A stretch of 54,914 nucleotides of DNA from contig JAUPVS010000004.1 in NCBI GenBank assembly GCA_030916945.1, positions 1-54,914 on the forward strand, given 5' to 3'. The translations under genes were made by a program, and so were the position numbers. Below are positions 1 through 54,914 of the stretch, in pieces (position 1 is the stretch's first letter; every line of letters starts with the position of its first letter). Source of the stretch: Patescibacteria group bacterium. GTDB taxonomy: Bacteria > Patescibacteriota > Saccharimonadia > Saccharimonadales > JAUPVS01. The notes under the pieces are model-generated. The model saw only the letters and a list, made by a program, of their open reading frames with translations, searched no databases and had not been told where the DNA came from.

Positions 1-108
1 TCTTCGCCGGCAAACACCAAAATCTGGCCTTTGGGGTAAGAACGCTGCGGGTAGGTGCGAAAAAACTGATCAACTTTTTGAGTAACTGCGGAAGTCATAT
101 CATCTTCC
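1..108 (-). CDS. 5' end of a gene that runs off the window; the N-terminus weakly resembles a Crp/FNR-type cNMP-binding regulator
   Basis: ATG at 108-106 is preceded on the minus strand by AGGAGG with an 8-nt spacer. Translation MTSAVTQKVDQFFRTYPQRSYPKGQILVFAGE continues past position 1. It is missing from the ORF track because it is truncated. Confidence 0.45.
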
Positions 109-131
109 TCCTACCCTGACTATAGAACTGT

Positions 132-947
132 TTAGGCAGTCTGGCAATCTGTACTGGTAGTCTGAGCCCAAGCGGCCAGCGCCTCGTTATAGGCCAACCG
201 CTTAACCGGCTTAGTGACATCGTCATAGTTATCAAAGTCAGTCGGTTCAATTACAGCAAAGGCACGATCGATGTAATCTGCCCTATCGTCAAGGTAACGT
301 TGCACCGGCACATACTGGTCGGCCCGCTGTACTAGAGTCACTACATGGTTGCAAATCACATCGGCCATTAGCCATCTAAAGCCGGTTTCGCAGTCGGCTG
401 CCGTTCCGGCATAAATATGTTCGGAGGCCCTCAGAGCAGTCCTCATATAACCAACCCGTTCAACCGTGTTGAATATGTTGCCGAGCTTGGTGTGGTCATC
501 AAAGACAACTCCTTCGGCGGCCTCGAAGATTAAACCAGCCAATTGCGGCTGCATTTGGGCGACATCTTCTATAATCTTGTGCAGGTGGTTTCGCTCCTGC
601 GCTTCATCCTGGTTTGTTTTGTTGCTGTAAGTTATGTCACCAACAATCACTTCGGCCCAATCATGGATAATGGCGGCAGTTTCTAGTACTTGCTCTTCGT
701 GTGATGTCAAAAATCCAGGTTGATCTCGGCGCAAATTACGATTTATAGCCCGGGCAATTCCTCGCGTTAGGGGCATATGTAAGAGATTGTTAACATCTGC
801 TCCAAGCAATTCTTGCCAGCGTTCATTGGTAACTCCCTCGTCCTTGTAGCGTTCATAGCGAACACGCGTCGCCAGCTCCTGCCCAAGCTCGGTGCCGGCA
901 AAGGCGCGGTGGATATCCATGACATTAGGCTGTATTTCAACGCTCAT
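132..947 (-). CDS. HD-domain-like metal-dependent phosphohydrolase family protein (tentative)
   Basis: Long ORF containing AAIIHDWAEVIVGDITY (an HD dyad context). I prefer the internal ATG at 947 (MSVEIQ...), which avoids overlap with the divergent gene. Confidence 0.6.
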   Translation of the reverse strand: MSVEIQPNVMDIHRAFAGTELGQELATRVRYERYKDEGVTNERWQELLGADVNNLLHMPLTRGIARAINRNLRRDQPGFLTSHEEQVLETAAIIHDWAEVIVGDITYSNKTNQDEAQERNHLHKIIEDVAQMQPQLAGLIFEAAEGVVFDDHTKLGNIFNTVERVGYMRTALRASEHIYAGTAADCETGFRWLMADVICNHVVTLVQRADQYVPVQRYLDDRADYIDRAFAVIEPTDFDNYDDVTKPVKRLAYNEALAAWAQTTSTDCQTA

Positions 948-966
948 GCTACTTCCATAGTCCGGC

Positions 967-1488
967 TTGACTAATAATATTGCAAGCATGATCATAATAG
1001 TTTTAGGCTATACTTATAGGGTGAATAAGAAGCTTTTAATGGCCATTGGCATAATAACTGTTCTGATCGGCGCTGGTGTTATTTACCTATTAACCAGTAG
1101 CGAACCAGAAAAAGCTATGGAACAAGTAACTCAGCAGTCCACAACCGCAGCTACTACACCACCAGTTACTAACGATTCAAAACCCGGCGCCTACATCGAC
1201 TACAGTAGCGCGGCTATTTCTCAGACTTCTGGCACAAAACTACTGTTCTTTCATGCTCCATGGTGCCCGCAGTGTCGTGATCTGGAAGCCAGCATCAAGC
1301 AAGATGGCGTGCCAAACGGTGTGACAATTATCAAGGTCGACTACGACAGTAATCAGGCCCTCCGCCAAAAGTATGGCGTAACCTTGCAGACCACGGTGGT
1401 AAAAATCGACGACAAAGGTAACCTGGTTGATAAGTTTGTCGCCTACCAAGACCCCAGCCTTAATGCCATCAAACAACAGCTACTATAA
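967..1488 (+). CDS. Membrane-anchored thioredoxin-like protein (TlpA/ResA-like)
   Basis: N-terminal TM segment followed by FFHAPWCPQCRDLE (CxxC thioredoxin motif). The start is uncertain (967, 1021 GTG or 1039 ATG). The stop overlaps the next ATG as TAATG. Confidence 0.8.
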   Translation: MTNNIASMIIIVLGYTYRVNKKLLMAIGIITVLIGAGVIYLLTSSEPEKAMEQVTQQSTTAATTPPVTNDSKPGAYIDYSSAAISQTSGTKLLFFHAPWCPQCRDLEASIKQDGVPNGVTIIKVDYDSNQALRQKYGVTLQTTVVKIDDKGNLVDKFVAYQDPSLNAIKQQLL

Positions 1489-2228
1489 TGGCTCTGCTGA
1501 TTCTTTCGTTTATCGCCGGCGTACTTACGATTGCGGCCCCCTGTGTGCTGCCGTTGCTACCAGTTATCGTCGGTGGCTCATTGGTAGAGAATGATGAAGA
1601 AAAATCTACCCATCAGTGGTTGCGGCCGTTAGTTATTGCTCTAAGTTTAGCCCTGTCGGTGGTTAGCTTTACGCTGCTTATTAAGGCCACGACCGTTTTG
1701 CTGGGAGTGCCACAAATTGTCTGGCAAGTTGTTTCGGGATTAATTGTCATTGCCCTGGGTATTAATTACGTCTGGCCTAAAGCTTGGGAAGTTCTGTCGT
1801 CGCGGTCTGGGTTATTTACCACTTCTAATGCCGCTTTAGGTAAGGCCTATAAACACAAGGGATTGTGGGGAGCCATCTTAATTGGCGTGGCCCTGGGTCC
1901 AGTCTTTAGTAGTTGTAGCCCAACTTACGCTCTGATTGTAGCGACGATTCTACCGGTATCGTTTGCGCAGGGTCTGATTTACCTAATTGCTTATGCCTTG
2001 GGCATGAGCATCACCCTTTTACTAATTGCCTACCTGGGGCAGGTTTTCTTGAGCAAACTACGCTGGCTGAGCAACCCTAATGGCTGGTTCAAGAAACTAG
2101 TTGGGATTCTTTTTATTACAGTTGGTATTTTCGTGCTGTTCGGCGTCGACAAAAAGATTCAGGCCTACGTCTTAGAACAAGGCTGGTACGACCCGATTAG
2201 TAATATCGAAAAGCGGCTCAGCAACTAG
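1488..2228 (+). CDS. ccdA: Cytochrome c biogenesis CcdA/DsbD-family thiol-disulfide transporter
   Basis: Polytopic membrane ORF with the two conserved Cys contexts APCVLPLLPV and GPVFSSCSPTY. It overlaps the upstream thioredoxin-like gene by 1 nt. Confidence 0.8.
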   Translation: MALLILSFIAGVLTIAAPCVLPLLPVIVGGSLVENDEEKSTHQWLRPLVIALSLALSVVSFTLLIKATTVLLGVPQIVWQVVSGLIVIALGINYVWPKAWEVLSSRSGLFTTSNAALGKAYKHKGLWGAILIGVALGPVFSSCSPTYALIVATILPVSFAQGLIYLIAYALGMSITLLLIAYLGQVFLSKLRWLSNPNGWFKKLVGILFITVGIFVLFGVDKKIQAYVLEQGWYDPISNIEKRLSN

Positions 2229-2797
2229 TAAATAACTGTGGTGTTGGGTAAGTCGGCTTTTAGCTTGCTAATGGCTTCGGCGCTCAGTGGATTACCCGTA
2301 AGGTTAAATTCTTTAAGGTTGTTCTTTAAGTTCTTGAGCTCGTTGGGCAAACCGGTAATTTTGTTATTACTGTAGTTAAGCGTCTCTAGCTTACTGAGCT
2401 GGCCAATCTCGGCTGGCATACCAGTCATATTATTATTACTGACGTCCAGTTTTCTTAGAGGCATCTTGCGAACCTCGGCAATCAGCGACCCTTCTAGTAG
2501 GTTTTGACTAAGGTTAAGATCTTGTAGTTTCGTCATCTTACCCATTTCTGACGGCAGTGTTTTTATCTGGTTGTTGGACAGATTTAGTATGACGGTGTCG
2601 GTCTTATTATAAACTTCCGGCCCCACCTTGGTTAGGCCAGTATTACTCAAGTTCACGGTTGCGCTAGCCGGCGCAACCACACTGGAACCTACCTCAGAAC
2701 TGGACGTATCGCTGCTGGATTGCAAGGAACCAAGTATCTGCCAGGCACCAAGACCAACTGCCACCATAACTATTACAACTATCAAGAGTTTCTTCAT
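2225..2797 (-). CDS. Signal-anchored leucine-rich-repeat (LRR) protein
   Basis: N-terminal hydrophobic anchor followed by repeated LxxLxLxxNxL units (LNLSNNQIKTLPSEMGKMTKLQDLNLSQNLL, LDVSNNNMTGMP, LNYSNNKITGLP). Confidence 0.8.
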   Translation of the reverse strand: MKKLLIVVIVMVAVGLGAWQILGSLQSSSDTSSSEVGSSVVAPASATVNLSNTGLTKVGPEVYNKTDTVILNLSNNQIKTLPSEMGKMTKLQDLNLSQNLLEGSLIAEVRKMPLRKLDVSNNNMTGMPAEIGQLSKLETLNYSNNKITGLPNELKNLKNNLKEFNLTGNPLSAEAISKLKADLPNTTVIY

Positions 2798-2874
2798 AAC
2801 CTCATTATTTCACTAATGCCCACATTTACAAGCTACTACCATATTTTTAACAACTAGCCTACAATAGGCTTATT

Positions 2875-3408
2875 ATGTCAACGTTTGAAAGAGGTCGTCC
2901 GGTTAGGCTAATCGATAAATCTACGTATCAACAGGTTAAAGATGCCTGCCTAGCCTTGATGGGTGTGTCAGGTGTTAGGTTTTCTGAAAATGCCGACAAC
3001 GGCGTTAACATCACGCTAAGCCGCGAAGTCGAGGCGGAGTTTGGCGTCTTTCCGCGCCTGGCCTATAGCGTGCGTGGAGAAACCAAGACGTCCCCTAGCG
3101 AACAAGGTGAAGAAATCTTGATTGTGACAAGAGGTTACGGGTTAGCCCCTGGACGTGCCCGACAACTATACCAGCGCAAGTTAGGCATGGCAGTTGTCGG
3201 TAACGAGGTGACTTCTGCCTGGACAAACCTCTCGTTGCCAAGCCCCGAAGTAAGGTCTGAAAAATCCCAAGCCCAGGGCGAACTCCACCCATTTGTCCGA
3301 GAACATTTTGCTGACTGGGAGCGAGAAGTTGTTGGGCTACAGACGCTTTTATACCCCGAAGATTGTCAGATGCTAGTGGCCGAAATTAATGAAATTGCCG
3401 AGCTTTGA
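2875..3408 (+). CDS. Hypothetical protein
   Basis: 177-aa ORF with no competing long ORF and no recognisable motif. Confidence 0.6.
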   Translation: MSTFERGRPVRLIDKSTYQQVKDACLALMGVSGVRFSENADNGVNITLSREVEAEFGVFPRLAYSVRGETKTSPSEQGEEILIVTRGYGLAPGRARQLYQRKLGMAVVGNEVTSAWTNLSLPSPEVRSEKSQAQGELHPFVREHFADWEREVVGLQTLLYPEDCQMLVAEINEIAEL

Positions 3409-3449
3409 CGCTTTTGCTTAGCCGTTCGTGGCTATGATACAGTTCTGTC

Positions 3450-4073
3450 ATGCAATTACCCACCTCTGACCTAGAACTTATGCAAGGAGTACTCGACCAC
3501 CGCTTGGGTGGCGACATGAGCGCTTTAGAGCGCGGCCTAGAACGATTCGAGCAAGAACTAAACCGGCCCGACATGCCATTGTTTGAGAAGGTTGGCAATA
3601 ACTGCCTGGTATTTTTTACCAACGACGACGCCAAACAAGTTTGCGAAGATAATCCTGAAACTCTTCAAGGTGTTATAGTTAGTGATTTCAATAGCATTAT
3701 TAAACCAGGAACCGTGGCGGTGGGTAGCTTACTGCAAGGCCATGTGACCTCACCCGGAGAAATTATGGCTGGCTCGGAAGTGTACTATTCGACTGTTTTT
3801 GCAGCCGAGATTATCCGATCCAGACTAGTGTCGTCGATTGCCATGCCAGGTAGCAAACTGGTGGCATCCAACGCCACCGAATCAGTTGTCTACGGCAGCC
3901 TATACAAGATGAATCTTTTGCGGGCAATGACAGCATCGGGCGGCGCCTATAGCGACGCGGATGTTGCCCGAGAGATTTTAGAATACGATCCTTCCAAAGA
4001 CCACGCCGACGCTCACGGCCTGGTCGGGCGTCTACTCGCCCAAAACGGCATCCGGGTTAGGCCTCAGGGCTAG
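3450..4073 (+). CDS. Hypothetical protein
   Basis: 207-aa ORF on the same strand, 41 nt after the previous ORF. No recognisable motif. Confidence 0.6.
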   Translation: MQLPTSDLELMQGVLDHRLGGDMSALERGLERFEQELNRPDMPLFEKVGNNCLVFFTNDDAKQVCEDNPETLQGVIVSDFNSIIKPGTVAVGSLLQGHVTSPGEIMAGSEVYYSTVFAAEIIRSRLVSSIAMPGSKLVASNATESVVYGSLYKMNLLRAMTASGGAYSDADVAREILEYDPSKDHADAHGLVGRLLAQNGIRVRPQG

Positions 4074-4913
4074 TTAGGCCTCTGCACTGGCAACAATGTT
4101 ACGGGCCAGAGCCAGAAAATCTTCTTCTATAAAATCGGTGTTATCGTCATCGTACTCGGCCAGAAGCGCTAGGGAGTCGGTTATAGCCGCAAGTGCTTCC
4201 TGTCGATTAATTTTTACGCGCGGGTAATGATAAGGTGAGGTCGTTCTAAGATTGGCTTGGACTTCTTCGTCAGTAACGTACACAGTGTATGGCGCTTCTG
4301 AGCAAGCCAAGAACCAATCAAGTGACGCATATAAAAGATCAGCCGCTTCGTGTGAACCTTCAAACAGTTGCCACAGTGCGCGGTCAATAATCCTATCGTG
4401 GGTCTCCTCTGCACGTTTTACGAATTCGGGACTCTCGCCATTTTCAAAGTCCTGCTCAGCGATCTTCTGGGCTTGCTCGATTACTGCCTCGTCGGCACCA
4501 AGTTCGATAGCAGCGGCACTAAATCTTTCAATGGCAGCCTGATGGATAGCATTCTTAACTGAATAAGGTGTTTCTGCAAGGCTTTCCAAGAAATCAAATG
4601 GCGGTTCTTCGTTGGCAGCCTCTACCAAAGTTTCAATTGATTCGTAGCGTTCTAACTCCCGCTCTAGCTCGCTTTGATAGGTATCTCTTAGCTCTGCCAA
4701 GGTGCCAAAACTGCCTAAAGTACGGATCTTGCTTGGTTCAAGGTTGTCGTTTGTGGGGTCAAATCGCTGCCAGGTTTCTAGCTCAAATATATTCCCTACC
4801 GCATAGTGAGCGTGTTCGCGCTCATCACCAAAATCAACTCTTAAGTACATATTTTCAACTTCTAATAAACCCCCGCTAGAGTCCGAGTAAACCATCAATG
4901 ATCTTTCTGCCAT
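4074..4913 (-). CDS. Hypothetical, highly acidic soluble protein
   Basis: 279-aa ORF with AAGGAG 7 nt upstream of the ATG. A TTGTTA-17-TACTAT promoter-like element lies at about 4945-4973 (minus). Confidence 0.7.
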   Translation of the reverse strand: MAERSLMVYSDSSGGLLEVENMYLRVDFGDEREHAHYAVGNIFELETWQRFDPTNDNLEPSKIRTLGSFGTLAELRDTYQSELERELERYESIETLVEAANEEPPFDFLESLAETPYSVKNAIHQAAIERFSAAAIELGADEAVIEQAQKIAEQDFENGESPEFVKRAEETHDRIIDRALWQLFEGSHEAADLLYASLDWFLACSEAPYTVYVTDEEVQANLRTTSPYHYPRVKINRQEALAAITDSLALLAEYDDDNTDFIEEDFLALARNIVASAEA

Positions 4914-5005
4914 AGTAACTCCTTTTGTACTATAGTATGCTCAAAAATATGGTTTAACAAGTTTTATTGCCTTGAAGTCAATAAAACCTTATTTGTGTTC
5001 AGCCA

Positions 5006-5833
5006 TTACTTCTTCAAAGCTTCTAAGAGTGACTCGTGGATAAGACCATTCGATACCACTAATCCCTGTATGTCTCCGTCCAGACGTCCCGGTGGGTTGC
5101 CATAGACATCGGTTACGGTGCCACCGGCGTTGGTTACAATTAGCTCGACAGCGGCAGCCTCAAATGGTGTTTTCATGCCAATAAGGGCACCGTCGGCCCG
5201 GCCAGCTGCAACTTGAGTACAGCCAAAAGCTAGGGCACGGGGGTTGTGCACCTTGCCGCCTTGGGTTTCGATGCGGTCATAGAAAGTACCGTTGCTGGCA
5301 ACATCGTGGTGCATGCGGCTACCCATAAATATCGCTGCACCCTTAATTTTGTCCCTGTCCGAAACATGTATGTCCTGTCCATTGAGAGCCGTGTTCTGGC
5401 CGCGCGCGGCAGTATATAGTTCATCAAGCACAGGGTTATAAACAATTCCAAACAGTGGCCGTCCCTCTGTATCTAGGCGTGCCAGACAAACCGTGAAGGC
5501 TGGTACGCGCTGCTCCAGTGCTTGAGTCCCATCAATTGGGTCCAGAATCCAAGTAAAGCCACTGGGCCTATCGGCATCAGAGCTTTGCTCTTCACCATAT
5601 ATCCGATCGTTAGGATACTTAGCCTGCACCCCTTCAAGCACTAATTCATTAACGGCAATATCAATTGATGTGACCGGCGTGTTGTCTGGTTTCCACTCGG
5701 TTGTGTGGTCCCCTTTGGCCAGCATGCCCCTAACTAATTCACCGGCTTGCATAACCAACGATTGGCCTAACTCAAAGTCTTGGCCAGGTCGTTCTCTTTC
5801 GATTCCTTCATGGGGATGGGTTGGTGTTGTCAT
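5006..5833 (-). CDS. Inositol monophosphatase family protein (SuhB/IMPase-like)
   Basis: Motifs GEE...SG and FTWILDPIDGTQAL (WxLDPIDGT), typical of the IMPase/FBPase superfamily. Confidence 0.85.
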   Translation of the reverse strand: MTTPTHPHEGIERERPGQDFELGQSLVMQAGELVRGMLAKGDHTTEWKPDNTPVTSIDIAVNELVLEGVQAKYPNDRIYGEEQSSDADRPSGFTWILDPIDGTQALEQRVPAFTVCLARLDTEGRPLFGIVYNPVLDELYTAARGQNTALNGQDIHVSDRDKIKGAAIFMGSRMHHDVASNGTFYDRIETQGGKVHNPRALAFGCTQVAAGRADGALIGMKTPFEAAAVELIVTNAGGTVTDVYGNPPGRLDGDIQGLVVSNGLIHESLLEALKK

Positions 5834-5866
5834 GAGCTGATTATATCAGGGAGCGCGGGGCCGGAG

Positions 5867-6550
5867 CTATTCTGCTGAATCGGCTAGGCCATTTGGCTCA
5901 ACAATATAGGGCATGCTACCAATAAGGCTTATCTCGTTGCCGTTAACAACGATGGCCGCATCGTCTCGCAAGCCATATACAGGGAAATCCAAACCTTTTG
6001 ATGACTCGCGCAAAAGACCCTCTCGCCGCTTTGGGGCTTCGGACGAATCCATGTGTGGTCTAATCGCTAAATCTACTAAACCCATATAACTGGTTGTTCC
6101 AAAATCTTTTTCTTTGCCGAATGCTTCTAGGTATTCATCCGATGAAGGACGCTTACCCATAACAATTGAGCCGGCGCTACTGCCAACATAAACTTTTGTT
6201 TCGAGTAGTTTTAGCAGTAATTTATCAAAGCCGGTTTTCTTGTAAATATGCATTAGGTAGTCAGTATTTCCTCCAACCACAAAAATAACATCACATTTTT
6301 CTAAACGAGCTTCGACCTCATCAATCGATAGAGCAAGCAGATCAACAATGTCAAAACTGCCAGGAAAATTATCTGCCACGCAGTTTAAATTGTGCAGTAC
6401 CCACCGCTTATCATTTTCTTCAGGAGCAAATGCTTCATTAATGACAGCGACCGCGATCTCTTCCTTGGGCTTACCAACCAGATCAACGCAGGCTTGTACG
6501 GTATTGGGTGTGTGAAAACCTTCTGAGCAGAGTAGTAATTTCATGAGCAC
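5867..6550 (-). CDS. Peptidase S51 / type-1 glutamine-amidotransferase-like (dipeptidase E family)
   Basis: VVGGNTDYLM ... YVGSSAGSIVMG pattern (GGNT...G-S-AG), characteristic of peptidase E-like proteins. Confidence 0.7.
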   Translation of the reverse strand: MLMKLLLCSEGFHTPNTVQACVDLVGKPKEEIAVAVINEAFAPEENDKRWVLHNLNCVADNFPGSFDIVDLLALSIDEVEARLEKCDVIFVVGGNTDYLMHIYKKTGFDKLLLKLLETKVYVGSSAGSIVMGKRPSSDEYLEAFGKEKDFGTTSYMGLVDLAIRPHMDSSEAPKRREGLLRESSKGLDFPVYGLRDDAAIVVNGNEISLIGSMPYIVEPNGLADSAE

Positions 6551-6612
6551 ATCATATCAAAAGATGATGACTTTTTTCAGAATTCGGTATGCTTGGTAGC
6601 AGTAACAGGACC

Positions 6613-7356
6613 TTACTGCGCTGGTTTTTTACCAATACAAAGGCGGCGACCAGTTAGCCCCTCGGGGTCAATTTCTATACTTAATCCTGCTTTGTGGAAT
6701 GCGTCAGTAAACTCTTCGTCGGTATAAACAGCAAGTTCATGAGTCTCGACAAAGTGCTCGATTCCCCTTTCAGTACCTATCATGTGGTGCATGGCCAGCG
6801 AAGAGATAGTACCCTTTTGCACCAACTTGCCCATTCTTTGAACAGCAAGTTGTTCATTTTTACCTTGCTCGATGGATATATGACCAGGCTTTATATCTTC
6901 GGCTCTAAGCCAAGGCTCAACTATAACTAAGCCGCCCGGCAAGGTGTGTTTTGCCATGTTGGCTATAGCCTTATCAAGATTCTCTTTTGTCTTTAAGTAT
7001 CCAATTGAACTGAACAAACAGAGTACGGCGTCATATTGCCCGCCCATATCGAAATCTAGCATGTCAGCTTTTTCAATTCTGGCATCTGGTAGCCGTTTTT
7101 TCGCGGCCACAACTTGCTCGGCCGATAAATCAAACCCGTCGACAGAGAAGTGCGGGTCAAGAAACTGCATATAGGTACCAGTACCACAAGCAGCTTCTAG
7201 CACTCGGTTGCCACCCGATTCACAGTTGGAGTCTATGAGTTCAGTTAACTTTGCTGCCTGTCCTTGATAATCTTTGTCAGCATAGATGAGGTCATAAATT
7301 TCACCAGTCATCATGGTATAGGCTGGAACTTCTTGGGCTCGAACTATTTCACTCAT
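6613..7356 (-). CDS. Class I SAM-dependent methyltransferase
   Basis: VLEAACGTGTY (motif I) followed by DAVLCLFSSIGYL; overall TylM1-like layout. Confidence 0.85.
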   Translation of the reverse strand: MSEIVRAQEVPAYTMMTGEIYDLIYADKDYQGQAAKLTELIDSNCESGGNRVLEAACGTGTYMQFLDPHFSVDGFDLSAEQVVAAKKRLPDARIEKADMLDFDMGGQYDAVLCLFSSIGYLKTKENLDKAIANMAKHTLPGGLVIVEPWLRAEDIKPGHISIEQGKNEQLAVQRMGKLVQKGTISSLAMHHMIGTERGIEHFVETHELAVYTDEEFTDAFHKAGLSIEIDPEGLTGRRLCIGKKPAQ

Positions 7357-7432
7357 CCAATTAGCATATCAGACGCCAGATATAACCGAAACATGTGTTA
7401 GACAGGTTGAACTTAAACTTACTTTGGAAGAA

Positions 7433-8062
7433 CTAGCTAGGTGGCAGTTCTCCATGTGGTACGTCGATAACTGGTGACGCAGGGCTGTCCGGAGAAACAG
7501 GCAAAATCCCGGGCATAGATTCTATTGCCGATACGGCTATTCCTAGAGCAGTTACCGCACTCATGTTGAATTCCTGCACACCGTCCCTATCCAACAGCAC
7601 ACCCCCGAAGGGATCCATAAACGAATCAACTGATAATTGGGAATCTGGGCTATCTAGAACCTTTACCTTACCCTCTAATACGGGAGAATGCGGATTATCA
7701 ATTTGCAGCAACGCTCCCAGTACGATGCCTCTGCGGTTTCTTTGTCTAACCTGATAAATTGTATGAAGTAGAGTGGTACCCTCCGTTCGCCAAAATCTGG
7801 GGCCATAAATCTTATCGGAGTTTGTACCCAGCACAAGGTCACGCTTAACACCTGGCGCAGATTTTGCATACATATAGAGTAGCGCGCCAAACCTGTGGTT
7901 AGCACCGGCACAAAAGTTCTGATACCAGGCATTCAAGTCGGGTGTAGAGGCATCTTGGCTGCGTACAGCATCAATCACGGCCCGGCCCTGAGTAACAAAA
8001 CGTCGAATAGTCGCATCGACTTCTTCAGCTTGTTCGAGGTGAAACGGTTCAATATCAGCCAT
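7433..8062 (-). CDS. Hypothetical protein, probably translated from a (near-)leaderless mRNA
   Basis: 209-aa ORF when counted from the ATG at 8062. No SD sequence. A TTGACT-17-TATAAT promoter ends 8 nt upstream of the ATG. Confidence 0.65.
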   Translation of the reverse strand: MADIEPFHLEQAEEVDATIRRFVTQGRAVIDAVRSQDASTPDLNAWYQNFCAGANHRFGALLYMYAKSAPGVKRDLVLGTNSDKIYGPRFWRTEGTTLLHTIYQVRQRNRRGIVLGALLQIDNPHSPVLEGKVKVLDSPDSQLSVDSFMDPFGGVLLDRDGVQEFNMSAVTALGIAVSAIESMPGILPVSPDSPASPVIDVPHGELPPS

Positions 8063-8070
8063 AAAACACA

Positions 8071-8099
8071 ATTATAGTATCACTTTGCTAATTAGTCAA
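8071..8099 (-). promoter_or_regulatory. Near-consensus sigma70-type promoter (TTGACT-17 nt-TATAAT) for the 7433-8062 gene
   Basis: Minus strand: -35 TTGACT (8099-8094), 17-nt spacer, -10 TATAAT (8076-8071). The ATG lies at 8062. Confidence 0.6.
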
Positions 8100-8246
8100 A
8101 GGTACGAAGTCGTTGTGAGAGTTGGGCGACTTTAAGGGCAGGCCAGCGCACATCTACAGCCATGCTCGGAATATATTCCTGCGCGTGGCTTTGATGACCG
8201 AACCTGGGCTACGCCCTACGGTTCAAGTCTTCTCCATCGAAGAGAA

Positions 8247-8282
8247 ATTAAAAACCGCCCTTTTTAGGACGGTTCCAAATTT
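8247..8282 (-). terminator. Intrinsic terminator downstream of the initiator tRNA
   Basis: Minus strand: ACCGTCC-taaaaag-GGGCGGT hairpin followed by TTTTTAATTT. The stem has a G-U pair on the minus strand but a C-A mismatch on the plus strand, which favours function on the minus strand. Confidence 0.6.
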
Positions 8283-8286
8283 CTCT

Positions 8287-8361
8287 TGGTAGCGGGGGCA
8301 GGACTCGAACCTGCGACCTCGTGGTTATGAGCCACGCGAGCTGCCACTGCTCCACCCCGCG
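8287..8361 (-). tRNA. tRNA-fMet (initiator, anticodon CAU), CCA encoded
   Basis: Reverse complement: CGCGGGGTGGAGCAGTGGCAGCTCGCGTGGCTCATAACCACGAGGTCGCAGGTTCGAGTCCTGCCCCCGCTACCA. It folds as a cloverleaf with a CTCATAA anticodon loop. The 5' CGCGGGG matches E. coli tRNA-fMet, and the 1:72 pair is mismatched (C:U). Confidence 0.9.
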
Positions 8362-8379
8362 TCGAGTTGAGCAAGCTAT

Positions 8380-8408
8380 AGCATACCAGATGAAAGCTAC
8401 TTATACAA
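8380..8408 (-). promoter_or_regulatory. Promoter for tRNA-fMet (TTGTAT-17 nt-TGgTATGCT)
   Basis: Minus strand: -35 TTGTAT (8408-8403), 17-nt spacer, extended -10 TGgTATGCT (-10 at 8385-8380), 18 nt before the tRNA 5' end. Confidence 0.5.
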
Positions 8409-8423
8409 CATCGGTGGGAAATG

Positions 8424-8432
8424 TGGTAGAGT
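8424..8432 (+). promoter_or_regulatory. Extended -10 element (TGgTAGAGT) for the sigma-factor gene
   Basis: TGgTAGAGT ends 9 nt before the ATG at 8442, and there is no SD between them. The weak -35 (8404-8409) overlaps the -35 of the divergent tRNA promoter. Confidence 0.4.
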
Positions 8433-8441
8433 ATCTTCACT

Positions 8442-9107
8442 ATGCCGTCTGACCCAGAAAGCGCCGAAAACTTTACTCCTAGCGAAGCCACCCTGTTAGC
8501 ATGGGAGGCCCAAGCCCACATGCTGGAGTATGCCAACTGCAAGCCAGGCAGTGTTCATGCCGAAGCGGCCAAACAACAGGCCAATCAGGCTTTTGGTGCC
8601 ATGGTAGCCGTCACCGAAGACTTTTTACACTCTTCGGCAAGGGTTCGTTCGCAGGGCACCGACGACGAGATTGCCGATATACTACAAGAAACCTACCTGC
8701 GCGCCTACAAGTACCTGCCTAAGTTCCGCGGTGATGCTCAAGTTGAAACTTGGCTTCATAAGATTATGTATCGCTGCGTAAGTACCTTTTACGACAAGAA
8801 GTCTCGGCTCCCCGACCCGGTTGAGCATGACAATGCAGTACTGGGCGAGTTGGCCGTTAGCGAAGCCCTAGATACCGACACTCTGGCTATAACCGACGGC
8901 ATGCATCAGGATCTTATAGACATGGTTGATTCGCTTTCGCCCACCCACCGGCGTGTCCTATATCTCCGCGTCTTCCAAGATTTGAGTAACGAACAGGCAG
9001 CTAAGATACTAGGTACAACCCAAGGTGCCGTTAAGACTAGGATGTGTCGGGCATTGGCCGCTTTTAGAGAGAATTTCCCCCACGCCCGAGACATTCTAGA
9101 AGAATAA
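8442..9107 (+). CDS. RNA polymerase sigma-70 family factor (ECF-like, regions 2 and 4)
   Basis: Region 2: ILQETYLRAYKYLPKFRGDAQVETWLHKIMYRC. Region 4 HTH: LSPTHRRVLYLRVFQDLSNEQAAKILGTTQGAVKTRMCRALAAF. Confidence 0.85.
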   Translation: MPSDPESAENFTPSEATLLAWEAQAHMLEYANCKPGSVHAEAAKQQANQAFGAMVAVTEDFLHSSARVRSQGTDDEIADILQETYLRAYKYLPKFRGDAQVETWLHKIMYRCVSTFYDKKSRLPDPVEHDNAVLGELAVSEALDTDTLAITDGMHQDLIDMVDSLSPTHRRVLYLRVFQDLSNEQAAKILGTTQGAVKTRMCRALAAFRENFPHARDILEE

Positions 9108-9109
9108 TC

Positions 9110-9138
9110 TTGACAAATTAGCAAGTTCGTGTATAATA
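9110..9138 (+). promoter_or_regulatory. Perfect consensus sigma70 promoter (TTGACA-17 nt-TATAAT)
   Basis: TTGACA at 9110-9115, exactly 17 nt of spacer, TATAAT at 9133-9138. It lies immediately after the sigma-factor stop codon. Confidence 0.7.
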
Positions 9139-9194
9139 CTTAGTGTTGTCATGACAAAACAAACAACAAAATAAAACACAGGAAACTACACACA

Positions 9195-9278
9195 ATGAAA
9201 TCACAACTCGCCTACGAGTTCGCCCAAACCCAAGATCAGGCAGTTTCACAATTTGACGATCTAATCTCATCTTTGTAA
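9195..9278 (+). CDS. Unannotated 27-aa acidic small ORF (MKSQLAYEFAQTQDQAVSQFDDLISSL); the transcript could instead be a small RNA
   Basis: ATG at 9195 with AGGAAA 10 nt upstream. It lies between the consensus promoter (9110-9138) and a strong terminator (9304-9336), and is too short for the ORF track. Confidence 0.45.
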   Translation: MKSQLAYEFAQTQDQAVSQFDDLISSL

Positions 9279-9303
9279 ACCTACTCGATCAAACTCCCAT
9301 AAA

Positions 9304-9336
9304 AGAGCCCTTCATGCGCAAAGGGTTCTTTTTATT
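9304..9336 (+). terminator. Intrinsic terminator
   Basis: AGAGCCCTT-8 nt loop-AAGGGTTCT (9-bp stem including one G-U) followed by TTTTATT. Confidence 0.75.
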
Positions 9337-9414
9337 GCCTAATGCCCTCCAGCTGGCTGGTCAACAGAGGCAAAACATGGTATATTCACTGCTGTCCATG
9401 TAACAAGTTTATAG

Positions 9415-9491
9415 GGCGGCGTAGCTCAGTTGGTTAGAGCACAGGACTCATAAGCCTGGGGTCACAAGTTCAAATCTTGTCGCCGCTACCA
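9415..9491 (+). tRNA. tRNA-Met (elongator, anticodon CAU), CCA encoded
   Basis: GGCGGCGTAGCTCAGTTGGTTAGAGCACAGGACTCATAAGCCTGGGGTCACAAGTTCAAATCTTGTCGCCGCTACCA. The D-arm, variable region and T-arm closely resemble E. coli elongator tRNA-Met. An extended -10 (TGgTATATT) lies about 40 nt upstream. Confidence 0.85.
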
Positions 9492-9547
9492 AACTTATTT
9501 GATATTGCTTGTGTTTAACTCCGTTTGGGGTAATAATAAACGGTATT

Positions 9548-10222
9548 ATGGATATGGATCTTAAACCCCCGTCTCAGCCCAAATATCAGCTTAAGGAAAC
9601 CCCTCCACCGACCACTACACCACCTGAACCTCAGATGGACGACCCTTTTAAAGTTGATCCGCCGCCACCCGAACTAACCGTACCTAAACCAAAGAAGAAA
9701 CGCAGCGGCAAAGCCAAAAAGGTTTTGCTGGTTGTTTTGGTGCTTGCACTGCTTGGAGCGGCCGGCTACGGTATTTACTACTGGCAACATCAGCAAGTCG
9801 ACAAACTAGCTAAAGAAAATCAGGCTCTAACCGCCCAACTAGCTGCCGCCAATAAAAAAGTTAGCGACGCTGAAGCCGAGAATGCCAAGCTTAGTGAAGA
9901 GGCCACACCGCCAACGGCTGATACTTTGGTAATTACGGCGGCCACGTCCGACTGCCAAGCCCAAGTTGATCCCGCCACTAAAAAGGCTTTGGTCTACACC
10001 CAAGGCACGCAAGGCGCTGACAAAAAGAAGGTGCTGTACTCGACCGATAAGACCTTTGCCAAGGTTAGCGCTACTTGCGCTGCCACAGCTAACGCCACCG
10101 AGCCAGCCACGCTGTACTACGCTAAACTAGCCGGTACTACCTGGACGATCATCTACGCCGACACCGCCGAGCCGGATGCCGAAGTAACCGCCCTCTATAC
10201 CATCCCAACTGAATTCAAATAA
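9548..10222 (+). CDS. Membrane-anchored hypothetical protein (Pro-rich N-terminus, TM, coiled coil, Cys-containing C-terminal domain)
   Basis: ORF counted from the ATG at 9548 (MDMDLKPP...). Basic stretch KKKRSGKAKK followed by the TM LLVVLVLALLGAAGYGIYYWQ. It is a paralogue of 11807-12442. Confidence 0.7.
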   Translation: MDMDLKPPSQPKYQLKETPPPTTTPPEPQMDDPFKVDPPPPELTVPKPKKKRSGKAKKVLLVVLVLALLGAAGYGIYYWQHQQVDKLAKENQALTAQLAAANKKVSDAEAENAKLSEEATPPTADTLVITAATSDCQAQVDPATKKALVYTQGTQGADKKKVLYSTDKTFAKVSATCAATANATEPATLYYAKLAGTTWTIIYADTAEPDAEVTALYTIPTEFK

Positions 10223-10223
10223 A

Positions 10224-10251
10224 AGAACCGGCTCTGGAAACCGGTTCTTTT
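10224..10251. terminator. Bidirectional intrinsic terminator between convergent genes
   Basis: AGAACCGG-loop-CCGGTTCT flanked by A-runs and T-runs on both sides. Confidence 0.7.
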
Positions 10252-10270
10252 GGTAGTTGCGAGATTCTGT

Positions 10271-10675
10271 TTAGGAATCTTCGCGTAGCTCACCACCATG
10301 AACGATCAATGCGTAAAGCACTAATACGTCAATGGCGATAGCGGCGAGTGACCAGACTGGATAAGCTGGAATAAACGCCATGCTAGTTAGCATCGACAGC
10401 GTAGTAACAATCACGGCTACAACGCGGCCAAACATGTGACCTGACAGTACCGAAAATCCAGCGAACAATAGAATCATCGCTAGAACTAGTTGACCCCAGC
10501 CCCAGGCAGTAAAGTTAAAGACTGCTAAGTGACTTTCGGTGACGACGTAGAATGAACTACGAGTCAGAGAGACGATACCCAGAAATGCCTCGAAAAATGC
10601 ACGTACTAGCAAAAGTATACCGGCAAAGTATACCCAGCCGACCCATCCAGATGGTTGTGTTGTTGGTTTAGCCAT
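10271..10675 (-). CDS. Small integral membrane protein (4 TM, function unknown)
   Basis: 134-aa ORF with four hydrophobic segments (WVGWVYFAGILLLV..., WGWGQLVLAMILLFAGF...). Confidence 0.7.
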   Translation of the reverse strand: MAKPTTQPSGWVGWVYFAGILLLVRAFFEAFLGIVSLTRSSFYVVTESHLAVFNFTAWGWGQLVLAMILLFAGFSVLSGHMFGRVVAVIVTTLSMLTSMAFIPAYPVWSLAAIAIDVLVLYALIVHGGELREDS

Positions 10676-10740
10676 AAGACCCCTCCTTAGTTGATACTTA
10701 AATCATCTCGCTTACTGGAAGTTTTGTCAAGGAAGTTGCC

Positions 10741-11055
10741 TTAACGCTTATGCTTTTCGGTACGTGCGGAGGCCCTGGCCTGCATCTTTTGGCCACGTTT
10801 CTTTACAAAGGCATTAATGAAGGCGCCAAAGATGGCAATGCCAACCAGTATATAAATCGTGGTAAACAGTTTGCCGGCATCGGTTTTGGGAGTAATGTCG
10901 CCGTAGCCCACGGTGGTTAGAGTAACAATGCAAAAGTAGTAGGCATCAACCCAACCCCACTTTTCGACAAAATGATAAAAGGCCATACCAACCCCCAGCA
11001 CAGCGAAAGTAATGGTTAGTAGTAGCCGGTACATGTAGCGATCAAGTGGGTTCAT
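10741..11055 (-). CDS. Minimal two-TM potassium channel (KcsA-like pore only)
   Basis: K+ selectivity filter TLTTVGYGDITP between two TM helices. 104 aa with no RCK domain. Confidence 0.85.
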   Translation of the reverse strand: MNPLDRYMYRLLLTITFAVLGVGMAFYHFVEKWGWVDAYYFCIVTLTTVGYGDITPKTDAGKLFTTIYILVGIAIFGAFINAFVKKRGQKMQARASARTEKHKR

Positions 11056-11069
11056 ATTGTCTCCTGTGA

Positions 11070-11522
11070 TTATTTATCTGTCTGACGATGCTGGAAAAAG
11101 TCCATCCAGGCCTGAAAGTTACGCTGGAAGGTCGATACCACAACTGTTGGCTGAGCGGCTTTGCTTTGCTCTTTGGACATATCAACCGTATTGGCCAGGG
11201 CCACCCGCTTAGGTACTAAAACTAGCTTCTCATTAGGGGCCGCCTTGCCGAACTGGCGTCGAGCGGCCAGCTCCAAAAACTGATTAGTGTTGTAATATTG
11301 GTTAGCTAACTTCTGGTTATTATTCTGAAGCTCCAGCACCTGGTTTTCCTGTTGAATAGCCGAGATTTCCTTCTGCAAGCCATAGTTAGTTTGAATAGCC
11401 GAGATCGTACTCCAGCTTACCAGCAGGGCAATACCAGCAAAGATCAAAAGCCCGACCACGCGCACATCTTGGAGCTGCTTAAAATAGGGATGATTTTGGA
11501 TATTTTTGATTTTACTGTTCAT
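11070..11522 (-). CDS. Septum formation initiator family protein (FtsB/DivIC-like)
   Basis: N-terminal TM, then coiled coil LQKEISAIQQENQVLELQNNNQKL, then ELAARRQFGKAAPNEKLV, typical of the family. Confidence 0.75.
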   Translation of the reverse strand: MNSKIKNIQNHPYFKQLQDVRVVGLLIFAGIALLVSWSTISAIQTNYGLQKEISAIQQENQVLELQNNNQKLANQYYNTNQFLELAARRQFGKAAPNEKLVLVPKRVALANTVDMSKEQSKAAQPTVVVSTFQRNFQAWMDFFQHRQTDK

Positions 11523-11591
11523 TAGCCTTTTTATTATACAATCCTTTGACCAAAATCTGCTATACTCACTCTGTTAATGTTGCACAACCAC

Positions 11592-11667
11592 GGGGGTGTA
11601 GCTCATCGGTCAGAGCAGGCGGCTCATAACCGCTTGGTAGATGGTTCAACTCCATCCACCCCCACCA
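11592..11667 (+). tRNA. tRNA-Ile2 (anticodon CAU, expected lysidine-modified), CCA encoded
   Basis: GGGGGTGTAGCTCATCGGTCAGAGCAGGCGGCTCATAACCGCTTGGTAGATGGTTCAACTCCATCCACCCCCACCA. The anticodon arm AGAGCAGGCGGCTCATAACCGCTTGGT is nearly identical to E. coli ileX (AGAGCAGGCGACTCATAATCGCTTGGT). Confidence 0.8.
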
Positions 11668-11680
11668 TTGAAAATGAAGG

Positions 11681-11706
11681 CCACCCGATAGGGTGGTTTT
11701 TATTTT
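11681..11706 (+). terminator. Intrinsic terminator after tRNA-Ile2
   Basis: CCACCC-gata-GGGTGG followed by TTTTTATTTT. Confidence 0.75.
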
Positions 11707-11744
11707 CAAGCATGGGTTGATGGGATGAACCAAGCTTTTGCGTC

Positions 11745-11758
11745 CCATCCACCCCCAC
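11745..11758 (+). repeat. Direct repeat of the tRNA-Ile2 3' end (CCATCCACCCCCAC) inside a pseudo T-arm
   Basis: 14/14 identity to 11652-11665. It is preceded by GATGGGA...TCCCATC, which mimics a T-stem joined to the acceptor 3' strand. Confidence 0.7.
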
Positions 11759-11806
11759 TGCAATTTGCTGTTCGTTCTTCCCCAATAATGCTAATGTATA
11801 GACATT

Positions 11807-12442
11807 ATGGATAATCAACAAAATATACCCCAACAAACGCAAGTAGATCAAAATACCAACTTAGCGCAGCCACAAGAACCAAAGCGCAAGAACAAGAAGA
11901 TTGTTCTAGTCTCACTTATAGTCGTACTAGCTTTAGTAGCATTCGGTGGTCTGTATTACTGGCAAAACAGTAAGAATCAAGATCTCCAGAAACAACTTGA
12001 TGCTAGTAAAGCCGAAGTCACTAAACTCCAGCAGCAAAGTAAAGCCGAGGAGACAACCGACACTGCTGCTCCCGAGACAACCAAAGCCCCAGATAGTAGC
12101 AATGCAGGTTTCCTCGTAATTCCTGAGTATGGCGTCAAGATAAAGTTAAGCGATGCTGATAAGGTTACCTATACGATTACAGGCACCCCGGGAGGTGCAG
12201 GTAATGCGGATAGTGTTCAGTCGTATGCAACAATAGATCTCAAGAATAATACACAGGGGAGCAAATGTGCCACAGTAGGCCTATCGATTACTCAGAGGAC
12301 GACCGGAAGCGGAACAAAAATTGGCACTTCGTACTATGGATTTGATGGTGGAGAACCACAAGCATGTGGCAACAGCCAAGAAGACGCCCTAAGAACAAAG
12401 ATTTATAACGAACTATTGGCAGCACAAATCGTGGCTAAGTAG
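11807..12442 (+). CDS. Membrane-anchored hypothetical protein, paralogue of 9548-10222
   Basis: Q/N-rich N-terminus, KRKNKK, then TM IVLVSLIVVLALVAFGGLYYWQ, then a coiled coil. Same architecture and same YYWQ junction as 9548-10222. Confidence 0.7.
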   Translation: MDNQQNIPQQTQVDQNTNLAQPQEPKRKNKKIVLVSLIVVLALVAFGGLYYWQNSKNQDLQKQLDASKAEVTKLQQQSKAEETTDTAAPETTKAPDSSNAGFLVIPEYGVKIKLSDADKVTYTITGTPGGAGNADSVQSYATIDLKNNTQGSKCATVGLSITQRTTGSGTKIGTSYYGFDGGEPQACGNSQEDALRTKIYNELLAAQIVAK

Positions 12443-12544
12443 TAGGTTCAAGGCCTTCATCTTATCGCCACCACATATCATGCTTGAGCTTACACCAGTT
12501 AACCCCTATACTAACTACCAATAGGTAACAGAGAGGGATAACGC

Positions 12545-13594
12545 ATGGCTAGACTACCAGTTCCGGGCAGCGATACGGGTACATGGGGCGCTGTACTCAA
12601 TGAGTTCTTGGGGGTAGCACATAATGGTGACGGGACGCTGAAGTCGATTACTTCGGCCACCGTCTCGGATTTTTCTGAAGCAGCAATTGACGCCGTTGGC
12701 GGTGCCATGACGGCTGGTCCGGGAGTTTCCTTAACAGTCGACGACAACGCCAATACCATAACTGTTGGTAACATCCGAACTACCAATGTGCAAACCGCCA
12801 GCTACACACTCGCGCTGACCGATGCCTTTAAAACTGTCCAATTTGATGCCGCAGGCAATGTTTTCCCCGTTCTCACGATTCCCACTAACGCCGTTATACC
12901 GTTTGCAATCGGCACCGTCGTTTATGTTACCCACCTAGCCGCTGCCCGCTACACAACCGTGACGGCAGCCGGCGGTGTTACTCTGCAAGCCCCCAGTGGA
13001 CTTTCAGTCGGCCCCAAGCAAACCTTAACCCTCCAAAAAACTGCCAGTGACACTTGGATTGTTACCAGTGCCATCAGCGCCAGCGACCCGGGCGTACTAC
13101 ACGAGGTGGGCGCCTTGCCACCCGGCTATTCGCACCTAGGCACTATTTCAACTCTCAGCCTAAATGGCCAGGTTTGGGTACCCTTCGAAATCCAAGCTCC
13201 CATGGCCATGCCATCCCTCGTAATACGCGTCACCACTGCAGTGCCTGCTTCGCAGTTCAGCGTCAGCATCTACCAATGCGATACTGCTTGGAACGCGTCG
13301 GCATTTATTGGCTCAATCATCAACCAAACAGCCGTCACTGGCCTGAACACCATTACACCACCGGCCACCACTCTACCACCGGGACGTTATAGCATAAAGC
13401 TAAGGTACTCCGATCTGTCGGCAATTGATATCCGTGCCATTAACTGTGCGCCACCGTTTGTTGACCCCAGTATTGGCGCCACTGCCGGTGTCCAAAAGTT
13501 AACTGGTAGTTCCGGCGGAAACGACTGGAATGCCGCCACCTTAGCCACGGGAGGATTCCAGCTCCCTTTCTTCTTCAGCCAACGGGCTCTGTAG
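12545..13594 (+). CDS. Hypothetical protein; the N-terminal motif is reminiscent of phage tail-fibre-like proteins (uncertain)
   Basis: 349-aa ORF with GAGAGGGA upstream. N-terminus MARLPVPGSDTGTWGAVLNEFLGVAHNGDGTLK. The rest is Thr/Ala/Val-rich and looks beta-rich. Confidence 0.7.
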   Translation: MARLPVPGSDTGTWGAVLNEFLGVAHNGDGTLKSITSATVSDFSEAAIDAVGGAMTAGPGVSLTVDDNANTITVGNIRTTNVQTASYTLALTDAFKTVQFDAAGNVFPVLTIPTNAVIPFAIGTVVYVTHLAAARYTTVTAAGGVTLQAPSGLSVGPKQTLTLQKTASDTWIVTSAISASDPGVLHEVGALPPGYSHLGTISTLSLNGQVWVPFEIQAPMAMPSLVIRVTTAVPASQFSVSIYQCDTAWNASAFIGSIINQTAVTGLNTITPPATTLPPGRYSIKLRYSDLSAIDIRAINCAPPFVDPSIGATAGVQKLTGSSGGNDWNAATLATGGFQLPFFFSQRAL

Positions 13595-13629
13595 CGCCAC
13601 CGCCGGATACTCCGCCGGACGTTCCATCA

Positions 13630-14571
13630 ATGCAGCTCGTTGGCTCGAACCCATTCGCGCTTACGCAACCTTCGGGTGCGCGTGGTATTCATACGCTTAT
13701 GCCCTTTGGCGGCAAGCTATACGCCGGCTTTGGCGACTGGATATCCAATACCGGTCCGGTTGAAATAACTTCCTGGAATGGTTCATCATGGACCAGTGAA
13801 TTCACGGCCAAGACGGAAAGTATCGTTCGCTACCGCGTATTAAACGGCAAGCTCTTTCTGCCATACATCGATCCCCGCACCAGCTATCATAATGACTTTG
13901 CTGTTCTTGAAGCGGGCGGCTGGACCGAGTATCGAACCGGACCAGGTCCTAACGAAGCCACTTTGCACACCTTTGACATGACCTACTTCGCCGGTCAATA
14001 CTGGGGAGCTGGCGCGGCCACCGATGACAATAAAGCCTCAGTCCACCGTAGCGCCGACTACACATCTGGTTCTTGGACACGATCAAGCTTTGGCACCCCG
14101 AACAGTGAAGATCGCATCTACACCATCTGGCAAGCTGATGGTAACTTGTACTGTCGCTTCTCGACCGGACCGGGCGTAGTTTTCCGCTGGAATGGTTCAG
14201 CCTGGGTCGACTCTGGCTTATCCAACACTAACGCCCCCGGCTGGAATACCGAAACTTTTGGAGCCAAGACCGCCTACACCAATGCCTTCAATGGTGGAAG
14301 CGCTGATAAAGTTCGTACCTTCGACAGTACCAATGGAGTCCAAACTTGGGATAACGCTGGTAATACCTACGCTCTGTGTGTCAGTGGCAGTTATGTTTAC
14401 GCCTTGGCTGATGCTGGTACCGCCTTCAAGCAAGTGCTACGATCCACCGACTTAGTCACCTGGACACCAATTGCCCTGCCACCGTCCGACTGTGAAAGTA
14501 TTGCTATCTGGAATAATGCCGTCTACGTTGGTACCACTAATGGCGCCATGTACAGCCACACTCTTAGTTAG
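13630..14571 (+). CDS. Hypothetical protein with beta-propeller-like repeats
   Basis: 313-aa ORF with recurring W-x-G-S-x-W and G-x-hydrophobic-Y blades (WNGSSWTSEF, WNGSAWVDSG, GNLYCRF, GSYVYAL, NAVYVGT). Confidence 0.7.
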   Translation: MQLVGSNPFALTQPSGARGIHTLMPFGGKLYAGFGDWISNTGPVEITSWNGSSWTSEFTAKTESIVRYRVLNGKLFLPYIDPRTSYHNDFAVLEAGGWTEYRTGPGPNEATLHTFDMTYFAGQYWGAGAATDDNKASVHRSADYTSGSWTRSSFGTPNSEDRIYTIWQADGNLYCRFSTGPGVVFRWNGSAWVDSGLSNTNAPGWNTETFGAKTAYTNAFNGGSADKVRTFDSTNGVQTWDNAGNTYALCVSGSYVYALADAGTAFKQVLRSTDLVTWTPIALPPSDCESIAIWNNAVYVGTTNGAMYSHTLS

Positions 14572-15133
14572 TTCGTGCTTTTTGCAGAGCCTTGGCCCAC
14601 CAAACCAAATTGTCCATTAGTTTCTCGGGGCTAGAGCCTCGTAAATTACCTTCGCTAAAGTTGCCTTCTTCATCAAACGCCCCCCAGACATCGATTACTT
14701 TCACCGAAGTATTTAGCAGAGGCACCATACCGATTTGGGACACCACTGGAACCAGGTGTTCAAGGGTGGCTGAACCACCCAAGGAACCGTAACCAACAAA
14801 GGCCACTGGCTTGCGCGCCCACTCGTTATACAAGTAGTCGATGGCGTTCTTTAAACTAGCTGGATAGCCATGGTTGTATTCGGGCGTAACAAAAACATAG
14901 CCATCGAACGAATCAATTAACTTGGACCACTTTTTGGTGTGCTCTTTTTGGTACTGTTGCGTCGAAGCCATGCCTGGTTCATCTAGAAACGGCAATTTAA
15001 CGTCGGCCAAATCAATTAATGTAAAGTCAACATTGGGCGTGTTAGAAACTTGGTCAGTGAACCAGTCGGCAATCCTACGACCAACCCGGGAAGGGCGGGT
15101 AGAACCAACAATTACAGCAATTTTTAAACTCAT
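14564..15133 (-). CDS. NADPH-dependent FMN reductase family oxidoreductase
   Basis: MSLKIAVIVGSTRPSRVGRRIADW and FVTPEYNHGYPASLKNAIDY are signatures of the FMN_red family. Confidence 0.85.
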   Translation of the reverse strand: MSLKIAVIVGSTRPSRVGRRIADWFTDQVSNTPNVDFTLIDLADVKLPFLDEPGMASTQQYQKEHTKKWSKLIDSFDGYVFVTPEYNHGYPASLKNAIDYLYNEWARKPVAFVGYGSLGGSATLEHLVPVVSQIGMVPLLNTSVKVIDVWGAFDEEGNFSEGNLRGSSPEKLMDNLVWWAKALQKARTN

Positions 15134-15176
15134 GGCAGCTTTAGCCTTTCTTTATTTAACATATCGCTATAAATTG

Positions 15177-15193
15177 TATAGTAACTTACTATA
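15177..15193. promoter_or_regulatory. Perfect 8-1-8 palindrome TATAGTAAcTTACTATA in the divergent intergenic region; candidate HxlR operator
   Basis: Read directly from the sequence. It lies between the divergent FMN reductase gene (start 15133) and the HxlR gene (start 15230). Confidence 0.5.
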
Positions 15194-15229
15194 CTTTGTA
15201 AAGTCTAAAGTGTGCGTTATACTGTTGGC

Positions 15230-15562
15230 ATGAATCCTGCCATCGAAAAACATCCGGGCTGTATCGAAAATACTTTAACTATCTTGGGCGACAAATGGAC
15301 GGCCCTGATTGTACGTGACCTCTCTGCCTCCAAAGCCCGTTTTGGCGACCTCGAAGCCTCATTGGCCGGCATCAGCCCGCGCACCCTTAGTCAGCGCCTC
15401 GACAAGTTAGAAAAAGAGCATATCGTGGTTAAACGCCTGTATTGCGAACGGCCACCACGTTACACCTACGAACTAACAAGCAAGGGGCTAGAGCTTCAAG
15501 AAATTCTAGTCAAGATGTCCGAGTGGGGCGACCGCCATAACTGCCAGAAGGGTATCGCGTAG
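15230..15562 (+). CDS. HxlR-family winged-helix transcriptional regulator
   Basis: LTILGDKWTALIVRDL...RFGDLEASLAGISPRTLSQRLDKLEKEHIVVKRLY...PPRYTYELTSKG. The ATG at 15230 is preferred over the GTG at 15212. Confidence 0.85.
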   Translation: MNPAIEKHPGCIENTLTILGDKWTALIVRDLSASKARFGDLEASLAGISPRTLSQRLDKLEKEHIVVKRLYCERPPRYTYELTSKGLELQEILVKMSEWGDRHNCQKGIA

Positions 15563-16474
15563 TTCTTCTACTGTGCTTGCGGCCATAAATCGTTCACGTA
15601 GCTCTTTGGCACCATCAAAGCCATTAATATAAACTTTACAGAATTTGTTAAGAGTATGAACTTTTCTTTCATTATTTTGCCAGGTTTGGGCAAATAGCTC
15701 GATGTGTCGCTGGAACAACTCCATCTTTTGCTGATTAGTCATATCTGGCCACGGACTTTGCTGAGCAAACACATAGGGGTCTTCAAAAATACCGCGGCCA
15801 ATCATAATGCCGTCCAGCTTATACTCCTCTGCCTTTTCCATTGCCTCCTGGCGCGTTAACACATCGCCGTTACCAACTAACAGGGTGGTGGGGGAGAGCT
15901 GGTCACGTAGCTCACGGATTTGGTTAATAACATCCCAATGAACCGGCACCTTAGACATCTCTTTAGTGGTCCGACCATGTATAGTTAACATGTTAAGTTT
16001 TAAGCTTAATAAGAATTCTGGCCACGACAAATCTATTTCACTAAAGCCAATTCGGGTTTTTACCGAAACGGGGAAGTCTTCCCCGGCGGCTTTTTGAACT
16101 GCCCGGATTATCTCCCCTGCCGCTTCCCTGTTATTAATCAGGGCACTACAACAGCCGTTTTTAACTACAGTCTTATCTGGACAACCCATGTTGATGTCCA
16201 CCCCGGCAAAGCCCATTTCCTTAAGCTCTAGGGTGGTTTTGTAGTAATTCTCGGGGTGTTTGCCCCATAACTGAGCGATGATTGGCGTTTCTTGGGCGGT
16301 AAACTGCAGTTTGGGCAGTAGCTTTTCCCTACCCGGACTTTGCAAGCCATCGACGTTAACAAACTCGGTAAAGTAGAGATCGGGTGGCGCCGTACTAGCC
16401 ACCACCTGACGAAATACACTATCGGTGACATCGTCCATCGGCGCTAAAACTAGGAATGGCTGTGGTAACTGCAT
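15506..16474 (-). CDS. tRNA-dihydrouridine synthase (Dus family)
   Basis: LAPMDDVTDSVFRQ, DINMGCP and IHGRT motifs of the Dus TIM barrel. Its 3' end overlaps the convergent HxlR gene by 57 nt. Confidence 0.85.
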   Translation of the reverse strand: MQLPQPFLVLAPMDDVTDSVFRQVVASTAPPDLYFTEFVNVDGLQSPGREKLLPKLQFTAQETPIIAQLWGKHPENYYKTTLELKEMGFAGVDINMGCPDKTVVKNGCCSALINNREAAGEIIRAVQKAAGEDFPVSVKTRIGFSEIDLSWPEFLLSLKLNMLTIHGRTTKEMSKVPVHWDVINQIRELRDQLSPTTLLVGNGDVLTRQEAMEKAEEYKLDGIMIGRGIFEDPYVFAQQSPWPDMTNQQKMELFQRHIELFAQTWQNNERKVHTLNKFCKVYINGFDGAKELRERFMAASTVEELRDTLLAVMAVAPLGHLD

Positions 16475-16483
16475 CGCTCTAGT

Positions 16484-17281
16484 TTATTGGTACTTGCGTA
16501 GTTCTTGCAACACATTACTTTGCGATGTCCGCAGCAGGCTGTCGCGACGCTGGGCATATTCCATGGCGTCTTCGGTGTATCTAAGCCAGTTCTGTGTCCG
16601 ACGCCGACCATCACCATGCATCCCGAGCAGAACGACCGTTAAAGCTTTTTTGGCCAGAGTGTGCTCGTCAACCGACCAGCCCAACCGATTACCGGCGACA
16701 CCGATCATACTGCCAATAGTGTCTTTGGTCTGCACCACTTTGGGGTATAGTTTGTCGGCCCGGTAATGAGCCCGTCCACCACTTCGGGCTTCTTGACGGA
16801 CAACCCGGGCACTTTCAACCTCAGCTTGTATGGCCGCCCGCCTATCATCTAGCTTTGTGACCCGGCCTTCAAGCGCTTCCTTGGCAGCACGTTTCTTAGC
16901 GGCTTCGACAAGATGCGGGCGATTCTGATGCGTACTTTCGGCACGCGCCTTAACTCGCTTAGCCAGCATTACCGGGCTACTAACAATCGCCTTGTAGTCG
17001 TCGGCCGGAAACACCAGACCGTGCCAGGCGTTATCGACGTCGTCATCATGCGCGTTGCCGGTGTAAAGTGCCATGCGAATATTGACCGGGTTAATAATTG
17101 CTAAATCGTCGATAGCTAAGGCACCCATAGCACGTCGACTGGTGTCACTATCGCTAATCACATTCAGAAGATGACTAAAGCTAATTGGGCGTTCCCAATC
17201 AATGCCCAACTCATGCGCCGGAAAACCGCTTTCGAACGGAAGCGGTCCCTGCCCCACCCCGGGGTGTGTTGCATGTGCCAT
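16484..17281 (-). CDS. Hypothetical protein
   Basis: 265-aa ORF packed tightly between Dus and the 122-aa ORF. No recognisable motif. Confidence 0.65.
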   Translation of the reverse strand: MAHATHPGVGQGPLPFESGFPAHELGIDWERPISFSHLLNVISDSDTSRRAMGALAIDDLAIINPVNIRMALYTGNAHDDDVDNAWHGLVFPADDYKAIVSSPVMLAKRVKARAESTHQNRPHLVEAAKKRAAKEALEGRVTKLDDRRAAIQAEVESARVVRQEARSGGRAHYRADKLYPKVVQTKDTIGSMIGVAGNRLGWSVDEHTLAKKALTVVLLGMHGDGRRRTQNWLRYTEDAMEYAQRRDSLLRTSQSNVLQELRKYQ

Positions 17282-17286
17282 AGCTT

Positions 17287-17655
17287 CTAACCAAGCAACC
17301 TTCGGGCCGCTGCAGCGCCAGCCTTACCAATGTCAATCTCTTCCTTAGTAGGCCGCATATAGGTATCATGCCCAATTGGCTTGGGTGGTCCTTTTACCAT
17401 ATCCTCAGGGCCAAGTTGCTCAGTTGGTTTTACAGGTTTGGGTTCTGCCGTATCAACACGGGCGACTGGAGCTTGCTCAGCAGCCAAATCTTCGCCGCGG
17501 CTAGCGACTATCCCAGCGGCTCGGGCAGCTTGCTCACGATATGGGTCATTAAACTCTGGCCGTTCAGCAGGCGGCGTTGCACTTGCAGCCATTTCAGTGG
17601 GCACTTCGGATGGGGCTGGAGGAGTGGGATCAAACAAAGACGGCTGATCGTTCAT
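17287..17655 (-). CDS. Hypothetical Pro/Ala-rich protein
   Basis: 122-aa low-complexity ORF, 5 nt upstream of the next gene. Confidence 0.55.
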   Translation of the reverse strand: MNDQPSLFDPTPPAPSEVPTEMAASATPPAERPEFNDPYREQAARAAGIVASRGEDLAAEQAPVARVDTAEPKPVKPTEQLGPEDMVKGPPKPIGHDTYMRPTKEEIDIGKAGAAAARRLLG

Positions 17656-17703
17656 GCGCCAAATATACCATGGGTGTGTAAATTTTACAATTTTACGGTG
17701 CGG

Positions 17704-18816
17704 CTATTCCCAGCGGAAAATACGGAAGGCTATAAAGTAGATTACTAAAGTCCAGGCCGCCATTAGGCCCAACTGAGGGCCTAACTCAAGCAAGGTCTTG
17801 CCTTCTGTGGCGATTAAACGAATTCCTTCGATGACTGGGGTTAACGGCAAAAATGACGAAACTGTTTGCAGCCATTCCGGCATTAAGAAGCGCGGGAAAA
17901 AGGTGCCCGACAAAAATAACATTGGGAAGACCACGATGTTAGATAGCGGCGCGGCTTGCTGTTCGTTCTTAGCCCAGCCACCCAAGGCTAGGCCAATCCC
18001 TAAAATCATGGCGATACTAAACACCAAAAAGAACGCCAACGCCAAGTAGTTACCGACCACGTTAAGGTCGAACACCACAATCGCCACAATGAACATTAGA
18101 GCCATGGTCATCATGCCCACCACGCTTTGCGAAACAACGTTAGCTAAAAAGTACTGCCAAACCCGCAGCGGCGTGGTGTGTAGGCGTCGTAACACACCTT
18201 GCTTTTTAAGCTCCGGGAAGACGTTAACCGGCCCAAATATTCCAATTCCAATGATCGAAAAACCTAGTAAGCCGGCGAAGACGTAGTCGAATTGGCTAAG
18301 CGCCTGCTCGTTGATTTGCTCGGCCTTAACTGTAAATGGTACCGGTGCCTTGACGAACTGACTGTTCAAACCCTGGAACTGAGCCTGCAAAATTGATGTT
18401 AGCGCCTGACTAGCCTGCAAGTTGTTCTGGGTGTAATACACCACTGCTTGGCCACTCGGCAACTCACCTTGCTGTTGGCCAAAAGTTGGTGGCAAAATTA
18501 TGGTGGCATCGAGCTGCCCGCGAGTCATCTTTTCTTTAGCGCCATCCAATGTAGTCACATCGTCACTTACTTTGTAAATCTGAGCCTTACCTATTTGCTC
18601 GGTGAGCTGCTTGGCATACTGCGAGTCAGACTGGTTGATAACAGCCACCTTAAACGAGGTATCCCCGCCCTTGCCAAAGATTCCGCCGAACACGAACAAA
18701 AAGATTAGCGGAAAGGCGAATATAAAGAACAATGAGGTTTTGTCACGGAAGGCGCGCCGAATGGCGACTTTGGCGAACACCTTAACTGGTAATAATGACT
18801 TTTTCAGATTACTCAT
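17704..18816 (-). CDS. ABC-2 type transporter permease
   Basis: N-terminal TM, large extracytoplasmic loop, then a C-terminal cluster of 5 TM, typical of ABC-2 exporters. It begins 2 nt after the ATPase gene. Confidence 0.8.
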   Translation of the reverse strand: MSNLKKSLLPVKVFAKVAIRRAFRDKTSLFFIFAFPLIFLFVFGGIFGKGGDTSFKVAVINQSDSQYAKQLTEQIGKAQIYKVSDDVTTLDGAKEKMTRGQLDATIILPPTFGQQQGELPSGQAVVYYTQNNLQASQALTSILQAQFQGLNSQFVKAPVPFTVKAEQINEQALSQFDYVFAGLLGFSIIGIGIFGPVNVFPELKKQGVLRRLHTTPLRVWQYFLANVVSQSVVGMMTMALMFIVAIVVFDLNVVGNYLALAFFLVFSIAMILGIGLALGGWAKNEQQAAPLSNIVVFPMLFLSGTFFPRFLMPEWLQTVSSFLPLTPVIEGIRLIATEGKTLLELGPQLGLMAAWTLVIYFIAFRIFRWE

Positions 18817-18818
18817 GG

Positions 18819-19577
18819 CTAATCCTTCAAGTCCTTCCCGGTTAGATCGATAAAGACATCTTCCAGATCGGCTTGTTCAACATGCTTAGCTTTCTTAAAG
18901 CCCCGTTTAAGCAGTTGTTGAATTAGGTTCTTGGGCGTGTCGAGAGCAATAATTTTACCGTTGTCCATAATGGCGACGCGGTCGCAGAGAATTTCGGCTT
19001 CTTCCATATAGTGAGTGGTTAAAATAACCGTTACGCCACTATCTCGAGTCTTTTTGATCAACTCCCACAAATGACGACGAGCTTGCGGGTCCAAACCAGT
19101 GGTAGGTTCGTCCATAAAAAACACTTTAGGCTTATGTACCAACGACGCTACGATGCTAAAGCGCTGCCGTTGGCCACCAGACAGGTTTTCGACATAACTA
19201 TTGGCCTTATCTTTAAGCCCAACTTCTTCTAGCAGCTTCATGGCATGAACGGTTTGACCATACGCTGCCGCCATCTGCTCCAATTGTTCGGTTAGCTTAA
19301 CCTTGTCCATAAAGGCCGGGCTCTGCGGCTGAACGCCAATGATGTATTTAACCTTCTGCGGTTCTTGACTAACATCAATACCATCGACAATCGCCGAGCC
19401 TTCATCGATTTCGCGCAGCGTCTCGATCATTTCTAGGGTTGTGGTCTTGCCGGCACCGTTGGGACCTAAGATACCAAAAATCTCGCCTTCTTTAACTTCA
19501 AAACTAATGCCCTTGACGACCTTTTTATTGTCATAGGCCTTGGTTAGGTTGGTGACTTTGAGCATTTCTTTCTTCAT
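18819..19577 (-). CDS. ABC transporter ATP-binding protein
   Basis: Walker A GPNGAGKTTT, signature LSGGQRQR, Walker B VFFMDEPTTGLD. Confidence 0.9.
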   Translation of the reverse strand: MKKEMLKVTNLTKAYDNKKVVKGISFEVKEGEIFGILGPNGAGKTTTLEMIETLREIDEGSAIVDGIDVSQEPQKVKYIIGVQPQSPAFMDKVKLTEQLEQMAAAYGQTVHAMKLLEEVGLKDKANSYVENLSGGQRQRFSIVASLVHKPKVFFMDEPTTGLDPQARRHLWELIKKTRDSGVTVILTTHYMEEAEILCDRVAIMDNGKIIALDTPKNLIQQLLKRGFKKAKHVEQADLEDVFIDLTGKDLKD

Positions 19578-19659
19578 CTCCTCTACTATATCAGACCAAA
19601 CATAACAAACACCCGGGTGTTTAGCCCCGGGTGTTCTGGAGTTTTGTTAAGACCTTAGA

Positions 19660-19854
19660 CTAGCCTTTTTTGATGGTCAAGAAACCGTTGCGTGGGTTTT
19701 CGTTGACGCTGTAGCCGTCAGGAAGATCTGAGGCTTCTGGGCGCTCGTCCTTGCTGAAGTAATAGATTCGCTGAACTTTGCCGCCGCGCAATGTAACGTC
19801 CTTGCTGTTTAGGTAGTAAGTGACGCCTTTGCTGTTAGTGTGCTTGTATGCCAT
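19660..19854 (-). CDS. Small conserved-looking hypothetical protein with an internal duplication
   Basis: 64-aa ORF with GAGGGAGAG upstream and an internal repeat (VTYYLNSKDV / RIYYFSKDE). A palindromic hairpin AAACACCCGGGTGTTT lies downstream. Confidence 0.65.
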   Translation of the reverse strand: MAYKHTNSKGVTYYLNSKDVTLRGGKVQRIYYFSKDERPEASDLPDGYSVNENPRNGFLTIKKG

Positions 19855-20059
19855 GGTAACAACTCTCCCTCTCTTATGAGTTAGTAATGTATCCCTAACA
19901 TAACTAGGGTCGTTCTTCTTGTCAACAGTTTTTCAGTAATCCACAACGGTGGACCTCTGTTAAATTAGATTTTTTCGACTACCCCGTTGCATAACAATCT
20001 GCTTATGTATTACACTACCTCTAGTCAATAAGTTTTAAAATCAAAGGTGGCTTTCTATT

Positions 20060-20182
20060 ATGGATTTTGCACAGCGCAGCAGCACTTCTTCGGCCGGAGC
20101 ACCCGCCCCAAACCGTAGTTCTGCCCCTCAACACACAAAGAAAGATAAGAGTAAGATGTCGGCGGTCCTTCGTTGGGGATAA
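20060..20182 (+). CDS. 40-aa ORF ending at an in-frame TAA; probably the severed 5' part of the 20201-20632 gene
   Basis: ATG at 20060 with AAGGTGG 9 nt upstream. MDFAQRSSTSSAGAPAPNRSSAPQHTKKDKSKMSAVLRWG, then TAA at 20180-20182. The same frame continues as LFLLFSVVILVVALIASIAF... Confidence 0.45.
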   Translation: MDFAQRSSTSSAGAPAPNRSSAPQHTKKDKSKMSAVLRWG

Positions 20183-20200
20183 CTATTTCTACTATTTTCG

Positions 20201-20632
20201 GTGGTGATTTTGGTAGTCGCCCTAATTGCTTCAATCGCTTTTACAAAATCTCGTGACCAAGCCAAATACGTCAACGAAGACCAGTATCAAGCTGTATTTT
20301 TGACGGGTGGCCAAGTCTACTTTGGAAAAATATCGGCCCTTAATAACCAGTACTTAACCCTTAATAACATTTACTATCTACGTGTTAATCAGACGGTTCA
20401 GCCCAATGCGGCCACTACCAATCCAGACGACGTTTCGCTAGTAAAACTCGGTTGTGAACTTCATGGACCACAAGATCAAATGTTAATTAACTCCGATCAA
20501 GTTATCTTTTGGGAGAACCTAAAGACTGATGGCCAAGTTGCCAAAGCCGTTGCCGAATACCAGAAGCAAAACCCTAACGGTCAGAAGTGTGAAGCGGCAG
20601 CTAGCACAACCGATACCACAAAAAAGCCGTAA
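20201..20632 (+). CDS. Hypothetical secreted or membrane-anchored protein (3' part of a possibly interrupted gene)
   Basis: 143-aa ORF with a GTG start and no SD. The hydrophobic segment begins upstream of the GTG in the same frame. Confidence 0.6.
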   Translation: MVILVVALIASIAFTKSRDQAKYVNEDQYQAVFLTGGQVYFGKISALNNQYLTLNNIYYLRVNQTVQPNAATTNPDDVSLVKLGCELHGPQDQMLINSDQVIFWENLKTDGQVAKAVAEYQKQNPNGQKCEAAASTTDTTKKP

Positions 20633-20637
20633 CACCC

Positions 20638-21252
20638 TTACAAATCAAGTTCGGCTCGTAACCAACGATCCGATATCCAGCTGATTACAAATAAGGCGGC
20701 GAATATGCCGGTAGCTAGCAGGCTAAAGCCGGCCACGTCGGGCGACCAATCAGGTGATACAAAGTCGAACTGATACAAAGATGCCGGCGGCAAGAATGGT
20801 GCGGCCTGGACGCCACGGCTGGCGACATACTCTTGAATACAAGGAATACGGCCGCTACCCGATAAACCTTGGGGGAAGCGTCGTTCACAGTCAGCTTGGG
20901 CATCGGTATAGATCTGGGCGTTGGCATCGGTACCAGTTGCTTTGGCGGCTTCGAGCGCCCGCTCGTAACTAAACTTAAGTTGGAGTGGTGGATAAATAGC
21001 ATTGTCGCCACTGGCCAGATTGGTATTCATATGGGCATAGACGTAGGTGCGCAGATTGCGTAAAGCTGTCTCGACATCGCCGTTTTGTTCGTCTGCTTGA
21101 TAGACCTTCTCGCGCAAGCGAACCATAGTTAAGTTGTTTTGGCGCAGGCTATACACGCTAATTAACGCAAACATCACCGCGATTACTAAAAAGTACCACG
21201 GTTTAATGACTCGTAGCTGACGCCAGACATGGTGAAGGTGTTTCTTGTTCAT
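20638..21252 (-). CDS. Hypothetical membrane protein (N- and C-terminal TM)
   Basis: The ATG at 21252 (MNKKHLHHVWRQLRVIKPWYFLVIAVMF...) is preferred. The longer version of this ORF would overlap the divergent Mur ligase gene. Confidence 0.65.
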   Translation of the reverse strand: MNKKHLHHVWRQLRVIKPWYFLVIAVMFALISVYSLRQNNLTMVRLREKVYQADEQNGDVETALRNLRTYVYAHMNTNLASGDNAIYPPLQLKFSYERALEAAKATGTDANAQIYTDAQADCERRFPQGLSGSGRIPCIQEYVASRGVQAAPFLPPASLYQFDFVSPDWSPDVAGFSLLATGIFAALFVISWISDRWLRAELDL

Positions 21253-21300
21253 AACGCTTTTGCTTCTACTGTTTATTCTAGCATTTGTTAGACTAGAGGT

Positions 21301-22590
21301 ATGCATATTTACTTTTCTGGGGTCGGTGGCACCGCCATTGGGCCGCTGGCGATGATTGCTCAGCAAGCCGGCTTTAGTGTGTCTGGCTCTGACAAGCAAG
21401 ATTCACAGTATATTCAGTACCTGCGTAAACACGGTGTTACCAACATCCACATCGGCCAGACCGAACACGCCATTGCCCAAGTCCACCAGACCACGCCAAT
21501 TGATTGGTACGTCTACTCTTCGGCCGTCGAAAAGGAAAACCCACACCACCCCGAACTAGAATTCGTACGCGATAATCACATAAAAACCAGCAAACGTGAT
21601 GAGCTGCTTAACCTGATCCTGACCGAAAAGAAGCTAAAACTAGTGGCCATTGCCGGAACACATGGCAAAACCACCACTACGGCGATGACAGTATGGCTAT
21701 TTAAGCAACTGGGTCTTCCAATCAGCTATTCGGTGGGTGCCAAGATTAGCTTTGGTGACATGGGCCACTACGACAGCCAAAGTGAATACTTTGTATATGA
21801 AGCCGACGAATTCGATCGCAACTTCTTGGCTTTTCACCCCTACCTCAGTCTGATTACCGGTGTGACCTGGGATCATCATGAAATCTTTCCGTCGCGCGAC
21901 GACTACCAACAAGCCTTTCGAGACTTTTTACACCAGACGGAGTGGAAAATCGTCTGGCAAGAAGATATGGGCTACCTTGGTCTAGAAGCCAATAAACACA
22001 TCAGCGTCGAAGATCCGGACAATCCGACAGTAAACAAGATCGCTTTAGCCGGTAGGTATAATCGACTCGATGCCTGGCTGGCAATCCGCGCCGTCCATGA
22101 ACTAACCAAAACACCTGTCGCCAAATTAATTGAGCTTATGAATCTCTTCCCTGGTAGTCAACGACGGATGGAACCAATTGTCCCCGGACTTTATAGCGAC
22201 TACGCCCACACGCCCGAAAAAATCCGTGGCGCCATGAGTGTGGCTCTAGAAATGGCTCAAGGCAAAAAAGTAGTCGTCGTCTACGAACCACTAACCAACC
22301 GCCGCCAGCACTACATGGCAGACGACTATACAGACTGTTTTAAAGGCGCTAGCCACGTTTACTGGATACCAAGCTATTTGGCGCGCGAAGACCCGTCACA
22401 GCGCGTCATTTCGCCAGCAGAGCTAATTACACACCTTGATGACCCAACGATTGCAACGCCAATGGAAAGAAACGACAAATTGCGCCAGTTGATTCAAAAA
22501 CACCTCAAGGCTGGTGACATGGTGGTTGGTATGGCAGGTGGTGGCGGTGACAGTCTAGACGAATGGCTACGCGAACGTTTTAAGCCTTAG
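21301..22590 (+). CDS. murC: Mur ligase family enzyme (MurC/Mpl-like UDP-N-acetylmuramate-L-alanine or tripeptide ligase)
   Basis: N-terminal Rossmann segment MHIYFSGVGGTAIGPLAMIAQQAGFSVSGSD, P-loop AIAGTHGKTTTTAM, and EADEFDRNF. I cannot separate MurC from Mpl by eye. Confidence 0.8.
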   Translation: MHIYFSGVGGTAIGPLAMIAQQAGFSVSGSDKQDSQYIQYLRKHGVTNIHIGQTEHAIAQVHQTTPIDWYVYSSAVEKENPHHPELEFVRDNHIKTSKRDELLNLILTEKKLKLVAIAGTHGKTTTTAMTVWLFKQLGLPISYSVGAKISFGDMGHYDSQSEYFVYEADEFDRNFLAFHPYLSLITGVTWDHHEIFPSRDDYQQAFRDFLHQTEWKIVWQEDMGYLGLEANKHISVEDPDNPTVNKIALAGRYNRLDAWLAIRAVHELTKTPVAKLIELMNLFPGSQRRMEPIVPGLYSDYAHTPEKIRGAMSVALEMAQGKKVVVVYEPLTNRRQHYMADDYTDCFKGASHVYWIPSYLAREDPSQRVISPAELITHLDDPTIATPMERNDKLRQLIQKHLKAGDMVVGMAGGGGDSLDEWLRERFKP

Positions 22591-22928
22591 CGGTTATCGC
22601 CCCGACCCTTTTGGACACCGCGCTTCTTGCGGTCGGCTAGTTTGTCGATATTTAGCTGCATGACTTCGTCAAAACTTAAGCCCAAACTATGCGCCATAAC
22701 GGCTACGTACCAGACGACATCGCCCAGCTCTTTTTTAAGTTCTTTAGTGTCGTCGTCGGTTACGACACCGTCTTTATAGGCAACAATCTTCTTCCACTTT
22801 TCTAATATTTCACCGGATTCGCCAGATATACCCATCGCCCAAATCGTTTTATCCATTAGTGGGTCGGGGTTAGTAATAGCGGTCGTTAGGGCAAGTTTTT
22901 GATATTCGTCAAAGGTCATGGGCGCCAT
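22587..22928 (-). CDS. MazG-like nucleoside triphosphate pyrophosphohydrolase
   Basis: GESGEILEKWKK and ELGDVVWYVAVMAHSLGLSFDEVMQLNIDKLADR (EExxE/D MazG helices). Confidence 0.8.
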   Translation of the reverse strand: MAPMTFDEYQKLALTTAITNPDPLMDKTIWAMGISGESGEILEKWKKIVAYKDGVVTDDDTKELKKELGDVVWYVAVMAHSLGLSFDEVMQLNIDKLADRKKRGVQKGRGDNR

Positions 22929-22936
22929 TATACAAG

Positions 22937-24742
22937 CTAGTAGTCGTACAAGCCACCACCACCATTGGTGCCGGTGACATCACTCAGCTTACGTGGTTCA
23001 CCACCATTGATATTTAGAGCATAATCGGCGGTCTCTTGATCAGTTTGAACGCGGTAGATAACATACTGGTCGTTTAGCCAGTAAACCGGGTTGGTTAGGC
23101 CACTCAGTGTTTTAAGTATGGTGTCTTTTTTATCGCTCGTGCTGTAGTTCAGTAAAACTCCTTTGCCATCGCGTTTCTCGACCCACAGGCTTTGCTTACG
23201 ATTGCTATTGTCATTGTAAATTCGGTTTTGTTGACTCGATGGCGGCCCGCCCAGCTTGGTGGTCGTAACGTCGCCCAGTTTGTAGCTATACCAGTCAGCG
23301 CCAACCACTAAGGACAGCTGGTCATACTGACTACGGATGATGCTCCAGGTAGGTTTGTTTTGTAAGTTGGCCTTGGACGAACCATCGGCGTTAATCTTAT
23401 AAAAACCGGCGTTAGTGGCATCGGATGGAGCATAGTAAATCACGCCCCCTGCAGATATGGCGCCATTGAAATAATTACTACTGGCTAGTTCTTTTTGAGT
23501 TTTACTGGCGGTGTCATAGCTAACTAATCGTTGCCGATTCGGGTTGCTGGCACTGGCGCCGGCGGCAACTTGGACAAATATTAAACGGTCGCCAATCCAA
23601 TCAATAACTTGGATGCTTTCCGATTGAGCAATCTGAGTTTTTTCGCCACTGTCAGAATCAATTATGTTAAGTGTCGTTAATAAGTAGCCATCTTTGTTGC
23701 GAGAGTTTTCGCGACTCGAAGACAGGGCAACTTTATGAGCGGCCGGGTTTGGCACAACTAAAATGTCGCTTCGCTCCAAGCCACTACCAGCCAATAGTAC
23801 CTTCTCGTTTTTACCGTCTAAATCGGCCGAATACAGGTCGAATTTACCGGAGCGCTTTGATGCATAGACATGTTTGCGGTCAGGCACTAGCTTGACGGCT
23901 TGCTGATTTTTGTCATCCAAGTTGAGACTAACCTTTTCTTCGCGGTAGCCATCGGCTTTGACCACTACCTCTAGCGGGCTGTCTTGGTTGGGCTCGACGG
24001 TTAAGACCAATATACCCTGCTCGTCGGCGGCAGCTACCGCGTCGCCAGCCGTCGCTTCGGCCTTATTGATTCCCTTGTTAGACATAAAGTCAGTAACTAT
24101 AAAATCGTACTGGCTACCGGTTGGCTTGATTGCAAAGTTGCCGTAAGGGTTGCTGCCCCAGCCAACGGTAACTTTCTTAGACACCGAGGCAAAGGCCCGT
24201 CGGCTAATGGTAAGTTGAGTAGCGCCCAGTTTTACTTTGGTTAGCTTGGCGACCCCATTGCTGTCGGTGGTGGTCGTTTGGTTGGCAACCTGGACATTAA
24301 CATTCTTGAGTGGCTGCTGAGTGCTTTGATCAATTACCGTCACCGAGGCACTACTGCGGATACCAACCGTGTTGAGCACAAAGTAACGACTTGGCGGGAT
24401 AGCTAAAGCCGCGATGACTACCACCAATAATCCGGCTATGGTGCCGTAGCGGGCTTTGGGGTTGTTCCACCAAGCCTTAAGGAAATTAACGATTTTGGCT
24501 TTTAGGCCTTTGGGTTGGTCGGTTTTTTCAAAGGCCTTAGCAACTTCGGCATCTTCGGCGGCCAAGACTTGGTCGGCTTCTTTGGTGGCAATATCGTCAA
24601 CGGCTTTATCGATCTCGGAGTCGTCTTGGCTGTCGGGTATTATCGGCACATGCAGGTCGGCCGCTAATTTGTCCGGCACGGGTGGAGCCGAACTTGGCTG
24701 GTTGGCGGGCGAACTAGCCGCGGGTTCTTTTTCTTTTGTCAT
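22937..24742 (-). CDS. Membrane-anchored extracytoplasmic protein with Ig/CarboxypepD_reg-like and TolB/PD40-like beta-propeller regions
   Basis: 601-aa ORF with a TM at about residues 100-120. VTVIDQSTQQPLKNVNVQV (regulatory-domain-like) and DLYSADLDGKNEKVL (PD40-like). Confidence 0.7.
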   Translation of the reverse strand: MTKEKEPAASSPANQPSSAPPVPDKLAADLHVPIIPDSQDDSEIDKAVDDIATKEADQVLAAEDAEVAKAFEKTDQPKGLKAKIVNFLKAWWNNPKARYGTIAGLLVVVIAALAIPPSRYFVLNTVGIRSSASVTVIDQSTQQPLKNVNVQVANQTTTTDSNGVAKLTKVKLGATQLTISRRAFASVSKKVTVGWGSNPYGNFAIKPTGSQYDFIVTDFMSNKGINKAEATAGDAVAAADEQGILVLTVEPNQDSPLEVVVKADGYREEKVSLNLDDKNQQAVKLVPDRKHVYASKRSGKFDLYSADLDGKNEKVLLAGSGLERSDILVVPNPAAHKVALSSSRENSRNKDGYLLTTLNIIDSDSGEKTQIAQSESIQVIDWIGDRLIFVQVAAGASASNPNRQRLVSYDTASKTQKELASSNYFNGAISAGGVIYYAPSDATNAGFYKINADGSSKANLQNKPTWSIIRSQYDQLSLVVGADWYSYKLGDVTTTKLGGPPSSQQNRIYNDNSNRKQSLWVEKRDGKGVLLNYSTSDKKDTILKTLSGLTNPVYWLNDQYVIYRVQTDQETADYALNINGGEPRKLSDVTGTNGGGGLYDY

Positions 24743-24777
24743 AACACTACTGTCATTCTACCAGAAACTGGTAAAGC

Positions 24778-25125
24778 TTAGGCACGATGTTTTAGTAAAC
24801 CGCGCACCATATAGGCAAAGACCGCCAAGCAAACAACTGCCACCAAACCATACAGTGCTACCGAGCTTGATTGGCTGCTAGTGGCCGATGGCTGAGCTGG
24901 GATACTAGTCGTAGTAGACACAGTGCTTAGTTTAATTGTTGTGGTACTTTGATCCAGGGCAGCTAAACCAGTTGGCGACATGACAGTGGTTGGCTGCAGC
25001 TGGGCATTAGCCTGTGGCTGAAGGTCACCGACTTGGGGTAGCTGCTGCGGGTTATTAGTATCGCCGTTGGTTGTGCCAGTCGGCTGCAAGCTTGTTGGGT
25101 TCTGCGTATCTTCCACCATGTACAA
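24778..25125 (-). CDS. Hypothetical Thr/Gln/Pro-rich protein with a C-terminal TM anchor
   Basis: 115-aa low-complexity ORF with C-terminus ALYGLVAVVCLAVFAYMVRGLLKHRA. Confidence 0.5.
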   Translation of the reverse strand: MYMVEDTQNPTSLQPTGTTNGDTNNPQQLPQVGDLQPQANAQLQPTTVMSPTGLAALDQSTTTIKLSTVSTTTSIPAQPSATSSQSSSVALYGLVAVVCLAVFAYMVRGLLKHRA

Positions 25126-25138
25126 CTATTATACAGTG

Positions 25139-26461
25139 CTAGGGAGTTAACCGGTTGATATCACGCGGGAACAGAGTGGCTTCTTTAACGTTGCTGAGGC
25201 CGACTGTTTTCTCGACCAAGCGATCGATACCGTAGCCACAACCACCGTGTTGCGGTAGACCGTATTTGAAAGCTTGCAAGTAATACTTGAATCCAGGGTC
25301 TTCGACGTCAAGTCCTGCCTTTTTCATCTGGGCAACAAGTTTTTCGTAATGATACTCGCGAAGCGGAACAGTGGCGATTTCGAGGCCACGGAATAATAAG
25401 TCGCCCCACAGAACTGTCTCGGGATCATCTGGGTTGACTTGATGATAGAACTTCATTGCCTCTACCGGGAACTTGGTAGCATATACGAGTTCCGACCCGT
25501 GATTCTTCTTAGCGTAATCACAGATCCAACGTTCTTCGTCAGGTGTTAGGTCCTTCTCTTGGGTCGTGTCGGTCTTCGTTGCCTTGGTGTACAGTTCATG
25601 AATTTCGGCTACGGTAAACTGCGGAACTTTGTCAGAAACGATAAGTTCAGGAGAGTTCAGGCTCTTTAGTTCTTCAGCATATTCTTCATAGATTCGTTTT
25701 AGCGTACTAATCGTCATGTCACCTACGAGATTAAGCACTTCATCATGGTCTTTAACGAAACCCATCTCGATATCAAGCATAGTGACTTCGCTCATATGGC
25801 GCGTTGTGGCGCTTGGTTCAGCCCGGAAAGCTGGACCAATTTCATAAACACGCTCAAAGGCGCCAACCATAATCTGCTTATAAAACTGTGGGCTTTGGGC
25901 GAGACTAGCCTCTTTGCCGAAGTAATCGAGCTTGAAAACTTCAGCACCGCCCTCGGTAGGTTTGGCGAGAATTTTTGGAGTTTGAATTTCTACGAATTCT
26001 CGTTCACTAAGATACTCGCGGATGTACTGGTTAAGCGATGCTCTGATTTTAAAGATCTTCTGTTCCTGCAAGTTGCGTACATTGAGTGCCCTATATTCAA
26101 ATAAAGTATCCAGGTTTTCGGCCTTATGTTGAATTGGTTTATCAATCTCGATTGGTGGTTCGTCGGTTACCGGAACCAAAATAGTTAGTTCGGGGTCATG
26201 CAGTTCGGCGCCACCGGGAGCGCGCGGCTCGGCAACGGCTGTGCCAGTTACTCGCAAGACAGTACCAATTTGCATACCACGTAGTTTTTCGACTTCGTCC
26301 TTATCCTGGACAACTACCTGGGTAAGACCACGGCGATCGCGAATGTTGATAAAGGCTAGGCCGCCCATGAGGCGCTTTTTGTGTAGCCAACCTTCGATAA
26401 GAGTTGGTTTACCAATTTGGTCTTTGACTTGGTCAGATAGAATTCGGCTCATGACAAGCAT
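25139..26461 (-). CDS. aspS: Aspartate--tRNA ligase, archaeal/type-2 form
   Basis: OB-fold N-terminus FINIRDRRGLTQVVV; class II motifs GPAFRAE and GGCGYGIDRLV. About 440 aa with no bacterial GAD insertion. Confidence 0.9.
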   Translation of the reverse strand: MLVMSRILSDQVKDQIGKPTLIEGWLHKKRLMGGLAFINIRDRRGLTQVVVQDKDEVEKLRGMQIGTVLRVTGTAVAEPRAPGGAELHDPELTILVPVTDEPPIEIDKPIQHKAENLDTLFEYRALNVRNLQEQKIFKIRASLNQYIREYLSEREFVEIQTPKILAKPTEGGAEVFKLDYFGKEASLAQSPQFYKQIMVGAFERVYEIGPAFRAEPSATTRHMSEVTMLDIEMGFVKDHDEVLNLVGDMTISTLKRIYEEYAEELKSLNSPELIVSDKVPQFTVAEIHELYTKATKTDTTQEKDLTPDEERWICDYAKKNHGSELVYATKFPVEAMKFYHQVNPDDPETVLWGDLLFRGLEIATVPLREYHYEKLVAQMKKAGLDVEDPGFKYYLQAFKYGLPQHGGCGYGIDRLVEKTVGLSNVKEATLFPRDINRLTP

Positions 26462-26488
26462 TCTAACAGAGGTGGTAATAAATTACTA

Positions 26489-27538
26489 CTATAACTTGTC
26501 GTCTTCTGGGACTTCGGGGTCTTGGTGTTTTTGCTCTTTATGAACCTTAGCCGCCAAACGCGCCGCCACCGCCCGTAGGTCTTCGTATTGATCAAATTCA
26601 TCAACTATCGGCTGGCCAATCACCTGCTCCAAAACGTCTTCGATGGTAACGATGCCGATGACTTCTTCGAAACGGTTAACAACCACAAACAAGTGTCGCT
26701 TGGTTTTAATAAAGGCCTGTAGGGTCTGAAAGAGATTTTGTTCTTCGTGAACATAAACCACATGTTTCTGGTAGATATCCTTAACTTTGCCGCCCTGCTT
26801 CTTTTGCAGCAGGTCGTGCAGATAGAGCACCCCGACCACATTGCTTGGTTTGCCGTCATAAACCGGGAAGCGTGAATGGCCGCTGCTATGCAGTTCACCC
26901 ATCAGAATTGGCCCCAGGCTGTCTTGCAGCTTAACGCTAACAACTTGGCTAACTGGTATAAATATGTCGCGCACCAGCATATCACCAAAACTAAGGGCAT
27001 GAACGGCGATGTCAATTTCTTGCTTAGACATGCGGTTGTCAGTTTGGCGCTCTTGCTGCTCCAGTAGCTCAATGAGGTCTTCTTTTTGGTACAAGTTGGT
27101 GTGTGAAACAAGCGTTGAGTGGTTACGCACAAACTGGCCGCCGGCCTGGAGGGGGGCATGGGCGTAATTTAATATCCAAGCAATGCTCGGCGCTAACCAG
27201 CGAGCTAGCTGGCGGCTAGCGGCTGTGGCTTGCGTGTTGGGCAACCAAGTAAAACCGATCGCAAATAAACCAATAATCGCTAACAAGGCTAGTGGCCATG
27301 GTAACGACCGGGCTACCACATAAAACAGCCCAGCCGTACTCAGAGCCGTTAGTATCCACAGAAATACCTTTAGACTTAGACCATAGGCCACCACGCGGTA
27401 CATTGCCTGAGCACCGGCATCACCAGCCTGGACACGCCGCTTGAGTTCCTTGGCGGGCACCTGCCCATAGGTCTTCTGTAACAGAATACCTAGTAGCGTC
27501 AGCCCGGCTAATAAGGTGATGGTAAAAAGCATGAGCAT
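26489..27538 (-). CDS. CNNM/DUF21 transmembrane domain plus CBS-pair protein (CorC/HlyC-like, lacking the C-terminal CorC domain)
   Basis: N-terminal 3-4 TM, then two CBS motifs (VRDIFIPVSQVVSV..., GHSRFPVYDGKPSNVVGVLYLHDLL, LFVVVNRFEEVIGIVTIEDVLEQVIG). Confidence 0.8.
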   Translation of the reverse strand: MLMLFTITLLAGLTLLGILLQKTYGQVPAKELKRRVQAGDAGAQAMYRVVAYGLSLKVFLWILTALSTAGLFYVVARSLPWPLALLAIIGLFAIGFTWLPNTQATAASRQLARWLAPSIAWILNYAHAPLQAGGQFVRNHSTLVSHTNLYQKEDLIELLEQQERQTDNRMSKQEIDIAVHALSFGDMLVRDIFIPVSQVVSVKLQDSLGPILMGELHSSGHSRFPVYDGKPSNVVGVLYLHDLLQKKQGGKVKDIYQKHVVYVHEEQNLFQTLQAFIKTKRHLFVVVNRFEEVIGIVTIEDVLEQVIGQPIVDEFDQYEDLRAVAARLAAKVHKEQKHQDPEVPEDDKL

Positions 27539-27555
27539 ATATCTAATAGTACCCT

Positions 27556-28215
27556 ATGTTATTATGTATGGACACTATGGATAAACGTTTCTTACTAATC
27601 CTTACCGCCATCATCGTTGTCTTTGTTGGTATCTTTATGTTCGGTAAATCCGACAACTCCTCATCAGGTAACGGGTCGGGTAAAGCTCAGCCCTCAAATC
27701 ATGTAGTCGGCGCCAACACCAAAGGTGTTGCCCTAGTGGAATACGGTGACTACCAGTGCCCAGCCTGTGCCCAGTACTTCCCCATCGTTAAAGAAATCAA
27801 AGCCAAGTATGGTGACCAGATTAGCTTCCGATTTGCTAACTTTCCACTGGTGCAAATTCACCCCAATGCCATGGTGTCGGCCCGGGCCGCCGAAGCCGCC
27901 GGTATGCAAGGTAAGTTCTGGGAGATGCACGACCTGTTGTACGGCAACCAAAGTGCCTGGGCGAGCAGCTCCAATGCCTCGGCAATTTTTGAACAGTACG
28001 CCAAAGATTTAGGGCTTGATGTTAATAAATTCAAACAAGATGCTGCCAGCTCTGGCGTACTCGATGCCATTAACGCCGATACCGCCGAGGTTCAAGCCCT
28101 TGGCGGCGACAGTACGCCTACATTTGTCATCAATGGCAAGAAGATCGAAAACCCAACCTCGCTTGAGGGCTTCACCAAAGCCATCGACGAGGCTATTAAA
28201 AACGCTAACCAATAA
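27556..28215 (+). CDS. DsbA-family thiol:disulfide oxidoreductase (membrane-anchored)
   Basis: Signal anchor, then YGDYQCPACAQYFP (CPAC) and GGDSTPTFVINGK. The start may be the ATG at 27577. Confidence 0.85.
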   Translation: MLLCMDTMDKRFLLILTAIIVVFVGIFMFGKSDNSSSGNGSGKAQPSNHVVGANTKGVALVEYGDYQCPACAQYFPIVKEIKAKYGDQISFRFANFPLVQIHPNAMVSARAAEAAGMQGKFWEMHDLLYGNQSAWASSSNASAIFEQYAKDLGLDVNKFKQDAASSGVLDAINADTAEVQALGGDSTPTFVINGKKIENPTSLEGFTKAIDEAIKNANQ

Positions 28216-28232
28216 AAGACAACCAAACAAAA

Positions 28233-28260
28233 GAGCCCTTCAGTTAAGAGGGCTTCTTTT
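28233..28260. terminator. Bidirectional intrinsic terminator
   Basis: AGCCCT-9 nt-AGGGCT with a T-run on the plus strand (TCTTTT) and on the minus strand (CTTTTGTTT). It serves the DsbA-like gene and the convergent small ORF. Confidence 0.65.
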
Positions 28261-28277
28261 AGGCGTGCGAGCAGTAC

Positions 28278-28370
28278 CTAGTAGACTAGGAACCGTTGCC
28301 ACGATGGGCGCTGCACTTTGACGATCACTCGCTTTTCGGGTGAATTCATAACTTTTACCTTTACAGGCAT
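28278..28370 (-). CDS. Unannotated 30-aa basic small ORF (MPVKVKVMNSPEKRVIVKVQRPSWQRFLVY)
   Basis: Minus strand: GGAGGA, 6-nt spacer, ATG (28370-28368), TAG at 28280-28278, then the bidirectional terminator. Too short for the ORF track. Confidence 0.5.
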   Translation of the reverse strand: MPVKVKVMNSPEKRVIVKVQRPSWQRFLVY

Positions 28371-28599
28371 CTGTTTTCCTCCGGGGCACTCCACATGCCA
28401 GCTGCAAACAGCTTGCTGTACCTTACTTTATTTTTGTTATTTTTTGTCTTCTGCTTGATGTCTATTTTGGACATCTACATACGAAGTCATTACATTCTTG
28501 CACAGCGTGCTTATGCTTGTCAAGCCAATTGGCGCTATGGTGCTGGTAAAACATAAGGTACAATATTGATAACCGTAAGCAAAAAGTTTCAAAATAAAT

Positions 28600-30294
28600 A
28601 TGCACGCAGCCACATTCACCGACCTCAGCATTGTCATCGCCATCGGCGTCTTGATTAGCTTATTTATGCGGTTGATCCGCCAGCCAATGATTATCGGCTA
28701 TATATTGACCGGTGTAATCGTTGGTCCAACTGTTTTACGCGTTATCGACACGACCGAAAGTATCGAGGTCTTCTCGCAGTTTGGTATCGCTCTACTGCTA
28801 CTAATTGTCGGTTTAGGGCTAAACCCCCGAGTCATCAAAGAAGTCGGTAAGATTGCCGCCTTGATTGGGATTGGTAAAGTCGTCCTGGCCACAGCTGGCG
28901 GCTATTTGGTCGGTAGAATGTTTGGCTATTCCGATCTGGCATCCTTGTATATTGGTATTTCGCTATCGTTCTCGAGTACGATTATTATCCTTAAGTTACT
29001 CAGTGATAAAAAAGAACAGAACCGGCTATACGGCAAAATCTCGATTGGTTTCTTGTTGGTCGAGGACCTTATCGCCACCTTAGTTCTGATTGCCGTATCG
29101 GCCACCGGTAACGGTGGTTTTACACTGGTAGATTTCTCAAACCTACTTATAAAGAGCATCCTTTTAATTGGCGGCCTAGTAGTGGTACGTGGCCTTATAC
29201 TGCCCCGCCTTAACAAAATTATTGCTAACTCCCAGGAGTTTTTATTCCTGTTTGCCATCGGTTGGGGGCTTGGTATCGCCACCCTGTTTAGTTGGGCTGG
29301 TTTTTCTTTAGAAATTGGCGCCCTAATTGCCGGCGTTACCTTAGCATCGCTACCTTATGCCCAAGAAATCAGCTCACGTCTTAAACCCTTACGCGACTTT
29401 TTTATCATCCTGTTCTTTATATCACTGGGTTCGCACCTAATTCTGGCAGATGTCGTAGACATACTGCCACGGGCCATATTCCTGTCTGTATTGGTGCTGG
29501 TTGGTAACCCGTTAATCGTCATGACCATCATGGGCCTGTCTGGCTATACCAAGAAAACTAGCTTTAAAGCCGGTATTGCGGGTGCTCAAGTAAGCGAATT
29601 TTCCTTCATTATGCTTCTTTTAGCCAACCAACTGGGCCAAGTCAGTACCGAAGTTCTATCACTGATAACTGTCGTAGCACTGATTACTGTAGCGGTTTCT
29701 AGTTACGTAATTATCTACTCCGATCAACTCTACAACTACTTCGAGCGCTACTTAGTAATGTTTGAGCGCAAAAAAGTACGCTCGGAACGTGAACACCGCG
29801 AGCACTACGAGCTAGTCCTGTTTGGTTACCATAAAGGCGGGCGCGAGTTCCTGCATATCTTCGAACAGCTCAACAAGAAACATGTGGTAGTCGACTATGA
29901 CCCCAGTGTTATAGATATCCTAGACGGTAAGCAGACGCCTTACGTGTATGGTGATGTGACAGACATGGAATTACTTTCCGAGATCAACCTGGAGGCTTCT
30001 AAACTGATTGTTTCAGTTATAACCGACTTCCCTACCAACAAATTCCTGGCCCAATGGCTAGCCACTCATAACCCCCGCGCGGTCTTTATTAGCACCGCCG
30101 ACAGCATTGAACAAGCCGCCGAACTGTATGAACTAGGCGTTTCCTATGTCGTCCTACCGCACTTCTTGGGAACCGAGAAGATCGGTACTTTCATCAAGCA
30201 CAGTGGCCTTAAGAAAAGTGAGTTTAAACAGTATCGCGAAAAACACCTGGTTTACTTGCAAACTCACTTTGAAGAGTTTAATCAGTCCGAATAA
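28600..30294 (+). CDS. Monovalent cation:proton antiporter (CPA2/Kef-type) with a C-terminal RCK/TrkA-N domain
   Basis: About 12 TM Na_H_exchanger-like core followed by a Rossmann-like segment (ELVLFGYHKGGREF...VVVDYD). Confidence 0.85.
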   Translation: MHAATFTDLSIVIAIGVLISLFMRLIRQPMIIGYILTGVIVGPTVLRVIDTTESIEVFSQFGIALLLLIVGLGLNPRVIKEVGKIAALIGIGKVVLATAGGYLVGRMFGYSDLASLYIGISLSFSSTIIILKLLSDKKEQNRLYGKISIGFLLVEDLIATLVLIAVSATGNGGFTLVDFSNLLIKSILLIGGLVVVRGLILPRLNKIIANSQEFLFLFAIGWGLGIATLFSWAGFSLEIGALIAGVTLASLPYAQEISSRLKPLRDFFIILFFISLGSHLILADVVDILPRAIFLSVLVLVGNPLIVMTIMGLSGYTKKTSFKAGIAGAQVSEFSFIMLLLANQLGQVSTEVLSLITVVALITVAVSSYVIIYSDQLYNYFERYLVMFERKKVRSEREHREHYELVLFGYHKGGREFLHIFEQLNKKHVVVDYDPSVIDILDGKQTPYVYGDVTDMELLSEINLEASKLIVSVITDFPTNKFLAQWLATHNPRAVFISTADSIEQAAELYELGVSYVVLPHFLGTEKIGTFIKHSGLKKSEFKQYREKHLVYLQTHFEEFNQSE

Positions 30295-30833
30295 AGTTGG
30301 TTGGCGCTAATATATTGGGCGACAGTGTCGGGCACCACGGTTGCCATTTGCGCAGCCGGTAGACTACGAACATTAGATGATGCCAGGTCCGATAAGCCAG
30401 TGGTGACCTGTTGGTGCTCGATTGGTATGGGCGAACTGTCATCACCGTCTCTTTGTCCCACGATAAACTTAACGCGCGAAGCCAGCTGATCAAAGCCTGG
30501 CCATTCATGTAATCTTTTGAACAGATCCGTCCCCATTAGTAGATGGATTTCGGCGTCCTTAAATTTTTCTTCTAGCCAAGGCAGAGTTTCGGCGACCGAG
30601 AATGTCTGATGGTCAAGTTCCAATAATTCTAGATCCTGGTGTTCGCGCAAGGCCAGCCACATCATGTTGAGTCGGTGTCTGATATCAAGGTGTTTGGTTT
30701 TGCGGCGCGGTTGCGGTTCTACTAAAAAGTAGACCTTATCAAGGCCGTGATCATGTTTGGCTTTTTTAGCAAAAGAGATATGCCCGTGGTGGACAGGGTC
30801 AAAAACGCCAGAGTAGATCCCAATTTTTTTCAT
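30282..30833 (-). CDS. nadD: Nicotinate-nucleotide adenylyltransferase
   Basis: GIYSGVFDPVHHGHISFA (the (H/T)xGH nucleotidyltransferase motif) and a length of about 183 aa. It starts 8 nt after the upstream 465-aa gene. Confidence 0.85.
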   Translation of the reverse strand: MKKIGIYSGVFDPVHHGHISFAKKAKHDHGLDKVYFLVEPQPRRKTKHLDIRHRLNMMWLALREHQDLELLELDHQTFSVAETLPWLEEKFKDAEIHLLMGTDLFKRLHEWPGFDQLASRVKFIVGQRDGDDSSPIPIEHQQVTTGLSDLASSNVRSLPAAQMATVVPDTVAQYISANQLYSD

Positions 30834-30841
30834 ACTTATGC

Positions 30842-32239
30842 TTACGCTGCCTTTATTGTACTATCTTCTTTGTCTTTATCGCTAGATTCCGTATCGCGAA
30901 CCTTCAGCATCATTTCTATCAATGATACCTTGGTGGGATCATCACCGTGGTCAAACGCAGCCTGGCACTGCTTGCAGACACTGCAAGGTCCGACTTCGGT
31001 TTTACCGGGTCGGGTAGGACAAGCCTCGACTCGGCAAATGCCCTTCTTCCACTTAATGTCGGCTTCGCCCTTTTCGAGCAACTCGCCTAGTTCATTGACT
31101 TTCAGACCAAGTTCTTTGGCATCCTTAATAGCAATCTCCATGCCGCAAAATACAATCGTCTGCTTCATAAAGCTATGGGCTTCTAGGTAATGGGCGGCTT
31201 GAACATGATCACCCCGCTGCACCATGAGGGCGGCCTCGTTAAACACCGCAACCGCCGCCTTGCCATAGGTAGCTTCGGTGTACTCGGGGTGAAGCAAACA
31301 GACGGCATCGAGGATGCGTTCAATTTCGCCTTCAAATATGGCCGATGATTCAGCCGCCGAGAGTTCGCCAGAATATACTTTACTCTTTAGCTGTTCTTCT
31401 AAATCGGCTAAGCCATCAATGTAACACTCGATATCCTTTTCACGACGGGCCGATTCTTGACGGAGCTGGTCGTAGCCAACATGACGCTTACTAGCTTCCG
31501 GCAGGTCACCGTACAACACGTTGACGCCGGCATACTTATCTAGAGTTCTCTGAATACTAACCACGCCATCAATAAAGTCACGCCGGGTGTGCAAGAAGGG
31601 CGCTTTAAGGGCAGCCACATCTGGGGCTTCGCGCTGATCATATGGGATTTCCTTGTCTTCCAAAAAGCGCAATGTGGTATCTGGGCCACTATTGCTCCGG
31701 CTGACCTGTTCAATAACCCTAGTCAAGGAACCGTCGGCGTTAAAGCGTAAGCCAGTCGAGCGAGCCATGCCTTTGCCATTGCTATATCGATAGCCAATGC
31801 CTTTCATAACGACTACCGGGATATCCGACACAACCGCCACTTCGGTGTCAGCCGGCAAAATACCGCACACTATTGCTTGGTGCGTTTCTTGGACAACTAG
31901 CTCTTCACAGATTTCGGCAAAACGACGCTTCTTTTCGTGCTCCGGCAAATTATCATTCCAGCCATTGAGTAAACGACTCATAACCTGCTGATTAATCTCA
32001 TCTAAGCTGCCTGTAATTTCGACCACCGAAAGATGGCCCGACAACGTCATTGCCTCCATTAGGGCAGTACGGGCATTATCGCGATACTCTGCTCTGTATA
32101 CCGGAACTTCGGGTTGTTCGTTACGCGAATCGATCAATTCCTGGGCACGAGCTTCGATAGCGGCTTGGTCAAGCAAAAAATCGCCGCCAGCGACTGCTTC
32201 GACCGCCCTAACTTCTTCTATTACCCCTGTCTCACCCAT
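30842..32239 (-). CDS. Uncharacterised 465-aa soluble protein with a C-terminal Cys cluster (zinc-ribbon-like), downstream of a cobalamin-riboswitch-like leader
   Basis: Long ORF with no TM and no motif I recognise. C-terminus ICRVEACPTRPGKTEVGPCSVCKQCQ (CxxxC-x12-CxxCxxC). The SD-like GAGG sits inside the leader terminator stem. Confidence 0.75.
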   Translation of the reverse strand: MGETGVIEEVRAVEAVAGGDFLLDQAAIEARAQELIDSRNEQPEVPVYRAEYRDNARTALMEAMTLSGHLSVVEITGSLDEINQQVMSRLLNGWNDNLPEHEKKRRFAEICEELVVQETHQAIVCGILPADTEVAVVSDIPVVVMKGIGYRYSNGKGMARSTGLRFNADGSLTRVIEQVSRSNSGPDTTLRFLEDKEIPYDQREAPDVAALKAPFLHTRRDFIDGVVSIQRTLDKYAGVNVLYGDLPEASKRHVGYDQLRQESARREKDIECYIDGLADLEEQLKSKVYSGELSAAESSAIFEGEIERILDAVCLLHPEYTEATYGKAAVAVFNEAALMVQRGDHVQAAHYLEAHSFMKQTIVFCGMEIAIKDAKELGLKVNELGELLEKGEADIKWKKGICRVEACPTRPGKTEVGPCSVCKQCQAAFDHGDDPTKVSLIEMMLKVRDTESSDKDKEDSTIKAA

Positions 32240-32240
32240 T

Positions 32241-32381
32241 AAAAACCCTCGTTCTGCCGAGCGAGGGGGTGGCTAAAAAGCCTGCGACTCCTGCTCGGGA
32301 GATTTTACTACCGTGTCTGGCTTACAGATATTATCTGCTTACAGTTGCGGCACAGCCTGGGATTCGCACCCAATTCCGGTA
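32241..32381 (-). promoter_or_regulatory. Candidate cobalamin (B12) riboswitch, compact class-II-like aptamer plus terminator/SD-sequestering expression platform
   Basis: Minus-strand RNA: UACCG GAAUUGGGUGCGAAUCCCAGGCUGUGCCGCAACUGUAAGCAGAUAAUAUCUGUAAGCCAGACA CGGUA. From memory, this matches the conserved cobalamin core strings (GGUGnGAAUCC hairpin, CUGUnCCGCAACUGUAAGC, AGCCAG..AC B12-box-like). CCCUCG-N10-CGAGGG-UUUUU follows, ending 2 nt before the AUG. Confidence 0.6.
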
Positions 32382-32449
32382 TGTTGCTTGTGAATGTCTT
32401 AATTTTATCACGTTGAGCTTACGCTACATGTAGTAGAATAGACAGCCCT

Positions 32450-33253
32450 TTAGGCACCAAAGGCCAGTGCCAATAAGACGACTACGCTCAGCCCGAGTCG
32501 GTAATAAGCAAACACCGATAGACTGTGGCCAGCCAGATAACGTAGCATAAACCTGATAGCAAATAAGCCGCTCAAAAAGGCCGCTAAAATACCAGCCACA
32601 AACACCGACTTATCATCACTTAACTGCTGTAAGGCAGCACTGTCGGTAAAGACTTTTAGAATCGCGCCGGCTGTGATGGGAATACCGAGCAAGAACGAGA
32701 ACCTGGTGGCCGCCACCCGGTCCATACCTGTAAATAGTCCGGCGGTGATGGTGCTACCAGAACGTGATACCCCGGGCACGATGGCAGCGGCCTGGCTGAT
32801 ACCCATGATAATGGCCTGTTTGCGCGTCACCTTGTCTAGTTTGGTGGGCTTTTTGACGCGCGAATGGTAATACTGCTCGGCCCAAAGCATCAACAGCGCT
32901 ACTAAGGCCAGATTTATTGCCACTAACTTGGGCGAGCGAAAGGCCGACTCGGCCGAACTCTCCAGCAATACACCAACAATTACGGCCGGTATGGTCGCCA
33001 CCACGAGCAGCCAGGCCAGTCGGGTCTGAGGCGTTTTTACAAATAAACTCTTAGCAATGATTACCAGTTCTTTGTTGAAATAGAGCAACAAGGCCATCAG
33101 CGTGCCTACATGCAGAGCAACATCAAAGCTCAAACCAGTCTGGGTTACACCAAAAAAGTGATGCGCCAGAACCAAGTGGCCAGAGCTCGAAACTGGTACG
33201 AACTCGGTAAAACCTTGGATCAGTCCAAGTATGATAGCTTGCAGGATTGTCAT
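32450..33253 (-). CDS. uppP: Undecaprenyl-diphosphate phosphatase (BacA/UppP)
   Basis: ILGLIQGFTEFVPVSSSGHL and PGVSRSGSTI motifs; 8-TM layout. Confidence 0.9.
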   Translation of the reverse strand: MTILQAIILGLIQGFTEFVPVSSSGHLVLAHHFFGVTQTGLSFDVALHVGTLMALLLYFNKELVIIAKSLFVKTPQTRLAWLLVVATIPAVIVGVLLESSAESAFRSPKLVAINLALVALLMLWAEQYYHSRVKKPTKLDKVTRKQAIIMGISQAAAIVPGVSRSGSTITAGLFTGMDRVAATRFSFLLGIPITAGAILKVFTDSAALQQLSDDKSVFVAGILAAFLSGLFAIRFMLRYLAGHSLSVFAYYRLGLSVVVLLALAFGA

Positions 33254-33255
33254 TG

Positions 33256-33708
33256 CTACTTAGTATAGCGTTTTTTAAGCAAAGTTAAACGGGGTACAAA
33301 GCTTTGGGCGGCGCCTTCTAAACCAAGGACCTTGAGCGAACCAACCAACACATATAGTTGGTCAATTTCGATAGGCTTAAGGCGACTGTTCTGTTCGGCC
33401 TGGGCAAAGTAGTAGTCAACCTTTTCGACCAGCCACTTCTCTTCACCAGGCTTAATCTGATTTGAAGCCACGCTGGTGGTCTTTGGCGTCTGCACGACTT
33501 CTAGCGAGCGGGCTTCGTTGTCGCGTTTCTGTAGGTGACCACGTTTTATCAGGCTATTAACATGCAGAGCCACCGTCGCCACCGAAGTATAGTCCAGGCT
33601 GGTCATGATCTCGCGGTAACTTGGGCTGTAGCCATGTTCGGCAATGAAAGCCTCGATAAAGGATAGTAGTTCTTTCTGTTTTTTGGTGGGACGAGTAGTT
33701 TCAGGCAT
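33256..33708 (-). CDS. LexA-type winged-helix DNA-binding domain protein lacking the S24 peptidase domain
   Basis: From the ATG at 33708: TKKQKELLSFIEAFIAEHGYSPSYREIMTSLDYTSVATVALHVNSLIKRGHL matches a LexA N-terminal domain. The C-terminal ~75 aa have no Ser-Lys peptidase motifs. It overlaps the GtrA stop by 8 nt. Confidence 0.75.
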   Translation of the reverse strand: MPETTRPTKKQKELLSFIEAFIAEHGYSPSYREIMTSLDYTSVATVALHVNSLIKRGHLQKRDNEARSLEVVQTPKTTSVASNQIKPGEEKWLVEKVDYYFAQAEQNSRLKPIEIDQLYVLVGSLKVLGLEGAAQSFVPRLTLLKKRYTK

Positions 33709-34141
33709 GATGTCGAACCCGACGCTCGTTGGGTTTACCCTTAAACACCCAGTTGCGATACCAGAAGTAGTTCCAAACCGTAAAGAAACCGGCCGAGATG
33801 AACTGGCCAATGGCGACGACGATACCGACTTCTTGTAAACTGCGCAAAATCACATAACTCAGCAAGAAGTTAGCCGCCGTGTAGATAACATATTTGCCAG
33901 TCACATAGGTTAGGTTGCGACTCTTGGAGCTTGTAAAGACCCAATAGCGCTCCAGAATAAAGTTCAGCGTTACCCCTACCCCATTACCAATTAAGTTAGC
34001 CCACCAAAGACCTATAACTGGTGTCAGAAATACGATCAGAATATAGGCGCTCCAAAAGTAGGCACCACCGCTAACCAGATATTCGGCAATCCGAACCAAT
34101 TCGAGTCGTTGTTTCTTTTTTAGTTTTGGGGTGTTTGTCAT
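33701..34141 (-). CDS. GtrA-family membrane protein (polyprenyl-phosphate-sugar flippase-like)
   Basis: 4 TM; YLVSGGAYFWSAYILIVFL and LERYWVF, typical of GtrA. Confidence 0.8.
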   Translation of the reverse strand: MTNTPKLKKKQRLELVRIAEYLVSGGAYFWSAYILIVFLTPVIGLWWANLIGNGVGVTLNFILERYWVFTSSKSRNLTYVTGKYVIYTAANFLLSYVILRSLQEVGIVVAIGQFISAGFFTVWNYFWYRNWVFKGKPNERRVRHHA

Positions 34142-34142
34142 A

Positions 34143-35453
34143 TCAGTTGGCTTTATTGCGCTTACGATTCAGTATATCAGGTAGCGTCATGGCCGCACCA
34201 GCCAACCCCCACCAAATAATACTCAAAGCATCGTCGGTCCAGGCGTGCGAAATAAGGTTTATCACCGTAATCCCCACCAGGCTAGCGAACAATACCTGGG
34301 CCAGTAGCGCTTTGGAACGCAGTAGCTGACGGCCAACCAGTATGGTAATGGCTACAAACAAGCCTAGCCCAATTAAGCCAACCTCTTGGCCGATTTGCAG
34401 ATAATAGTTTTCGGCAATTCGGGCCGGTTGATTATTACGAAAAGAGGCGGGACCGGCTGTACCCGGACCAGCCCCAAAGGACTGCTGGATAATCTCGCGG
34501 CTGGCGGCCTTTAGCGACGATAAACGTTGTTCGTTACTGCTAACCGCAGATTGCGAAGTTTCGTCGGAATGAAAGACCGTGTTTTGAACAAAGTTATTGT
34601 CGCGCAGTAGCCAAATACCAGAAAACGCTAGAACAAGGCCAACCCCGACCGCCACAACGAGACCACGACGTTGCTCGTTATTAGCCTGGCGCCATAAAAA
34701 GACCATCACGGCTACAGTCAAGCCAATCCAAGCACTCCGCGAATAGGTAAAGAACAAGGTCAAAAATGCCAAACCGATGAAGCCAACCAGTGCCAGGTGT
34801 CGCCGCACAAATGCCAGAGCCGTTAGAATCGGAACAATCAAGTAGGCCCCCAACGGGTTGGCACCACGCAAGGTACTCTGCACACGTTGATAGGCCAACT
34901 TCTGGTCAACGGTAGCAACCGGGCTAATTGTGTCGGGGCCGTAGCCAAAGTGACGCAAAAAATCGCTCGGCAAAAGCAACCTTTGAGCGATACCAAAAAC
35001 CACCACTAGACTAGCCGGTACCAGGACAATTTTGGGCCACCACAGGCGCACCCGGGGATCAAACGAACAGATTGCCCAGACCGTTAAAAAGAACCACAGA
35101 AAACGAATATTAGTCACCAGACTAAACCAGACGGCACTAGGGGTGGTTGTTCCCTGAATAAGTTCAAGCCCGGCGTAGGCCGCAAAAAACACGCCATATA
35201 ACACTACACAACGCACCAACCAGCTCTGCTGCCAACGGCGTAAAAGCGGTTTGCTTTGATAAACCAAGATAGCCCCATAAACACCCAGCGGCAACATAAT
35301 AAGCTCTTTAATAACCCTAAAAAGGTCTAGGTGGCCAAAGTTACTACCCGCCCAGGTGGTAAGCAGGGTATTAAACGGTACTAGGGTTAATATGGCTACA
35401 ATCGCGTAGGTCGCCACGGTGGTTGTTCTTGAGGGGGCTACAGATTGCTTCAT
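34143..35453 (-). CDS. O-antigen ligase/polymerase family membrane protein (Wzy_C domain)
   Basis: About 10-12 TM with the FTYSRSAWIGLTVAV motif and an extracytoplasmic loop between TMs. Confidence 0.8.
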   Translation of the reverse strand: MKQSVAPSRTTTVATYAIVAILTLVPFNTLLTTWAGSNFGHLDLFRVIKELIMLPLGVYGAILVYQSKPLLRRWQQSWLVRCVVLYGVFFAAYAGLELIQGTTTPSAVWFSLVTNIRFLWFFLTVWAICSFDPRVRLWWPKIVLVPASLVVVFGIAQRLLLPSDFLRHFGYGPDTISPVATVDQKLAYQRVQSTLRGANPLGAYLIVPILTALAFVRRHLALVGFIGLAFLTLFFTYSRSAWIGLTVAVMVFLWRQANNEQRRGLVVAVGVGLVLAFSGIWLLRDNNFVQNTVFHSDETSQSAVSSNEQRLSSLKAASREIIQQSFGAGPGTAGPASFRNNQPARIAENYYLQIGQEVGLIGLGLFVAITILVGRQLLRSKALLAQVLFASLVGITVINLISHAWTDDALSIIWWGLAGAAMTLPDILNRKRNKAN

Positions 35454-35479
35454 AGGTGTTACAATCTAGTATATAGCGT

Positions 35480-36919
35480 ATGAAGAATAATGCCTCTTTC
35501 GTCTATAGTTTTTGCCTAGTCATCGGTGATTTTCTCGCCTTGGTGGCAGCTTTTATCGGTGCCTACCTATTACGTGTCACGTTTAGCGACAAGGCCATTA
35601 GCCAACCAGTATCGGCTCTTACCTATCTTGAACTATTCTTACTACTTACACCTTTTTGGATTCTAATCTTTGGGTTGCTTGGCTTATATACCCGTAACAT
35701 CTACGAAAAGCGCTTTAGCGAACTTGGTCGCCTGTTCATCGGTTCTTTTGTGGGACTACTGTTCGTTATCGCGGTTGATTTTGTTTCTGTAAAACCGATT
35801 TTCCCGGCTAAGCTGGTGCCTATCTACGGGTTCCTATTAGCCTTCGTTTTCTTAGTCATCATCCGCAACCTGGCCCGTTACATCCGCACCTTACTGTTTA
35901 GTTACAACATTGGAATTAGCAACGTTCTTATCATTGGCGACACTGAAATAAGCGAGGAGCTAGTCGATTCACTACGTAATAGTAAAACTTCTGGTTACCG
36001 AGTAATCGGCATTATAAGTGGTGGTCGTTTCGCTCAAGAACACTTTAACGATATTACCGTTTTCAAAGACGCTCAACAGGCCTTTCGAGCCCTATCTACC
36101 GAAAAAATTCATGGCATTGTTCAAACTCAGCTATATTCCGATACCGACCGCAACAACGAGATTTTAAACTTCGCTCAGGAACATCATATTTCTTACCGCT
36201 TCATACCCGGTAATACGGAGCTGTTCGTTGGTAACATCGAGGTCGACCTGTTCCGATCGTCGGTGCCAGTTATAACAGTTCATCAAACTCCATTAATTGG
36301 TTGGGGACGGATTGTAAAAAGACTCTTTGACCTGGCTGTTACTTTGCCTGCGATCATTTTACTCAGCCCGTTAATGTTAGTTATTGCTGTTTGCATAAAA
36401 CTATTTGGTGGTAAGGGCAAGGTTCTGTATAAGCAGACCCGACTAACCCGGTATAACCGTGAGTTCAAGGCCTACAAGTTCCGATCGATGCTCAGTCAAT
36501 ACAGCACCGGTATGACGCCCGAAGAAGCTTTCGCCAAGATGGGTAAGCCAGAGCTTGCCAAGAAGTACCGCGCCAATGGCGACTTTTTGCCCAAGGACCC
36601 GCGCATAACACCGCTTGGGCGATTCTTGCGACGCACCAGCTTGGATGAACTACCGCAACTGTTCAATATTTTGAAAGGTGACATCAGCCTAGTTGGCCCG
36701 CGCGCTTTAATCCCACAAGAGCTAAATGTCTACGAAAAACGGCACGCTATTTTGAGCGTAAAGTCTGGGCTGACTGGCCTGGCCCAAGTCTCCGGACGCA
36801 AAAGTATTAGCTTTGACGAACGCCGTAAGCTCGACATCTACTACGTTCAAAACTGGACCTTTTGGATGGACATTGTCATTCTACTTAAAACTGTACGGGT
36901 AATTTTGGGTGGCAACTAA
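35480..36919 (+). CDS. Polyprenyl-phosphate glycosyl-1-phosphate transferase (WbaP/CpsE-type priming sugar transferase)
   Basis: N-terminal 4-5 TM and a C-terminal Bac_transf domain: DELPQLFNILKGDISLVGPRA, SGLTGLAQVSGR. Confidence 0.9.
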   Translation: MKNNASFVYSFCLVIGDFLALVAAFIGAYLLRVTFSDKAISQPVSALTYLELFLLLTPFWILIFGLLGLYTRNIYEKRFSELGRLFIGSFVGLLFVIAVDFVSVKPIFPAKLVPIYGFLLAFVFLVIIRNLARYIRTLLFSYNIGISNVLIIGDTEISEELVDSLRNSKTSGYRVIGIISGGRFAQEHFNDITVFKDAQQAFRALSTEKIHGIVQTQLYSDTDRNNEILNFAQEHHISYRFIPGNTELFVGNIEVDLFRSSVPVITVHQTPLIGWGRIVKRLFDLAVTLPAIILLSPLMLVIAVCIKLFGGKGKVLYKQTRLTRYNREFKAYKFRSMLSQYSTGMTPEEAFAKMGKPELAKKYRANGDFLPKDPRITPLGRFLRRTSLDELPQLFNILKGDISLVGPRALIPQELNVYEKRHAILSVKSGLTGLAQVSGRKSISFDERRKLDIYYVQNWTFWMDIVILLKTVRVILGGN

Positions 36920-38009
36920 GCAGCCCCGAGTGGCAATTGTCCACGACTGGTTTGTTGGTGGTGGTGCCGAAAAGGTGGTTTTAGAAATCAGCCGGTTGTA
37001 CCCAGACGCGCCCATCTATACATCGTATTGCTCGCCAGAGTGGCGCCAAAAACTAGCGCCCGCCAAAGTTGTTACCGGCTACTTGCAGCACTTCCCGCGT
37101 TTACGAAAATTCTTGCCACCACTTCGTCAACACTGGTTTTCCCATTTAGATTTTAGCAATTATGATTTAGTGATTTCGAGCTCCGGCGCCGAAGCCAAGG
37201 GAATTAAAGTGCCGGCCGGGACAGTTCACATTAATTATTGTCATGCCCCCACCCACTATTACTGGAGCCGCTACGACGAGTATATTAGTAACCCGGGGTT
37301 TGGAATCTTTAACTGGTTGGCCCGAATTGGGCTAAAACTGCTGCTTGGGCCAATGCGCCGCTGGGACTACAAGGCAGCTCAGCGTCCTACACACATAATC
37401 GCTAACTCGGGCTACATTAAAGATCAGATCAAGCAGTACTACAACCGCGATGCCACCGTCATCCATCCACCAGTTGATGTGGAGCGTTTTGCCGGGCCAG
37501 ACCATGCCCGAGCCGGCTTTGTGGTAGCCGGCCGGCAAACGCCTTACAAGCGCTTTGACCTAGCTGTCGCCGCCTGCACCGAATTAGAGCTACCATTACT
37601 CGTCATTGGCCGCGGGCCTGACCATAAACGCTTGGTGGCCATGGCCGGACCTTCTATCCAGTTCATTACTGACGCCAACGACCAAGACATTGTCGCCCAT
37701 TTTCAACACGCCGAAGGCTTCATTTTCCCAGGCCTGGACGACTTTGGCATTGTCGCTGTCGAGGCTCTAGCCGCCGGCACACCAGTGCTCGCCTACAAAG
37801 ACGGTGGCGCCCTCGATTACGTGGTGCCTGGCAAGACCGGTGAGTTTTTTGATAAACCAACGGTTGCGTCCCTAAAGGCCGCTCTCCTGAAATTTACAGA
37901 CATAACTTTTACGCCACAAACAGTTACCAAACAGGCCGGTAAATTCTCGGCTGCCTCTTTTAAAACACGCTTTTCGGACTATATTTCCACTCACACAAAA
38001 GGCATTTAG
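36909..38009 (+). CDS. Glycosyltransferase family 4 (GT-B)
   Basis: VAIVHDWFVGGGAEKV N-terminus; EGFIFPGLDDFGIVAVEALAAGTPVLA (E-x7-E region). GTG start at 36909 or 36930. Confidence 0.85.
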   Translation: MATKQPRVAIVHDWFVGGGAEKVVLEISRLYPDAPIYTSYCSPEWRQKLAPAKVVTGYLQHFPRLRKFLPPLRQHWFSHLDFSNYDLVISSSGAEAKGIKVPAGTVHINYCHAPTHYYWSRYDEYISNPGFGIFNWLARIGLKLLLGPMRRWDYKAAQRPTHIIANSGYIKDQIKQYYNRDATVIHPPVDVERFAGPDHARAGFVVAGRQTPYKRFDLAVAACTELELPLLVIGRGPDHKRLVAMAGPSIQFITDANDQDIVAHFQHAEGFIFPGLDDFGIVAVEALAAGTPVLAYKDGGALDYVVPGKTGEFFDKPTVASLKAALLKFTDITFTPQTVTKQAGKFSAASFKTRFSDYISTHTKGI

Positions 38010-38012
38010 ATA

Positions 38013-38555
38013 ATGAAAAAGTGGAAGAAGCTTTCGAGCAAACAGCTCTTTAATCATAGCCGTATTCAGGTTTATGAGGATCAAGTCGAACTACCATCAG
38101 GACACAAGACTAGCTACGTTCATTTTGGCAAAGCACCTGACGCGGCCTGCATCATTGCTATAAATGACGTCGGGAAAATTCTGATTCAAAAAGAATACAG
38201 CTACCCGCCAAATGAGTGGCTCTACCAATTACCTGGTGGTGCCCTAGAAACCAATGAGACACCGGAGACAGGGGCGGCCCGCGAGTTTGCCGAAGAGGCC
38301 CAGCTGACAGGAGAGTTCACCTCGTTGGGCTGGTTCTATCTTGATAATCGGCGTCGGCCATCAAAGTTTTACGTATTCTTGGCAACAAACTTGCAACCCA
38401 AAAAAACTAAAAACGACCCAGAAGAAGAGTTCGTAGATTATTGGTTCACGCCGCATGAAATCGACACCATGATTGCCGCTGGTGATATTGTTAACTATTC
38501 GTTGTTATCAGCTTGGGCCATGTATAAAGCCCGTTTACTAAGCAGTAGCCCCTAA
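38013..38555 (+). CDS. NUDIX hydrolase
   Basis: Nudix box GGALETNETPETGAAREFAEEAQL. Confidence 0.85.
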   Translation: MKKWKKLSSKQLFNHSRIQVYEDQVELPSGHKTSYVHFGKAPDAACIIAINDVGKILIQKEYSYPPNEWLYQLPGGALETNETPETGAAREFAEEAQLTGEFTSLGWFYLDNRRRPSKFYVFLATNLQPKKTKNDPEEEFVDYWFTPHEIDTMIAAGDIVNYSLLSAWAMYKARLLSSSP

Positions 38556-39296
38556 GATACCCTCAATTACAAAGGCAGTGTCTTCCCAACGCTCTACGGC
38601 GATAGTATCAATACCCATGGCTTTTACCGGGTAGTCATTGCCGCCCTCTTGTAGTTTGTCGCCAATAAACAGGATCTCGTCTTTACTTATCTTAAGAGCC
38701 TCGATCAACTTCTCCATGCCGTAAGCCTTGTCGATGCCCAGTCGGGTTATATCGATAGTGGTCGAACCACCAAGTCTAACCTCTAGATTCGGCAGCCGAG
38801 ACGAAACTCGAGCATGGAATTCTTTCTTGACATCACCATACTGTTCAGCCCATTTGTACTTCTCTTCTGGTGGAGCTTTCTGCCCAAGAATCGAGTAAGC
38901 AATCTGGCTTTGACGATCCTCTAAAATCGCTCCCCAGGTTTTAGGATTCTTAAGATCCGTCTTGGCGGCTTCTTCTTCAAGAACCGTAATGATTTCTTTT
39001 TTCTGCCCGTCGGTTAAGTCCTCGGCGTACAGCAATACCCACTCATTCTTAACCTCATCGTAGCGGTAATATCGTGTGCCGCAAGTAGGCATAAGGTGAA
39101 ATTTGCGTAGTTGCTCAGCCGAAACTTCAAGCCGCTCGGTTACCTGAATCTTAAACTGTTCGAACTTGCCGCCAGAAATAATACAAATCTCGTATTTATC
39201 AACCAGCTGACCGAGTAGGTTAGCCATACGATCACTGATTAGCGACTTACTAATCGCTAGAGTGTCGTCAAGATCAAAAGCAATTAACTTCTTCAA
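38538..39296 (-). CDS. HAD-IIB hydrolase, phosphomannomutase-like (eukaryotic PMM type)
   Basis: LIAFDLDDTLA (DxD motif I), SGGK, GDK...GGNDY. I revised the start to the TTG at 39296, which follows AAGGAG with a 6-nt spacer right after the ManC stop. Confidence 0.7.
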   Translation of the reverse strand: MKKLIAFDLDDTLAISKSLISDRMANLLGQLVDKYEICIISGGKFEQFKIQVTERLEVSAEQLRKFHLMPTCGTRYYRYDEVKNEWVLLYAEDLTDGQKKEIITVLEEEAAKTDLKNPKTWGAILEDRQSQIAYSILGQKAPPEEKYKWAEQYGDVKKEFHARVSSRLPNLEVRLGGSTTIDITRLGIDKAYGMEKLIEALKISKDEILFIGDKLQEGGNDYPVKAMGIDTIAVERWEDTAFVIEGILGATA

Positions 39297-39306
39297 GTTC
39301 AGCTCC

Positions 39307-40341
39307 TTATTTTTTAAACCGCTTACTAATGTCACCGACTTTCTGGGCTAAGTCTTTGCGGGTTACCAGTATGCCATTTGCCGTATTAATAACGGCTACG
39401 TTGTCCAGGCCGATGACCGCTACCGGTCGACCTTCGTCATTTCGCACGTAGGAGTTCTCGACATCCTCTAGCTCAACATTGCCACCGGTTGTGTGATTAC
39501 CGTTTTGATCGCTTTCGACAGCTTTATGAAGATCGCCAAATGAACCCAGATCCATCCAGTCAAAGGCCGCCGGCGCCACCAATAGATCCTCAACCTTTTC
39601 GATTAGCGCATAGTCGATAGCAATGTTTTCGAAACCTAGGTAGGTCTTTTCGTAATCGGCGGCCGTCTTACAGCTCTTTAAGGCTTCGTACTCTTGATGA
39701 AGCTTAGGGGCATATTGCTTCATGGCCTTCAAAAAGGTGTCGACCGAACCAACAAAATAGCCACAGTTCCATAAGTACTTACCGCTTTTCAAGAAACCAC
39801 GGGCGACTTCGTACGTAGGCTTTTCTTTGAATTGCTTAACATCAAAAATAAAGGCATCTTCGTCAAATAAATCACCCTTCTCGATATAGCCAAAACCAGT
39901 GGCAGGATAGTCGGGTTCGGCCCCAACCTGGACAATGCGACCTTCTCTTTTAGACACCCGAGCGGCAACTTTAAAGGAGTGGGCAAAGCCATCAACGTCT
40001 CTTATGTAATGGTCTGCCGCCATAAAGGCAATCGGCTCATCACTGTCGTTATCGCGTGCGATTCTTTCAAGCCCAGCCACAATACAGCTGGCCGTTCCCC
40101 GACGCGCCGGCTCAACAATAAAATGAGAGTCTGGCAGATCCGGTAACTGCTCTTTTACATGGTGAGCGTGGCTTACTTCTGGGATGACATATATTTTGCT
40201 ACTCAGGCGTTTGGCACGAGCGTAGGTATTTTGTAGCAAGGAACCCGACCCATTTAAAGCCAAAAGATGTTTTGGGTAATCAGGCGTGGAGAGTGGCCAC
40301 AAACGGGACCCCGAACCCCCCGCGATAATTACAGTAATCAT
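39307..40341 (-). CDS. manC: Mannose-1-phosphate guanylyltransferase
   Basis: MITVIIAGGSGSRLWPLS (GxGxRLxPLS) and FVGSVDTF. 344 aa with no C-terminal PMI domain. Confidence 0.85.
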   Translation of the reverse strand: MITVIIAGGSGSRLWPLSTPDYPKHLLALNGSGSLLQNTYARAKRLSSKIYVIPEVSHAHHVKEQLPDLPDSHFIVEPARRGTASCIVAGLERIARDNDSDEPIAFMAADHYIRDVDGFAHSFKVAARVSKREGRIVQVGAEPDYPATGFGYIEKGDLFDEDAFIFDVKQFKEKPTYEVARGFLKSGKYLWNCGYFVGSVDTFLKAMKQYAPKLHQEYEALKSCKTAADYEKTYLGFENIAIDYALIEKVEDLLVAPAAFDWMDLGSFGDLHKAVESDQNGNHTTGGNVELEDVENSYVRNDEGRPVAVIGLDNVAVINTANGILVTRKDLAQKVGDISKRFKK

Positions 40342-40369
40342 TCGCCTATAGTAGCAAACTCGTAGCCAT

Positions 40370-41428
40370 TTATGAACTAGCTACGGCGTTTCGATTACGG
40401 AATTTCAGATACAAACCCTTGTACAAACCGACTGCGTAGAAAACTGCAAAAATTGGCAATACAGCAATGAAAGCAATAGCGTCGGCTAATTTCACCCCTA
40501 GCAACAACACAACCAACAATCCAGATAAATACATAATCAATCCAACAAAAATTAGCCATGGGAATAGTATTAAAATCGGCAACGCCAAAGGCAGCACAGA
40601 TAAAACAATGATTAGCGGTACGAAATAACGCGTCCCGGGCTTTAGGAACCCATCAATAAACACAACACCTCGGTGCGTAGTATGTTTCATGAAAGCTTTT
40701 AACGTACTGCGTGAATGGTACGTGAAGCTAAACTGAGGTGCTATATATATGTCGTGTTGTTTGACCATGTACCGAATTAAAGCCGAGTCGTCGTTGGCAT
40801 TACCAAGATCCTGATAGCCAGTTTTGAACTGCGCATAGGCGTCCAGAAAAACCTGACGTGGCGCCAGGAAACAGGTCGTGCCCTTTGGGTAATAATCATA
40901 GTCCGCTAAGCCGTAGTGAGTAAGTTTTGGGTTCTTAAAATAGCGCCGCCAAGCTATAAAGGTGACTGTATGCCAAAAACGAGCATACCAATTACCCTGC
41001 CTGTCTACTTCTACGTGACCATTCCAAATTACTGCTTCGGGGTTTTTCTGCATCTGCGTAGCCAGATACTTAAACGATCCTGGGCCAGCAAACACACGAC
41101 TATCAATAAAGAAAACGTAATCACCCTTTGCAACCGCTAAGCCCTTTTTACGAGCCATGAATCGTCCAGCATTCTTTTGTACAACCAACTTTATTTTTTG
41201 GTCAAGCTTGATTCCCCTAACAACTTTGGCGGTATTATCGGTCGAGCCGTCATCGACAACAATTATTTCAATTCGCCGCCAATTTGATTTAGATAGTGAT
41301 TTCCATAGCCTATCCAATGTATCGGGCATCCACTGCTCGGCATTGTAGACGGGTATAATCACGCTAAGGGTCGCATCTTGGGGTTGTTTATGAGGGCTGG
41401 TTTTGGACATCACTGATTGATTATACAT
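40370..41428 (-). CDS. Glycosyltransferase family 2 with C-terminal TM segments
   Basis: LSVIIPVYNAEQWM, VVDDGSTDNT and a DSR (DxD-like) motif, plus a hydrophobic C-terminus. Confidence 0.85.
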   Translation of the reverse strand: MYNQSVMSKTSPHKQPQDATLSVIIPVYNAEQWMPDTLDRLWKSLSKSNWRRIEIIVVDDGSTDNTAKVVRGIKLDQKIKLVVQKNAGRFMARKKGLAVAKGDYVFFIDSRVFAGPGSFKYLATQMQKNPEAVIWNGHVEVDRQGNWYARFWHTVTFIAWRRYFKNPKLTHYGLADYDYYPKGTTCFLAPRQVFLDAYAQFKTGYQDLGNANDDSALIRYMVKQHDIYIAPQFSFTYHSRSTLKAFMKHTTHRGVVFIDGFLKPGTRYFVPLIIVLSVLPLALPILILFPWLIFVGLIMYLSGLLVVLLLGVKLADAIAFIAVLPIFAVFYAVGLYKGLYLKFRNRNAVASS

Positions 41429-41512
41429 CGGGTAGTAACTTCTACTTCATTTTCTGCGGACGGCAATGTAGTATTCAAGTATAATAAGAGTCTGAACTAA
41501 TGAGGTAACACA

Positions 41513-41554
41513 ATGAAGGCAACCCCTTTGAATACACGGACGTGGGCAAACTAG
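41513..41554 (+). CDS. Possible 13-aa upstream ORF (MKATPLNTRTWAN) translationally coupled to the 3-dehydratase gene
   Basis: GAGGT lies 6 nt upstream of the ATG at 41513. The TAG at 41552-41554 ends 1 nt before the ATG at 41556, which has no SD of its own. Confidence 0.3.
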   Translation: MKATPLNTRTWAN

Positions 41555-41555
41555 C

Positions 41556-42773
41556 ATGAAAGAGAATTACTGGCTGGGTAAGGTGGAGGACTTCGCTTCG
41601 AGTCAACACATCGTTAAGCTAATTAAGTCTAGTTTTTATAACGAAAAAGAAACCAAGCTAGCTCTTGTCGATTTCATCATGAACACCGACAGACTCAGTA
41701 TGGGCGAAGAATGTCTAAAATTCGAAACGGCTTTTTCTAAAAGCCAGAAGCGGGACTTCTCGGTTTTTGTGAGTAGTGGCAGCATGGCTAATCTCCTGTT
41801 GTTGCAAGCCCTCATGAACCTCGGTCGACTTAAGCTTGGCGACAAGGTTGGCTTTTCTGCCCTTACCTGGCCAACCAACGTTATGCCGATAATCCAGTTG
41901 GGCCTGGTACCTGTCCCGCTAGATTGCTCCCCCAAAACGTTAAACGTCACCCCCGATCACCTGCAAGAAGTTGCCGATGATATTGCCTGTTTATTTCTAA
42001 CAAATGTCCTTGGGTTCAGTGACGACATTAAGAAAATTGCCAAAATTTGTAAAAGTAAGGGTATCCTCTTTATCGAGGATAACTGCGAATCATTGGGCTC
42101 CAAGGTTGGCGAGACGCTACTAGGCAACTTTGGATTAGCCTCTACCTTTTCATTCTTCGTCGGACACCATATGTCTACTATCGAAGGCGGGATGATATGT
42201 ACCGATGACGAAGAGCTAAACAGGGCTTTAGTCATGGCTCGAGCGCACGGCTGGGATCGCAATCTTTCACCCAAAGAGCAAGCTAAGCTTCGTGACAAGC
42301 ACGATATTGATGACTTCTACGCTCGTTATACTTTTTACGATCTAGCCTACAATGCCCGGCCAACCGAAATTAATGGCTTCCTTGGTAATGTTCAAATTAA
42401 GTATCTGGATGAAATTGTTAAAAAACGTGAAGCTAACTTTAAAACATTCTTGGCCGCAATTAAGAAGAACGATGACTTTGTAGCCTTTGATCTATCGCAC
42501 ATGAGTCGAGTGTCCAACTTTGCTATGCCGGTAACTTTTTATGACCCAAAGACCAGCCAGCATTATAAGAAGCGCTTCCTTGATGCCAAAGTTGAAATTC
42601 GCCCAATTATTGCTGGCAATGTGACTCGTCAACCTTTCTACCAGAAATACAGCAAAAAAGTGGCAGCCTACCCTAATTCAGATGCCGCCCACTTAAATGG
42701 TTTTTACTTTGGCAATAATGCCGAAATGAGTCCGGTTGAGATTGATTTACTATGTAAACTACTGGAGAAATAA
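41556..42773 (+). CDS. DegT/ColD-family PLP/PMP enzyme, predicted sugar-nucleotide 3-dehydratase (ColD/E1-like) rather than an aminotransferase
   Basis: SSGSMANLL, EDNCESLGS, TFSFFVGHHMSTIEGGMICTDDEEL, ARAHGWDRNL. A His-His occupies the position where aminotransferases of this family carry the Schiff-base Lys, as in ColD (SHHIATMEGG). Confidence 0.75.
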   Translation: MKENYWLGKVEDFASSQHIVKLIKSSFYNEKETKLALVDFIMNTDRLSMGEECLKFETAFSKSQKRDFSVFVSSGSMANLLLLQALMNLGRLKLGDKVGFSALTWPTNVMPIIQLGLVPVPLDCSPKTLNVTPDHLQEVADDIACLFLTNVLGFSDDIKKIAKICKSKGILFIEDNCESLGSKVGETLLGNFGLASTFSFFVGHHMSTIEGGMICTDDEELNRALVMARAHGWDRNLSPKEQAKLRDKHDIDDFYARYTFYDLAYNARPTEINGFLGNVQIKYLDEIVKKREANFKTFLAAIKKNDDFVAFDLSHMSRVSNFAMPVTFYDPKTSQHYKKRFLDAKVEIRPIIAGNVTRQPFYQKYSKKVAAYPNSDAAHLNGFYFGNNAEMSPVEIDLLCKLLEK

Positions 42774-43711
42774 TGAATAAGGACGCCAAGATATACATTG
42801 CTGGACACCGTGGTCTAGTTGGTAGTGCCATCTGCCGAAAACTGAAAACTGACGGTTTTAAAAACGTTGTTGTCCGAACTCACGCCGAATTAGATCTATT
42901 AGATCGGGAAGCAGTAGAAGAATTTTTTGCTAAAGAAACCCCCGAGTATGTTGTTCTGGCAGCGGCTCGCGTAGGTGGCATTAAAGCCAATATGACCTAC
43001 CCAACCGAGTTCCTATACCAAAATCTTCAGATTCAGAATAATGTTATGTGGGCCGCCCACCAGCATAGTACCAGCAAACTACTTTTTCTTGGCAGTTCTT
43101 GCATATACCCACGCGACTGTCCGCAACCAATGAATGAAGACTCGTTCATGAAAGGCCCACCCGAACCGACTAACGAAGCTTACGCCATCGCCAAGATTGC
43201 TGGCATGAAGCTTTGTGAATACATCCATGAAGAGCACAACAAGAACTTTATTTCTTGTATGCCCACCAATATTTACGGTGAGGGCGATAACCTCGATCCC
43301 GAATCATCTCACGTTATCCCGGCACTGATGCGAAGAATGCATGAAGCAAAGGTCAATAATACCCCCGAGGTGGTAATTTGGGGATCCGGCGTAAGTCGAC
43401 GAGAATTTCTACACTGCGATGATCTTGCCGACGCGGTTGTTATGCTGCTAGAAACTTACAATGACAAGCAATTCGTTAATGTTGGCTGTGGTGAAGACAT
43501 TTCAATTAAAGAGCTCGCTGAACTGATGCAAAAAGTTGTCGGTTACCAGGGCAAGCTGGTCTTCGACACCAGCAAACCAGACGGAATGCCCAAAAAGCTG
43601 CTAGATGTTACTCGTCTAAACAAACTTGGCTGGAAAGCTTCTATCCCATTTGAAACCGGCTTAACCAAAATGTATGCCTGGTTTATCGAACAACCGTCTG
43701 TAAAGAATTAA
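42773..43711 (+). CDS. GDP-4-keto-6-deoxyhexose epimerase/reductase (GDP-L-fucose synthase Fcl / GDP-L-colitose synthase ColC family)
   Basis: IYIAGHRGLVGSAI, LLFLGSSCIYP, EPTNEAYAIAKIAG, MPTNIYG: close to E. coli Fcl throughout. ATGA-type 1-nt overlap with the upstream gene. Confidence 0.85.
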   Translation: MNKDAKIYIAGHRGLVGSAICRKLKTDGFKNVVVRTHAELDLLDREAVEEFFAKETPEYVVLAAARVGGIKANMTYPTEFLYQNLQIQNNVMWAAHQHSTSKLLFLGSSCIYPRDCPQPMNEDSFMKGPPEPTNEAYAIAKIAGMKLCEYIHEEHNKNFISCMPTNIYGEGDNLDPESSHVIPALMRRMHEAKVNNTPEVVIWGSGVSRREFLHCDDLADAVVMLLETYNDKQFVNVGCGEDISIKELAELMQKVVGYQGKLVFDTSKPDGMPKKLLDVTRLNKLGWKASIPFETGLTKMYAWFIEQPSVKN

Positions 43712-43714
43712 GCG

Positions 43715-44857
43715 CTATTCGAAGCCCATTTCACCAAGAGCCTTTTTGAGCAGGTTATTCCAGTCGAACTCTTGGGCCTTTTTCTTGGCAGCTTGGTGAG
43801 CCGACTTCCACTGCGCTTCGTTGGTTAGCCATTTTTGGAGCTGAGTAGCAAAGTCTTTGGGATTATCTCTGGCGATCAGCGCCGCACCGGCATCACGCAG
43901 CTCCTTTGTGTTATTAGGCACATCAGTCAAAACAATTGGCAGGTAGGCTCCAAGGTAGGCTTTCAACTTACCAGCATCGGTGAACTGAACAAAGTTGACA
44001 TCATCCTTGACATACGGGGCGGCGGCAATTGTGGCTGAGGCCAGGATCTTCTCAACTTCTTTATGGCTCTTAACGAAGCCGTGGAATTTGATCTGTTTTG
44101 CCAAGCCTAAATCTTTGGCCTTTTTGCGCAGCTGTTTTTCGAGTGGCCCACTGCCGATAATTTCAATCGAGAATTTAACATCTTGGCGGGCCAATTCTTT
44201 GGCGGCATCAATCAGCATCGCCACACCCTGCCTCTCAACTAGGTGGCCCAAATAAACGATTTTGTGTTTGGACCAGGCCTTACTACCTACTTTTGGGGTT
44301 CGATCAAGCCAGGCCCCCATCGGCACAACGTGGGTGGGGGCGTGTTTTTGGTCAGCAATGCCGAGATATTTGTTCCGGCCTTTTACTCCGACAGAAGAAA
44401 GTTCAACTCGGCCGTCCGCCTTTTTGGCGACCAATCTATCGACTTTATTATAGGCCTTGGTACTGGGTGATTCTTCGCCGAATCGGTCTACAACGAAATC
44501 TACCGCCCAATAAAACACTTTTTCGGTTCGTCCAACTTTTCGTTGCGCTAAGCCCCGCAGACAAGCAAGATTATTAAAACCAAACCAGGCCGTTGATTTG
44601 GGTAATCGGGCTGGTATGAAAGGGTCGAAGAGGTATGTATAAGGGGGTTTGTGGGGCATTCGTATTGTCTGCGTGGATGTCCGGCCACCGCTATAAACGG
44701 TCTTTATATGAGAATTGTCACCCTCGGGTACCAAGGGATGAGCAATCGTAATAACACGTTTCGCATCGTGCTTAATAAGGTAGTCGCGAAGCGCTTGAGC
44801 CGGGCCATCGGCAAAACCATTAGCCACAATCGTAAAAGTTGATTGATTAATTTTCAT
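43715..44857 (-). CDS. Glycosyltransferase family 4 (GT-B)
   Basis: C-terminal GT1 domain: YLGHLVERQGVAMLIDAAKEL, IEIIGSGPLEKQL, IKFHGFV. Confidence 0.8.
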   Translation of the reverse strand: MKINQSTFTIVANGFADGPAQALRDYLIKHDAKRVITIAHPLVPEGDNSHIKTVYSGGRTSTQTIRMPHKPPYTYLFDPFIPARLPKSTAWFGFNNLACLRGLAQRKVGRTEKVFYWAVDFVVDRFGEESPSTKAYNKVDRLVAKKADGRVELSSVGVKGRNKYLGIADQKHAPTHVVPMGAWLDRTPKVGSKAWSKHKIVYLGHLVERQGVAMLIDAAKELARQDVKFSIEIIGSGPLEKQLRKKAKDLGLAKQIKFHGFVKSHKEVEKILASATIAAAPYVKDDVNFVQFTDAGKLKAYLGAYLPIVLTDVPNNTKELRDAGAALIARDNPKDFATQLQKWLTNEAQWKSAHQAAKKKAQEFDWNNLLKKALGEMGFE

Positions 44858-44896
44858 GGTGTCTTGTACTCGCTAATATACTATCATTAGTAGACA

Positions 44897-46153
44897 GTGA
44901 TCCAATCAAAGTTTTCAAATTTTTACATTCGGTCCGGCATCTTCGGCATTCTGTCCCTGGCGGGAGCAGTTATAAACTACGCCCTCTACCCAGTTCTGGT
45001 TCGGGTTCTCAATACCAGTGACTTCGGTGACTTTGCGGCTCTAGTCGCCTTATCTAATCAGGTTATGGGGATACTGATCGCATTCAATGTGATATCAATC
45101 TATTTAGTAAAGTCGCAAAAAGAAGAACGCGCCCGGGCCTATGCCCAAGTTATTCAAAAAATGCTTATCTGGTTTTTTGTGGCCGCCATACTTATATTAT
45201 TACTTCTATCTCCGTTGCTTAGTGACTTGCTTAAGATCGATCAAGCCGGCTCCTTCCTGGTGTTGTCGATCATCTTAATAACAGCCGTTCCGGCAGTTGT
45301 CTGGACCGGCTATCTGCAAGGCCACAAGGAAATGGTAAGAATTGGGGTGTACAATATCGCATCGTCAGCTTCTAAATTTGGGCTGGCAGTAGCTCTTGCC
45401 ATGGTACTCGGTATGAACGGCGGGATACTAGGTATACTTGGTGGCGCAATAATTGGACTAGTGATCTTAAAAGTCTATCCTGGGGTTAGGCTACCGCAAT
45501 TAAAGTCTTTGGTTCAGAAAAGTAAGCCCCAAGACCGCCAGTTTGTTGCTGGTTTACGCGGTTATTTTTTGGAATGTTTGTTTGTGGTGGGAGCTTTGAG
45601 CTTTTTACAGAACTACGACATAACTCTTGCCAAAGCCTTGTTTGGGCCGGCTGAGGCCGGTGTCTACAGCGGTGTCAGCATCCTTAGTAACGCCTTGTAC
45701 TACCTGTCTTTCTTGATTGTCTGGATTATACTGCCCGAGATAAAAATTGGCGACAAAAAAATTAACCGGCGAATTCTAACCACCGCCTATAGATTGCTGG
45801 CCGCTTTGACCCTTGCAGCCATTACATTTGAATTAATATTTCGTGATCATCTTACCCAGCTTTTACTGGGCCAGGAGTTTGCCAACCAGGGTAATCTGCT
45901 AGTCTTCGCCTCGCTTTATCAGCTGTCTTTGGTAGCAGTCACCCTCTACGCATACTTCTTACTTATAAACCGCAAGAAGAGAAGCGCCATATTAGGTCTA
46001 CTTGTTTTTGGCACAACCGCACTTATTCCGGCCTTATTCGCACAAAGTCCAATCGACATGATACGACTGCTTTGGTTGTCAGTTGTCGCCAGCTTCGCCT
46101 TGTACTGGTTGTTAGTCTTCGTCTATCGCCAGCTATTTTCTAAAGCTTCTTGA
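44897..46153 (+). CDS. Oligosaccharide flippase (Wzx / polysaccharide biosynthesis protein, MOP superfamily)
   Basis: 418 aa with about 12 TM and an N-terminal segment typical of Wzx (FSNFYIRSGIFGILSLAGAVINYALYPVLVRVL). GTG start. Confidence 0.75.
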   Translation: MIQSKFSNFYIRSGIFGILSLAGAVINYALYPVLVRVLNTSDFGDFAALVALSNQVMGILIAFNVISIYLVKSQKEERARAYAQVIQKMLIWFFVAAILILLLLSPLLSDLLKIDQAGSFLVLSIILITAVPAVVWTGYLQGHKEMVRIGVYNIASSASKFGLAVALAMVLGMNGGILGILGGAIIGLVILKVYPGVRLPQLKSLVQKSKPQDRQFVAGLRGYFLECLFVVGALSFLQNYDITLAKALFGPAEAGVYSGVSILSNALYYLSFLIVWIILPEIKIGDKKINRRILTTAYRLLAALTLAAITFELIFRDHLTQLLLGQEFANQGNLLVFASLYQLSLVAVTLYAYFLLINRKKRSAILGLLVFGTTALIPALFAQSPIDMIRLLWLSVVASFALYWLLVFVYRQLFSKAS

Positions 46154-46910
46154 ACACAACGTGATATCTAGTAGCAAAGCGGGTGTCAGGTCGTACGTCA
46201 ATTAATAAACCTACCAGGTTGTAGAAGCAGAAGTAAATTGGGGCTATGAGTAGCAAGAATGGTCGGAGCACAAGTGGGCCCTCCATAATACGCCTTACTA
46301 ACCATTGATTAGCCATGACCGCACAGGTCGTACCAAAGCCAGTGTTGCTATAAAGCTTAGTTAATTTAAGATTGTTTTCTTTAGCAATAAAGTCAAAAAA
46401 ATCACCGGTGTAACGATAATAATCCATCTTGTGTTCGCGATACAAAAAAGGAACCGAAAATATGATCTGGCCACCCTTTTTGACAACCTTGCGAGCTTCG
46501 GCAAAATACTCAAGTGGCTTGTCGATATGCTCTAATACTTCAAAGCTTAGGTGGGCATCAAAACGAGACGGCTTATAGGGAAGCTTAGTGGCGCTGCAAA
46601 CGTCGTCAAGCGAAAGCCTTGTCTGGCGCCCCATGAATACTTCACCAACTCTTCCAAACCGGCTGGCCTGAGTGCCGATTCTGTCAAATTCTTCGTCCCA
46701 GCTAGAAAAATCAGTCGCTAAGTACTTCTTAATTTTGGGGTGGGCATTCATGATTTCTTGTTTCCGGGTGCCATCGCCAGCGCCAACTTCTATCACCTGC
46801 CCCTTTATCCCCTTAAGAATAAGGTCATTGCCTTGGCGCATCTTGCGATGTTCCAGCCAGTGCGGGTAGAGAGGTGAGTTAACGAGTAGTCTGGTTAATG
46901 CGGCAATCAT
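46140..46910 (-). CDS. Class I SAM-dependent methyltransferase with a C-terminal hydrophobic segment
   Basis: VIEVGAGDGT (motif I), FEVLEHI and GGQIIFSVP. The C-terminus LVLRPFLLLIAPIYFCFYNLVGLLI is hydrophobic. Confidence 0.8.
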   Translation of the reverse strand: MIAALTRLLVNSPLYPHWLEHRKMRQGNDLILKGIKGQVIEVGAGDGTRKQEIMNAHPKIKKYLATDFSSWDEEFDRIGTQASRFGRVGEVFMGRQTRLSLDDVCSATKLPYKPSRFDAHLSFEVLEHIDKPLEYFAEARKVVKKGGQIIFSVPFLYREHKMDYYRYTGDFFDFIAKENNLKLTKLYSNTGFGTTCAVMANQWLVRRIMEGPLVLRPFLLLIAPIYFCFYNLVGLLIDVRPDTRFATRYHVVFKKL

Positions 46911-46914
46911 TTTC

Positions 46915-47883
46915 TTACAGTTTCGTGGATCTTACGCGGTCAATAATATAGAGTGGTCTTTTCTGTGTTTCTTCGTATATGCGAGCCAGGTAAAGCGAAG
47001 CTATGCCTTGTGCCACCAAAATAATACCAATCATAAACAAGGTTACCATAAATAAAAGCGCGCTTCCGGTAAGTTTCAAGCCAAGTGGGTCGTCCAGTAG
47101 ATAAACCTCTGTAGCAATAAATACGAAACCGACTGTAGATAACAACGATATTAAACTGCCTAGCGCCAAAGAAATAGCCAGTGGCTTGCGACTGTTAGAC
47201 AAGATACTATCAACCGCCAAGTACATGAGTTTTTTGGTGTCATATGTTGCTGTCCCGGCTAAGCGACTGGGTGACTTAAACTCAATGTAGGTAACATTAA
47301 AACCCATCCAATCAAGTAAGCCGCGAGTGATGCGGCGTCTTTCTGAGAATCGACTAAATTCGTCCATGACTTCTCGGCTAAGCAAACGAAAATCGGTTAC
47401 ACGCGGCTGTAAGTGTGAGACGCCAACCATTTTTAGAAGACGATAGTACAGTTTATTGCCGAGTTTTTTGACCTTTTTCTCGTCTAAATTATCGGTTCTA
47501 ACCCCCACCACCATATCGTAACCTTCTTTATAGGCAGCCATAAATTCGCCCATCATACTCGGCGGATGTTGACCATCGGAGTCAAGCATAATTGCCGCGT
47601 CTCCGCTGGCGTTATGTAACCCGGCGCTCAAAGCGGCTTCTTTACCAAAATTACGCGTTAGATGAATAGCCCTGGTTTCAGGCGCACCTTGCTGAGCAAG
47701 CTTATCTAGAACAGCCGCTGAATTATCAGAACTGCCGTCATTAACAAAAATTATTTCATGGCTTTGGAGCTGAAGCTTAGCAACTTCCGCTACCAACATC
47801 TTATGGAATTGCCGCACCCCCTCGGCTTCGTTGTAGACAGGGACAATGATACTTAATTTTTTGATTGGTTTGGGTTGTGACAT
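46915..47883 (-). CDS. Polyprenyl-phosphate glycosyltransferase (GT2; GtrB/ArnC/DPM1-like) with two C-terminal TM
   Basis: LSIIVPVYNEAEGV, FVNDGSSDNS, LDSDGQHPP, then two C-terminal TM helices, as in GtrB/ArnC. Confidence 0.85.
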   Translation of the reverse strand: MSQPKPIKKLSIIVPVYNEAEGVRQFHKMLVAEVAKLQLQSHEIIFVNDGSSDNSAAVLDKLAQQGAPETRAIHLTRNFGKEAALSAGLHNASGDAAIMLDSDGQHPPSMMGEFMAAYKEGYDMVVGVRTDNLDEKKVKKLGNKLYYRLLKMVGVSHLQPRVTDFRLLSREVMDEFSRFSERRRITRGLLDWMGFNVTYIEFKSPSRLAGTATYDTKKLMYLAVDSILSNSRKPLAISLALGSLISLLSTVGFVFIATEVYLLDDPLGLKLTGSALLFMVTLFMIGIILVAQGIASLYLARIYEETQKRPLYIIDRVRSTKL

Positions 47884-47990
47884 CTTGTATGTAGTATAGA
47901 ATAAATCTCTTGTTATTGCCCACGTTTACAATGACTGTACCATATCTGTTTTTCTGTGCATACGGAACCGTCTGCTAGAATAGAACAAAC

Positions 47991-50093
47991 ATGACCGTAA
48001 AAAAATCTCCAAAACATGTTAAGCCGGACTTAAAGCGGATTATAAAACGTCATATCATTCCCGTCATTCTGTTCTTATTTATGAGCTGGCTCTTCATGGG
48101 TAAATCGTTGACTAGCTGCCAGACCACAATAATATCTGGCATACCGGGTGGTGATCACGTTGGTGGTATTATCTGGCTCTTAAAGTACACCCCTCTCCCC
48201 TACGGAGGCATAAGCCAGGTCAGTAACTTCCCTTTTGGCGAACAACTGGCTCAACCAGAACTTATTACTACAGCCGTTCATATGGTGCCGACCTGGCTGG
48301 CGGCTCAAGTAGTTGGCCCGGTCTGTGGCTGGAATTTGATGGTTTTGGCCGGCTATATGCTAACGGCTTTAAGCATGTACGGTTTTATATACTGGCTCCT
48401 CCGCAGTCGGGGTGTCGCCACTTTTGCCGCTTTAGCCATTACCTTCACGCCCTACCATTATTTTAAAAGCTGGGGCCATTTGTCATATATTCACTCCGAG
48501 ATATTCATACTCATACTCTGGTGTTATCTTGCTTTCTGGAAAAACCCCGATCTCAAAAAGTCTATCTTGCTTGGATTTTTGGGAGGGCTTTTGTTTTACA
48601 GCGATGGCTATTTCCCCCTCATCGGGGGCGCCCTAGTCTCTAGCCTAGTCCTTTATTCTGCTGGATACACTTTGCGTAACCTCGACACCCTTGGTCGACA
48701 GTTTGCAATCAAACGACTACGCTACCTGATAATCTCCGCTATCGTTGCCTTTGTGATGCTACTGCCGGTTATGTTCGTTCAAATGAAGTTCGGTGGTGCG
48801 ATTAAGAGCTCCCTTAGTAACTCGCGCAGTGACGTAACCAAAGAGGCGACTACCTATGGTGCCAGACTAGCCGACTACGTACTACCCTCTCAGCAGCACC
48901 CAGTAGAACAGGTCCGTGATTTCGTAAACGACTACCGCAAAGATAACCCCTACTCGAACCAAGGCGAATACCATTTGTACCTGGGTATGATCCCGATTAT
49001 ATTGGCGTTAGTCGGAATCGTTCATGTCTCTAGAAAGCGACAGACCAAAGATAGCCAAGCCCGCTGGCTACACTACGTGGCATGGAGCTGCGCCACCGTT
49101 TTGTTGGCCGCTTTACTAATAAGCTTTATTCCTAGGTTTACCGTTTTTGGATTTACCTTCCCCTTGCCTTCAGGCGTGATCACTAATCTTGTTAGCTTCT
49201 GGCGGGTCTTTGCTCGACTATACCTTGCCGCCAGCGTGGCACTGATTACTATCTCGGCAATTGGTTTACACTATTTGCTAAAAAACGAGGGTAACCAATT
49301 AAAACGACGACTGTTTTTGACACTCATTATCATTTTCACCTTAATCGACTTGATGCCCTTTAACCCGTTCAACCGCCAGGACCAACAATCGCTAGATCAG
49401 GGCAACAAGACCTACCTGTGGTTACGCGACCAACCGTCGATTCCGGCAGTGGCCGCCTACCCGGTACTAGGGCACCCGTTTGACGCACCATATTTTAGCG
49501 ACCAGGTCATCCACAACAAGCCCCTAATGACTAGCCACGACTCGGTTGACCCGGAACAATTACTACATAACTCGCTTGCTGGTTTGAGTGACCCACAAAC
49601 ACTTGGCGTGTTGAAGCAGCTAGGTATTAATCATGTTCTGCTCTATCAAATCCCTGAAAAGAGTCTGCCGGCCGGTCTGAAGCCTCTGTATGGTGAGTTA
49701 GGGGCTCGTGTGGCCCAGATAAACTCGGACCTACCTAAACTAAGAACCGCCCTCGTGCCTGACGCAAATTTTGGCAGGCCTGTCGTTGACCAGAGTACTC
49801 AGGTAAGTTGTCGTCAACCGACTGCCTTAATCGCCAGTCTGTCGGTTAGACGGCTCGCGCCGGATGCGCCAGAACAAACAACCGCCAGCTTCATTTTGCG
49901 CGGCCAGCCAGGCCAGTCACTAGTAATACACGACGCCAAAGGCAATACCATAACGCAACTGCAATTCACCGAAAAGAACCAACTGGTACCGGTATCTACA
50001 ACCAGTAAAACGGGGGATACTCTATTCATCTACCACCTGTCGGGCATAACCTACGGCTTAGCCGACGTTTGTATGTTATCGGTTTCTAACTAG
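47991..50093 (+). CDS. Large polytopic membrane protein with a C-terminal extracytoplasmic domain; possible GT-C-fold glycosyltransferase
   Basis: 700 aa with more than 10 TM in the first ~470 aa and a soluble ~230-aa C-terminus. It is divergent from the GtrB-like gene. I recognise no family motif. Confidence 0.65.
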   Translation: MTVKKSPKHVKPDLKRIIKRHIIPVILFLFMSWLFMGKSLTSCQTTIISGIPGGDHVGGIIWLLKYTPLPYGGISQVSNFPFGEQLAQPELITTAVHMVPTWLAAQVVGPVCGWNLMVLAGYMLTALSMYGFIYWLLRSRGVATFAALAITFTPYHYFKSWGHLSYIHSEIFILILWCYLAFWKNPDLKKSILLGFLGGLLFYSDGYFPLIGGALVSSLVLYSAGYTLRNLDTLGRQFAIKRLRYLIISAIVAFVMLLPVMFVQMKFGGAIKSSLSNSRSDVTKEATTYGARLADYVLPSQQHPVEQVRDFVNDYRKDNPYSNQGEYHLYLGMIPIILALVGIVHVSRKRQTKDSQARWLHYVAWSCATVLLAALLISFIPRFTVFGFTFPLPSGVITNLVSFWRVFARLYLAASVALITISAIGLHYLLKNEGNQLKRRLFLTLIIIFTLIDLMPFNPFNRQDQQSLDQGNKTYLWLRDQPSIPAVAAYPVLGHPFDAPYFSDQVIHNKPLMTSHDSVDPEQLLHNSLAGLSDPQTLGVLKQLGINHVLLYQIPEKSLPAGLKPLYGELGARVAQINSDLPKLRTALVPDANFGRPVVDQSTQVSCRQPTALIASLSVRRLAPDAPEQTTASFILRGQPGQSLVIHDAKGNTITQLQFTEKNQLVPVSTTSKTGDTLFIYHLSGITYGLADVCMLSVSN

Positions 50094-51199
50094 TCCTGGA
50101 TGGCTGATTCTTTTTGGAGTGTTTTGATAATTATAGCGGTCGGGCTAACAGTGTGGCTAACACCCTCGCCCTGATATTTCTTATAGTTGTCGCAAAACTC
50201 ATCGACTTTACTCGGTTCGTAGTAAGAAAGTACGACGTTACCACCCAGACCCTCTTCTCTTTCGGTGGCTTTGCGGTGAATTAGACAGGGTATGCCTAGA
50301 TAGGCCGCCTCTTCTTGCAAGCCACCGCTATCGGTAATAATGCAATTGGCCTTTCCTAGAAGATTAATGAAATCAAAGTAGGTAAGCTTGGGCAAGCGTG
50401 TGATATTTTTATGCTTCAGCAAGGGATCAAGCTTTAAGTTGTGCAAACGTTCCTTGGTAAGGGGGTGATCGAGAAACACAATCGGGGTTTTAGCGGCAAA
50501 CCGGTTAACCGACTCCAGAATAGCTTTTAGTTCTTTTGGCTGTGTCAGAAGTTCGTTTCTGTGAATCGAAACGACACAGTACGTCCGCGGGAGGCCTTTT
50601 TGAGCTGTTACTTTACTGGCTTTAGCCATCCTTAGACTGTCGAGTACGGTGTTGTACTTAGTGTTTACAATTTCGCCCTTAACCGCTGCCTTTTTCAAAT
50701 TTTTGATTGGTGTTTTGCCTGGTGCAAAGTGAAATCGAGCGATTTTTGACGTATAGATGCGGTTTAACTCTTCCGGGAAGGGATGGCGCCAATTAAAACT
50801 CCTCAAACCGGCTTCTATATGACCCACCTTCAGGTGCAGTAATCGCCCCATTATCGCACCAAACAAGGTTGTTGTAGTGTCGCCATGCACAATCATCAAG
50901 TTTTTGGTGTCCCCAGAGTTTTTAAGTGCTCGCCTAATCTTTTTGCGATTAACAAAAAACCCGAACCAAACTTTTATCATCCAACCTGGTATGCTCCAGA
51001 TACTTTCCAAATCCTGAGCATCTTCAGAAAGCCCGATTTTATAATCTGGTGGCGGTACGCCGGCCGACTTAAACAACTTCTTCAACTGCTGTGGCTGCTG
51101 ATATGTACAGATAGTTTGGTAAGAACCTGCTGGCAAAGCTTTCAATAACGGTAGTATCTTTATTAGCTCGCCGGTGGTTCCATATATCACTATAACCAT
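50090..51199 (-). CDS. wecB: UDP-N-acetylglucosamine 2-epimerase (non-hydrolysing, WecB-like)
   Basis: IVHGDTTTT, GHIEAGLRS, ITDSGGLQEEAAYLGIPCL: collinear with E. coli WecB motifs. Confidence 0.8.
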   Translation of the reverse strand: MVIVIYGTTGELIKILPLLKALPAGSYQTICTYQQPQQLKKLFKSAGVPPPDYKIGLSEDAQDLESIWSIPGWMIKVWFGFFVNRKKIRRALKNSGDTKNLMIVHGDTTTTLFGAIMGRLLHLKVGHIEAGLRSFNWRHPFPEELNRIYTSKIARFHFAPGKTPIKNLKKAAVKGEIVNTKYNTVLDSLRMAKASKVTAQKGLPRTYCVVSIHRNELLTQPKELKAILESVNRFAAKTPIVFLDHPLTKERLHNLKLDPLLKHKNITRLPKLTYFDFINLLGKANCIITDSGGLQEEAAYLGIPCLIHRKATEREEGLGGNVVLSYYEPSKVDEFCDNYKKYQGEGVSHTVSPTAIIIKTLQKESAIQD

Positions 51200-51299
51200 C
51201 GTGGTTCCTCATTTATTCTCTGCCTACTCTAACACTTTGTAGTAGATTGTAGAAAGCGTAACAGTTATGGTATAGTAGTAGCACTTGGAATCTATAAAA

Positions 51300-51827
51300 A
51301 TGAAGAAACAAAAAAGATTGTCAAACCGCTCCCGAATTATTATAGTCACCCTTGTTGGGTTGGCTATTTTGGGTGGCGCCTTTTTCCTTTACCGTAACGT
51401 TTTGAATAACGCCGATACCTCCCCAACAACCGCCGACGGTCAGCCAGTCAATCTAGAACCTGCATCAGAAGAAGAAAAAGCTCAGACCGAAGCCACCAAA
51501 GACGCTATCGTAAAGCGCGATGAAGCTCTAACCCAAAATAACGACACAAAACCTACGGCCACAGTTGTAATTACCGAAGTTACTCAGACCTCGGCGCGAG
51601 CCTACGTGTCAGGTGTTTTTGAAGAAGGTGGAACCTGCCAAGCAACCGCAACTCTAAACGGAGTTGTCGCTACTGCCACATCAGAGGCTTTTAAAAACGT
51701 CTCTTACACACAGTGTGCTCCTATGACCTGGAATAAAACTATTTCCCCTGGTAGCTGGAGCGTCCAGCTAACCTATACATCCCCAACCTCTCAGGGCTCA
51801 CAAACCAAGATTTTCGAGGTAAAATAG
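51300..51827 (+). CDS. Signal-anchored hypothetical secreted protein
   Basis: The ATG at 51300 gives MKKQKRLSNRSRIIIVTLVGLAILGGAFFLY, followed by a small Cys-containing beta-rich domain. Confidence 0.65.
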   Translation: MKKQKRLSNRSRIIIVTLVGLAILGGAFFLYRNVLNNADTSPTTADGQPVNLEPASEEEKAQTEATKDAIVKRDEALTQNNDTKPTATVVITEVTQTSARAYVSGVFEEGGTCQATATLNGVVATATSEAFKNVSYTQCAPMTWNKTISPGSWSVQLTYTSPTSQGSQTKIFEVK

Positions 51828-51831
51828 GGTT

Positions 51832-53814
51832 ATGCTTCATTTTAAGATTTCTCAACGAACCATGCGAATAGCTACCTTGTTAGTGTTCGCCGTAAGTCTG
51901 GTGCTGTCGCATGCGCCGGCTTCGGCACTTTCTGGAGCCGACTTTAACGCCGGTCGAATTATTGATGATGCCGTTTTCTTCAACCCAAATACGATGACCG
52001 CCAACGACATTCAAGTATTTCTTAACTCCAAAGTCCCCGTTTGTGACACCAACGGAACCCAGCCTTACGGAGGTACGACACGGGCCGCCTACGGAGCAAG
52101 CCGCGGCTACCCATCACCTTACACCTGTCTTAAGGACTACTCGCAAGCCATCCCAACCACTGTTGCTGACAGTTATTGTGGCGGAACAGTTGCAGGGGGC
52201 ACAAAATCATCTGCCCAAATCATTTATGACGTTTCGCAGGCCTGTGGGGTTAGCCCAAAGGTCCTTATAATTCTCCTTCAAAAAGAGCAAAGCTTAGTAA
52301 CCGATGACTGGCCCTGGAGCAGTCAGTACCAAAGTGCCACCGGTTATGGTTGCCCCGACACCGCCCCTTGCGATGCCGAGTACTACGGCTTCTTTAATCA
52401 GGTGTACCAGGCCGCCAGACAGTACCAGCGTTACGTCAAACAAGCGCATTTGTTCAACTACCGCTCGGGACAAAACAGCTATGTACAGTACAACCCGAAC
52501 GCAGGTTGCGGCGGTACTAATGTAGTTATCCAAAACCAAGCTACCGCCGGCTTGTATAACTACACGCCTTATCAGCCAAATGCGGCCGCCCTCGCGAACC
52601 TTTATGGCACCGGTGACAGTTGTAGCGCCTATGGTAACCGCAACTTTTGGAGGATGTACATTGACTGGTTCGGTTCGCCAAACTCCAATACACCGTGGGC
52701 CTGGTCATACGAAGGTCAATGGGCGTTTGCCGACGCTGGCCGAACCCAACCCTTCACAAACACACCAACCGTAGCTCCAAACGGCAAGATTTACCTTCGT
52801 GTTAAAGCCCGCAATATGGGTATCTCGACTTGGGATCAATCCTTCTTGCATCTTGGTGTTTCCCGACCAATGGATGTACCAAGTACTTTTGCCGAGGCTG
52901 GCTGGGTTTCGAATACGAGGGCAGCTCGTTTAGTTGAGGCCAGTGTGTCACCAGGCCAAATCGGTACTTTTGAATTCGCCATGCAGGCACCCGCCACTAA
53001 AGGGACCTACAATCAATACTTCAACCTTGTTGCCGAGGGTCGTTCTTGGCTTAATGACCTAGGCCTCTATTTTACGGTTAACGTGAATAGCCCATCGGGC
53101 GTATCGAACTCAACCAATACAACCCTTACCTCTGGTCAATCGATTGGTCACAACGACTACTTACTATCTCCTGATTCACAATCAGCTCTGACTTTACAAG
53201 GTGATGGTAACTTAGTTCTGTACTCTAACTTTGCCGCCACTTGGAGTACTGGTAGTTTTGGCGCTGCGGCTAATCGTCTGATTATGCAAGGTGATGGTAA
53301 CTTAGTTCTGTACGACCAAAATAACGTTGCTCGCTGGAATTCACAAACTGGTGGTAATGCCGGAGCTCGGCTTGTTCTACAGACAGATGGCAACATGGTA
53401 ATCTACTCGGCGACCAACGTGCCACTGTGGTTCACAGGAACCACCCATACGCCTGACCACCTTTCTTACGTCAACACCGGCTTTCGAAACTCTACCAGGA
53501 TGTTCCCTGGTCAAAGCATTGATACGGCCGATGGTAAATACCACCTAATTATGCAGCGTGACGGTAACCTAGTGCTCTATTCGCCAACACGGGCGCTTTG
53601 GGCGACCGGTACCGACGGTAAATCAGCCGCCTTTGTATCGCTTCAGCAGGATGGTAACTTAGTTCTGTACGACCGCGCTTCCCGGCCTCTCTGGTATAGC
53701 GGAACGGCCGGCCATGCAAACCTGCGTAGTGTTATCCAGCAGGACGGTAACCTGGTTCTATACAACAATCTGAATATTCCCTTCTGGCACACTGGCACAG
53801 CCGGTTCGTTGTAA
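51832..53814 (+). CDS. Secreted multidomain protein: conserved N-terminal domain (possible cell-wall-directed enzyme), NBR1/Ig-like module, and two tandem bulb-type (monocot mannose-binding) lectin domains
   Basis: Signal peptide ending in ASA. N-domain contains VLIILLQKEQSLV. The C-terminal ~230 aa carry six QxDxNxVxY motifs (LQGDGNLVLY, MQGDGNLVLY, LQTDGNMVIY, MQRDGNLVLY, LQQDGNLVLY, IQQDGNLVLY). Confidence 0.8.
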   Translation: MLHFKISQRTMRIATLLVFAVSLVLSHAPASALSGADFNAGRIIDDAVFFNPNTMTANDIQVFLNSKVPVCDTNGTQPYGGTTRAAYGASRGYPSPYTCLKDYSQAIPTTVADSYCGGTVAGGTKSSAQIIYDVSQACGVSPKVLIILLQKEQSLVTDDWPWSSQYQSATGYGCPDTAPCDAEYYGFFNQVYQAARQYQRYVKQAHLFNYRSGQNSYVQYNPNAGCGGTNVVIQNQATAGLYNYTPYQPNAAALANLYGTGDSCSAYGNRNFWRMYIDWFGSPNSNTPWAWSYEGQWAFADAGRTQPFTNTPTVAPNGKIYLRVKARNMGISTWDQSFLHLGVSRPMDVPSTFAEAGWVSNTRAARLVEASVSPGQIGTFEFAMQAPATKGTYNQYFNLVAEGRSWLNDLGLYFTVNVNSPSGVSNSTNTTLTSGQSIGHNDYLLSPDSQSALTLQGDGNLVLYSNFAATWSTGSFGAAANRLIMQGDGNLVLYDQNNVARWNSQTGGNAGARLVLQTDGNMVIYSATNVPLWFTGTTHTPDHLSYVNTGFRNSTRMFPGQSIDTADGKYHLIMQRDGNLVLYSPTRALWATGTDGKSAAFVSLQQDGNLVLYDRASRPLWYSGTAGHANLRSVIQQDGNLVLYNNLNIPFWHTGTAGSL

Positions 53815-53870
53815 TATTCTATACCTCGTGATATTAGTTGATGTTATCTGTTAAAATACAGTTACGCTAT

Positions 53871-54914
53871 ATGAAGCAACAAAAAATTTTCATCGATGGC
53901 CTCGGTCTGGTCGAGGGACACTTCAGTGGAGTTGGCCAGTACATTTTAGGCATCTTACGCGGCCTAGATACTCTGCTAGACGAAGCCAAGTATCGCGGTG
54001 AGCCAGTTCCTGACGTACGTGTCGTTATACCGCGCGGCACTACAGCAAAATTCAGAACCTTTGGCTTTAAACATATTGGCTGTAAACGGCTTCCGACTTC
54101 ATTTCGCTACACCGCAGCGCTTTGGCATCGCGGCTGGATGCCGCCGATTGATCTTTTTTGCGGCCGTGGTACTTACATTTTTCCGCGCTTTGTAAGTATG
54201 CCTCTGCTATTCAGTAAAAATGCTGGTTTGGTTATTTTTGACTTGTCTTATGAGCTTCATCGCCAGTACTCGGATGAAGGAAACGCCCTATTTTTGTCGC
54301 ACGCTGTCAAAAAATCAATCGGTAAGACTCAAAAAATTATTGCCATATCCCAAAATGCCCGCCAAGAAATAATCGATTTTTACAAATTGCCGGCCTCTCG
54401 GGTTGTTGTTGCCACCCCGGCAACCGATAAATCGGTAATGTACAGAAGGAATCCAGAAGAGGTTGAGCGCGTAAAGCATCGTTACGGTATTAAAGGCAGC
54501 TACATTCTGGCGCTATCAAATCTTGAACCCCGAAAGAATCTTGACATGTTAGTCGATGCCTACTGCGAGCTACCCGACAGACTAAGAAAACAATACAAGC
54601 TTTTGTTAGTTGGTGTCAGCGGCTGGAAGACTGACAAACTGTTCAATAAGATCGTTGAGAAGGTCGACCAAGGATACGAAATCGTTCGTCCTTCAGACTA
54701 CGTGAGCGACGAAGACAAGGCAGCCATTATATCCGGGGCCGCGATGCTGGTTTATCCAAGTCACTATGAAGGTTTTGGCATGCCTCCCTTGGAAGCTCTG
54801 GCTTGCGGCGTTCCCATAATCACAGCCGACAACTCTTCTTTGCCAGAAGTAGTTGGTAAGGCTGGCGTCATGGTTTCTAGTGACAACAAAAAACGGCTAG
54901 TGGAAGCCATGGTC
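53871..54914 (+). CDS. Glycosyltransferase family 4 (GT-B), 3'-truncated by the window end
   Basis: The ATG at 53871 gives MKQQKIFIDGLGLVEGHFSGVGQY... The frame stays open to 54914 and contains YPSHYEGFGMPPLEALACGVPIITADNSSLPEVVG (E-x7-E motif). It is missing from the ORF track because there is no stop. Confidence 0.85.
   Translation, partial: MKQQKIFIDGLGLVEGHFSGVGQYILGILRGLDTLLDEAKYRGEPVPDVRVVIPRGTTAKFRTFGFKHIGCKRLPTSFRYTAALWHRGWMPPIDLFCGRGTYIFPRFVSMPLLFSKNAGLVIFDLSYELHRQYSDEGNALFLSHAVKKSIGKTQKIIAISQNARQEIIDFYKLPASRVVVATPATDKSVMYRRNPEEVERVKHRYGIKGSYILALSNLEPRKNLDMLVDAYCELPDRLRKQYKLLLVGVSGWKTDKLFNKIVEKVDQGYEIVRPSDYVSDEDKAAIISGAAMLVYPSHYEGFGMPPLEALACGVPIITADNSSLPEVVGKAGVMVSSDNKKRLVEAMV

What the first reader, a model, noticed from the sequence alone, without database searches (positions are those of the whole stretch)
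32241..32400. Cobalamin-riboswitch-like leader controlling an uncharacterised gene
The element lies on the minus strand between uppP (ends 32450) and the 465-aa ORF (AUG at 32239). The RNA reads UACCG-GAAUUGGGUGCGAAUCCCAGGCUGUGCCGCAACUGUAAGC-AGAUAAUAUCU-GUAAGCCAGACA-CGGUA (about 32381-32309). As I recall them, this reproduces the most conserved cobalamin-riboswitch strings. These are the GAA + GGUGnGAAUCC T-loop-like hairpin (UGGG-UGCGAAU-CCCA); CUGUnCCGCAACUGUAAGC, which differs by one base from the consensus CUGUCCCGCAACUGUAAGC and keeps its characteristic U-U; and a B12-box-like AGCCAG..AC running into a closing helix (UACCG/CGGUA). Only a minimal hairpin (CAGAU-AAU-AUCUG) stands where the large peripheral extension sits in classical AdoCbl switches, so the layout is compact and class-II/variant-like. 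The expression platform is a terminator, CCCUCG-N10-CGAGGG-UUUUU (32267-32241), ending 2 nt before the AUG, and its 3' arm contains the only SD-like GAGG. An alternative pairing, CCGAGCAGGAG (32298-32288) with CCCCCUCGCUCGG (32269-32257), would engage the terminator 5' arm. An extended -10 (TGaTAAAAT) lies about 25 nt upstream of the aptamer. B12 riboswitches normally control B12 uptake or synthesis genes, or B12-independent isozymes. Here the target is an unknown protein in a reduced genome that presumably cannot make B12.
Basis: partly seen in the sequence, partly recalled or inferred. Interest (0 to 1): 0.85.

Follow-up and report, generated by a model that had tools for sequence, protein, structure and literature searches.

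The report
B12 riboswitch before unknown Saccharibacteria gene
The leader is a genuine, compact vitamin-B12 (cobalamin) riboswitch of a known kind that most likely shuts off transcription when B12 is bound. What makes it worth attention is that in 47 related Saccharibacteria genomes it controls the same soluble protein family, which has no known domain or fold.

Summary
Confirmed. Window 32381-32241 (minus strand) carries a cobalamin riboswitch. Rfam RF00174 scores 34.4 bits against a threshold of 31.5. The same element sits directly upstream of the orthologous gene in 47 of 48 Saccharibacteria loci, and ten of those leaders independently pass Rfam thresholds for RF01689, RF01482 or RF00174.

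It rejects Infernal's local placement of the B12 box.

CUCC-CGAGCA-GGAG (32301-32288) is the conserved P13/L13 kissing-loop hairpin, complementary to L5 UGCCG. Its 3' half also pairs with the 5' arm of the terminator (32267-32241), whose 3' arm holds the Shine-Dalgarno sequence. This is the repressing KL/P13/antiterminator/terminator logic shown experimentally for the P. megaterium metE riboswitch.

The RNA is therefore a new member of a known kind (Cbl-II-like). The 465-aa target is soluble and cysteine-rich at its C-terminus. It has no Pfam, NCBIfam, PDB or Foldseek match. In two loci the riboswitch-led unit also holds DUF4430 and DUF6580 genes, which I read as B12 binding/uptake. Its function is still unknown; cytoplasmic B12 handling is my leading inference.

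The parts
32421..32435 (-). Conserved upstream motif TACTACATGTAGCGT, with CTAnnnnTAG inverted symmetry, about 14 nt upstream of the extended -10. It may be an operator or an unusual -35/UP region.
   Evidence: It is the only perfect match in the window. The long form occurs at the same distance, about 80 nt before the core, in 23 of 49 leaders; only 28 matches exist in 876 kb searched on both strands.
32402..32410 (-). Extended -10 promoter element TGATAAAAT.
   Evidence: Read from the sequence. TGnTAnnnT or TAnAcT sits at the same position in most orthologous leaders. The simple sigma-70 scan found no -35/-10 pair.
32388..32394 (-). Conserved leader motif UUCACAA (UUAACAA in most orthologs), 10-25 nt upstream of the closing helix. 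Probably the 5' end of the transcript.
   Evidence: TTnACA is present in 43 of the 48 leaders listed. It is rejected as a -35 because the matching -10 would fall inside P4.
32309..32381 (-). Cobalamin aptamer. Closing helix 32381-32377/32313-32309; P4 32373-32369/32361-32357 with T-loop-like L4 32368-32362; P5 32354-32353/32347-32346 with L5 UGCCG 32352-32348; P6 base 32344-32342/32319-32317; P6 hairpin 32337-32333/32329-32325; B12-box-like J6/3 AAGCCAGACAC 32323-32313.
   Evidence: RF00174 at 34.4 bits. Covariation: 92.5-93.4% of cells paired against 31-48% when the partner is slid, and 17-19 pairs with double changes. My own model R1 scores 97 bits, with a single hit in the window.
32288..32301 (-). 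P13/L13 hairpin CUCC-CGAGCA-GGAG. L13 CG(A)GCA is complementary to L5 UGCCG (kissing loop). Its 3' half doubles as the 5' strand of the antiterminator.
   Evidence: The loop is invariant and the stem covaries: CUUC/GAAG, UUCC/GGAA. Only the bulged third loop base varies, A/G/U. 77 of 117 independent metagenome riboswitches with the same L5 have a CG(N)GCA hairpin loop downstream, against 15.4 expected.
32271..32282 (-). Small spacer hairpin GGCU-UUUU-AGCC between P13 and the terminator.
   Evidence: Present in both constrained folds and also in the closest ortholog L001. Its role is unknown.
32241..32267 (-). Intrinsic terminator CCCUCG-CUCGGCAGAA-CGAGGG plus UUUUU. The 5' arm and part of the loop (32265-32257) are complementary to P13/L13 and form the antiterminator. 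The 3' arm contains the Shine-Dalgarno GAGGG, 32250-32246.
   Evidence: Hairpin -11.4 kcal/mol. Antiterminator duplex -15.4 kcal/mol, z = -3.2 against arm shuffles. P13+terminator -22.1 against antiterminator -21.0 kcal/mol. The same layout was found in 43 of the 49 leaders tested.
30842..32239 (-). Regulated gene, here called X465: a 465-aa soluble acidic protein with an alpha/beta N-terminal domain, a helical bundle and a C-terminal Cys cluster (C402, C407, C419, C422, C425).
   Evidence: No Pfam or NCBIfam hit. 58 close homologs, all unnamed or 'hypothetical', and the only organism names given are Saccharibacteria/Saccharimonadales. 456 representatives found. AF2 pLDDT 81.5, pTM 0.76. No Foldseek match in PDB or BFVD and no PDB sequence match. 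No hydrophobic segment.
30282..30833 (-). NadD-like nucleotidyltransferase starting 8 nt after the X465 stop. Possibly co-transcribed.
   Evidence: PF01467 and NadD NCBIfam models match, below their cut-offs. It lies directly downstream, on the same strand, in 31 of the 49 sources (48 loci plus the window), but the whole neighbourhood is syntenic.

Best explanation
The 5' leader of the 465-aa gene is a functional cobalamin (corrinoid) riboswitch with a compact, Cbl-II-like aptamer, and it works as an OFF switch.

Shown by sequence and covariation:
- A four-way junction of closing helix, P4, P5 and P6 with the conserved cobalamin core.
- A P13 hairpin whose loop (CG-A-GCA) is complementary to L5 (UGCCG).
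- A G+C hairpin with a U5 run that ends 2 nt before the AUG and contains the Shine-Dalgarno sequence.
- Complementarity between the 3' half of P13/L13 and the 5' arm of the terminator.

Inferred mechanism, by analogy with the mutationally dissected P. megaterium metE riboswitch (PMC10327014):
- With corrinoid bound, the L5-L13 kissing loop locks P13. The terminator then forms, transcription stops at the U run, and any read-through mRNA has its Shine-Dalgarno sequence sequestered.
- Without corrinoid, P13 opens and CCGAGC..GAG pairs with CUC-GCUCGG. The terminator cannot form and the Shine-Dalgarno sequence is free.

Inferred biology, less certain (about 0.4-0.5): the regulated protein acts in cytoplasmic B12 handling, for example trapping, processing or adenosylation of imported corrinoid. 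It is made only when B12 is scarce. In some relatives it lies in the same riboswitch-led unit as a DUF4430 binder-like protein and a DUF6580 membrane protein.
For: RNA identity:
- RF00174 is above its gathering score.
- Ten orthologous leaders pass the gathering scores of RF01689, RF01482 or RF00174.
- The element is present in 47 of 48 loci.

Structure:
- 92.5% of cells are paired against 31-48% when slid; 17 pairs have compensatory changes; 0 of 500 shuffles reach the observed value.
- The model-based alignment of 51 matches gives the same result.

Kissing loop:
- The five L5/L13 pairs are invariant, and only the bulged base varies.
- Relative to the published consensus L5 UCCCG / L13 CGGGA, the change at L5 position 2 (C to G) is matched by G to C in L13 (PMC10327014).
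- CG(N)GCA loops are enriched 5-fold downstream of UGCCG riboswitches in metagenomes.

Expression platform:
- A terminator with a U run abuts the start codon in 43 of 49 leaders.
- P13-to-terminator-arm complementarity has mean z = -2.8, and 31 of 43 leaders have p <= 0.05.
- The two states are near-isoenergetic.
- P13 and the terminator can co-exist, which is the repressing design rather than the activating one.

Link to B12 biology:
- In L025 and L039 the riboswitch is followed by DUF4430 and DUF6580 and then the X465 gene (in L025 behind a second riboswitch copy); in L116 by DUF4430, DUF6580 and nadD.
- The same riboswitch subtype precedes BtuF-like, CobA/BtuR, PduO, CbiX and NrdD genes in metagenomes.
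Against: - The Rfam alignment in the window is only local (model positions 47-167), is close to threshold, and misplaces the B12 box.
- There is no P1/P2 beyond a 5-bp closing helix.
- The kissing-loop pairs never vary within this family, so there is no internal covariation for them.
- Thermodynamic folding slightly favours the terminator even without ligand, so the switch has to be kinetic.
- Nothing shows ligand binding, termination, or which corrinoid form is sensed.
- For the protein role, there is no homology or fold match to any B12 protein.
- Half of the family (the L036 type) shares only the C-terminal 60 aa in a profile comparison.
- No B12-dependent enzyme could be sought in the source genome.
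Confidence: 0.88

Rival explanations
1. The riboswitch call is right, but the 465-aa protein is a B12-independent substitute or bypass for a B12-dependent step. This is the metE/nrdD logic: the gene is repressed when B12 makes the dependent enzyme usable. It would not be a B12-handling protein.
For: OFF-switch logic fits this class equally well. The same riboswitch subtype precedes NrdD in one metagenome locus. The protein has many invariant polar residues, which looks enzyme-like.
Against: In L025 and L039 it follows DUF4430 and DUF6580 genes in the same riboswitch-led unit (directly co-operonic only in L039), and in L116 it is replaced in the same syntenic slot by that pair. There is no similarity to any known B12-independent isozyme. 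The N-terminal domain diverges strongly across the family, which is unusual for a core metabolic enzyme.
Confidence: 0.2
2. Control is translational only. The hairpin plus U run serves to sequester the Shine-Dalgarno sequence, as in btuB and env8, and RNA polymerase does not terminate there.
For: The Shine-Dalgarno GAGGG is inside the 3' arm and the AUG is 2 nt after the U run. The U run is only 5 long and the loop is 10 nt, so the standard terminator scan missed it.
Against: A G+C stem followed by U5-U8 is conserved in 43 of 49 orthologs regardless of stem sequence. That is not needed for Shine-Dalgarno masking alone. The two modes are not exclusive.
Confidence: 0.2
3. The main physiological target is the downstream NadD-like gene or the whole operon, and X465 is a passenger.
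For: There is an 8-nt gap between X465 and nadD in the window. nadD follows on the same strand in 31 of 49 sources, and in L116 it follows DUF4430-DUF6580 directly.
Against: The nadD adjacency is part of general Saccharibacteria synteny. Gaps of 100-290 nt occur in several loci, and nadD is absent downstream in about 18 loci that keep the riboswitch and X465. There is no known B12-NAD link.
Confidence: 0.07
4. The match is a chance or decayed resemblance with no regulatory function.
For: The Rfam score is only 3 bits above threshold and the alignment is local.
Against: Conservation in 47 of 48 loci, compensatory changes in five helices and a conserved antiterminator design.
Confidence: 0.02

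Closest known systems
Priestia megaterium metE corrinoid riboswitch (repressing, transcriptional; Kennedy et al. 2023, PMC10327014)
   Same: The L5-L13 kissing loop stabilises P13. [quoted passage not shown] P13 and the terminator can co-exist.
   Different: - Here L5 is UGCCG instead of UCCCG, with a bulged base in L13.
- P13 is only 4 bp.
- The aptamer is Cbl-II-like, without a P2 arm or a long P6 extension.
- The terminator 3' arm doubles as the Shine-Dalgarno sequence and abuts the AUG.
- The target is an unknown protein, not metE.
env8HyCbl / Rfam RF01689 AdoCbl-II (Cbl-IIa class, PDB 4FRN; as described in PMC7367189)
   Same: Minimal four-way junction, short P6, T-loop-like L4, and a kissing loop with a bulge. 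Seven orthologous leaders pass the RF01689 threshold.
   Different: env8 is translational, with the ribosome-binding site in P13. Here P13 is 40 nt upstream of the Shine-Dalgarno sequence and acts through a terminator/antiterminator. The window itself scores best on RF00174. Ligand preference is unknown.
Rfam RF00174 Cobalamin (classical Cbl-I, e.g. E. coli btuB)
   Same: Core strings GGAA-GGUGnnAAUCC, GCUG..CCGCAACUGUAA, and an AGCCAG-type B12 box.
   Different: It lacks P1/P2 and the P7-P11 extension in the window. Some orthologs (L004, L006, L021, L042) carry 100-190-nt P6 insertions, so the peripheral element is variable within one orthologous set.
B12 uptake operons with DUF4430 (transcobalamin beta-domain-like) and S-component-like membrane proteins
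   Same: In L025, L039 and L116 the same riboswitch leads DUF4430 + DUF6580.
   Different: The window has neither gene within 55 kb. Only the soluble X465 protein is regulated there.

Membership tests
Cobalamin riboswitch (Rfam clan CL00101) | Covariance-model score at or above the curated gathering score | tested here: met
   RF00174 at 34.4 bits against 31.5, E = 4e-5. The alignment is local, model positions 47-167. Orthologs: RF01689 at 38-43 bits, RF01482 at 59 bits, RF00174 full-length at 32-44 bits.
Cobalamin riboswitch (Rfam clan CL00101) | Four-way junction P3-P6 supported by base-pair covariation | tested here: met
   Closing helix, P4, P6 base and P6 distal all have compensatory changes. 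92.5-93.4% paired against 31-48% slid.
Cobalamin riboswitch (Rfam clan CL00101) | Conserved core sequences: GGAA, the L4 T-loop string GGUGnnAAUCC, L5 flanked by GCUG..GCAAC, and the B12 box in J6/3 | tested here: met
   All are present. The B12 box is AAGCCAGACAC or AAGUCCGAUAC, a shortened variant. Its register is fixed by the U-A/G-C covariation at 47-87 and by rejection of Infernal's register.
Cobalamin riboswitch (Rfam clan CL00101) | L5-L13 kissing loop with the expression platform | tested here: met
   There are 5 complementary pairs with one bulge, invariant in 33 leaders. The change is compensatory relative to the published UCCCG/CGGGA consensus. Enrichment is 77 of 117 against 15.4 expected. 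No covariation exists within the family, so the support is indirect.
Cobalamin riboswitch (Rfam clan CL00101) | Binds a corrinoid and changes structure or expression | not testable with these tools
   Needs in-line probing, ITC or reporter assays.
Cobalamin riboswitch (Rfam clan CL00101) | Regulated genes belong to B12 uptake, synthesis or B12-independent isozymes | tested here: inconclusive
   X465 has no known function. It follows DUF4430/DUF6580 in the riboswitch-led unit of two loci. The same RNA subtype precedes the classic B12 regulon elsewhere.
Cbl-II subclass (no P2 arm, simple P6 stem-loop; PMC7367189) | Absence of the P2 loop-stem-loop and of the P7-P11 extension | tested here: met
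   In the window there is a 5-bp closing helix directly before GGAA and a 5-bp P6 hairpin. Orthologs vary from no P6 hairpin to insertions of about 190 nt.
Cbl-II subclass (no P2 arm, simple P6 stem-loop; PMC7367189) | IIa versus IIb assignment and ligand selectivity (HyCbl/MeCbl versus AdoCbl) | not testable with these tools
   No clear P1 or J1/3 is recognisable in the window. Selectivity must be measured.
Repressing KL/P13/antiterminator/terminator expression platform (P. megaterium metE type) | The 3' side of P13 is complementary to the 5' side of an intrinsic terminator, and P13 and the terminator are compatible | tested here: met
   Window duplex -15.4 kcal/mol, z = -3.2. Family mean z = -2.8, with 31 of 43 at p <= 0.05. 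The MFE fold contains both P13 and the terminator.
Repressing KL/P13/antiterminator/terminator expression platform (P. megaterium metE type) | Ligand-dependent transcription termination | not testable with these tools
   Needs in vitro transcription or 3'-end mapping.
Any known protein family, for the 465-aa product | Significant match to a Pfam, NCBIfam, PHROG or PADLOC profile, to a PDB sequence, or to a PDB or BFVD fold | tested here: not met
   Zero families. Best PDB sequence E = 0.23. Best Foldseek E is about 0.1 with TM < 0.15. None of ten divergent relatives has a significant Pfam domain; the only hit, NOD in P0200, is at E = 0.0045 and below its cut-off.

The most novel reading that the evidence does not exclude
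X465 founds a new family, with a new fold, of cytoplasmic corrinoid-handling proteins specific to Saccharibacteria. It could be a trap, chaperone, adenosyltransferase or dealkylase that uses the C-terminal Cys cluster. It would act as the intracellular partner of a DUF4430/DUF6580 uptake route. The riboswitch would then reveal an otherwise invisible B12 economy in these ultra-small epibionts.
Probability: 0.35. Interest if true: 0.8.

Novelty: new member of a known kind. Interest (0 to 1): 0.55.

Why it matters
The RNA itself is ordinary: a Cbl-II-like riboswitch with an expression platform whose logic has already been dissected experimentally.

The value lies in what it points to. A B12 sensor conserved across 47 Saccharibacteria species-level genomes implies that these reduced-genome epibionts monitor corrinoids, and so presumably use them. 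It also gives a B12-related functional handle to a large, fast-evolving protein family (456 representatives at 50% identity) that has no domain, structure or name.

That makes two things experimentally testable: how Saccharibacteria acquire or process B12 from their hosts, and what this protein does. The full-text searches I could run found no paper linking cobalamin riboswitches to Saccharibacteria or the candidate phyla radiation.

Tried and rejected
1. My first idea was that CGGCA in the terminator loop (32258-32254) is the L5 partner. I rejected it because that loop sequence is not conserved in orthologs, whereas the CUCC-CGAGCA-GGAG hairpin is invariant.
2. Infernal places the B12 box at CGAG-CAGGAGUC and the closing pair at G32377-C32286. 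I rejected this: 13-127 is paired in 24% of leaders and 47-121 in 14 of 33, with no covariation.
3. I looked for RF01689 and RF01482 scores for the window itself. The tool shows only the best family of a clan, even on a sub-range.
4. Searches for the identity of X465 all came back empty: Pfam on the whole protein and on three sub-ranges, NCBIfam, PHROGs, PADLOC, PDB sequence profile, Foldseek against PDB and BFVD, and Pfam on ten distant relatives.
5. TTnACA upstream of the aptamer is not a -35, because a -10 placed 17 nt downstream would fall inside P4.
6. The sigma-70 scan found no -35/-10 pair. The terminator scan missed the real terminator because its loop is longer than 8 nt.
7. Literature searches on Saccharibacteria or the candidate phyla radiation together with cobalamin riboswitch, RNR or B12-dependent enzymes returned nothing relevant. 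A search for DUF6580 returned no papers.
8. There is no DUF4430 or DUF6580 gene and no second riboswitch copy in the 55-kb window. No B12-dependent enzyme was found among ten large window ORFs.
Full report
**Observation.**
A scan of the whole window against Rfam 15 gives one riboswitch hit. It is RF00174 Cobalamin at 32377-32286 (-), 34.4 bits against a gathering score of 31.5, E = 4e-5. The same hit appears in a permissive scan of the region. The alignment is local (model positions 47-167 of 189). Most of the score (31.4 bits) comes from the 5' half, GGAA-P4-L5-CUGUAA.

**Comparative evidence.**
- The 465-aa protein ("X465") has 58 close homologs. All are unnamed or "hypothetical", and the only organism names given are Saccharibacteria/Saccharimonadales.
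- A scan of one genome per GTDB species found 48 loci encoding relatives, nearly all labelled Saccharibacteria.
- Ten of these loci carry a cobalamin-clan hit at gathering level immediately upstream of the gene. L010, L014, L017, L025, L027 and L033 hit RF01689 AdoCbl-II. L022 hits RF01482. L018, L031 and L036 hit RF00174 over its full length.
- The exact 12-mer CUGUGCCGCAAC (P5/L5) lies upstream on the same strand in 47 of 48 loci. The exception, L024, has only 85 nt of upstream DNA.
- A covariance model built from 33 leaders finds one copy in the window (32286-32389, 97 bits) and one per locus, with two in L025.

**Structure.**
On a MAFFT alignment of 33 leaders (A2) I tested a structure with these elements:
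- closing helix UACCG/CGGUA;
- P4 (UUGGG/CCCAG);
- P5 (UG/CA);
- P6 base (CUG/CAG);
- P6 distal hairpin (CAGAU/AUCUG);
- a downstream hairpin CUCC/GGAG.

The counts support it:
- 92.5% of cells pair, against 31-48% when the 3' partners are slid by 1-3 columns.
- 17 of 29 pairs show double (compensatory) changes.
- The covariation score is 0.383, against 0.06-0.10 for the slid versions.
- 0 of 500 shuffles reach the observed value.

The model-derived alignment of 51 matches gives the same picture: 93.4% paired and 19 of 24 pairs with double changes.

One pair is the most telling. U32343-A32318 is U-A in 14 leaders and G-C in 18. Infernal's local alignment instead used CGAG-CAGGAGUC (32298-32286) as the B12 box. 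In that register the closing pair holds in 24% of leaders and the U/G position pairs in only 14 of 33, with no covariation. I reject it.

The aptamer (32381-32309) has no P2 arm and only a 5-bp P6 hairpin. By the definitions in PMC7367189 it is therefore Cbl-II-like. Orthologs range from no P6 hairpin at all (L010, L017, L033, L043) to insertions of about 190 nt (L004, L021).

The hairpin CUCC-CGAGCA-GGAG (32301-32288) is present in all leaders.
- Its stem covaries: CUUC/GAAG in L009, L031, L036, L044 and L045, and UUCC/GGAA in L018.
- Its loop is invariant except for the third base, which is A, G or U.
- The loop CG-x-GCA is complementary to L5 UGCCG (32352-32348) with x bulged.

This is the L5-L13 kissing loop common to all cobalamin riboswitch classes (PMC7367189). 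A bulged kissing loop is known from env8HyCbl (PMC10327014). Against the published consensus (L5 UCCCG, L13 CGGGA), the C-to-G change at L5 position 2 is matched here by G-to-C in L13. That is a compensatory change between families.

As an independent test I scanned metagenome contigs for CTGTGCCGCAACKGT, which returned 120 diverse loci. Of 117 with enough downstream sequence, 77 have a hairpin whose loop is CG(N)GCA or CGGCA. Shuffles give 15.4.

**Expression platform.**
- The terminator is CCCUCG-CUCGGCAGAA-CGAGGG (32267-32246, -11.4 kcal/mol) followed by U5 (32245-32241). It ends 2 nt before the AUG.
- Its 3' arm contains the only Shine-Dalgarno sequence, GAGGG, 6 nt from the AUG.
- CCGAGC..GAG of P13/L13 (32298-32288) pairs with CUC-GCUCGG (32265-32257) at -15.4 kcal/mol, z = -3.2 against shuffles of the arm.
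- With ViennaRNA, P13 + terminator scores -22.1 kcal/mol and the enforced antiterminator -21.0 kcal/mol. The element is therefore bistable and the choice is kinetic.
- A G+C hairpin with a U run abutting the start codon was found in 43 of 49 leaders. In 31 of the 43, the complementarity between P13 and the terminator arm beats 95% of shuffles, with mean z = -2.8.
- P13 and the terminator can co-exist, and the 3' side of P13 is complementary to the 5' arm of the terminator rather than identical to it. This is the repressing design demonstrated by mutagenesis for the P. megaterium metE riboswitch. It is not the activating cobT design (PMC10327014).

I therefore infer that corrinoid binding leads to the kissing loop, then a locked P13, then the terminator together with Shine-Dalgarno sequestration, so the gene is switched OFF. 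This chain is inferred and not shown. Which corrinoid form is sensed cannot be told from sequence.

**Promoter region.**
The simple sigma-70 scan finds no -35.
- About 14 nt further upstream lies TACTACATGTAGCGT (32435-32421). It is the only perfect match in the window. It is conserved at the same distance in 23 (long form) to 34 (short form) of 49 leaders. Only 28 long-form matches exist in 876 kb.
- This may be an operator giving a second, protein-mediated layer of control. A LexA_DNA_bind-only protein is encoded two genes upstream in conserved synteny. This idea is untested.

**The regulated gene.**
X465 is soluble and acidic, with no 19-residue window above Kyte-Doolittle 1.6. The invariant residues include many polar ones and a C-terminal cluster, C402-x4-C407-P...C419-x2-C422-x2-C425.

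AlphaFold2 with 23 sequences gives a confident model (pLDDT 81.5, pTM 0.76). It has an alpha/beta domain, a helical bundle and a ribbon-like Cys domain.

The identity searches found nothing:
- Foldseek finds nothing in PDB or BFVD; the best E is about 0.1 and TM is below 0.15.
- Profile searches find nothing in PDB sequences.
- Pfam, NCBIfam, PHROGs and PADLOC give no hit.
- An exhaustive HMM search of 1.84 billion representatives finds 456 relatives. None of ten divergent ones has a significant Pfam domain; one sub-threshold hit (NOD, E = 0.0045) is ignored.

In about 20 of the GTDB loci (L029-L048), tblastn matched only the last 60 or so residues of the query. A profile comparison with one of them, L036, likewise finds only the C-terminal Cys domain in common. 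These loci occupy the same syntenic slot behind the same riboswitch. L025 and L026 carry a different Cys-rich C-terminus.

**Context.**
- The neighbourhood LexA-like / UppP / X465 / NadD-like / Na+/H+ antiporter / DsbA / CBS is syntenic across the phylum.
- The NadD-like gene follows X465 on the same strand in 31 of the 49 sources, with a gap of 8 nt in the window. Gaps of 100-290 nt in some loci, and its absence in others, suggest it is not the primary target.
- In L039 the riboswitch is followed by a DUF4430 protein, a DUF6580 membrane protein and then the X465-type gene. The DUF4430 domain is the C-terminal domain of transcobalamins (PMC4350170), and this protein has an N-terminal hydrophobic anchor or signal.
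- L025 has the same two genes, followed by a second riboswitch and then X465.
- In metagenome locus L116, which has Saccharibacteria synteny, the DUF4430-DUF6580 pair occupies the slot with no X465.
- Across the 94 first ORFs behind this riboswitch subtype in metagenomes, Pfam finds the classic B12 regulon: DUF4430 (9), BtuF-type binding proteins (3), transcobalamin-like alpha-toroid/prenyltransferase hits (3), CobA/BtuR, PduO, CbiX, DUF6580 and NrdD.

The soluble X465 is thus embedded in a B12-scarcity regulon. My leading inference is a cytoplasmic corrinoid-handling role (about 0.4). The main rival is a B12-independent bypass function (about 0.2). I could not look for B12-dependent enzymes in the source genome. 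None was found among ten large ORFs of the window, and no DUF4430 or DUF6580 gene lies within the 55 kb.

**Comparison and novelty.**
The RNA meets every sequence and structure criterion of the cobalamin riboswitch clan that can be tested in silico. It works like the P. megaterium metE riboswitch, so it is a new member of a known kind. Its particular features are minor:
- L5 is UGCCG, with a bulged L13.
- P13 is only 4 bp.
- The terminator doubles as the Shine-Dalgarno-sequestering helix directly at the AUG.
- The P6 periphery is highly variable among orthologs.

The interesting part is the conserved, phylum-wide link to a protein family with no known relatives or fold. I found no paper on it in the searchable library.

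**Verdict.**
My confidence that this is a functional corrinoid OFF riboswitch is 0.88. I score interest at 0.55. It stays well above routine because of the uncharacterised, conserved target.

Noticed in passing
window 32421-32435 (-): The 15-nt motif TACTACATGTAGCGT, with CTAnnnnTAG symmetry, is unique in the window. It is conserved about 80 nt upstream of the riboswitch core in 23-34 of 49 orthologous leaders. It may be an operator or an atypical promoter element, which would suggest a second layer of regulation.
   Followed up: partly
window 32388-32394 (-); same position in L001-L048: The motif UUAACAA/UUCACAA (TTnACA) is conserved 10-25 nt upstream of the closing helix in 43 of the 48 leaders listed. 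It is probably the start of the transcript. It is not a -35. Its function is unknown.
   Followed up: partly
L025:2473-2603 and L025:3654-3763; L039:1383-2515; L116:606-1753: L025 has two riboswitch copies, one before DUF4430-DUF6580 and one before X465. In L039 a single riboswitch leads DUF4430-DUF6580-X465-nadD. In L116 the DUF4430-DUF6580 pair replaces X465 in front of nadD.
   Followed up: partly
L029-L048 (e.g. L036:2696-4342); L025:3683-5581, L026:1371-3080: Proteins in the same riboswitch-controlled slot share only the ~60-aa C-terminal motif WKWKxGxCxVxxCPxxPxxTxVGPCSVCxxCQ with X465 (profile comparison done for L036; the others matched only that region in tblastn) and have a different ~430-aa N-terminal part. 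L025 and L026 keep the X465 N-terminal part but have another Cys-rich C-terminus (CPICG...CGC...C).
   Followed up: partly
L004, L006, L021, L042 (P6 region); L010, L017, L033, L043: Among orthologous riboswitches the P6 peripheral element ranges from absent to about 190 nt. Different orthologs therefore hit different Rfam families of the clan. This is a natural series for studying the role of the P6 extension.
   Followed up: no
window 33256-33810 (-): A protein with only a LexA_DNA_bind winged-helix domain and no S24 peptidase domain detected. It has a TTG start in my ORF list, while gene callers give 150 aa. It lies in conserved synteny two genes upstream of the riboswitch.
   Followed up: no
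window 32271-32282 (-): A small hairpin GGCU-UUUU-AGCC lies between P13 and the terminator and is also present in L001. It forms in both switch states in the fold predictions. Its role is unknown.
   Followed up: no
L016:1586-1821 (-): Group I intron hit (RF00028, 96 bits) in a Saccharibacteria MAG contig, about 2 kb upstream of the riboswitch locus.
   Followed up: no
L029 (DATLCF010000001.1), L021 (DATKKU010000006.1), L011 (JACKGS010000001.1): These contigs are labelled Nevskiaceae, Binatia and Nomurabacteria. They nonetheless carry the riboswitch-X465 unit with neighbouring gene families shared with the other loci (L029 and L011 with several of the syntenic genes, L021 with fewer), so the bins may be mislabelled or mixed.
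   Followed up: no
window 8290-8361 (-), 9415-9488 (+), 11592-11664 (+): Three tRNA genes are the only other Rfam hits at gathering level in the window.
   Followed up: no
L095:473-2830 (-): An anaerobic RNR (NrdD, with an ATP-cone) lies directly behind a riboswitch with the same UGCCG L5, on a contig that is not Saccharibacteria-like. This is a classic case of a B12-independent isozyme under B12 control.
   Followed up: partly
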